Shown: piece by piece, positions 1-64,000 of the stretch
Layout of the letters: each line of letters begins with the position of its first letter
Position numbering within the stretch: position 1 is the first letter of the stretch
Origin: Bispira polyomma
Lineage: Eukaryota
Direction of reading: 5' to 3'
Length of the DNA stretch: 64,000 bases
Assembly (NCBI GenBank): GCA_965649765.1
Contig: OZ287756.1
Coordinates: forward strand, 16,864,001-16,928,000
The notes under the pieces: model-generated
Told to the model about the DNA's origin: nothing
The model's database searches: none
What the model saw: only the letters and a program-made list of their open reading frames with translations
Translations under genes and position numbers: made by a program

Positions 1-1494
1 CTGAAAACCAAATGGGAGGCAAGAGTCGACGTAGTATTTGTCTAATTTTAAGCCTAATAGATTGTAATCAGCTGGATCCATTTTCACGTGATGAAATGCC
101 CGACTTACGTCAATTTTATATAAGAGCGTTCCACGTCCCATACGACATATTTTGTTTGTAATTGTGTCAATTGTGGGAAGGGTTAATGCAAACGCAGTAC
201 CGAGATACTTATCCTTGACTACAGCCGAATTCACAGAGTTGCCATGAGGAAAGCTTAAATCTATGATAACGCGCCTGTGTGCGGCACCTGGCTTTTCCCT
301 AGTCATAAAGGGAGAAATATGGAGGTTTTGTATGGGGGCCTTATGGAAAGGGCCCAACATGGCGCCTAACTCAGTCTCTTCTTTTAAATAAGCATGCACA
401 TCATCTGGAAATTGTGTTGCAGATGAATGATTCTGTTCTGTATGAGATAACTTGCTGTCAGGATTAAAATCGAGGGGAAACCCATATCTTATCAAAAAGG
501 GGAGTTGCTTATCCCAGTAGTCAGTCAAGTATTTTTCCCATACATCTGGGTTCAACTCAGATTTCAATTGAACTTGTGCCCCCATATAATTTGGGTAGTT
601 GTCCTTCTTAATCTGAGTGTGTAACTCTAACAGAGACTTATCCGACTTTACTCGTTTATCCGTTTGGGGAACTTGGAGGTCATTTAGCGGAATAAACCCA
701 TACTTATCTGTAGTTTGAGTATCCCATTGCTGGAACTGAGGCTGGTTGGAAGCACGTTTTATAAGTTCCCTGTTTTTCGATTTAGTTTGTAGTTCTAGGT
801 CATATTTGTCTGATTTTATTCCCCCAGTACCTCGAGAGAGTATTTTAAGACCTTGACCTTGGTTACAAGTATCTGCTAAATGTGTGAAAGAGTTGTCACT
901 AGTGTCCATATAATGGTCATTGTCACTCAACGGGGAAAACCTATTGTGAGTGGAAATGGGCCATTTGCCCTGAATGTCTAATTTTGTGATTTCCAGCTTT
1001 TGGCCAAATTGATCACCTTTTGTTGGAGGGGGTTTACCCATTTTTGACATTACATTATTCCTCTGTGCACTTGTAAAAGGGGAAGCACCTTTTGTGAAAG
1101 TTTTAACACTCACTCTGTGCCCCAGTTCATGTTTTGTGGACACTTCTGAAATTTGGTTGTTATTTAAACATGGTGAACATTTAACCTGGTGACTTTGCCA
1201 CCTCTGATTCACATTCGCACTTTGTACAGAAACCTTTATGGCAGCAGACCTGGAGGGAGCCTTTCTTTTAACCACATCAGCATAAGATCTATTTACAAAT
1301 TTGGCCCAATCTGCCCTCCAATGTGTACTGCCAGTATTACATTTAAGACTATTATACACAGTTCTAGTGGGACAACCTTTAGAATTATTTACAACTTTTT
1401 GTGCAAGTTTTTTTCCGACCACCTCTTGTGTGGAAGAAACATAGGCTGGCACTGCATTACTGCAGTGCCTTACTCGTTTTTTAACGGATATTTT
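1..1494 (-). CDS. ORF2 (reverse transcriptase, partial) of the DIRS/Ngaro element; absent from the ORF track because it runs off the window
   Basis: Triplet-by-triplet scan finds no stop from 1494 down to 1 (upstream TAA at 1497-1495). Translation includes WEKYLTDYWDKQLPFLIRYGFPLDF, NHSSATQFP, LGAMLGPF, LHISPFMTREKP, IIDLSFPHGNSVN, KIDVSRAFHHV and SCLPFG. The frame is -1 relative to ORF1 and the first ATG is at 1050. Confidence 0.9.
1448..1482 (-). promoter_or_regulatory. Putative -1 programmed ribosomal frameshift signal (A_AAA_AAC plus stem-loop)
   Basis: Minus strand reads TT[A AAA AAC] GAGTAA GGCACTGCA-GTAA-TGCAGTGCC. The heptamer (1482-1476) is phased X_XXY_YYZ in the ORF1 frame, with a 6-nt spacer and a perfect 9-bp stem with GNRA loop (1469-1448). 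The -1 frame is the RT frame. Confidence 0.82.
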
Positions 1495-2444
1495 TTACAG
1501 TCTTTTGCAGGGTGGGGGTAAGACCTCCCATTTTGAAAGCATTGGTTACACACATGACTATATGACACACCTTTGAATTCGTGATCCCCTTTTTGGGGGC
1601 AAGTACCCCTCTGGAAGTACCTACATGGGATGGACTTCTCATGACTTTTCCTGGTGTTGGTTTGATAATTACTATTTGCAGTCTGGATGACAACCCTTTG
1701 GGCATGAGCCCGTCTAATCCTGTCCAACTTGTGGGCATCTCCCCAGGTTACCTTACCCTCTTCCATTTTACACAGTACAACGGCATGGCTAGCCTTAGCC
1801 GAGGTCCAGGAAAAGTCATGAGCGTCCTCCATGAGGTCAGTGAGATACTCCAACATTTGGTTTTTAACGTCTAAACTACTTTCATCTCTAGCTATACTGG
1901 CAAAACCAGAGACCCACTGGGCCATTGACAACGCGTCATACGTAACTCGTGTTTTGTTTTGTCCCCCTAGTATAACGTTCTGAGGCCAAGCCACCTTATT
2001 CTTCACCCACAGAGTGTCGGGACCCCCTCTCTGAGATTTTGACGTACCTGAATCATTAATGGCCACCAATTCCTTAAGACGTGAATCCACTGCAGTCTGT
2101 AGGGAGTCGGATGTATGTAGTGTCTGTAGCGTCGGGACCAGTAGCTCAGAAGTGGTTTGGTCCGCCTGTCTAGGTTGGGCTGCACTCCCCGGGCTCGACG
2201 CCGTCAAAGCCTGGGCTCCATGTGAACTGCGATAAACTTGCTGCTCAACTTGGGTCATACGCCCACTTAATGCTTTGAGTTCAGTCAAAATTTGTAGGTT
2301 AACGTCGGCAGCAGTTACACCATCGCCAGCCACAGAGTTCTGCTTGGAGGTTCCCACACTGGTATGCATTTTACAGTTTTCATCAATGGGTTTAATATGA
2401 CTAGTTTCACACTTGTGACAGTAGTATTGTTTCCTTGGGGCCAT
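1470..2444 (-). CDS. ORF1 (Gag-like protein) of the DIRS/Ngaro element, 324 aa
   Basis: Intact ATG-to-TAA ORF. N-terminal CxxC-H-C motif, a short coiled coil, and C-terminal CRYFQRGTC...H...CNQC...H...C zinc fingers. Lies directly upstream of the RT ORF. Confidence 0.85.
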   Translation of the reverse strand: MAPRKQYYCHKCETSHIKPIDENCKMHTSVGTSKQNSVAGDGVTAADVNLQILTELKALSGRMTQVEQQVYRSSHGAQALTASSPGSAAQPRQADQTTSELLVPTLQTLHTSDSLQTAVDSRLKELVAINDSGTSKSQRGGPDTLWVKNKVAWPQNVILGGQNKTRVTYDALSMAQWVSGFASIARDESSLDVKNQMLEYLTDLMEDAHDFSWTSAKASHAVVLCKMEEGKVTWGDAHKLDRIRRAHAQRVVIQTANSNYQTNTRKSHEKSIPCRYFQRGTCPQKGDHEFKGVSYSHVCNQCFQNGRSYPHPAKDCKKYPLKNE

Positions 2445-2989
2445 AGCCTAATATAAGAACTCGTGGCTTTGGTACCTGCAACTATACTAAAGGAACTGTA
2501 ACACGATAATCTAAATTAAATTATATGTAATCAGGCAAATAGCCGTGAATTTGATGCAATATAATTGATTTGACCACGTTCCTTTACCACCGCTCAAACG
2601 AGCATATAATCGCAAGACTCAAAGTAGAGTAAAACACAGGAATCCAGCAAAAACACTGCAGATCAGTTCCTCCTTAGTGTGTAGCACCACTTAGTGAATC
2701 ATTTGTTGCATTTCTTGTTTCCATAACACAAATAATAAAATCAGTGAAGTAAAAGTAAAACACATAAAAGTAAAAATGTAAAATATTAAAGATGGCGTTG
2801 TTGCCTAAATGACTTCAATAGTGTAAGTGAGGATTCTAGCTAAAAAGCGGGAAAACAGAGGTTAATTAGTACACAAGTAACCAATTAGGAAGGGGTTCAT
2901 AGGGCATAAACCCAGGGAGGAAAATACTAGTAGCACTGAACTTGCTATCCCCTACGGCGCTACCCCGCAAATTTAATGCGTGTATAAAA

Positions 2990-5575
2990 AGGTATAAAAC
3001 TATTATTTGCAGAAATGGTAAAATTCACATTTTATTGAACTTTCTATATTTTCAATTCCTTTAAAAAAATTTTTTTCCTATATTCCCATAATTTACATAA
3101 AAATTTTCAAACGTTTTAATATGTTTGTCTTTGAGTGACATTAAATTAATAAATTTTTCTTCTGAACTCAAAAGATTAAAGTTTACTTCCACATTGTTAA
3201 CAACATAATCAAAGAACACTTTTCTATCTCTATCGTAAACGGTACAATCAATTAAAAAATGCTGTTCGTCTTCTATAAAATTAAAATTACACATTGTACA
3301 CATTGTACACATTTGACAAATCTTTTTTTCTGGTATGTTCCAGTTTCTGTGGCTAGAGGCAGTATTCCAGATCTTAATTGGGCAATGAGAGACCTTTAAT
3401 TTCTATAAAGATTCTGTGATACGTATTCTTCTGTATAAATATGAGTTTTATATTTGACATACAATCTTAATTTCGGTTTGGTACATATAGATTCATGCCA
3501 TTCGAGATCATTTAAACAAAATAGCTTCTCTTCTGCGGTATTTAAATCAATGTGTTCTCCTGTGAGAAATTTTTCTTGCAAGCCTATCTGATCTAAAATG
3601 TTTTCTAAATCTCATTGTCCATTCTAATAAGCCTATTATAAAAATGATATTCATATACATTTTGAATTTTGGTTTTAGCCATCCCATATCCCCAGCTAAT
3701 ACATTTGGTGAGATTTTTGCATGCACACCCAGAAAATAACATGCTCTTTTCCGAATTTTATTGGCATAATTTTAGTGTGCAAAACCCTAAATATCACTGC
3801 AGTAGTCTGTTATAGGTATGATGCCACTTTCATATAATTTTGAGAATTTTTGAGAATGTTTTGAATCCAATATTTTTTTTCGAATATTGGTTAAATTTTG
3901 ATATTAATCCACCTAGTGCTCGCCCACCAGCTTCTGATAGTTCTTTTGCGCATACTTTATGATCTAGATGCTCATGCAAAGATACACCTAAATACTTACA
4001 TTGATCAACAATCGAAAGCTTTGAGGAACCAGTAACAAATTTACAACAAGACAGTGGTTTTCGATTTTTGCGCAAAAGTACAATTTGACTTTTTGATTTG
4101 TTTATTAATTAATGCATTTTTTTACACCACTGATCCAGTTTAGTCAGTAAAAGCTGTAAATGTTTTTTTACGTTTTCTGCAATTAAAACAATATCATCTG
4201 CATATAATAATATCCATATCTTTTTGTCACCAAAGGGGACACCTATACCCATATTTTTTATTTCAATTGCTTATTGATAAAGATTCCAAACAATGTTGGG
4301 AACAAATTGTGACCTTGTCATAATCCTGACTTACCATAAATCAGTTACTAAGTAAGTTGTTTAGCTTAATACAAGATTTATTGAAATTATATGACGAATT
4401 AATTACACAATAGAATTTATCTGTTATGTTATGGTTAAGAATTTTGACATTAATAAATCTTGGGTTACCTATTCAAATGCTTTTTGTATATCAATGGAAG
4501 CAACATATATATCTCTGTTATCATTTAAGTGTCTCCTAATAATTGAAGTAGGTGAAAATATGTGAAATCCAAAAGATCGGCCTTTGCGGAATCTATTTTG
4601 CTCATCGCATAATAAGCCTACATTTTTTGCAATAATTTATGATACAGTTATTTAATAATTGTGAGTATACTTTACTAACATGTGAAAGTAGCGAAACCCC
4701 TCTATAAGAGGATAGCGTGTAAGGATCTTTCAATGAACTTTTTGAAATGGATATTATAATGGTCTTTAACCAATGTGATGGAACTTTACCACAAGAAAAG
4801 CAAATGTTAAATAACTTATATAGAACGTGTTTGCAGTGTTGCTCTTTGAAAACTTCATTATAGATTTCATCAAAACCACAATTATTGTTCTTGTTTGATT
4901 TATCAATAACCTTTTCTAGCTCCTCATATGTTATGTCACCATTTATGTATTCAATACTACGATTGAAATTTACATCGTTTTCCAAATTCATTTTATCACA
5001 ATGATTACATTGCAAAGTAATCAACATCCTCCAAATTATCACCACTTTTGTTTGTGTACATTTTTTTGAATTCCTTTATCCATGTTCTTAGAACAAAATC
5101 GAAATTGTCGCATAAGTTTCCATCATTGTCATATACTGGATAACATCTTCAGGCAAGATGTGAACACAAGTTTGCCTAGTGGCTCGGATGACCACTTAAA
5201 ATGGCGGTCCTCTGTCACTGAGTGATATCTCTAGTGGCAGATTAAAGATCCTTGGGGACGTTGATAAATGGTCATCCTCAGCACCTCAGCGCCCATAGTG
5301 GCTGCCCATGAGAAAGCGCATTTGAAAGGACGTTATGTTCTATAAGTGCGCTATAACAAATGTACTATTTCATTTCATATACTGACATAGGGATTTTTGA
5401 TTTCTGAGGGCCAAGATTGCTAAATGTTTTTCCAAAACTCTTTGGATGTGAGGTAGAAATTTCTTTAATTTTTGTAACAAATTTATTGTTATATTGTCTC
5501 TTCAAAAAATCTTAGTCTCCTTTGAAATATTTGCCTAGATGATAAAAAGTTATTTCGTTTGGCAGATTTTTGTTA
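2990..5575 (-). mobile_element. Degenerate 5'-truncated non-LTR retrotransposon (RTE-X/Proto2-like ORF2 3' part)
   Basis: Fragmented translation: YRGVSLLSHVSKVY, IDIQKAFE, ILLYADDIVLIAE (~4180-4215), YKYLGV-like CKYLGV, IAQLRSGILPLA, and a C-terminal zinc finger ICQMC...IEDEQHFLIDC. Many stops and frameshifts. Clade assignment is tentative. Confidence 0.85.
5139..5374 (+). mobile_element. 5'-truncated SINE with Nin/Deu-like central domain, inserted into the LINE
   Basis: 10-bp TSD TCATATACTG (5129-5138 and 5375-5384); removing the insert restores the LINE frame KIPMSVYDNDG. Core GGATGACCACTTAAAATGGCGGTCC...GTGGCAGATTAAAGATCC resembles the Nin/Deu domain. L2-like tail GCGCTATAACAAATG(TTTCA)n. 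Confidence 0.75.
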
Positions 5576-6493
5576 GAAATGACTTACTCTGATACTTATG
5601 GATCTGATATAGCACATTTCCAGACGCATTCACTATTCCATGATGATAAATGCTTTAAATTTATTGTAAAAGGTGCATGAGACTAATTGCCAGAGAGGTC
5701 CCCTGTGGGTAGAATGAAATCTATGAATTTAGTTGCCTTTTACGTCGCTGTTTACAGCTTAGGTCATATCATAACCAGTGCTCAAGAAGTGTCTGACATA
5801 CAAATGGTTGTAAATGGTCATATTGTGCTTGTGTAATATAAATGGTATCGGGAAATCTTATTGCATCAGTGATGTGTATACAAAAAGGTTCATCCAGATG
5901 TACCCGGAGCACTCAACAAATATCTGTATATGTCGGATCTTGCTATTCAAAGCGGGTTGATCTCATGCAGATCTAATCGTCACTGTCTCACTACACACCT
6001 AAGATCATCCTTCTAAATATGACGTCCTATACTTAACTGTTTGACACAAACAGTAGTGTTATTTATGGCCAACTTAAAATCATATTAACTATCGCATTCT
6101 CAGATTTCAATGGTGATATATTGACATCAGTGATATGCAAGGTTCTATAAGGCCTCAAAATAGCTCTCAATAGTCTCCCAAGTATGTGTTTATATTCCTT
6201 TGAAATTTGACAACTGAAATATTTCCACAACTGGAACCAACAGCTTGGTAATATTGATGAAAACAGACCCTTTCCAGTCTCATTAATTATGTGTCCTATT
6301 ATGTCATACATTTTCAGTCCTTGAATAAACAAAAGTAAACTTTTCATCATATAAAAGCACTGCTGTTAAAACGAGAATTTACTTCCTCCAAGACGTATCA
6401 TTCATCAATGCTATCAATGTTGAATAATTTAGTACTTGTTGAATTTAATTATCTGCAATACTGACATCAGAATGGATACATACACACTAGAGG

Positions 6494-9276
6494 TAGTTCT
6501 GAAATTCAGACCTCCGAGGGTTTTTTTTTTTTGCCGTCTGCCCTCTCCGTTCTGATCTTTCGTATAACAAGTCTTATTTTACGTTTGTTTTCATTGCAAG
6601 CAACGCCACCACACGGCACATTATGACCAGTTGCTGGCGATATCGGATACGTTAAATTATTGCCGGTAATATAACAGAAAGTTGCTTGTAAAATTTCTTT
6701 CTGTTTATTCAATTTTTACTTTAATTATCACACATAAGAATAAATTTAGGTGAAAAAAAAACAACAGTATTTAAATAATTAAATATATCTATTTTATGCA
6801 GGATATTTTCCACCAATGGAGACTCCTATTGTATTTTCCTAATATTATATGTTGAAACAACATTGAAAGTCATAAAGAAGCCATTGAAGAAAAAACAACT
6901 GGAAATAATGTAATAATAATAATCAGACAACTGTATGAATGTACAAGAAAAACGAGACTGATTGACCTGTTAATACCTAAAATAAAGAGAAGAATAAAAC
7001 TACATGCTTGCTTGTTTTTTTTAGCATCTAAATTTTACCTCAGTGAGGCCTTGTGCACAGAACAGAAATATTGATTATTTATGTTCAGGCAAGTAGTAAT
7101 GACATTTTTAATTTCCCAACACCCTCAGTCGTCTGTCTAATTTTTTTGAAAGTTTGCTAATCTTTTTTACAAATTTTAGACCCTCGGTCTAGGTGAGGGA
7201 AAAATGAGGGATTTCTTCAAGCCATACACCCATTCGAACCTGATATTGTGCCAATTCCTGTCATAATATCGGGGGACAATATTAGGCATACACCCACATA
7301 AGCTTGAATACTTCTCATTGTAGGTCTCTTCATTGTGGGAATAAGCAATGTCCTGTATATGCTCAAGTACTGTTGATCTCTCTCCTGTTGTGATACCCAT
7401 CTTGTCTGTGGTGATCTCTCTGTTAAATGTCCTCAGGACATGAAACAGACAGATTTCAAGTGAAATCTGAGGCATCACAGACTTGAAAACTCCACGTTCA
7501 TTCATATCTTTATCTGTCATCACCACATTTACATCGGTCCAGGCTGAATTTTCTTCTTTAAATTTCTGTACCATCACTCGAAGGGAGTCTTCGTCCGCAT
7601 GCTGTATCAGAAAGACAGCGGCAACCTGGCTCTCTCCATTGCCGTCAATACACCAAAAAGTGTACAAAACCATGCCCTGCTCGTTGGTTTTATGAGTTGC
7701 ATCCACCAGGAGTATCTCAGGGAATCTTTCAAAAGCTGACTTCATCTGTGCATCCTGAAGAAAGATCCCTGTTATAATGTCATCATTTTTCACAAAGTGG
7801 CTGTGCATCGATGGGTGGGCCTCTTTTATCCACTGTGCAAGGTTTTTGACAGGATTGGCGGTGTCACTTGGTTGGTTGACACTAGTTTTAGCTCCAGTGG
7901 CAATGTTGGGAATGTCACTCATCAGTTAGACCTTACCTGTCTTGTCAGAGAAGTGACTCTGTACCATCTTTCGATTAGCATTTAAACTATTCATTTTTGC
8001 AATCTCCTTCTCAGTTTCCGGATCTACCCACCTCTGCTTGGGGTTGAGCTTAAATTCTTCTTCAGACACTTCATGATTGTGTTGATCCAGAAACTGTGTG
8101 AGAAGTAGAGCCTGGCCATCTGATGTAGCCCGGAATTTCATAATGAAGGGGCAGTCTATCTTCTCTGTTCTTGTGTTAGGCCTAACACCCTTGGTTGATC
8201 TCTGTCTGAATGTAGTACTGTGTTTACACGCAAAGTAGGCCTCAGAAAAAAATCAAATCAGGATTATATGACTTGTTTGAGCCACATTTAAGAGAATTCT
8301 CTATTGTCCTGGAATGCTTTTTGGCAACATTCACTAGATTTTCTTTTTTAAAGGCTGCCAACTCTATTTTCAACTGTTCATAGCTAGAAAAGGACTAACC
8401 AACACTAAACCTAGCCATCATTCTATTTTAAAGGATTACCTAACTTTTTTGTCCTCACAAATATTTACTGAACCACCAAATCAATTTGCTACTATTGCTA
8501 CTTCACACACACTCACTGTTCACAGTATAAAACTGAACTGATTTACAAGCCCCATACCCCCATCTTATATTTTCAAGTGTAATTGCAATTACATCAAAAA
8601 CCCAATCAAGAATGTTCAGCCTGCTGCCACACATTTAGCATATATACCCTGCCACCTAATCAAGTATGGGAGTGATTAATGACACACTGAAAACCACTAG
8701 CTGAGACCTAATTGAATTTTGGCTGTCACCCTGCCACCTAATCAAGATTGAGAGTGATTATTGACACCCTCTTAATCCTCTGCAACTGGTGAGAGAGACA
8801 ACAAAGGGACCCAGGAGCCCCCTTCCCCCTCTTTGTAGTGCCTGCAGGTGAATTCTATTGTCATCATGTAAGGCATGTGTAATCTTTACCTCAACTTTGT
8901 GGATTGTTCTGTGTATTGAATCTGAAAAGTGTCTAACCTAAAAAAGACCTCATAAGAATCATAATTAAAACAATTAATAATAGAAAATGAATTAAATTTA
9001 AATGTAAGAGACATTTCTTTTGCACAAAAGTATGGGCGATATATGGGTTTACAAACAAAATAAAGAATTGGGTGAAGCTTTACACTTGCAAATGCCTGCA
9101 TCAGTTGTGATGTATTTATATGAATACTTATGTGCTTGTTTACTAAGTAAATCATTTTACAGTACTATATTTATTGCAAAACGAAATTTCACTAACACAT
9201 CCAATTGCAGAAATCAGAACAGGGAGGGAGCAAATGGCCAATCGGACTCCCGGACCGTTCTTAGCTTCAGAACTTA
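6494..9276 (-). mobile_element. MULE (Mutator-like) DNA transposon, internally deleted
   Basis: 9-bp TSD CACTAGAGG (6485-6493 and 9277-9285). Imperfect ~70-bp TIRs TAGTTCTGAA... / ...TTCAGAACTTA. The empty site is present in the paralog at ~25420. Encodes a MULE transposase remnant. Confidence 0.9.
7176..8421 (-). pseudogene. MULE transposase (ZSWIM3/FAR1-like) pseudogene, C-terminally truncated
   Basis: N-terminal MARFSVG*SFSSYEQL...CPFIMKFR...HNH, then PEILLVDATHKTN, IDGNGESQVAAVFL, VVMTDKD and ICLFHVLRTF (MULE DDE core and CxxH). Contains in-frame stops. Confidence 0.88.
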
Positions 9277-9615
9277 CACTAGAGGTAACACTGTTGTGTC
9301 CCATCTCTGCAGTTGTACTTTGGAATTTGATCCATGGCATGTAGGTGGGAAAGTTACTGAAAGGTTACTGAAAGTTGTAGAACAGAAACCTTGTCACAAG
9401 TCTCCACCAAATACTCTGTTCTAATTTCCTCCACCAGTAAACTGCAGTTTTTGTCATAGTTAAGAAACGTTTGTCTTTAAGATTTCTCTTTCACTAAAAA
9501 ATGTAAAAGTTCATAGGGGTTGAAAGTCTGACCTTAGTCTGGTCGTACATAAAAAGTGACACAGGCTGGTGGTATAATGGATAGATCTTTTCAGGACACC
9601 TCATTTACTTTCATA

Positions 9616-9907
9616 ATTGTATTGCATTGTATTGTATTTTGGATTTTTAACGCGCCTTATTAATGCTAGGCATCTCCTAAAGCGCAACAACAAAACCAGT
9701 AAACCAATAGAGAAGTACAAAAACATAGCCACGGTGGTAAGAAAGGATGTAAGGGTGTACAGGGAGGAAACTATGGGGGTAGGCGAGTTTGAAAAAATTT
9801 GTTTAAGCTTCTTTCTAAACCCAGAAAGTGTTTCAAGTGATTTTAGCTCAACTGGAACATTCCGTAAAGTAGGGGACAGCAGCAGAGAAAGCTCCTGATC
9901 CTCGCCT
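9616..9907 (-). mobile_element. L2-type LINE 3' fragment
   Basis: Encodes AFSAAVP on the minus strand and has a (CAATA)n tail. Absent from the paralog, where TTCATAAGAGTT is contiguous at ~25612. Related tails at ~51330 and ~63540. Confidence 0.7.
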
Positions 9908-10060
9908 TCATGAGAGTTGTGTTCCTTTCAAACTATCACAAGCCCCTGGGTCCTTGGGTTTTATTATCTTGTAGCTTTTGAAATGTTTATAATAATCATA
10001 ATGAATGTGGACATTCCCTGTTCTCTTAACATAATGTTTAATAATTTCTCATTTTTGTAG

Positions 10061-21201: not shown

Positions 21202-22453
21202 AAGGGTCAAATATACCTGTCCAATTTTGCTTCTGAATATGTCATCCGACGTCCATTTCCAGTGCCTCGGGATGTGTGGCCAAATTCTATATAACCCCAA
21301 GGGAAAGATAACTTACTTTAAATCTCACACATAGACGATAGATTGCGGTAAATATATTTATTATTATGTCTAAAGCTACTAATACTAATTATCTAAAGTC
21401 AATTATTGTATGACAACATATATTATGGATAATATATGTATATTTTTGTTAATAAATTACTAATCTGATAACATTTAAAGTTAGTATCAATTATAAGTTA
21501 CTGACAATGAAGCATGTCAGCCCACTAATAATGCACATATCAATGAATCTGTAAATGGTGTGTAAAACAAAATAAAAGAGCATGTATGAACTATTAACAT
21601 TAACACAGTCAAACCAGTTCTTGATAGTTTGAAATTCCCTTGGGCAGCCATCGTGTGCATAGTTGTAAGCGCCAACAATAAACCCCCTAGGTTATATGTA
21701 CAAAACAAATCTTACACAGTTGATCATTTCGACCCCTTAACCTACACATTAAAACTGATAGGGAAATGCAGTTTAGTCAATTGTCTCAGTAATAATTTAC
21801 AAATCAGTTTTGTACACTGTTCCAGTCGGGGCACCAGGTTGAATCCTGGGAAACAAATCTACAGAGGCCCCACTGATGATCCAGAGATATACATAAGTCA
21901 CCAGCACCACAATGGGAGCCCCGCCACAGCAATAATGTCAAATGCTGCCCATGCAGAAAGATTAGAAACGGCCAATATAGGCACAGGCCAGGGCTCGGTG
22001 CTGACAACGTGAACCACATGAGCTCACACAGAACAAACACGGGACTCCATCTAAATGCTGGAGTATGGGACAGGATGCAATCATCACACATCAATAATAA
22101 AACCACAATCTGAAACTAAGGAAAACAATTTGGGTGGGTTTTTCACTACTTGCTTTTCTAGGAACTTCAATGTTTTAATCAATCGAAAAAAATTGAAATC
22201 AAAAAAAAAAAAAGTAGGATGAACCTGGCTGACATCCCCTCCGAATCGGTAGCCAAATGTTCAAAATCTGCCTAAGACCGATCGTTTTTTTTTTGGATGG
22301 GAAGCTGAAGTAATTTCGTTGATTTTCTTATTGATTTTTTTTCAAAACATGAATACTGGTTTTCGGATGTAGTGTATTTGCAAATTCGGATTACAAAAAC
22401 GGACGTCCAATGATATATTCAGAAGCAAAATCGGACCGGTATATTTGCCCCTT
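21202..22453. mobile_element. MITE (same family as 23064-23455), enlarged by internal sequence
   Basis: TIRs AAGGGTCAAATATACC...TTTTGCTTCTGAATAT / ATATTCAGAAGCAAAAT...TATATTTGCCCCTT. Internal segment 22220-22390 matches 23210-23390. Confidence 0.65.
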
Positions 22454-23063
22454 TACCACTGAGGCATTGTACCAAGATGTACTTCCTGTTATCCAAGTGG
22501 TTCTCTTTGTATGTCCGATATAGAATTTGAAATTCCTTTGTAAATGCCCAGTGTTAGAATATATCGGTTCTAAATATTCTAAGTCCATTTACATTCATCA
22601 CCATCGGTTATTAATATATTTATCAGTGTGTTAAATCACTCAAAAGTAAATACAGTTATGAGATTTGTTCAAGAATTGTGGTCTGAGAGAAATCTTAAAT
22701 TTTAAACAGTTTATTTTTTATCCAGAATTTTGTAAGTTAAGGCACTTATCTTTTGCACAGTTGAAAGTAACTTATTAATCCCCATCAATTTATGTTCATT
22801 TTGATGTAATGTTTTGATGAGATAAGGTGAAGTATATCCAATTGAAAAAAATCAAATAATCCCAGAGCTGATAAAAACTAGAGATGTCACACTGACTGTC
22901 AGGCTTTGACACAAGACATGTTAACAAGTGAAGTTAAACCTTATTGTCCCTGTGATCAGGCTAGGCATTTTACTCAAAGCATCTTTGATGATGGTCAGGA
23001 TTTTAACTTATTTCGTTTAAATCTGCGCCCACCCACCAAGAAAAAAATCTTAGCGACAGGGTA

Positions 23064-23455
23064 AAGGGGTGAATATACTTTTTGGATTTTGCTTCCAAAT
23101 CCGTCAACCGACGTCTGTTTTCCGTCATCCGATGCCATCCAAATTGCAAATACACTAAACTAATAAAAACTAATTTATTTCATTCCCCCGTCTGCCATAG
23201 GATAAAACACCTGGCCAACGTCACCTCCGAATCAGGATCCGAATGTTCAATATCGGTTCAAGACTGATTTTTTTTCAGATGAAGGACAGGAAGGTGAATA
23301 AATTTTATAGATTTTTTTTTCTTAAAACACTAATACTTAAAAAATTGGCCAGTTTTTTCGGATATAGTGTATCAGCAAATTCGGACGTCTAATGACGGAA
23401 ACGGACGTCGGATGACGGATTAGGAAGCAAAATCAGCCAGGTAGATTCACCCGTT
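23064..23455. mobile_element. MITE with ~70-bp TIRs
   Basis: AAGGGGTGAATATAC...TTTTGCTTCCAAATCCGTCA / TGACGGATTAGGAAGCAAAAT...ATTCACCCGTT, flanked by TA. Confidence 0.75.
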
Positions 23456-24504
23456 TAGGCTGAATTCTGTCGCTAAAAGAAGCTACTATTGTCCCTGTCA
23501 ATAGTTTTTATAATTTCTTCCGCATCGATGTAATTTCAGTTAGTATCACTGGATGCTGTAATTTTAGTTAGTCTTACTAATACAATTAGTTTTAATATTT
23601 GCCATAGCACACAATAAAGTAGATGATCGGGTGAAACATAAAGTAGCAAATATTGACTTTGACATATGTCCTTTTTATAATGTGGTTGTGCAAACAAATG
23701 TTGAACCAAATATTTGACTAATAAATATGCAAACTATACATAGGACATACAATTAGTCTTATATCTCACTGCCACAACACACATATAAATTTCTATTTAA
23801 CTTCCTGAACTTCATGAAGAACTACTGGTTCTGAAGGAAGAACTGTTTGCATTAAATAGAGAAAACTAAAGGAAAAGGAAGGTAATAGTGTAACTACAGG
23901 GAAGAATAACTACTAAATTTAAGAGTTTTTTTTATTTTAAAGAGTTGAAGTGAACAGCTGATGTTAATATTTTCATACATACCATTATTTATTATATTAC
24001 TTAAATTATATTGATACCAAATAAGTTAAACACTCACATACTATTGCTCAATTTACTCCGGGCAAAAGTTATGTATTCAAACAAAGGTACATGATTATTA
24101 AAATATATAAAAAGTATATATATAGATATATATTTTTGGTTAGGATTTTGTACCAAAAAATTTGTTATCACAACCAATTGATAACAATGTATAGTAATAT
24201 GACAGAATTTAAGAAGCCTTTTTAAAACTTATAACAGACACTTGTATATCCTAAGATATATCATTTGAATGAGGACTTTCTGCAGTTATGATACATTTAA
24301 CTCGTAATGTACCCATGTTAATTAATTAAGCCCTATAAACTGTGGACAGTTACCATTAAATGAGTAAGACTCACAATTACAAATACAATACTGCAACAAT
24401 ACACTCCTGTGAACCGTATAAATATGCAAACATTCTCAGTTTAACCTAGTGAAGCCTCTGTGGAATTAGGAAGTAGGAATATTTAATACACAGAGTGGTT
24501 AAAA

Positions 24505-27500
24505 AGAAATGACTTACTCTGATACTTACGGATCTGATATAGCACATTTCCAGACACATTCACTATTCCATGTTCATAAGTGCTGTAAATTTTAAAAGAG
24601 GCATTGAGACTAATTACCAGAGTGGTCCCCTGTGGGTAAATTCGAAACTACATGAATTTCAATTTAGTTGCATTTTACGTCACTTTTAACAGCTTGGGTC
24701 ATATCATAACCAGTGCTCAAGCAGTGCCTGACCTCCAAATGGTTGTAAATGGTCATATTATTCTTGTGTAAGATAAATATTATCCCAAAATTTCATTGCA
24801 TCAGTGATGTATTTACACAAACATGCATCCAGATGTACCCTGAGCACCAAACAAATATCTGTTTATGTCTGATCTTGCTATTTTAAGCTTGTTGATTTCA
24901 TGCAGATCTAATCGTTACTGTCTCACTACACACTTAAGATCATCATTCTAATTATGACGTTCTATACCTAACTGTTTGACACAAACAGTAATGTTATTTA
25001 TGGCCAACTTAAAATCATATTAACTATTGCATTCTCAGATTGCGATGGTGATACATTGACATTAGTGATATGCAAGGTTCTATAAGGCCTCAAAAAGCTC
25101 TCAATAGTCTTCCAAGTACGGGTTCATATTCCTTTGAAATTTGGCAACTGTAACATGATTTCCACAACTAGAACCGACAGCTTGGTAAAATTGATGAAAA
25201 CAGACCCTTTCCAGTCCCATTAATTATGTGTCCTATTATATCATGCATTTTCAGTCCTTGAATAAACAAAAGTAAAGTGTTCATCATATAAAAGCACTGC
25301 TGTTAAAATCAGTAATCCCTTCTTCTAAGATGTACCACTCCTTAATGCTATCAATGTTGATTTATTGATTGCTTGTTGAATTTTATTATCTGCAATACTG
25401 ACATTAGGGTGGATACTTATATGCTAGATGGAACATTATTGTGTCTCATTTCTGCAGTTGGAACATTGGAATCCTCCTTCAAGATTTATCTTTCACTACC
25501 AAATCTAAAAGTCAATAGGGGTTGAATGTCTGACTTTCTCTGGGCCTACCAACAACGCGACACAGGCTGGTGGTATTATGAATAGTGGTTTTCAGGACAC
25601 CTCATTCTACTTTCATAAGAGTTATGTTTCCTTTTCAAACCATCAAAAGCCTCAGGATTCTTGGCTTTTATTCTGTTGTAGCTTTTTAAATGTTTATTAT
25701 AGTCACAATAAATGAGGACATTCCCTGTTCCCTTAACGTAATGTTTGAAAAATTTTCATTTTTGCAGAAAGTGTTGACAACAGACTGTCAGAAGTCAAGT
25801 TAAAAGTGGAAGGTCTAAAAACAAGTAAGCATAGGTCAAAACATCAGATATATTTCATGGATATATATATATATATTCAATGTTTAAAAAAATGTTAGCA
25901 TCATTTTAGAAAAAATCAAATTTTTTTAAATCATTTTGTTAAGCGATTATTTGTATCGACTATTTAACTTGTAAACTATTGTTTGACTTGATTGATAAAT
26001 ACTTCTACTTATATGTTCTATTAACATATAGCGAGTGAACTTTTTGTTGGATTTGCTGCACATTTATCAGTTGATGTAGGCCTGAGTGAAGGTGATATTG
26101 TTCCTTTTAATATCCAAGATATGGACACCGATGCAGCTTACAGCACCACAACTGGTCAGTAATAAGTATAAATCAGAGTTATACCTTATTAATCATCTCC
26201 AGTCTTTAAAATGACAGGTAATGTCATAGGGCTCTGATATAATAAAATGATTGTGGATGTGAAAATCCCCCAAGACATCTAAAAATAGGATGGTGTTCAT
26301 GTAGCCATCCAATATATAGACTGTTGCTAAGGTGTCCAACCAGATTCATATGATGTTATGATGTGCTTAGGGAGATTAATCACCTGAGATTTTTGCAGGA
26401 TATGGAAGTGAATAGATCTATACTTTGAGACTTAAGGGCTTCGGAAGCTGGTGTAAAAAATAGCTTTTGTTTTTGAGTGCTTGAGCAAATCAATATGTTC
26501 AAAGTAGGTTTTAAATGGTAGAAGTGAAATTATCGGGTGTGGAGGTGATATACTCGAGTTACACCTTTGCTGTAATGAGTTTGAATCTTGGTCGTGGTAT
26601 GTATGTAGGAAAGTTGACAGTAGATTTGCTGACAGCCAATGGTTTGGAGTTCAGAAAATTTAACATAATACCCTATTCTGCTTTTCGTCCCCCAATAAAC
26701 GGTTTCTCATTATATATTACACAGTTAGTGAAAGCAATTTTAAATTCAACATAATTCAAATCTACAAAACTCTATTAAACAGCAGTACTTAATTAAAACT
26801 AATAATATAGTTCATTCAGAGAATCAGTTAATAGTTGATGTGACAACAAAGATCATATGACTTCAAACATTATAAATAACAGTTTCCAGAAAATTTATCG
26901 AACCAGTGAACTCAAATATTTATGAAGTGAGGTTAATAGAGGAAAATGTATCATTAGATTGATTGAAGTAAATAAGTATCTATTTTTATTAAAACCTTAA
27001 TTTTATGATAGTATAAAATACTTCTTTTTAAATCCATCAATGTCAATGTAAGTTTGAAGGGTCACCTGACTTCTTACATCATATATAGGAAATGATAAAG
27101 AGGATAAAACAAAACTATATTTTTCTGTTATATATTGAATCTATCAATTTCTATTTATTTTTTATTTTAATTAGGGTTTGAATATCACAGTAGTAACCGT
27201 CTTACTAAGCAGAAGGTGTTAAAGCAAGATTTAAACATAGTAAACTCACACATTATCTCTAATTCTGTTTAGGTATATTCACCTGTCCTGTATTTCTTTT
27301 CTGTCACAATATTTTCTCATGATTCACATATTAGCATGGTTTTGGTACATCAGACAGTTTCTGGAACAAAAAATTACCTAGTTGGAGCATTTGCTGATAC
27401 AGTGGTAATCTTGTATTATTACAAAATAAAATATGTCATTTAAATTAATCATTAATATATATCTTGTCATCTACATGTATTTTTTTAACTCCAGCGGTTT

Positions 27501-29850
27501 CTGTAAATAGTTAAAAATAATGAATAGACATGTGGTTGTAGTATGATAGTTATGGGAAATCACAAATCCTATACCTTTCTGTCATATCTGAGAGACCAGT
27601 AAGGAGTATACATTTCTATTCAAAATCTTTTTATGGAGTCGCCCAAAGGACATCTACATTTTTTGCTTGTTATAATAAAGTAATCATGATATTAGAAGAT
27701 TATATTGTTATCTCGTTATAAGAAATTTATGAGATGATTAAATCTTTTAACAGAACAATTGAGTCGTTACAAAAGGAAAATTAGGTTGTCATAAGCTTGT
27801 TGTAACAGGATCATTTAATTGTAAGACTTTATTCTGTTGTTAAAACAATATAATTATCTTATTATAATTACTTTATTATCTGGTTTTAACAAGGTAATTT
27901 TCTCAGAATGATGTAATCAAGTCTTGCAAACTAAATTATCTTGTTATAACAAAATGTTGTTAACTATTTCTGTTGTATAGTAGGCGCTGTAGTTTTTCAG
28001 AAAATGATAAATAAATGCTTTGTGCAGGTTCATGACCAAAGAACCATCTCTTACATAGTGAAATGTCTTCAAGGAGAGAAAGTGTACACTGAGATGAAGT
28101 ACTCTTCTGGAACTTTTCAGGGCCAATCATCCTATGGTGGTATACAGAAAGCATTCTGTGGCTTCATGATTCGTGAAATCACTCTGTAAAATAACCCAAT
28201 ACCCTAAAACAATTATACCATAGAGAATTTGGAGGGTTAAACTCTCAATGGTAGAAATTTGATTTGACTTTAAATAGCAAATTAATGCATAAGTTAATTT
28301 AAAATATATGGGACAATATGGCACACACCACAGTGGCTATTCTGATTGAAGGCTGGTACCTAATCACCAGGAAAATAAGATGGTATTTCTGCCTCGAAAA
28401 ATTATAGTAGTAGTGGATTTAGTTACCATTGTGTGAAAACAAGAAACAAAATGTTAGTGTGGAAAATGTGTTGTAATGTAGATGGATTATACCATGAAAT
28501 GTAAACATGGCTGCTAAATTGTATTTGTTTTCTTTCCAAAGGTGAAGTTCATGGTGAACCATACTGTCTTACCTAAATTTGATCTCTATGACATTACAGC
28601 AATACCTTAAACCTAAAAACACCTTTCATAAAAAAAAATATGTAGAAACGCATGACCTTGACTTGAAATTGCACTATTAGAGATATAGCAGTGCAATGTC
28701 TTAACTCCATCTTTGCTTTTGCTTTTAAGTAAGAATGTTGAGCTTAAATATCTTCATTGCAGAAACTATGACCACATGTGTCTTAAAGTAAGTGACTTTC
28801 TGCCAATTTTGGGCAATTCCTTCCTGCTTGCACGTTATGTGATAATCCTAATAGGCATTCTTAGTCAGGTATCATCAAAACGAAATTACTAATTATCACC
28901 GAATTGGGTCAGTTCATTACACATTTACCATTACCAGTAAATACCATCTAGATGAAAACACTGTTAAAGGAATATTATATTGCTAACATTTTACAAAATA
29001 TGTATTTCCCATCAAAGGGCATTGATAATATTTTTTAGGGTGTTTTGTTTTTAAATTAATCAAATTTGATGTCATTCATTCTTAACATATTATGTGACCA
29101 ATAGTTATAGAGGCTGTTGAATAGAGTAAATTATTGTAAAAGTCCAGGAAAAAAGTTATTTACATTACAAGTGGGTTACTGTGCCATCTATTTGGTGCTT
29201 AAATCTTTGCAGACCAGTACATTTTTTTAAAGTTTCAAGATTTTAGCCAAGGTGCACTTTGGCAGCAAGATGCTATACTACCTGCAAATAATGCTCTGTC
29301 ACAGTGCACACTTCATTACTTTGCAATAATGTGGTGATGTATGAATAGGATACCAGGGTTTTTATAAGGTTTTTATGTACTCTCAGTGGCAGGTTAAGAA
29401 CCTTGGAAACAAGAAAAACAAATTACTTAGTTTGGTTAGATGAAGTTGTGCAGTCAAGAACAAGCTAATTAGCACTTTGAATGCCAGATAAAAATGTAGA
29501 TAAATTTGGTAAATATATACTTGAAATTATGAAAATTCCATCCTATATGACATTGTAAAGAGGATTCGCCATTAACAGGATTCGTAAAACTCTTCTAAAT
29601 TTGTTTAACTCTTTTTCTAAATGTTGTATCAAAAACCACCAAAGTATGGCAAGTTTTAATTCTGGTTGTAAGGCATGTTATTTCCAATGAATGTTAGTGT
29701 GTATGAAAAACCTTATACCTTATAACCAGACATCAAAAACAGCTTTTTTATCAAACCAAAGTTTTTATCAAACCAACTGCTTACTAAACGTAAATACATT
29801 GTATTCCTTGTAACCAGAAATGCCAATAGTTTAAATGTATTTGAAATAGA
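24505..29850 (+). repeat. Tandem segmental duplication, copy B
   Basis: Collinear with 5575-15240 but lacks the MULE, the L2 fragment and the 11452-12199 MITE. Confidence 0.9.
25768..28189 (+). pseudogene. C1q-domain-containing gene copy B, frameshifted: exons 25768-25824, 26032-26154, 27273-27404, 28028-28189
   Basis: Same exon architecture as copy A. The third exon is 132 nt versus 143 nt, from an 11-nt deletion within CPVSGYY that shifts the frame. Confidence 0.88.
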
Positions 29851-29857
29851 CAAAAAC

Positions 29858-30087
29858 TGAAATGAAATATGACATTTGTTATGGCGCATTTATACAACAT
29901 AGGGTCATTTCAAATGCGCCTCTTCATGGGCAGCTTGCTTGAGGATGGCCATTTATCAACATCCCTATGGATCTTTAATCTGCCACTGGAGGTTGTACTT
30001 AATGACAGAGGACCGTCATCCGAGCCATTAGGCAGACTAATCACAACATCAGCGGCTAACCACTTTCTCCACTGAGCTACCACTCCT
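29858..30087 (-). mobile_element. Nin/Deu-like SINE with tRNA-like head, internally deleted
   Basis: Reverse complement matches 5139-5374. Head AGGAGTGGTAGCTCAGTGG carries an A box. Confidence 0.75.
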
Positions 30088-30104
30088 ACTCTTTTCTTTT
30101 GTAA

Positions 30105-30737
30105 TGGCCTGGTCACACCTACACGTGCTAACGTCCCTCAACGTATCTAAGCAATATACACTGAAAACGTGGTAGTATTGTATCAAAGTGACGTCATTTC
30201 CATAAAGGGATAGTCAATTGTGACGTTTTGTGACGTTTCGTGACGATGTTGGTACTTGTACACACGAAGAGGGAACAAAAAAACGGACCCTTTACTGGTA
30301 GGATATCACTACCTACTACTACATAGAAGCAATGTACTGCTACTTACGGCTGCGTTCTGCTGCCTTCTGCTACTTAGTGAAACTTTCTTGGCTAACAGAG
30401 ATGATCTCACTACTTACTGGTATTTCCTCGCTACCTACTACTGCATAAAGCTACTTACTGATACGTCTATGCTACTTTTGGAAACGTTCGGGGATGAACA
30501 GAGAAACGGGGAGAAATGGGAGCTGTTTCTGTAGTGTTTCAAACAGTTTGAAACACTACAGGAAAAAGACGAAACGGAGACGTTTCCGGAACGATATCAA
30601 CCGTCATAAAATGTCCCAAAACATAAAGAAACGATCACAGAAGGGATCCTCACTTCCTACTACGTTTCAAAACATTTCCCAAATTCACACCACGTGACAC
30701 AAACGTAGCTCTAGAATGTGTAGGTGTGACCAGGACA
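30105..30737. mobile_element. Harbinger/PIF-type MITE
   Basis: TIRs TGGCCTGGTCACACCTACAC / GTGTAGGTGTGACCAGGACA, with TAA TSD. Inverted family copy at 45467-46059. Confidence 0.85.
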
Positions 30738-31658
30738 TAAGTAAGAAAATGTAAAGAAATTCTAATTAATAATGACTTTTTTATTGGATCAATTCACCCC
30801 ACAACCAATCAAATTGATGTCTTCTTTGTGAAACACGTACACACTGCAGACTGGTATTCATAAATAAGAGGAAATCAAGATACTAGATAGTGTGTCACTT
30901 TGCTGTGCAAAAGTAGGACATTTGTGTAATGTCAATTACATTTTTTTACTATATTTTTATGATAATTTACTCCATATGACACCCTCTCTATAAAGCTGTT
31001 TGGTGATTACAAGCTCAAACTCTGACTCAACTCAAATGATGGCTATTTGTAAGTCATGCTCTGTAAAATAACATATACTTGTAACGATTCATTTTAGAAG
31101 TGCTTTTTGCACTGAATTCAAACTTGCCCTCAAATTACCCTGTGGACCTTAGAATCTAAGTTGAACTTCGATTTTTTCGACAATTTTGCTACTGGGTATC
31201 ATCTTAATAACGATGACGCAAAATAATGTGGCTTGTAATCGACACAAAGATTTGTAACTTGTAAATGCGGCAGTAGATAAATCCTGCAGAGTCTTGTATT
31301 TCGAATTTTTGAAAATTTAGTTTGGTTTACTTATTTTCAATGGCTTAGGTTATATAACGACCACCAGATTTAATGGAGTGGAATAAACCAGTGTTAAAGC
31401 AATGTAAACCACAAAGATACGGCAATGTCCCATATATTTCATATTCACATAACTACTTAACATTATTCCAGATTTTCTAACAAAAACAGTGGTTCCATCT
31501 TACAAATTTCATTGCTCGCAAGCATTTAAAACAAACATTACCCTTGCTATGAGCCTTCCAACTAGAATGTACACATTTCATGTATTCAGGAATTTTGGGG
31601 TTTCCTGGAATTTACCATTATTGTCTTCCCCTTAAAGTCAGGGGTATCTGGGCCCATA

Positions 31659-33720
31659 TTGTAATTGTAATTAGACTTTTATAGCGCTTAATCTCCCCTT
31701 TACGAAGGGGACTCTAAGACGCAACAGCACCAAGACAGTGATCCAATTACATTATCCAGGGACGGAAAAAAGGTCAAGCACCACAGAGAATGCCAGGGGA
31801 TGATTAAGACAAAGGTAGGTATGTATTGGTGTACAGCTGGGTTTAAGCTGATTTCTAAAAGAGGCTAGAGAGGGGGACGCATGAATCACATCAGGAAGAG
31901 CATTCCAAACAATAGGAGCATCAAAAGCAAAGGTATAACCTGACGTTTGAGTAGATGGGTTGAACTTTGGAACAACAAGGAAATTACTACTCATCTGACT
32001 GCACCTGGTATTGTAAGAACTACTGTAACAGGAGAGATATGGGGCAGAATACTTGGGAAAACCAGTGTGAAGAAACTTATAAACAAGTGTGGCTGTTTTA
32101 AACACTGAGCGCTGTTCAACAGGAAGCTAATGCGATATCTTAAGAACAGGGGTTATACTGGTATATCGACTGGTGTTTGTTAGATTGAACTTGGAGAGAC
32201 TCCTAAAAAATGAATTACAGTAATCCAAATGACCACTGACAAAAGCATTGGCCACAAGTATAGAAGCATCATGAGTAAGAAACTGCCTGACACGTCTGAA
32301 GTCCTGGAGTTGCACAAAACAACTTTTGCAGACACTCCGAACATATTAAAAAAAAGGAAAAATCTGAGTTGAATCACACGTCTAGGTTCTTGACTGAATC
32401 AGATGGGTGGAAGGGGCTACCCATGATCGAGGCAGCAGAGAGGTCTAGCAACACTAAGGCAGTAGGTTTGTCTCTTGACAAGGATAAGTGAGCTTAATTT
32501 TTTATGGACAGAAGAGCTGTCTCAGTGGAATGACCTGTTTTAAATGCAGACTGGTATGGGTTGTCTAAGTCGTGGACATGGATATGATCTAACAGTTGCT
32601 GAGCAACCACACGTTCAACCAGTTCTAATATGAAACTAAGACCAAGTACAGGGCGATAGTTCTTTAGATAATCAGCTGGAAAAGAAGCTTTCATTATAAA
32701 AGGAGTAACCACAGCAGTTTTGAAACCATCAGGTACATGTCCCTCAATGAGTGAGAACCAACTTTGTAACTGATTGGAGTAGTATATCACTACATTCCTT
32801 GATAAGAGATGTTGGCCATGGATTCAACATGTAGGGTTTTGTAGGTGAGTTACTAATTATTTTATTAACAGCATCTTCATAAACTTTGGTAAAGGTAGTA
32901 ATTTCTGGAGGATCAAAAAGAGGATGAACATCATTTTCAGTGCCAGAAGGAACAAAAGTATCTCTAATTTTGTCTCAAAAAAGGAAGCAAACTGGTCAGC
33001 TAATGACTTACCAGATTCATGGGATGGAAGTGTTTCTTCGGAAACCATATTCAGGGTATTGCGCAGCCCATGCCATAACTTCCTAGAGTTGTGACTATTG
33101 TCTGAGATCAGCTTACTGTAATAGTCTGAATTATCCTTGTTTACAAGTATATTGCACCGAGCAATTTGGGGACGTAGTCGACTTCTATTCAGTGGATTTT
33201 TGGCCCTACCACAAGTTCTAAGTTCAAATTGGCACCTAAGAGACTTTGCACGTCGATAAGAATCAGACAACCAATGAGGAGAATCTTTCTTTGTCAGTCT
33301 AGATACAAGTGGTGAATGCCTCTCGAGAACATCACCAAAATTAAGTATGTATTGTTCATGAAGATCGACTACAGAATTGGCTGGAGACTTAATGAAGAAA
33401 GTATTTTTGAGATCAGAGCGGAGATCAAACATGTTTGTATGGTGGTACCTCTTATACTGCACTTTATTTGGAATATGAGCCACTTGACAAGGAGAGGCAA
33501 TTGAGCATTTGACCAATGCATGATCAGATACAAAATCAGAGATTTTGACATCAACAATAGTATCCTGATCACTTGGGGATAGAATAATGTCCTGTTTGTG
33601 ACCATGCAGATGGGCAGCTTGACTAACTGACTGTTTAAGATCACATAAGTCAAGAAAGGTAATAAATTTTATAACCGTCACAACTGGTACATTAACATGA
33701 ATGTTGAAGTCACCAGTATT
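31659..33720 (-). mobile_element. Degenerate L2/CR1-clade LINE ORF2 (endonuclease tail, RT start, 3' end; internally deleted)
   Basis: GHKQDIIL...SDHALV, KNYRPV..LSFI...VERVVAQQL, YQSAFKTGHSTETALL, LDYCNS, AFDAPIVWNALP. Tail GCGCTATAAAAGTCT(AATTAC)n. Confidence 0.88.
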
Positions 33721-33736
33721 CTCCAGTTAAACTTAA

Positions 33737-34411
33737 ATGGTGGTTCCACTACGCCGATTTGGTTCCCGACCTTCTCAATTTTGAGGTCTGGGGCGAGTCT
33801 GTATAGGTGCGGGGGTGAAAATGGGGTGGTCGGGAAGCATATCAAACATGTTTGATATTTTGTAAAAGTAGCCCGACTGACCTCCCCAACCTCTAAAAAC
33901 GGGAAGGTTGGCTTAAGCAAATAAGTTCGATCGGATTGTCATTACGTTCTGTCTGATAGGTCTGATATCAATCCAGGCCTGTCGTAACACTGGCCCGTTG
34001 AAACGTATACGTCAGGGGGTGAAAATGGGGCAAACACGGCGGTCGGAAAGAATATAGGCCCATTTTGTCAGTTATGTTACCATAATAGTCCTGACTTTGA
34101 TTTTTAGACGTTCAATCATAATGGTCGGGATATGGATCCGTCAGATCCTATTGGTGATACGTTCGATCCTAGGGAGATACTTCAAATCCTGTCACCAGTA
34201 AGTTCGATCCTAACCTTAGTTGGGAATGTCGGGGAAGTTTTAGTATGGACCTTAAGTTCGATCATGCTTAGTGTCCCATTAAAACGGGATGCAATTAGTT
34301 CGATCTGTAAGATCGTCCCACACTTTCATTTTCCTGCCTTTTTTGCCCCCACTGCCCCAATCTTAAAATCGGGCCCATTTTGCCGATCGTACTTGACTGT
34401 GGAACCACAAC
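33737..34411. mobile_element. MITE (Harbinger-like TIR); inverted family copy at 47015-47745
   Basis: ATGGTGGTTCCAC / GTGGAACCACAAC termini flanked by TTAA. Collinear in reverse with 47015-47745. Confidence 0.8.
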
Positions 34412-34450
34412 TTAAGGCTCAACCTCTAACTTACCTTAAATTAAAACGAA

Positions 34451-34692
34451 GTGGAACCCCTTGTATATGTAAATACTCTGCACATGTGACCATTTTTTTA
34501 AAGAGATATTTTAACGCTGAATTTTAATATGTAGTTATAGAGACCTGGTTCAGGCCTCCACACAAACATATTTAATTTTCTATTATGTGGCAAAATGTGG
34601 AACCCCTTGTAGATGTGAATTCTCTGCATATGTGATAATTTTTTTAAAGAGATCTTTCAACGCTGAATTTTAATATGTAGTTATAGTGACCT
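34451..34692. repeat. Tandem duplication of a ~96-bp block (period ~146)
   Basis: GTGGAACCCCTTGTA...AACGCTGAATTTTAATATGTAGTTATAG(A/T)GACCT occurs twice. Confidence 0.8.
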
Positions 34693-37600
34693 AGCAGTAA
34701 CAAGTTGCTTGTACATGTATCGAAGAGTCATTCAGTGACACTGGCTAATTGTAATTTTGCATTGTTTCGTGGAAATAACTTAAGTCATGATAATACAGGT
34801 TGCATTAATAAATTTCACTATTGTGGAACTTTGTCTATAATTTCTCTAGCATTGACATAATTTTAGGTAACATGTAGTGAGGGGAGTGTATGGTATGAAA
34901 TATACAGCAAGTGGAATACAATTACTAATATATATATATATATATATAAACAGACCAACACCCTAACCACTAGACCACGGGGGATTTTACAATGAACTGC
35001 TTATGCCAATATAATACGCATTTGTTTAAAGTGGCATTATACTGAATATAAACAAAAATCTACATTGGTAAATTTGGCATTTTTAAATTGCATTTTAAAT
35101 CTCTAATCTAAATGTAACTAAATTATCCCTCTCCCTACTTCGTCATGACCTCATGGCCAAAGATATGATGTTTTCACACCTGTTTTTTGGCTAGTTCGTT
35201 TATTGTTATTTATATTAACATGGTTTACACAATTTGGTGGTATCATGGGGCATGGTCCCAGGAAGACTCCGTCAAACTTTGAGTTTAGTTTGTGTTTAGT
35301 GTCATATTGGGGTGAGCAGATAACTGGTTGAGGGACTAAGGGCAAGTTAGTTGGTCAAAGTTTTCTGCTCTACAGACTACCAACGTAGATACCGCTGAGT
35401 TTCCCACAAATATGTCAGGGCTGAGTTTTCAATCCATCAGAGCAGAAGTGGGAGGCGACTGTGTTATCACTACAACACCTGTACCCATTACATTTTGGAG
35501 CAGATGAGAATAGAAGGGTGACTCCGGGATTTTTTGTTTACCTTTTTTTGCCTCTGCTGAATGCCCTCTTTGTAGGCCACTTGTAGTAATAGTAAAATGT
35601 TCTGCAATATATGTCGTGTGGATTTCTACATGTCCTTCTTTTGCTGAAGGTTCACACGGTCAATGAACCTTGAAGTGGTGCACTTTGTTATAACAAAGCA
35701 AATACTGTGAGTAGTACATTTATATTTAGGATTATAATAAGGATATTTGTGTGGCTGACATTGTTGATTCTGCCCAAATTGGCCCCTCACCACCCCTGAA
35801 GGTAACGAATCAAATTTGTCTTTACAAGTATGTGATAGAAATTACTTCTACAAGGTTTCTGGCTTCATTCTGCATATCAATTATGCAGCTGCAATAGTGT
35901 AGTGCTTGGTGAAAGTCCATGTATCAACACCCAGTTCTTCAAGGTGATTAACGTGACGGGTATTGTGCCAAAAAGTATGAGTAAGATAATAGTGTGTCAA
36001 TAACCCACTCGAACATTCCAGAATCCAGTATGAACATCAACGATTATATATGGCATGCAACATTGGTGTGAGTAATATGCTTAGTGCTGCATTTGCTTAT
36101 ACATGTATACATCCTGGTTAATATCCCATTCCATTTTTAAAGGCCATTCTTTACAGGGATGTTAATTTCTGCTTTTTTTTAAGTTAAGCAAATTATGATC
36201 AAGTTGAGTTTCATATCATAATTTTACGATTTAGGAAGATATCCTGTATTTAGAAATTGGTTCCTTGATTTAACAGATTTCGGGGAATCTGTTCTGGCTT
36301 TTTACAAGAGAAAACAAAACCAATCAATAATTATTCAACATATTAGCCCCCAAAAATTTAAATTATTTGATTATATTTATTTCCATATGTAACCTATTGA
36401 ACAAAACATAAAAATGGAGATGAATGTTTTAACGTCAAGATGTTTCAAGATGGGTAGTTTATTGGTGGCAATAAGCCGTGTAGAAAATTACCCGTCTTCA
36501 GCAAGTCTACTGGCAAATTTGCATTTATGGTATGTGGCCCACATGTTGCAGAAGCCGAATTTGAAGGTGGGACATATCTTTAAAATAATGGTAACCATAA
36601 ATAGGCCATGTGAAAAGAACAAGGCCCCAAATAAATTTGAATATCTTCCAAGTTTGTGAATGCAGAAAAACCATCAATTAGGACCAGCACACTGACAATA
36701 CATTCCCTCGATAACCCACAGTGTCAATACAACTTTTAGAGATCCTTTACTACTTCCTTATTAGATACTGGCAATAGTCTGTTGGCGTGTTGACATTTTA
36801 TATACCCCCTGGGGCCCTCTAAAGCCCAGATCACACATAGAAGGATCACAGTGAAAGAAGGTCACAAACTTAAATCTGTGTATGTCAACCATGGTAAAGC
36901 CATTAGGGAAATGTTAATTGTATGTTCTTGTACATCTAGAATTTGTTCTTCCACATTCACCTTTGCTCCATGATTGTTTGGAAATATTTAAAAGCTCCAT
37001 TGCCATGCAGCAAATGCATAGAAACCTACCATGAAATCTTCACTCTACTGCATGGAAACTGTAAAGGCTTCTTTGTCATTCTTCCCTTTTTGTATCCATT
37101 CTTGTATAAATATTCAGTGTAAATGTATTACTAGCCTAGAATTGGAAAGGTTAGCATGCAGGCATATATGTGTGTTCTTGAATAAACATCTGTACTTAAT
37201 CCATGCAAGCTTTGCCAAAATTACTGTAAGCTCTCAGTAAAACCATGAGTCTTGGAAATCCATAACTGGTGCCGTGGTGATTCTTTCTATGTGTGTGAGC
37301 ATTAAAAAAATAGTTATGTAAAATGTACTTGGGTGAATTAACAGAATGAACTCTTGGAAATCCCAAATAGAAATGTTCTTAACAGCTGAGCAGTACCAAT
37401 ACAAAAAAACTTGAAGAGTACTACATATGTATGATATCAGTGTAGTTTTTTAATATTTAATAAATCATATGTTGCGAGAAGGCTCTATAATATTTTTTTT
37501 TATTTTGACTGATTGTTTTTCTCCAATGAAATATTGTTCAGTAAAAATAAATCAAATGCAGATTATTGGGCCTTAATAAAGGCTAAGTCTCAGTTATTAA

Positions 37601-38089
37601 ATATGCCGTTGATACAGGCAATCTTATTTTATGATGAGGGATCATAAGAGCATCTTTTATTGCTAAATATATAGCTTTTGGAAAAATAACTAATTACCAC
37701 AAGCTGAGTGGTATTCAAAGGGGGTGATAGAAGAGCCAGTTGACATAAGCAGAGCTAAGTAGATTGACATATTTCAGGTACTTTATACTCAATTGACTTA
37801 GTTATGTATAGCCTTTGTAATTTAAGGAGGTCAGGCTGCTCACCTCCAGAAGACCACCAATTTATTTTAATTGCTTCGGCCTAGTTATTTACTCTGCGAA
37901 TGCTCAGAGAGCAGGCAAATATGTTAATATGAAACAGTGTGGGTTTATTTTAGCCCCAAGTTAGTGTAATAATTTATAGTTTTAAGGTGACTGTGAATTA
38001 CAGAAACGTATCACAAAAAGTATTGAAATAAAGAATTGTGAAACTGTATTTAATTTTTAAAAATGTACGGGTGTAGGTTCATAGTATGA

Positions 38090-38372
38090 TATTACCCCTA
38101 GTGAGGTCTCATCCGACTTCATAGTTTACACTCCCAGCCTGGGTTCTTCAACTTGTTAACCAATCGTCCACTCTGAGGAAGCATACTAACCATGCTGCCA
38201 CATAAGGCACAAAGACTAACACCCATTAGTAGCCAGGTGCCAATTTACACGCCTGGTTGAAAAGCGACAACTTTGTGTAATATACCTTGCCCATGGGTAT
38301 AATCTCCAGACCAGCAGCAATGATTAAACCTTAGACCCGATGATTCAAAGTGGAACACTTTACTCACTAGGC
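38090..38372 (-). mobile_element. Old CORE-like SINE
   Basis: Minus strand reads CCCATGGGCAAGGTATATTACACA...TCAACCAGGCGTGTAAATTGGCACCTGG, resembling the CORE domain, behind a decayed tRNA head. Confidence 0.55.
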
Positions 38373-38589
38373 TTAATAAGTCACTTTGGTAACTAGCTAA
38401 ACACCTTAATAAAAATGTTAGTGTGATTTCTGTACAAACTTTAGTCACAATAAAATAGTAACAAATTGCACTATTTTTCAAATTATCAGTTGATAATAGC
38501 TGAACTGTTCTCTTCTCATAGTTATAATTGCACTTAAATTGACCAATATATTTTAACCCATGATAGGATAGTATATAATACTCCTGTTA

Positions 38590-41547
38590 CAGTATGCCGA
38601 TCAAAGCTCCCAACTGTTAGGATTATGGGATCCTTATATATATCCTCTCATTCATGTCCATTCCTCGCCTGGAGAAGGGTTTCGCGTGTTTAAGGCAAAG
38701 GGTTTATCTCCAAGGATGAATTAGGGAACGGGGAGGGGGGGATCTGAAGGGGCTAATGGGTTCAGGGGGAATGTTGATGGAGCGATCTTCTATCTTCTCA
38801 TTCAGTTTAAATCTGTTAAAAATCTTGGAGCTTGAACCGAAGTTGACCCATAGGAAACAGTAATCCATGTCTACTAGGACAAGTATGACGATCGAGTGAA
38901 TCCCTTGTAGTTGATGTACTCGCTCCCACCTTTTCACAGGCATCTAATAGCAATGTGCTTGTCGTCTATGGCCCTCTAAAAATTTGGAACATTACACGTA
39001 TTTCTAAAGACAGGCTTAACCTTCTTCCAGTCCTCAGAGGTGGTAGGGCATATGAGAAATTCTTCCTGGTACTTATCTATGATGGCCTGTCAAACCTTCT
39101 GCACAAACTTGTTGATGTTAATGTTAATGTTTTTAGTTTTATAGTGCCACAATTGATGACCAGGCATCCTCTGTGGCGCATATCCTAATCAGTGTGCAAA
39201 AAGATAGACTGGTAGACAGAAAACGGTTGGTGATCAGAGTTCAGTCCTGACCAGCGGATGAATGCTAGGGTGGCAAATCGAGCTGGTACAGATGTGTTTT
39301 GAGCTTTTTTCTGAAACCTGTGATGCTTGTCTCAATCCGAAGACTAGTAGGGAGGCTGTTCCACTCAGCAGGTGCTACTCTAAAAATGATTTTGAACCAG
39401 CTGATTTTTTGGGTAAGAAACCTGAGGTGGAGAGATGATTACATTTTGTTAGATTGCTAAGAGACAGCATGGATGATAATTAGGCATGTTGATGTACATG
39501 TACTGTCGTAAAAATAAGGATAATTACCTTAAATTAAACACAGAACTTAATAGGTAGCCAATGTAATTGTTTAAGGAGGGGGGATGTGTGTGAGTGCGAG
39601 GGCCAGCATGGCTTACTATTCCGCACAGGTTTTTTTAATTTCTGTAGCTTGTTTATTTAGCCCTGTCCAATTCCATATAGTAGTGAGTTGCAGTAATCTA
39701 GCCGACTTTATACCAGGTCATTTGCCACTGCAATGGCATTTTCTAGAGTTAAATGCCGTTGAATCCTAAGAAAGTCACAGATGTTGCAGTAGCCGGAACG
39801 ACAGATATTGGAGACATATTTTTTGAAGGAGAAGTCAGAGTCAAAAGTGACACTTAGGTTCTTCGCACTGTCAGCAATGAGAGTAGTAGGAAAGAAGTCG
39901 AGGACCTTTTTATTTTGATGTTTGGAACAGATAAGCAGGAATTCATTTTTTTTTAGGGTTGTGTTTCAATTTTGAATTACTCATCCAAGATTCAATCGAA
40001 TTCAGGCAGCTAGAAAGCTGTTCTAGGATTGAGGGAGCAGTAGATCTGTGTGTCATCTGCATAGAAGTGATAGCTGATATTGTGGTCTAAGGATATTTTA
40101 TTTTCAAAGGGAGTAGTTTACAGTGAAAACAGAAGAGACCCAAGGAACAAACCTTGAGGGACACCGAACGGGAGATTAAAAGGAGATGACTTAGCTCTGT
40201 TGACCCTGATGATCTGATCACGGCATTCCAGATAGGATTCAATCTGTTAAAGAACTGAAGTCTGATAGCACGAACCAAGTATTTAGGCATTCAGAAAGTA
40301 CCTTGTGGTCAATTGTTTCAAACGCAGCAGACAAATCAAGTAGAGTAAGGGCAACTACATCATCCCTGTCCAAGATCATATTGATGTCACTGCAAATTTT
40401 TAGAAGTGCTGTTTCCATTGAATGGTATTTTCTGTAGGCTGACTGGTGTGTATTTTCCCTAATGGTTGGTGCGTAAGGGTTCATTTATTTGGAGAGCAAC
40501 GGCTTTTTCAATCAATTTAGAGACAAAGCTTAGATTTGACACTGGTCTGTAATTTTTAAGGCTATTTCTGTTTAGATTTGACTTTTTGAGTATAGGGGTT
40601 ACATTGATGGTTGACCTGCCCACTACAAAAGAGTACTGCAGTGATGTGTATGACTCCCCAGTAGCCAAATGCCTCAAAGTGATAGCTATCTTGAATCCAG
40701 GGGAAAGTGGCTTCCTGTACCAGGTGGTCTGTTTCTGTACCCTGTTCTCCACCCCTCCTCTCTATCTCCAGGAACACACCAGGTGTCATCCTGAGGAGGT
40801 TGTCATACTACTAGACATGTTCCAACTCCACGAGTGGCATAAGTGCTGTGTAGTGTTCATATCATTCCCTCCCCTCAGCCATGGCTTGACCCAGAACCTT
40901 TTCCTTGCTCCCCTCTTCAGGCCAACTTTCCCTGAGTTTTTGTGTCTCTGTGCCTCCCATTGATTTCTTAATCTTCTTTTACTTCCTTCTAATTATATAA
41001 CAACCATTACTTGAACTTGCATGTACAGGCAATTACAGCCCTAAGTGCTGTTCCAATATTTATAATACCTTCTGGTATCATCTTTCGTACTTGACTTCTC
41101 AATTATAACTGTCTGAATACAAGTTCTCTGCCCCCTTTTATCGCATGTAGTGGCATATCTTGAGGTTTCAAAGCCCCCAAATTTTTATTGCCCAGGATTT
41201 GGTTGGGATCAGTCACTTGAAGGCGCCAAGTTATCTTTGTGTACGAGTTGGTTGGGGTGTTCTAACTACTTATTTTTTGGATCGTAACTGGCTGCAACAA
41301 CTTACCTTTTTCAATCAGGGAGGTCAGGGGCAAAAATATGTGATCCTGGAGTCTAATCACATCAATTTACCTAACCTTCTGTGGCTTACTAACGAGTTAT
41401 CTCTTTGGTCCTTGCACAATACGAATATAATTGGACGCATTTTTTCTTACACTTTTTGAAACCAATCAGGACAAATTGCCCACGATTGACCCTGATCATA
41501 TAATCGGTCCATCTCCCTGACTAGTCTTGATAGTGGAACAATACCAT
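38590..41547 (-). mobile_element. Harbinger (HARBI1-like DDE) transposon remnant, split by an L2 insertion
   Basis: WVKPWL, NLLRMTPGVF, KIAITLRHLATGESYTSLQYSFVVGRSTI | NKFV...AIDDKHIAI, YINYKG, VLVDMDYCFLWV. TIR-like end ...GTGGAACAATACCA|TTAA near 41547. Confidence 0.85.
39118..40603 (-). mobile_element. 5'-truncated L2 LINE inserted in the Harbinger transposase
   Basis: 6-bp TSD TTGATG (39112-39117 and 40604-40609). Encodes KNYRPVSNLSFVSKLIEK, QSAYRKYHSMETAL, LLDLSAAFETIDH and FYADDT. (CATTAA)n tail. Confidence 0.88.
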
Positions 41548-41994
41548 TAACAGTGATATGTGTGACCTATGTATTATAAACTATTATAGGTAATTTCTAA
41601 TTTCTTTAAATCTCTACTACAAACACTAACACATCAACAAATATTCTGGTATTGAAAACTCTGCAATGAGTGAAATATATTCCTTTAAGTGTTAAACATT
41701 ACCCAATAGATTCACAGAAACAAAAAACGTGCCTCAGCTGTTTTTTATTTAAGATGCCAATACTGTCGTCTTGAGAGTTGAGAATTTCCCACCAGTTCCC
41801 CAACCTGTTAGAAAATGGCACTGCAAAGCCCATCAACTAAGTAAATGGGCCAAAAGCTCACACCACATTTTGTCAGTTGAACATATAACCATCTCTTTAG
41901 CCTTGCTTAAGTCTCATGTTTGTCAGAAATTCTCATTCAGTTTGGAACCAATTTAAATGTTGTACATGTTTAACTTTAGAAAAAAATTTAATTA

Positions 41995-42456
41995 AGGCTT
42001 GGTCACACTGGGTTTACATTTACGTTTATTTCATTTTTAGAAATGTAAGCAAAACAATAATAAACAAACTGAAATTGGGGAAACTGTTTGCGATGTTAGC
42101 CACATCTTTAGATAGGTCCCATATGATTTTCTAATGCATTTTATTACATTTCGAAACATTAGTGCCGTCTTGTACGTTCATATAGGCATTAATGACATGT
42201 CAGATTTGTCCTATGTTTTCCCCGAACGCAGAAACCGTTTTAGTGGAGATTGTCAAAAACAGCTATAAATGCAGCATATTTTCATGCAGCTCAAAATAAT
42301 AAATTTTTTCTTTGTTTGTCTTATGTTTTATTTACGCAAGCATACATTTATATACATTCAATAAGTTAATTTCATTATAAGTTATTATTCATGTTTCGCC
42401 TTCCATTTGCTCATTTTTGTGTGCAATTAAAACAACAAGCCAGTGTGAGTGGGCCA
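41995..42456. mobile_element. Harbinger-type MITE (GGTCACACTG TIR family); related left end at ~57411
   Basis: AGGCTTGGTCACACTGG / CCAGTGTGAGTGGGCCA with TWA flanks. Confidence 0.6.
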
Positions 42457-43612
42457 TAAGTACATGGTCCAAAAGTAGTTACATACATGCAACCTGTAGG
42501 GCTCTAACTGTCATCACAGTACTCTATATAATGTCCACCACCACCACCAACATAAACTCATCGACTGTAACGCTGACCTATGGCAAGTAGTAAGTTTTGA
42601 GAATTTATATCCACACGCTAGCTCTCCTTATAGGTGAAAGACCAGTGGTTTTATAGTAGATGCTTATGACCAACAGAAACCCTGGAATTTGAATTTATTT
42701 GGGTTTTACATTATTGTTAACAGTTTAGATCGTGGTTTTCTGTGGCGTAGTGGTTAGGGAGGTGATCAGGTGACCAGAAAGTCCCCGGTTCAACTCGGAG
42801 TGGTGAGGAGTTGGTCAGGTAAATGAAAGGTTTTTGACTCCTGCTAATGACGCTGGGAACACGCCATTGCCTACTGATGACGATCTAGGCCAACTAATAC
42901 AATACAATTTCTTGGTGGAGTAAACCAATGCAGAAACACTGAAAACCACTGTCTTACAGCAACAAAAACATATCTTCTCATATGCAGTACCCCACACTGG
43001 GGAATAGTTTTACTAATGATATTCAATTTGTTCCTTCCCTTTATATTGTCCATCTGTAGTTGTAAACTAAAACCTCTTTGTCTCATATTAGTTTCACCTT
43101 ACTAATCGTGACATCTCAAAAGGAACAACCCCCTTTTCTCTTTGAAATAACTAAACGATTACGAACAACCCTGGTGAATTATTGAACCTCAGAAGTCATG
43201 TGTGTCAGATATATCGTGCACAGTGTGAGCACTTCTATGTGTCAGATGTACACAGCAAATGACATCAGATACTTGGCACAAGCTTAGGAAATTTTTTTGG
43301 TCATGAAGCAAATAAAACCCTGACACATTTGGCCAGATTTTGGGGTATTTTTGAGCAATATGTATTGTTAAAAACTTAATTCCAATGAAATTTGACGGAC
43401 AGAAACATATTTTTATCAGCTGCATAAAATAATAAATCGGTTGACGTCTAACAAAAAAACTGATCGGCCCATATAAAATAAACCGAAGTCAGGATCTGCG
43501 ACATTGAAGCCTAGGCTTACGGAATAGAATATAACTGTATTGCCTACTTTCTCAGAGCTTTAGGATGAATCGGCTTTAATATAAACTCCATATTTCACGA
43601 TGGCCATATATA

Positions 43613-44010
43613 TGTCATCGTAGAAAGTCCAATCTGGTAAAATTTGAAATTCTACCGGTAGAAAGTCCAATTGGAGTTTCTACCTGTAGAAAGTCCAATT
43701 GGAAAATTTAAAGAAATAAAAAGAAAACACAACCTGTGATTTATGTTTTATTGTTTTTAAAAAATGCAGTACATTGCAATATACTAAAACATATCTTGAC
43801 TTTTTATGATGTTTGCATATTTTTTTGTATTACATACTTTTATAGAGTACATTTTGGCAACAATTGCATGAACTATTTTGTAATATTAATGCTCTGGAAA
43901 ACAACAAGATTCCCAGTGTTGTTATTCTGATTACTGACATATTTAACTCCAATTGGACTTTCTACCAGTAGAATTTCAAATTCTACCAGATTGGACTTTC
44001 TACCATGACA
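43613..44010. mobile_element. Foldback MITE with ~65-bp near-perfect TIRs
   Basis: TGTCATCGTAGAAAGTCCAATCTGGTA...TTGGAGTT / AACTCCAA...GATTGGACTTTCTACCATGACA, with TATA on both sides and subterminal repeats of GTAGAAAGTCCAAT. Confidence 0.85.
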
Positions 44011-45466
44011 TATACATTCATTTGCACTTGCAGTTTGTCCCTACATTTAAAGGGAGACTGTTTTGAACAATGTTAACAAAGACCTGCACAAACCCATGTT
44101 CCACCAAAACTGCTCTCATAGTTTCGTGTCCATTTCATCCACACAAATAATTTAATTGGGTTATATAACTTTAGCTGAAAGTTTGATATATGGTATTCAA
44201 GGCAAAATAGAGCAAAGTAGTTGGACGTGTTTTCACCATTGTGCAGAACTTTGATAACAACTTGGTTACTAGGCAAACTCTAAAGTATGCGACTTTACAA
44301 TAGCAGGCTTAAGGCTGTTATGTCGGCCATCTTGTATTCAGTGTTGACAGACAGTTTCTGGAGTGAAAAAATTTTGTATCAATGAAATCAATAAAAAAAT
44401 AAGAATGTGCTTTATATTCCAGTACTTCCTCTGATTCTATTGTGTTTGTTTCCTGGAAGCTAATCATTTGTTACTACTATTTTACTCAAACTTAAGGGTA
44501 ATCCACAGCTACATGTAGTTTAAGTTTTACTCAATGAAATTTTTAAAGAAAGACAAACTAGTTATCAACTATTTTCTAGTGTTTTTGATGAACCTTTACA
44601 TTTCCTAGTATTCTAGATCTGTATAACGCTTGGCGTATAAATGATTGACACTTACTAGACGTACATGTACTATGAATACAGTTAGTTTGAAAATGCCTCA
44701 AGCTTAAAATTAGTTAATGTCAATAAAAAAACCTAAGAAAGCAGCAACATCCAATAGAAAAAGCCATTGATTGATAAACCTCCGCCAACTTGTAGTGAAT
44801 GTAAAGCCAATGAACGACTCCAGGTTCTCTTTTTCTAATTCTGGTAAACTTGATTATCTCTTTGTTATGGGAGGAAGTCGTGGTCCCTTTGTGTTCATAG
44901 CATCATCGATATCATTCTCCACAATTCAGAGAAAGCCCTCCATTGGCACCGAGGACTGAACAACACCAACTGATGCAATGAAACAGAAAATTATATAATG
45001 AACATGTCAAAGCATAGAGGGCGGGGAGGGGTGTTTTTATACATTTGTGGGAGATGGATGAACAAGTTTAGCCAATAACACATTTTGGATTCCAATAGGT
45101 GCCTGGAACACTTCTTTGCAGACATTTAGACATTCCATCTGAAGATATATAATAGTTTATGAGACATCTGTATTGTTATACTGTTTTACTTTATTTTTCA
45201 GTAGACTTATTTGTCATGTATAATAAAATTATGACGCCATTTTGTCGCTCAAACCATGTATGGGACAATGGCAACAGCTAGTTATTATTGTAATATCGGG
45301 TATTTACACAGTGCAATACCATACACAAGCTATGGTCTATGTGCATAACATATACAATAACACCTGCTTGAGACACCACCCACTTGCTTTCAGAGCCGAC
45401 CATCTGCGGAAGTTTCGAACATGTTCAAAAAATAATTCTGGCTGTAGCTCCCGTTGTTGCAGTTTA

Positions 45467-46059
45467 AAGCCTGGTCACACCTACACGTGCTGGAGCTACG
45501 TGTGTGTGACGCTTTTAACTGTTCTAATAGCTAGTAGACGGTAATACAAAAGTGAGGAACTCACTGTGTTAGTTTTTTGACGTTTGTTAACAGATGATAT
45601 CATTCGGGAAAAGTCTCCGTTTAGTTCACTGCCCCAATAACTTTAAACTGTTTGAAATAATCCTGGCAGAGCTCTCTGTTTCTTAAGAACATCTCTACTC
45701 ATCTGTATAAGTAGCTTAATGTAGCAGTAATTAGCAGTAAATAGTGAGATTGTCTCCACTCATCTGTATTCGTCGTGAACATTTCACTAGGTAGCTAAAC
45801 ACAGCAGAACAAAGCCATAAGTGGCATGTACAGTAGATCTACGTAGTAGTAGATAATTATATCCTACCAGTAAAGTGTTAGATTTTCGCCCTCGCTCCAT
45901 GTGTATAAGTACCAACATCGTCACGAAACTTTATGAAACGTCACAATCGACTGCACTTTTTTGAAAATGACATCACTTTGACATGAAACTATTATGTTTT
46001 AATTTTATATTGCTTTGCTTCGTTGTGGGACGTTAGCACATGTTGGTGTGACCAGGCCA
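45467..46059. mobile_element. Harbinger/PIF-type MITE, inverted copy of 30105-30737
   Basis: AAGCCTGGTCACACCTACAC / GTTGGTGTGACCAGGCCA with TTA TSD. Internal AGTACCAACATCGTCACGAAAC is the reverse complement of ~30235-30256. Confidence 0.85.
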
Positions 46060-47014
46060 TTATCCCTGTTTATGCCCAGTTTACACAAGTTTTACTCCAG
46101 TTCACACACATTCTCAGAACGGGTCGAACGGGGACCGAGAATGTGGACAGTGTGAATGCCACATTAGGTTATATCACAATGGGTAGATTCAATGGTGGAA
46201 GATATCAGTGCTAAAGCACTGTCTTAAAAACCGATCTACGTCAAGTATGTGACGAACTTTCCCACATGGAGTGATTTTTATATTAACAGCTTCCTGGTTA
46301 CAGAGTATTTAACTTTGGTGAATATTCAACGATATTAAAGGGAAATAATTACTGAATAATTTCAAATTCATTCCAAAAGCTAATTCATAAATAATCAGAA
46401 GCTATTTGTTTCAGGGTCTTTCTGTAATGTTTGGCTATCTTTGATTTGACAGGTAATCACCTAGTTCACCTATATTTTCAGAAAAATAGTTCAGAGCTGT
46501 TTTTATTTATACTGAAATGTCGGGCTATGATTGATGTTTAATTTAATATATGATTTGTAGGGCCAGCACTTTGCCGGACTTCAGTATAGTGCAAATATTA
46601 GTAGTGGTCTAATTCCATATGATATGAACCCACATTAATGAGATACCAATGATTGTGAAGGGGACAGAAACTAGACAAATTGGTGATTAGTAGTAAATTG
46701 GATCCCTAGTGTTCTCACATATGATTCTTCCATCAATGAACTTGGACATCGTATTACCTGACCTACAAAAAATAATGTACACATCCTGCAATGGACTCAA
46801 TCTCCAACCAGATCTAAATCATGCGTCGATTCTTATACCTCAACATGCTTTATCAACATTTAATGCTACAATTATGACTTCTCTTGAGAGGAAAAGGTTA
46901 TAAGAGTTTTTTTCCTTGTCTATCATAACAGGCTGTTATTACTATGAATATGTTCGCTACTTGCCTGTCTATTTGAATCTTTGTTATCTGTATACTGTTG
47001 TGTAATCAGCATAA

Positions 47015-47745
47015 AGAGGTTGTTCCACGTTCAAGTACGATCAGCAAAATGAGTCCGTTTTTGAGATCGGTGTGCTCGTGGCAAAAAAATCAATAATGTA
47101 ATATTTTGAGCAAGTAAATGAAAGTGTGGGCGACCTTCCAGATCAAACTGATTGAGTCCCGTTTTGACGGGACACCGACCACAATCAAACTTGTCCATAC
47201 AAAAACTGCCTCGGCCTCCCCGACCTAGGTTAGGATCGAACTTACTGGTAAAAGGAACTGATGTATCAACCGTATCAGCGATAGGATCGACCGTATCGGC
47301 GATAGAATCGACCATATCGGCGATAGGATCTGACAGATCTATACCCCTGTCACTCACAATCATACTTGCAATAATCAAGGTCAGGACTGCTATTTCAAAA
47401 TAACTGAAAAAAAATGGTGTTATATTCTTTCACACCATCCTGTTTGCTCAGTTTTCGCCCCAAACCTATACGTTAAAAGGGGCCAGTGTTGGGAAAGGCC
47501 TGGAGTGAGATAAGACCTAACACACAGAACGTATTGACAATAAGATTGAACTTATTCAGCGATGCTGACCTTGCCGTTTTTAGGGAAGAGCAAGTCTGGG
47601 GGACTTTTTGAAATATCAAAAATGTTCGATATTCTTTCTGACCTTCATCTTCGCCCTGTTTTCAACCCCCGGACCTATACAGACACGCCCCGGACCTCAA
47701 AATTAAGAAGGTCGGGAACCAAATTGGCATAGTCGAACCACCATT
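47015..47745. mobile_element. MITE, inverted copy of 33737-34411
   Basis: AAGGTCGGGAACCAAAT...AACCACCAT matches the reverse complement of 33737-33790. Confidence 0.8.
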
Positions 47746-48504
47746 TTAGTTTACTGTGGGCAAAGGAAATCATTGCTATTCATAAACCGATGAGATGTTT
47801 ATGAAAGCGGTAATATAAAACAAAAATGTCACACAAATCTACTACTCAGGAGTTGGCCTTTTTAAAAATGAATTTGATAACAATCTGGTACATGTCTAAT
47901 GTACATGTGTGTGCCCTAGCTCCATCAACCTGGTGATTGCAAGGTATATTGGACTAAAGGCTTGGCCACACCATATGATAATAAACCAGTTCATCTAGCA
48001 TGAAGAATGGTTTAAACTAAGCAGCAAGGACACTAAAGGTATCAGACCCTGTATTTAGAATGCATTGCATTAATGCAGTAGGGTTATAGGTTTATTATAA
48101 ATACAAGGAACTACACTTTGAACATGTATCTTTTGTGGAACAATATTTATCTGTATCACATTTAACTCCACATTTTTATTAAATCATATATCTGTGTTAC
48201 ATCTGACTCCTTATTTTTGTTGATTGTTTTCTTTAAAATCTCACAAATTTGTTCAAACTGAATTGAATGTTATAGGATATGGTAATTTTCTAGGATTTTA
48301 GTTGGGTTTTACATCACTTAAGATAAAGCTTAACCAGTGCTGAAGTATTCCGTAACCCACTGACCTATGGCAAATATCTGACAAACAACATCCACACAAA
48401 GGAACAAGTGTTATTCGAAAGCTATACATAATTCAAAATTCTTAGGGCTCTAGTTATAAGAGGAATGGAAATATTCTCTAAAACTTACCTAAAGGCGACG
48501 ACGA

Positions 48505-48760
48505 GGGGCCGCGGTGGCCTAGTGGTTAGCAAGCATTGCGCTTCACAATCACGGGTCTCTCACATCTGAGCGGCGTGAGTTCGATTCCTGTTGATGCCTA
48601 TGTGGGAAAGGTGGTAGTTCCTTACTGTGGGCCGCTGGTTTTAGTGCAGAACCTTGACCGACTGTATGCAGTGTTTCCTCCAGCGTTTCCAACTACCCGT
48701 CCCAATGTAACCTACTAAAAGGTACCAGAGTGGACGTTAAATATCCAAAATCAAATTCAA
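48505..48760 (+). mobile_element. Full-length tRNA-derived SINE (same family as 20193-20442)
   Basis: GGGGCCGCGGTGGCCTAGTGG...GAGTTCGATTCC...GACGTTAAATATCC(AAATC)n, flanked by the imperfect TSD ACCTAAAG..CGACGA. Confidence 0.88.
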
Positions 48761-49037
48761 ACCTAAAGACGACGAGTATATTTGGATAGATTAAATTATG
48801 CTGATTGGTTTTCAGTGTTAAAAAAAGCTACAAGTTTGAGTTACTATATAACAGCTACCTTTGTTTGTAAAAGATACTTTATCAGCATTATACCACCTGT
48901 CTGAATTACACTACTCTAGCAAAATTAAAGTTCACTGGGAATAAAACTTTGGTTATTACCTGTATTTGTTTTCAACTTTATCTGCCCTTATTCATACTGG
49001 TAAGTAACTGGCATTCCCCTACTTGATAACAGAAACC

Positions 49038-49200
49038 TGAGGTTGATCATTTATCAACGTCCTAAAGAATCTTCAGCCTGTCACTGGAGATATGACCCAA
49101 TGACAGAGGATTTTAAGTGGTCATTTGAGCCACTAAGTCTCTGCTTGTACTTAGGGGCCGCATCACTTGGATCGAACACAAGGTCCCATATACTTCTATG
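49038..49200 (-). mobile_element. Degenerate Nin/Deu-like SINE
   Basis: CATTTATCAACGTCC...GACAGAGGA..TTTAAGTGGTCATTTGAGCCACTA is the reverse complement of the 5177-5280 core. Confidence 0.6.
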
Positions 49201-49249
49201 TCCTTACAATGAACTAATGGCTAATGGCATACATAGGTGAACATGTAAT

Positions 49250-49355
49250 TTTAAGTCTATTAACCTTTACATTTTAAGTCGTGTTAAGTTAACAAATAAC
49301 ATTTTAAGTTTTGTTGAGTTAAAAAATTTACATTTTAAGTTGTGTGGAGTTTAAA
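49250..49355. repeat. ~30-bp AT-rich tandem repeat (ACATTTTAAGT core) x3-4
   Basis: Directly visible. Confidence 0.6.
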
Positions 49356-51314
49356 AAAAAACATTACCATTTGTTTCAATAAATTCCAGTTAATTTTGAA
49401 TTCAGTGACATTTCCAGCTTAAATCCCTGATTTCCCCGATACTGAATGAGACATCATACAGTATATGAGCTGAGTGACGTTATTTACATCTGTACCCAGG
49501 ACTATCCACAATGTAGCCAGTTTGCCCTCTGCTGTCAATGCGCAGCTGGTTACAGTAATTGAATCATTCCCCAAAAAAACTCGCTGTGGCAGAAATCACA
49601 CCAGTGGAAGGTCTGCACTGGACTCCTGGCACTAAAACACTGCCACACCAGCCAAATCGATTTTGACATTCTTGTGGAGAAAAATACTTTAGTAAACAAT
49701 CAACTAGCTCTCATAGAGTTCCCAATGGCTACCACCCTCTGAACTTAAGAGAATAACATTTACTTACACATTTATTGACAACAGAAATCAAAGAACCATT
49801 TTCTATCTCTATAAAAGTGTACAATAAAATTTGAAAAGGCTGTTCATCTTCTATAAAATTCTCGTTAAGTTTAGACTTAAATTAAGAATGTATATCTATT
49901 TACTTAACTTTAAATTAAAGCCTTACTTAATGCAAGGTGGCCTTATGTCCTTTGTATTGCATATCTTAACTATATATAGATTTATTGAAAATACTTTATC
50001 CGCAAACTCTTGATACTGTCTTCACAACTTTAACTTTTAAATTCACTTAAACTGTTTGGGTGATACCTATGTTAAAATCAGGTGTTTCTTTTTAAAGAAT
50101 GTACTGTCTGCTTTCTCAAGCAGCCCCCCCCCCCCACAATAATTAAGACATTTTGTTAAAAGCCTTCTACAAAGCATAGTCTATTAGTGGTGTATTTATA
50201 AACTGCAGCATGCCAACAGTTTAATGAGGGACATCCTTCATCAAGATAGAATGGGCCCATGTCATGGATTAGTAATTATCTACAATTAGTGTCCATTATG
50301 AGATTTATTTGTGCATTAACCCACATTGGTTGATGCTACAGTAATAGTTGTGATGCACATGAAGTGGACTCTTACCTCAGAAATAATTAAGGACTATTAA
50401 CTACAGTTTGCCCGAGTTGAAGTCAGATAAGGTGAAAGTGGAATATGGCAAGCAGATGAGTAGAATAAGAACACAGAACAAAACACGTGTTTAAAAAACT
50501 CGTTTGGGTTGTTTATTTATAATACCGACCATATTTAAACACATTTATGAGTACATTGCCTTAACCTTAGTCTAAGGTGACCCTAATGTGTATTGAATGT
50601 GTGTCTCTGCACTGTGAGAGCACCTGTTTCTGTGACATGTTTTCCATTTATAAGGATAACTTAATTAATTGATACTTTCTGTGCAAGTAACCCTAATTTA
50701 TTCAAGGCTTATGTTTGTAAAATGTCACTATGAATATATGTAAATTTTGTAGTGCATATGATAAAAATGCCAGGACCACGGGTGCATTGGCAGCCCTGAT
50801 CAGCAAACGTGTGTTAGGACCCAACATCTACGGCACCGATTCGCCTAGCAGTAGGGGGCTTATGCCTCCCAGCGCCCCACCTTTGCAGCCCGCACACAAG
50901 GAGGCGAATAGGAGACAAGGACTATTACCTAAATGAGACCAACAAATAGTGGTAGACTTATATATTTAGCCATTCATTTGGTGATGTATCACTTGATTGA
51001 GGTCCAATAGTAGGCTAAATTCACTGGACAGGGTGTGGCGGCCATATTAAAAGAAGATCTTGCTACTATTACAAGCAACAGGGTTGATAGCATCGTCCTT
51101 ATACGGTTTAGCATTATATGTATTCATCTGTCAAATCCAACATGGCCGCGCCCTGGAATTCTAGAACTTGTTACAGACTTGTGTAACAGTCTTAAGGTGT
51201 TTTCATTGAGTAGTATATAGTCACATGGCCTGTAACAAAACTGAATGTTAATACGAATATTTACTTTGTGCATAATATCGCTCAAAATAAAATATAGGCT
51301 TTACACAAGTGAAA

Positions 51315-52320
51315 CTATATAATATGATAGATTTTTATGCGTCTAATTGATGCCAGGCATCTTCTAAAGTGTGACATCATTGACATAGTTGTTTCCAAAG
51401 CAAATTCGTGATTGGGTTGAGGTTGAAGAGAAAGGTTACTTCTAAAGCCAGAGAGGGTTTCTTGGGATCGTATATTGTTGGTAAATTATTCCATGGGGTA
51501 GGTACTGTAACAAAGAAGGCATAGGATCCAATTTGTTTACTAGTCCTGGTATCAGAGACTGAAATTCTGTTTCCCCTGGTAAGTCTGCTGAAAGACAACA
51601 ATGAGGCAAGATATGGGGGCTGACATAGTTTTACAGCGTTGTATGTAGTAACATTGGTCTTGGAAATGATACGGTACTTGACGGGTAGTTAATGTGGCCT
51701 TTTGAGAAAAGGAGTCGTACTGACGTGTGATCCCACATGGCACACATCTCTGCAGAGGGGCTTCTGAATTGATTGTAGTCTTTGCAGCTGGTACTTCTTT
51801 AATTCAAGAAGCAGATAATTGCAGTAGTCCAATAGGCTGCTTACGAGTGCAACTATTGCGGTTTGATGGTATAGGAGTTTTCTAATACTCTTGAAGTCAC
51901 AAATTTAGAGGTAACAAGATCAACGTATATTAAAGATGTGATCATTAAAAGAAAAGAGGGAGTCAAAAGTGACAACTAAATTATTTATTTTATCCGCTGG
52001 AAGTACGTCATTGCCAAGTAGATTAATAGGAAACAGTGATTTAAGTTTATTCCTGTCTGTTTTTAGTGCCGATTAGTATAAATTTTGTTTTGTCAGGATT
52101 GAGTGTTAGTTTCTTGACTCCATCCGGCAAGGATGCTGAGCTGATCTTGTGCATTGTTTGCTGTTAATGATAGGTACATTTGGGTGTCATCGGCATACAA
52201 GTGATGTTTGATATTGAGTTTATTTATAACAAAACACAGAGGAAAGGTGTAAATAATAAATAAAGGGGGCCCCAAGACGGATCACTGGGGGACTCTAAAA
52301 GGTAAGTTAAAAGGAATAGA
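51315..52320 (-). mobile_element. L2 LINE 3' fragment
   Basis: [42 protein letters not shown]. Tail related to ~9640. Confidence 0.85.
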
Positions 52321-52983
52321 CTATCTGTATAAATTGGACCAATTTTGTTCTGCAATAATTTAACTCTTTAACTTCAATTTGCAAAACTCTTGAAAAGCTA
52401 TATCCATAGATTTAATTTGGGCAGTATATTAATCAAAATAGAATATAGGATTTAAAACAAGTGGAACTATCAATATGTAAGTATGCCTAAATGGCACCAA
52501 TTGTTTGTCCAAAACAAAACTTGTATTTTAAAAGCTGTATTCTTCTGACTATCACTTTGTCCCGATTCCTTCAGTAGTCTAGTTCTAAATGGTGAATAAA
52601 TAAATTCATATTGTAATAAAACCTAAGAATAATAAAACACGATTTTTATGATCTATATCTATTTTATTCAAAAATTGATCCCTTGGTATGTTAGTTATTG
52701 TTTTTACTTCTATAGCGCCACAATCAATGACCTGACTCTGCTGTGGTGCACATCCCGATCAGTATGTAAAAGAATAATCCATATTAGAAAGGGTTTGTGA
52801 TCAGAGTTGACACACTTTATGTTATGTAAAAAATGTCTTCTATTTTACCAATTTATTCGCCTGAGCCTCCCGAGTATCCGAATCTCCCGTTTATTCGACT
52901 AAAGGTCATGTCTGCGGCAGCATTCAGATAAATGGATTTCTTCTCTAGTAGTTTTTGCAGAAGTATAAACTATAAACTTCTCT

Positions 52984-52985
<2 letters not shown>

Positions 52986-53035
<50 letters not shown>

Positions 53036-53045
53036 GTGTATATAT
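52986..53045. repeat. (TA)n microsatellite
   Basis: About 23 uninterrupted AT units plus a short continuation. Confidence 0.95.
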
Positions 53046-53473
53046 CTAGGTTATCAATTTTGTGCTAAGATGTAAATTTCCGTTAGTATGTGTTTTTGAG
53101 CACCAATTCCATCTAACGATGGATTGTCCTATTGATAGCCCTGTCATTTCCTTAGTAAACACTATCATGAAAAAAGGCTACTCATATACCAAGTAATTAA
53201 TACCCCTCTAGTAAAACACAAGAGTGTTTTGTTTTAATATGTAATGTATACATGTATATACAGTCCAGAGGGAGAGGAATTTTCAGGTGCATCTATGTTT
53301 GTAATAGATAAATCATTGCTGACTTCAGCTAATAATGGGCTTGATATGTGGCTTGAATAAATTACTTACTACAGATCAAATGAGAAGTGATAACAGTTCA
53401 TATTGTTCACATTTATGTAATGTGATGTGAGAAACAATACATACGGTTGATCTTGTTTACAACAGAGCTTGTA

Positions 53474-53758
53474 AATAGAAGGTCACTCAGTAGACTGCAT
53501 ACCTCCACGAAAGTGTCGCAGTACAAACAAAGTGAAAATAATTCCTTGATCTAGATATTCTCTACAATTTACTTGATTTTCCCCATGTCCCGTCACTAAA
53601 TTTCATGTAAATCGGTTCAGTGGTGTTTGTGTATTCCTAGTGACAAACAAACAGATGAACCAACAGATATAAATGAAAATATTTTAAAAACACCTGTGTC
53701 AATGCGAGTAAACCAACTAACAAACATAATGAAAACATAACCTCCGTGGCACTTGTAA
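53474..53758 (+). mobile_element. Non-autonomous Helentron-type element (HINE / pearl / DINE-1-like)
   Basis: AAATTTCATGTAAATCGGTTCAG core, ACAA/ACAG microsatellite-like tract, and 3' AAAACATAACCTCC... followed by an A run. 5' ATACCTCC echoes the 3' motif. Confidence 0.6.
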
Positions 53759-53949
53759 AAAAAAATCGTAATGCTAGTACTATATTTACGATCTAGTTTA
53801 AAAACTGACGTAAAGTTAACAATACATTACGATATGGCTACATCCTCATGTCATGCTGGCAAAATGAACACCTCACAGATAATGCTTGAAATTCTGGTAA
53901 TAAGTAAAATAGTTCCCATGTATAGTTTTTGAGTAACTTTGCTGCAATG

Positions 53950-54620
53950 AGATGGATTAAAATGGGACTTTACTATTGTGAAAGCAAAAGAATCAGAAAT
54001 CACTTGTCATTGAATACTGCTATGATTGTTGCTCATACTCTTGTAAGTAGCCACCTCGATTACTGCAATTCTCTTTTGTTTAGGGTAAATAAGTCTCGCA
54101 TTAAAAAGTTACAGACCATTCAAAACTATATATGTGGAGTAATATTTTACATGGGCATTCGAACCAATGTCATTCCCTACCTCAAACAATTGCATTAGCT
54201 TTCCATTTATTATAGGATTTTGTTTTAAATTCATGGCACAACTTTCAAATCTGTTGTCTCTGAACAATTTTCCTACATTGCTACTCATCATTCTTGCAGG
54301 AACCTTAAAAGAGGAAATATACTCTGTTTCTTCTGTAAAAACCAAAGAGGACTGAATATAGATCTTTCTCAATAGCTGTTATGGATTGGTTTACCAGTTG
54401 AGCTTAGATTACTGGAAACACTGTCTGGGTTTATGACAAATCTATTTTTTCAAACTCATTTAACCTCGTTAATTCCCTCTATGTACAGCCCCACATCCTT
54501 CCATGAGACAGATGTCTTAGGACTTCACGATTGTTTTATTGATTTGGTTGTTGCACTTTAGATGATGCCTTGCATCTATAAAGTGCAATAAAATGCGTAA
54601 TATATTACAATACAATATAG
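53950..54620 (+). mobile_element. L2 LINE 3' fragment
   Basis: RIRNHLSLNTAMIVAHTLVSSHLDYCNSLL...LQTIQN, with an (ACAAT)n tail near 54605. Confidence 0.8.
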
Positions 54621-57600
54621 AAACAAGTTTAGAATTTTATACCAATGACTTATCAATCGGGCATAATCTGATTACTTTTTTAAATTTATTTGAATGGTTT
54701 GTACTATAATTATAATGGCACAGTTAGAATTAAATGAGAGACAGTGTGAGTAAGCAATATCAGTGTAAAAGCACACTAAAAATACAACACAGCAAATATC
54801 AGGACAAACACAAAGATGCACACAATGCACTTTTGATAGGCAAATACTACAGGTCTTGATCGTGCAGTTCTCAGACTAGGGGGATTTATTCAGCTTGAGA
54901 GACAATGACCTTTAAAAATAAAACTATGTGGTTTAAAGGTCTATTGTCTCTGTACAGCAATACAGCTTTATATAAACTCTTTTTTCAATTTTAAGAATAA
55001 ACTTGTAAAATATATCCACAAAAAAAATTGCGGCCAAAGTGAGTGCCACTAGCCAAAAAAAAAAACAAAACTCTTCATATCAAATACTTACTAATAAGTG
55101 CCCATGCCCAAATGTTAACTTAAAATGTTCTTTATTTTTAATAAAAAAAAATGTGAAGATGTTTTTGTTAGAAATGCGGTTCTCACTTATATTTCAATGA
55201 TTTCTAATGACAATTTAAGTTATATTACTCATTATTTTCACTATAACAATGACTTTATATTTCAGTTTATGTTTATTATATTAGGAAAAGCGCCAAACTG
55301 ATAACTATTTTTGCATTTGCATACATATGAACCCCATTGACATTGCCTGTCACTGATTGATAGATGGCTAAGTGGGAATTTCAAGATTACTCTGGATCAA
55401 CAGGGTTTGTAGTTAGAGGTTGGAGGCAAGGGAAAAAAATCAAAGTGTGAGGGGAAGCAGGAAACAAAGGTAATTCTTCTCAGGGGAAATTAACCATTGC
55501 CCTTCTGTGACTTTGGGCTATAAATAATGCCAGGTTGTTTTGGAACTCATGCCTCTTTTGTTCATTCTGATTAAAGTCCTGTTTTATGAGTGTGCGCGTG
55601 TGCTACTAACTTACAAAACTATGCAATACTAAAACAGGGTCAATATATAAAATATAAAATTGACTAAGTCAGTTGTAATGTTTGTTGGTAAGACATATAC
55701 GTTTATGGTAGTTCGGGTATTTCTTAAAAGTGGTAATATGTTTATATGGTTTATCAGAAGATTTTTGCAAAAAATATGTTTTTTTTTAATTACTTGTTTG
55801 TGTGATACATATTGTTTTCAACTCATGCCTCTTTCTATAGAATGTACTGTTTGTCAACCATTGTATGAAAGCTTAATTCATACACTATTACACTAAATGC
55901 AACAAAGTGATATCCAAAAGTTTTTATTGTTTAATAAATTATTGTGGTTCGATTGCTGCACACCTGTCAACTAATTAATAATCTTATATTATCGCAAAAA
56001 ATTGGGATTTTTTGATAAATTACTGTGCTTCAATTGTTTCACAGCTATGAACTAATTCATGATCTCTTATAGATCCAAATACTGTGGCCTCCAGGGTGAT
56101 GGCCAACTTCATTACCAAAGCAACCAGATCAATATTTCATAACCAATATTAAGTAAAAAATATATGCTACTCCTTTAGTCCCTTTCACTGTCAAGCTCTT
56201 CTTATATACATCTTCGCTTAAAAAAGTTTTAATTAACAAGGACTTTGCCCTGACATGTTTCTAAAATTGTATAACTTAACTTAAGCAGTTTTATAGAGGG
56301 GTCCACTAAGACCACTTCTCTGTTGTTTAAAATGACTGTCATATCCCATTTCCGTGCTGTCAAATCAGTGCATTTCTATAAACATAGGCAGTTAAGTTTA
56401 CATTGATACATCATAAATTTATGTTGGCTTTATTCATGAAAATCGTTAAATAAAATTATATTAACATATAATTTTATCACCATACCTTTATTCGTTACTG
56501 TCACCTTAGGTTTAAGCAGTTTAAGCCTTTGGCTTGGACAATTAATTTTAGAGAAACTCCTGATTCACGACAATTCTCCTACACATAGAATTCAAATCAT
56601 TGAAAAGAATCTCTTCTGTAGTTGATACTATTTACATGAGTTGTAGTCGCCTTTGTAATTTTGCAATTAAGCACTATTACTAAGTGGCATTGAGGCAATT
56701 ATGGTGCTTTGTTATTGCTGAGTTTCATGACAGATAGCAACCTACTTTATATGGTCTATTCTTGATACAGTGAGCTCTGTTATTAGAATTGTATTCTAAA
56801 CAAGAGTTTGTGAAGACAATTGTGTGTTCATTAATGAAGAAGGTGTAATTTGTCACATGGCAAGTATCATCAATGTTGACACTTTTTAGGGTATATATTG
56901 TTGACTCATCGCCAAAGCAAACTCGACCACAGTCTGGCCAACTTGGCACCAATTCTAGTTGGCACACTGGTCACCACTGATTTATAAATTAACTTACATA
57001 AAATTTTATGTCAGTCAGAAACATCAGTAACTTTACATGAATCGACTTTCACAACATTCGGCTCGGACCATTAATTTTAAAGAAACACCTGATTCTTGGC
57101 TATTCTCCTACACGTAATTTTTAATTGCACAAGATGGCAGTCCATGTAATGTTAATGTTATAAACTTCTATAGCACCACAACTCAGGCATTCATTCTCTG
57201 GAGGTGAATATCCCCAATCATGTTCCAATAAAGAGTAGTCTGGTGGAATAAAAGGTTTCTCATCGATTGGTTCAGTCACAATCACAGATATATTATAGAA
57301 AAAACAAAAATGGAGAAAGGGGTTTTAAGAGGGATGTTTTAAAACAAAACCAGTAATCTTTGTTTCGGCTGTTTATTGGCAGTCTATTCAGAATGTGCTC
57401 AGACTCTAATGCCGTGGTCACACTGAGCTTACATTTAGCTTACGCACAAAAAATGCCGAACGTAAGGTAAAACGTAGTGAATGGAAGTAAAACATAGTAA
57501 ACATTTATGTTTATTGCCATTTGCTACAAAACTTTCAGGAAACGGGTGGTGTGTTCGCAGAAAAGTATCAAAACTTATATAATGCGTATTTGACATGAAA

Positions 57601-58842
57601 AACAGGAGTAAAACCAACTATACCTACACATAATATTAGGGACGAGGAGAACGAGAACGAAACAGGTTTACAAACATTTAAAACTAGACTGAAAAGGGGT
57701 TTAGAAGCGTGATAACGAGGAGTAATGATTGCCTCTCGTGAGAATGCTAAAATATATCACTGAGGAAATTGAAAACATTTAATTAAAATTTTACACAGAA
57801 CTCGATTGGCAGTGAGCCAGTGGAGCTTTTACAAATGTGAGCCAAGACCGACTTGAAGTTCAATTCCTCAGAGATTGATGTAGATTTTTGCAGCTTTTGA
57901 TAAAGACCCTGTCTGATACCATGCAATATAGAATTGTAATAGTCAAGTGTTCATGCGAGGCATTCAAAACTGCAATTGTATTTTTACATGGTCACATACT
58001 TATCAGAGCATACAAGTACTCTGTTATTGAGTCTTATGCCCAGTGTTGATAACTGGTTTCCTCATATATTTGTGCCGGCTGTAAGCTTCAGTAAATTGAC
58101 ACAGAATATATAACCAGGTGTTAAGGGTAACACTCCAGAGCAACAAGTGAGTCTGTCATCAATAACCTCATCTAAATTAAGGTTTTGTAATCAGAAGTGC
58201 TGCCATGTTGGCACAGGTGGTAACCTAGCCAATTGTGTCATTGTGACAGTGGCATCCTAGATATAGCAGATACATAGTGACTATGACTTGTAAGAACCAT
58301 ATTTTGGTCTCGGTCTAAGAACCATTCCAACTGGCAGGTCGAACAATACTGGGTTCATTGATAAATGATGCCATTTTTCAGCCTCTGTCTTTAGTTTGAA
58401 GAGAGACAGTTACCGTTGCTGGTTGGTTGTACTTGTGCACATAAAAAGGGGTGGCACCTCAAGGATACCACAGCTACAATATACGTGGGGGTTTCCCTGC
58501 CAGATCTGTGATCATTTGCATGTATACCGCAGCAATGGTGTGTTAGGTATTTTTTCCAGCTAAAAGTTGTACTTATATACACCTTAGGAGATACTTTGTC
58601 ATAAATTTGGTCATATATAAGTTTTAATCAATAAGCCATTTATATTATTTTATATGATCAAAACCTGGTTGCTGTAAAAAAGAATGTACTCTTCCCATTT
58701 TCACAATATACCGGCATCTTAGATCTATGATTATAACACTTCTATAAATATAAGATTTCCAGAATATAATTTGAATAGTTGTCCCTTAGAATCTCCTAAG
58801 ACAGAGATTGAAACTCTACTCTGATTGTGTTTTATTACATTA

Positions 58843-60580
58843 AAGGGGCTGTCCCACCATGCCGATTATAGCTCCCGACCATCCTGATTATACAATCGGT
58901 ATATAATTGGGACAATCTTTGGGACAATGGGTGAGTTGTCCCAACTTATCGTCGTCACTCAGGACACTCTTGGTCACTCGTCCCAAGTAACTAAGATGTT
59001 TGAAAACCTCTGCGACTGGCTGACCTTCATCTGATAGATTAGGGTCAATCAAGGTCAATTGTCAGCTGCCAACAAGTTATCTTTACCTTAAAAAGACGTA
59101 TCTTTCAATAAGGATCTAAATTGGGAGTAAATTTAGCCATCATGATAAGGATTTATTGTCCCATCCATCCCGATGGGTCAGGGGCATTATGAGTCATTGT
59201 CCACTTCTCCCGAGTTATCCTGTCAAATGTGAACAATCGATTGTAAGAAATGGCCTGATTCTAAAGATAGCTCAGGAATGTCATAAGGATAGGTCTTTAC
59301 CAAGCTCCCAATTCTAAAGATAACTCGGGAGAAGTGGCCAATAGATCTTTAGGAAGAACCGAGTGTAAAGATAGCTCGGGAAGACCAACGATAGGTCAGG
59401 TGGAATAAAGAATAACTCAGGAGTGAAACCGATAACTCAGGCGCAAATATTTGATTAATCGAGGGCGGGAAGCGGATTGTAGAAAAGGTGGACGAGTCAC
59501 TCTTCTTATAACAGATTCATCCCAGCTTTCAGAGAGGACACATCAATTGGCAATATTTTAAGAAATATTATTATAGATGATTATAACAGGGGTAACAGAA
59601 ACTCAACAGTCCGCGATAGAGAGTGACACCCCAGAACTTTTTTCCCAGAGCCACGATACCCAGGATATTTGGGAAACACAGGATACACTGGACAGGGAGG
59701 TGGCGGCCGACCCCAGTCGCAAACACGAGAAGGGGAAAATAAGGACTGTGTTGTTAGCTGATAAGCAGGAGGAGGCTGTAGTGGACTTCCTGAAGAACTG
59801 TGAGTGGCTCTACAATAAGCACGATTCACAGTATAAAGACACTCAGAAGAAAAACATGCTGTGGAAGGAGTACTGCACGGCCACTGGATTAGATAAGACA
59901 GAAGTTATGAAGTGGTTCCATACCTAGAGGACTATCTTCAGCAAGCTGAGTATGGGCTAGTCTGGGTAAGCTCCCGTCAAGTTGACCGAGTGACAGCAGT
60001 GGGTGAAGACCAGCTTCGACGTCCTTAAGCCGCATATAAAGTGCCAGCTTAACAAGTCTGCCGGCTTCAAGCCTATCGCATCAGCTTCTCAGGGGGCTGC
60101 TCCTTGTAATTGTCCAACACCAGGGGTGTCTCACTCTGATACATATCAGGGTGAGATGCAGTCATCCCTCAATGTGGCCTCATCCAAAACTTCAACAGCC
60201 TTCGAATCCTCTACCCTATCCAGGAGTGACAGTTCAGCATTTAATTTTGCGATTGAGAGGATGGAGGAGACAATAACAGGAATCCTGAAGGAGGCCAAGA
60301 AACCCCAAGCTGAAGGACCACGAGGAGCTTTTTTGAACTGGTTAGCCATGGAGGCTGGGAAACTGCCAGAACATTCCTTCCTGAAGTTTAGGAGGGAGTC
60401 CTTCAACGTAATAACCACACTCCAGTTTATTGGTTTGCATTTTCCAACACATTCCCAGTACTTGCCTTTAATATTTGATGACATCCCTGTGGAAGCTCAG
60501 TTACATAAAATATTTTTCAAATTCATAAAGTGTCTCTTAGAGAGTGGAAACCATATTTTTGGTTATGTGAAAAACTGACT
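58843..60580 (+). mobile_element. Harbinger element end plus MADF/Myb-SANT accessory gene remnant (59577-~60420)
   Basis: TIR-like AGGGGCTGTCCCACCATGCCGA after TTA/TAA. Protein EAVVDFLKNCEWLYNKHDSQYKDTQKKNMLW...KWFHT*RTIFSKL...WVKTSFDVLKPHI is a MADF pattern read through several stops. Confidence 0.8.
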
Positions 60581-60760
60581 ATGACTGATAGTAAATCTGT
60601 AGTATCAAGATCTCTTTTATATCTGTTGTATCCTTATAAAATTCCCTTTGATCATGTGAATTTCTGTGATATTCTCAGAAAAGTTCCTACCGGCTGCAAA
60701 AGTTATGACATTGTTAACATTCAAAATATCCAGCTTCTGCTTATCATGAGAGATAATGTG

Positions 60761-60950
60761 CTAAATCTTAATGAATGCCAATCTAAACACTTGTACATTT
60801 ACAAAAGATGATTATCAATACGTTTCATACATTTTCTTCTTTGGGGTTGTTTGGGAGATAATTTGCTTAATCTTAATGAATGCCAATCTAAATACTTGTA
60901 CATTTACAAAAGATGATTATCGATACGTTGTTAACATTTTCTTCTTCGGG
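60761..60950. repeat. Tandem duplication of a ~85-bp block
   Basis: AATCTTAATGAATGCCAATCTAAA(C/T)ACTTGTACATTTACAAAAGATGATTATC occurs twice. Confidence 0.85.
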
Positions 60951-61007
60951 TTTGTTTCCTTTTCTTTTTGTTTTATTGTAAAATCTGAATCATGTATACG
61001 AGAAATA

Positions 61008-61082
61008 AATAAAAGGCAGAATCAAAATAAAAGGCAGAATCAAAATAAAAGGCAGAATCAAAATAAAAGGCAGAATAAAAAT
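61008..61082. repeat. 18-bp tandem repeat AATAAAAGGCAGAATCAA x4
   Basis: Directly visible. Confidence 0.9.
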
Positions 61083-63299
61083 AACTTGACACTAATTTGA
61101 ACATGGTTTCTCTTAATTTTGTTGTATTCGGAGTTGCCGAATTGAAGTAGCAAACCCATGTCAATCTTAGGGAAAGCTTTAGAAACATTAAATGAAATAC
61201 AAGTGGCCTAGCTAATTTAGTATTAATACAACTTTCAAAATGTTTATGAAACAGAAGGTCACCTCTTGGCCGACTTGCATGTACAACTACTTTAACTAGA
61301 CCACAGGGTGTTGTCTACTTGGGCTTGAAATATTGAACCACGTGGTGGCTGTCTGGTCAAGTAGCAAGAATAACAGAATATGCCACTGCCAGTCACATTA
61401 TGACAAAGGGCAGTGTCACTCTTGTTTCCCAGAAGGAAGGCAGACATGGTGACACTTCCTTCCTTTTGAACTTTAAGTTTTGAGTTTACATAAGTAAAAC
61501 CTATGTTTTGAGAAATTGGCATATTTAATTAGTCATATTTATATATGCCAAGAATATTTGATGAAGTTATGAAGTACAGTTTAGACTCTCCAAGTACATG
61601 TATCAAAATATACTGTTATGTAGATAAACACCAAGTGGCACTACATTGTGTAAACTGATTGGAGTATGAGCACCTTTCAATATGTTTTTAAAACAATTAC
61701 ACCTCCCTGCTACAGATCATTAGGGATTATTTTCTTTGTTTAATGATAAATTCCTATTACAATGTTGATGCATATTTAAAGTTTCACGTCTGGGATCGTA
61801 CAAGTATTTTATTGAGTTGTTTCCCTTTAAAACGATTTATCATCAGGGGGTTCTTAATAAATGTTTTATGCAATTTGTAACAAAAATGGGAGATCCTTTT
61901 ATCAGAAGAATCATTTATCAAGATGATATATGGTAATGAATCACGTGCGTTGACACTTGCTAGGTGTGTTTTTTGTGATGCTACTACATAGAAAGGTGTC
62001 ACAATGAAATCATTTGATGTTCAGTTATCATTACATATCAGTAGTATTTTTACAACTGAAAGTCAGCCAAGGTAACTACAACCTCCTATCACACAAATAT
62101 GAATATTTATGGCGAGCTGCAGTGCCTTCATTAGCCCCATCTACAGGTTATAATGTATCAGTAGCTCTAAACTAAAACAATGCTCCATTTCCTTGGGGGA
62201 AACCATTGTTAAATGCTCTAGGAAATTGAATAATTATTTACTGCGTCCATGTCTGCAAGTGAAACCATTCCTTTTATTCTGTTTCATATGATGATATCAT
62301 TCTAATGAGAAATTGTAATATTTTTTTCTATTTTAATTCAGTTACTATTTTTTCTTATTTCACTGGTCTAGTTTCCAAAAGGTAAATATTAGAAAATCAG
62401 CAAACAAACAGTTTCTTTGTTTACATTTTAATTTTTGTAACAAAGATATGAAGTCTTATTTTAAACAAGAAATCAATGTGGTGACATAACAGAGTCCTAC
62501 CTACCTACCTGGCTGCTAGTACATAAAGTTACCCAAAACACACATAACTCTATTGATTATACTGCAATGATCAAGAGGGTTGCTTTTACACAATTACTGT
62601 GATAATTCTCAGTTGCCACCTTTGGTTTAAAGGAGATACCCAATCTACAGAATTCTTATTACCAGATCTCGCTGCCGTCTAATACACAGCTCTATTGGCT
62701 TTATTAGGTACTGCTTATTTACAAAAACATGCTTCTTTCCTAACAAATCTCTCTCTATACGTGGAGTTTTCTGATACTAATAGCATATATGGATATTAAC
62801 TGCATAAATAAATGACATTATGTGATTGTTGGTTTTTGGAGTCATTCGGTTGAATACTACTTGCAATTGATGAAATATTTACTATATTTTAAGAATACAC
62901 ACAAATCTACTCTGCCATCCTATTACGCCCACAAAGGAGGTTAATCGTCCACTGCTTTGTTGGTAAGCATTATTACACAAAACTAATGAACCAATTTGTA
63001 TATGAAATTTGGTAGAGAGGATGGGGCGTGAACTATGAAAGATTCAGGTAGAAAGTTAGATTTGCTTTCACGTTTCTAGACTGTGGGGCCTCATCAGATA
63101 TATGTGCTCTAGATTGTCTGTTAGATTACTTAGGGTTTCGAAGGAATTCAAGGCACTAATTACCATTAAGTGCAGTCTAATCTGCTTCAGTAGGTAGCTT
63201 CAATTCTGTTTAAAGTCCATGTTTAAAGTCAAAGCTGTTGTCTCTCAACAGCTCTCCTACCTTGCTACTTGTCTTTCCTTCAGTAAACCTCAAGAGAGG

Positions 63300-63605
63300 G
63301 AAGAGACTTTCTGTTTCCTCTGTTAAACCCACCAAGAAGGCTGGATCTAGAGCTTTCTTAATTGCTGCCCCCATGTTATGGAATAGTGTCCAAGTTGAGC
63401 TGGGGTTGGGAAAAAAACTGTAAACCTGTATTTTCAAACTTACTTACCCCCTTTATTTCCCTCCCTGTATACCCCTACATCTTTACACATCCTGTAGCTA
63501 TATATTTCGATTTCTCAATTGCTTATTTGATTCTGGTGGTGCACTTTAACAGATGCCTCACATCAACAAGGCGTGTTAAAAATGAAATATATAATAGAAT
63601 ACAAA
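63300..63605 (+). mobile_element. L2 LINE 3' fragment
   Basis: KKAGSRAFLIAAPMLWNS. Tail AGATGCCT...AGGCGTGTTAAAAAT resembles the reverse complement of 9640-9690. Confidence 0.7.
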
Positions 63606-63644
63606 TAACTGGCTTTTCCCTTGCTGAAAAACAGAAGGTTCAAG

Positions 63645-63810
63645 ATGACTTATAAACATCTTCAAGGTTTTTAGGACACAGGGACAGAAGACCGCCATTT
63701 AAGTGGTCATCCGAGCCACTATATATCATCCTCTGTACCTGAGAGTTCCAAGGGGTATCGAACCAAGGTGCCCTGTATTCATAGCAAAGTGTCTTACCTA
63801 TTAGACGACA
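63645..63810 (-). mobile_element. Degenerate Nin/Deu-like SINE
   Basis: GACAGAAGACCGCCATTTAAGTGGTCATCCGAGCCACTA is the reverse complement of ~5178-5217. Confidence 0.7.
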
Positions 63811-64000
63811 ATTGTATTCTAGTTTTATTTGTGCTCATTCTAGACTTGCCGGTGTATTTCTACTGTTGAATCGAGGAGAAAAAATATATTTATAGGAATA
63901 AACGAAGGAGTAGTGAAGTAATTCATATCCTATGAGAAAACATTTGTTGTGATGCATTGACGATAAAGACAATAATTTTTTGTAATTTTGTTTGTAAACA

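Follow-up and report, generated by a model that had tools for sequence, protein, structure and literature searches.

A slippery heptamer and hairpin conserved at the gag end of Ngaro-type retrotransposons, together with conserved splice signals, point to a probable frameshifted Gag–RT fusion and a probable spliced Gag–recombinase

Results

The window analysed here is a 64,000-nucleotide stretch of Bispira polyomma contig OZ287756.1 (assembly GCA_965649765.1, positions 16,864,001 to 16,928,000), which hosts the 5′ part of a retrotransposon on the reverse strand with open reading frames in the order gag-like, reverse transcriptase (RT)/RNase H (−1 relative to gag) and tyrosine recombinase (YR). 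ORF1 (1470..2444, minus strand, ATG at 2444) is gag-like, has 324 amino acids and ends in Lys-Asn-Glu-stop; ORF2 (1..1482, minus strand), comprising a linker, RT and RNase H, runs about 1 kb past the window start and measures 830 codons from stop to stop, into the neighbouring stretch and through RT and RNase H. Pfam scans returned RVT_1 (E = 1.5e-10 on a sister copy), RVT_3/RT_RNaseH, Phage_integrase and SAM-like domains, giving RT/RNase H and then YR on the same strand. The element belongs to a family of dozens of copies that are 96–99% identical, with a sharp 5′ boundary near 2969–2977; the window copy has intact gag and pol and a YR broken by a frameshift.

Copy boundaries define a 195-bp A repeat at the 5′ end of the element (2775..2969, minus strand). 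Full copies carry it again behind the B repeat, in the layout A1...B1-A2-C-B2, that is, split direct repeats downstream of YR. A2, the first 195 bp again after the end of B, is present in 9 of 16 full sister copies, and B2 in 3 of 3 extended copies, beyond a C segment of about 1.35 kb; the window copy terminates at the end of B and has no A2-C-B2. The pol frame stops directly after RNase H, and no methyltransferase family appeared in Pfam scans of three pol ORFs. An A1-B1-A2-B2 pattern without methyltransferase is the definition of Ngaro in the available passages of PMC4157794, PMC3783388 and PMC9210276. Judged by domains and repeats rather than by an RT tree against references, the element is of Ngaro type. 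A DIRS1-like identity was rejected (direct repeats, no long inverted termini, no methyltransferase), as was a PAT-like one, for which the split direct repeats are present but the methyltransferase is absent; a PAT derivative lacking methyltransferase has been reported from nematodes in the part of PMC4157794 available to us, and full exclusion of PAT would take a tree. Of the label ‘DIRS/Ngaro’ given in an earlier note on this DNA, the Ngaro half is thus kept, on direct repeats and absent methyltransferase, and the DIRS1 half is dropped. The same note expected no aspartic protease, and indeed none was returned by Pfam and the motif D[ST]G[ASC] is absent from 14 of 14 pol frames.

Several further structures were seen in and around these elements. 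A tandem array of a 1,656-bp A-C-B end unit lies downstream of one element (L304), and six loci (L319, L365–L369) hold A-C-B-derived and internally deleted copies. The 3′ non-coding region of the element, as seen at L031:6560–6830, contains imperfect tandem repeats of about 52 bp with inverted arms and weak Rfam matches below gathering. Past the B2 end of L303, outside the element, is a 161-codon open frame that resembles, by eye, a SAM-dependent methyltransferase. Directly upstream of the window's element, at about 3050–5100 on the minus strand, translations contain what look by eye like decayed LINE-type RT fragments, and broken ORFs at 7176–8252 (minus strand) appear, again by eye, to be MULE-type transposase-like.

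The ORF1 product consists of an N-terminal Cys/His finger, a long helix, a helical domain and C-terminal Cys/His fingers. It has 320 homologs (3,804 at E ≤ 0.001 in a profile search), and Atlas returned only eukaryotic clusters. Pfam gave no match for ORF1, and Foldseek, run on its model (pTM 0.43), returned nothing at E ≤ 0.001, the best Z being 5.1 and no capsid fold matching; it is position and zinc fingers that suggest the name ‘gag’. Rfam produced two matches below gathering, neither at the gag–pol junction. Just before the gag ATG, at 2470–2490 on the minus strand, there is an acceptor-like TTGCAG|G, with which an intron in the 5′ UTR is possible.

At the end of gag, the slippery heptamer A_AAA_AAC (1476..1482, minus strand) lies in gag phase and is followed by a 6-nt spacer (1470..1475) made up of the final codon of gag and its stop (1472–1470), and then by a predicted stimulatory hairpin with a perfect 9-bp stem and a 4-nt loop (1448..1469). 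The −1 frame opens at a TAA stop (1495..1497) 12 nt before the heptamer, and its first ATG is at 1048..1050. On re-examination every coordinate given in the earlier note was confirmed. The hairpin is present in both the MFE and centroid folds (z = −3.24), and 1 of 200 shuffles was equally stable. The window contains 984 X_XXY_YYZ heptamers, both strands counted, and this is the sole one with a perfect hairpin of at least 8 bp 5–9 nt downstream. The combination of heptamer and hairpin at the gag end is real and not due to chance. A_AAA_AAC ranks among the most shift-prone sites on mammalian ribosomes, according to the portion of PMC5009743 available. The GNRA tetraloop, which had been singled out as a feature, is incidental because the loop sequence varies freely across 21 families.

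We examined conservation in loci fetched by gag protein similarity, and hence independently of the frameshift signal, with all DNA evidence coming from one genome. After 29 duplicates were dropped from 180 loci, 151 distinct copies remained, forming 32 clusters at 85% identity. AAAAAAC occurs near the gag end in 142 of the 151 copies and in gag phase in 136, corresponding to 28 of 32 clusters in phase; of the other four clusters, two consist of one copy each, differing at one base and keeping the stimulator intact, and two are rearranged. Other Lys-Asn pairs in the same ORFs are coded as A_AAA_AAC in only 6 of 95 cases. The codon preceding the heptamer varies in its residue and keeps a final A. 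The gag stop falls 0–1 codons past the heptamer in most clusters (7 codons in two), and the −1 frame opens 3–69 nt before the heptamer in the cluster representatives.

The stem covaries across the 21 hairpin families, in which 82.7% of cells are paired, against 75.1% when shuffled (0 of 500 shuffles reaching this value) and 18.6–45.9% when slid. This covariation is restricted to the outer stem pairs, and it rests mainly on one of them because five core pairs never vary, an invariance that structure alone does not explain. That one pair, 23–42, is G-C in 12 families, C-G in 8 and G-U in 1, a compensatory change; the C-G families form one branch of the RT/RNase H tree and the change probably arose once. 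Relatives down to 42–52% RT identity keep the heptamer and have a changed stimulator (another stem or a candidate pseudoknot), the families with different stems having the same spacing. In L062–L070 and L101 the heptamer is followed by a candidate H-type pseudoknot, whose two helices, 6 and 8 bp long, cross each other, in place of the hairpin. At the protein level, 65 of 89 full gag homologs in other assemblies end in Lys-Asn or Lys-Asn-Glu/Asp, extended homologs there have the stem arm translated, and 23 of 70 more distant homologs with a terminal finger lack a Lys-Asn ending. A gag profile scan of metagenome and viral contigs found no relative. The earlier note had proposed a check on related copies, and homologous families do retain both the phased heptamer and the −1 frame.

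More distant gag clades of the same genome have other signals at the gag–pol junction. One clade of 5 clusters has G_GAA_AAC with pol in −1, and 6–7 nt separate this heptamer from a long stem whose loop is large; according to the passages available from PMC5009743 and PMC3542737, slippery heptamers tolerate GGA as their XXX. The loci concerned are L275–L278, L249, L253, L255 and L301, including one A_GAA_AAC variant. A second clade, of 12 clusters, has GUU_stop_U with pol in +1 (L265–L268, L290–L292, L299 and related loci), and the +1 frame is open for 517–948 codons in 8 loci. In a third group, a single family of 10 copies (L271, L272, L282–L286, L288, L289 and L294), pol is in frame after a single CAA_UAG_G, with 863 codons open in 5 copies and the stop within a predicted 8-bp hairpin; this one family may be a candidate for readthrough. 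A tree of RT/RNase H with 39 rows, none of them left out, places the +1, G_GAA_AAC and UAG groups each on one side of a well-supported branch and, being unrooted and made by a quick method, does not give the sequence of signal changes.

A separate signal appears to serve YR. Within gag, a predicted 5′ splice site CAG|GTACGT (2042..2050, minus strand; last exon base 2048, phase 1) falls at Gly132, between predicted Gag domains. Gly132 is invariant in 29 gag proteins, and its codon has the form AG|GTA in 22 of 24 families, compared with 21 of 555 other Gly codons. Outside homologs all have, in 113 of 113 cases, a residue after the donor Gly that is compatible with a codon starting with A, and most distant-clade loci carry a donor-like motif at the matching position. 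On the acceptor side, 18 of 22 families have their first YAG past the pol stop in phase 1, against one third expected, and the remaining families mostly have a T-rich in-phase acceptor slightly further downstream; the YR acceptor is mostly preceded by 7–9 pyrimidines. For the donor at 2048, the predicted acceptor lies 9 nt beyond the first base of the pol stop. YR itself usually has no ATG ahead of its conserved core. From this conserved donor and acceptor in matching phase we predict that splicing yields a Gag(N)–YR protein, and we consider it probable that YR is made in this way. No spliced genomic copy was found among 35 loci (30 + 5) retrieved with natural YR-start and gag-donor stretches. 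Three contig runs of unclear kind had even cover; of their 38 joints, the 15 listed included none from donor to acceptor, which speaks neither way.

It could instead be that the Gag–RT shift is correct and YR is reached by a second frameshift, or by readthrough, at the RT/RNase H–YR boundary. Translation of YR in Ngaro has been held to occur probably by programmed frameshifting at this overlap (Poulter and Butler 2015, cited through PMC13003380), and in the window's family YR does overlap the end of RNase H in the −1 frame. Across 22 families, however, each of the three possible frames of YR relative to pol is found, YR frequently follows a stop of its own, several families have a stop in the YR frame between pol and YR, and the overlap contains no conserved slippery site, whereas donor and acceptor are conserved and their phases match. 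A second shift is therefore unlikely in our estimation, and splicing is the reading we retain for YR.

For RT, the −1 frame is open from the heptamer for 450–869 codons in 14 families, and a distant family has it open for 1,164–1,200 codons in 3 of its 7 copies. In the linker, the other two frames contain 7–16 and 25–38 stops in the 8 of 14 families where the block is correctly located. When the 14 pol frames are aligned, the −1 frame has three peptide motifs that are shared between families and lie ahead of ATG 1050 (1273..1368, minus strand). A search of pol against PDB gave no sequence match. Conservation of heptamer, phase, −1 frame and stem supports the earlier proposal that RT is produced as a Gag–RT fusion by −1 frameshifting, which we regard as very probably what happens at the gag end.

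The predicted gag donor also permits another route to RT, by splicing to a phase-1 CAG within the stem's 3′ arm to give Gag(N)–RT, with the heptamer and hairpin acting as splicing or packaging elements. In 13 of 14 families a phase-1 YAG does occur 31 nt past the heptamer start, the core of the stem never varies and the conserved donor lies upstream. Against this, the YAG is preceded by just 4–6 pyrimidines in 12 positions, compared with mostly 7–9 at the YR acceptor, has 2–3 further AGs close upstream, is buried in the stem and is missing from the pseudoknot family; nor does splicing explain why the heptamer is exact and phased, or why the G_GAA_AAC clade has a different stem at 6–7 nt. We think this route decidedly improbable.

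Separate translation of RT from ATG 1050 or some other downstream start, whether through a subgenomic RNA, internal initiation or reinitiation, is more doubtful again. RT does lie entirely downstream of ATG 1050, and the linker is fast-evolving and near neutral within families: shared variants gave w = 0.75 against 1.7 in the other frames in the window's family, the values for a second family being 1.27 and 1.73, so that purifying selection on the linker inside families is weak or absent, although the −1 frame of the linker contains no shared stops within families. Initiation at ATG 1050, named in the earlier note as a case that would count against frameshifting, is nonetheless disfavoured because conserved motifs precede that ATG in the −1 frame. 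Its position is not conserved between families, and the first Met after the heptamer shifts from codon 12 to codon 341 in the 14 families with long open pol frames, once lying beyond the conserved pre-RT block, while the frame is open from the heptamer onwards.

Polymerase slippage at the RNA or cDNA level has a run of six A at the site in its favour, as well as two single copies (L136 and L145) with gag and pol fused into one open frame (1,239 and 1,040 amino acids), but it is scarcely credible given a fixed 6–8-nt spacer and 3′ structure, which are ribosomal features, the absence of such a run from the G_GAA_AAC and GUU_stop clades, and fused copies that are single and have not spread.

Discussion

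We propose that RT in this element is made as a minority Gag–RT/RNase H fusion by a −1 shift and that the recombinase is translated from a spliced RNA joining about 131 gag codons to YR, a joint account in which we have good confidence from the comparative sequence evidence. In this mechanism, ribosomes would pause at the hairpin, allowing the Lys and Asn tRNAs to re-pair one base back on A_AAA_AAC, and the majority would terminate at the gag stop one codon on. The resulting Gag–RT fusion would stay uncleaved because the element encodes no protease. The spliced RNA would place the first ~131 gag codons ahead of the YR frame, and the common N-terminal finger and long helix may then allow co-assembly of Gag, Gag–RT and Gag(N)–YR. 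More broadly, we lean modestly towards viewing Ngaro-type elements as following a retrovirus-like programme without a protease, with Gag, a recoded Gag–RT and a Gag(N)–recombinase made by one splice. On that broader reading, the donor would be fixed and the gag–pol switch would have been swapped within the genome between −1 shifting on either of two heptamers with several kinds of stimulator, a +1 shift at GUU_stop resembling that of closteroviruses, and readthrough of UAG.

Until now it has been guesswork how YR retrotransposons, lacking a protease, obtain the products of three ORFs from a single RNA; exact and testable cis-signals are here proposed for both downstream ORFs. For the window's lineage, these contradict the suggested frameshift between RT/RNase H and YR, and they predict that annotated RT and YR proteins miss their true N-termini. 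The dozens of natural frameshift cassettes in one host also form a comparative set for recoding studies, which includes a +1 GUU_stop site of a kind whose mechanism is still unclear in closteroviruses. Poulter and Butler 2015 and Goodwin and Poulter 2004 may mention the −1 overlap of gag and RT as well.

The excerpts searched, from PMC3783388, PMC3266345, PMC6681497, PMC8547959 and its preprint, PMC7192593, PMC4157794, PMC9210276, PMC9341512, PMC2632668 and the first part of PMC5009743, describe no slippery site, stimulator or spliced YR in DIRS-order elements. The earlier note knew of no account of −1 frameshifting in animal DIRS/Ngaro elements, which is right for defined signals, not found in these excerpts, and too broad for the idea, since the quotation in PMC13003380 already suggests frameshifting in Ngaro. 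In the literature searched we found no precedent for a defined signal, for a YR made by splicing or for the switching of signals; the notion of frameshifting in Ngaro is not new.

Among known systems, pol is in −1 in 28 of 51 animal LTR retroelements in the part of PMC5009743 available. The MMTV/HTLV-like architecture claimed earlier holds for A_AAA_AAC, the 6-nt spacer and the presence of a 3′ structure and fails for the form of that structure, a plain hairpin here and a pseudoknot in MMTV gag–pro (PMC5009743, same part). With −1 frameshifting in retroviruses and LTR elements the window's element shares, besides these, the gag-to-pol −1 layout; unlike them, it has no gag–RT protease and integrates by YR. 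Stem-loop-type sites, such as those of HTLV-2 gag–pro and astrovirus, are nearer in form to its hairpin signal. Compared with Ngaro, the order of gag-like, RT/RNase H and YR, the lack of methyltransferase and the A1-B1-A2-B2 repeats downstream of YR are the same, whereas the ~1.35-kb C segment separating A2 from B2 is different, and no hydrolase ORF was seen.

Retroviral env is the model for a 3′ ORF expressed from spliced RNA. There, as predicted for YR, one intron takes out most of gag and all of pol; the predicted product differs in retaining about 131 Gag residues fused to the recombinase. Finally, the 12-cluster relatives, not the window's element, resemble closteroviruses in having GUU_stop at the gag end and pol in +1; closteroviruses have a GUU_stop_C motif with a proposed GUU-to-UUU slip, as given in the passages available from PMC3542737, whereas in the relatives the next base is U rather than C and the host is no plant virus.
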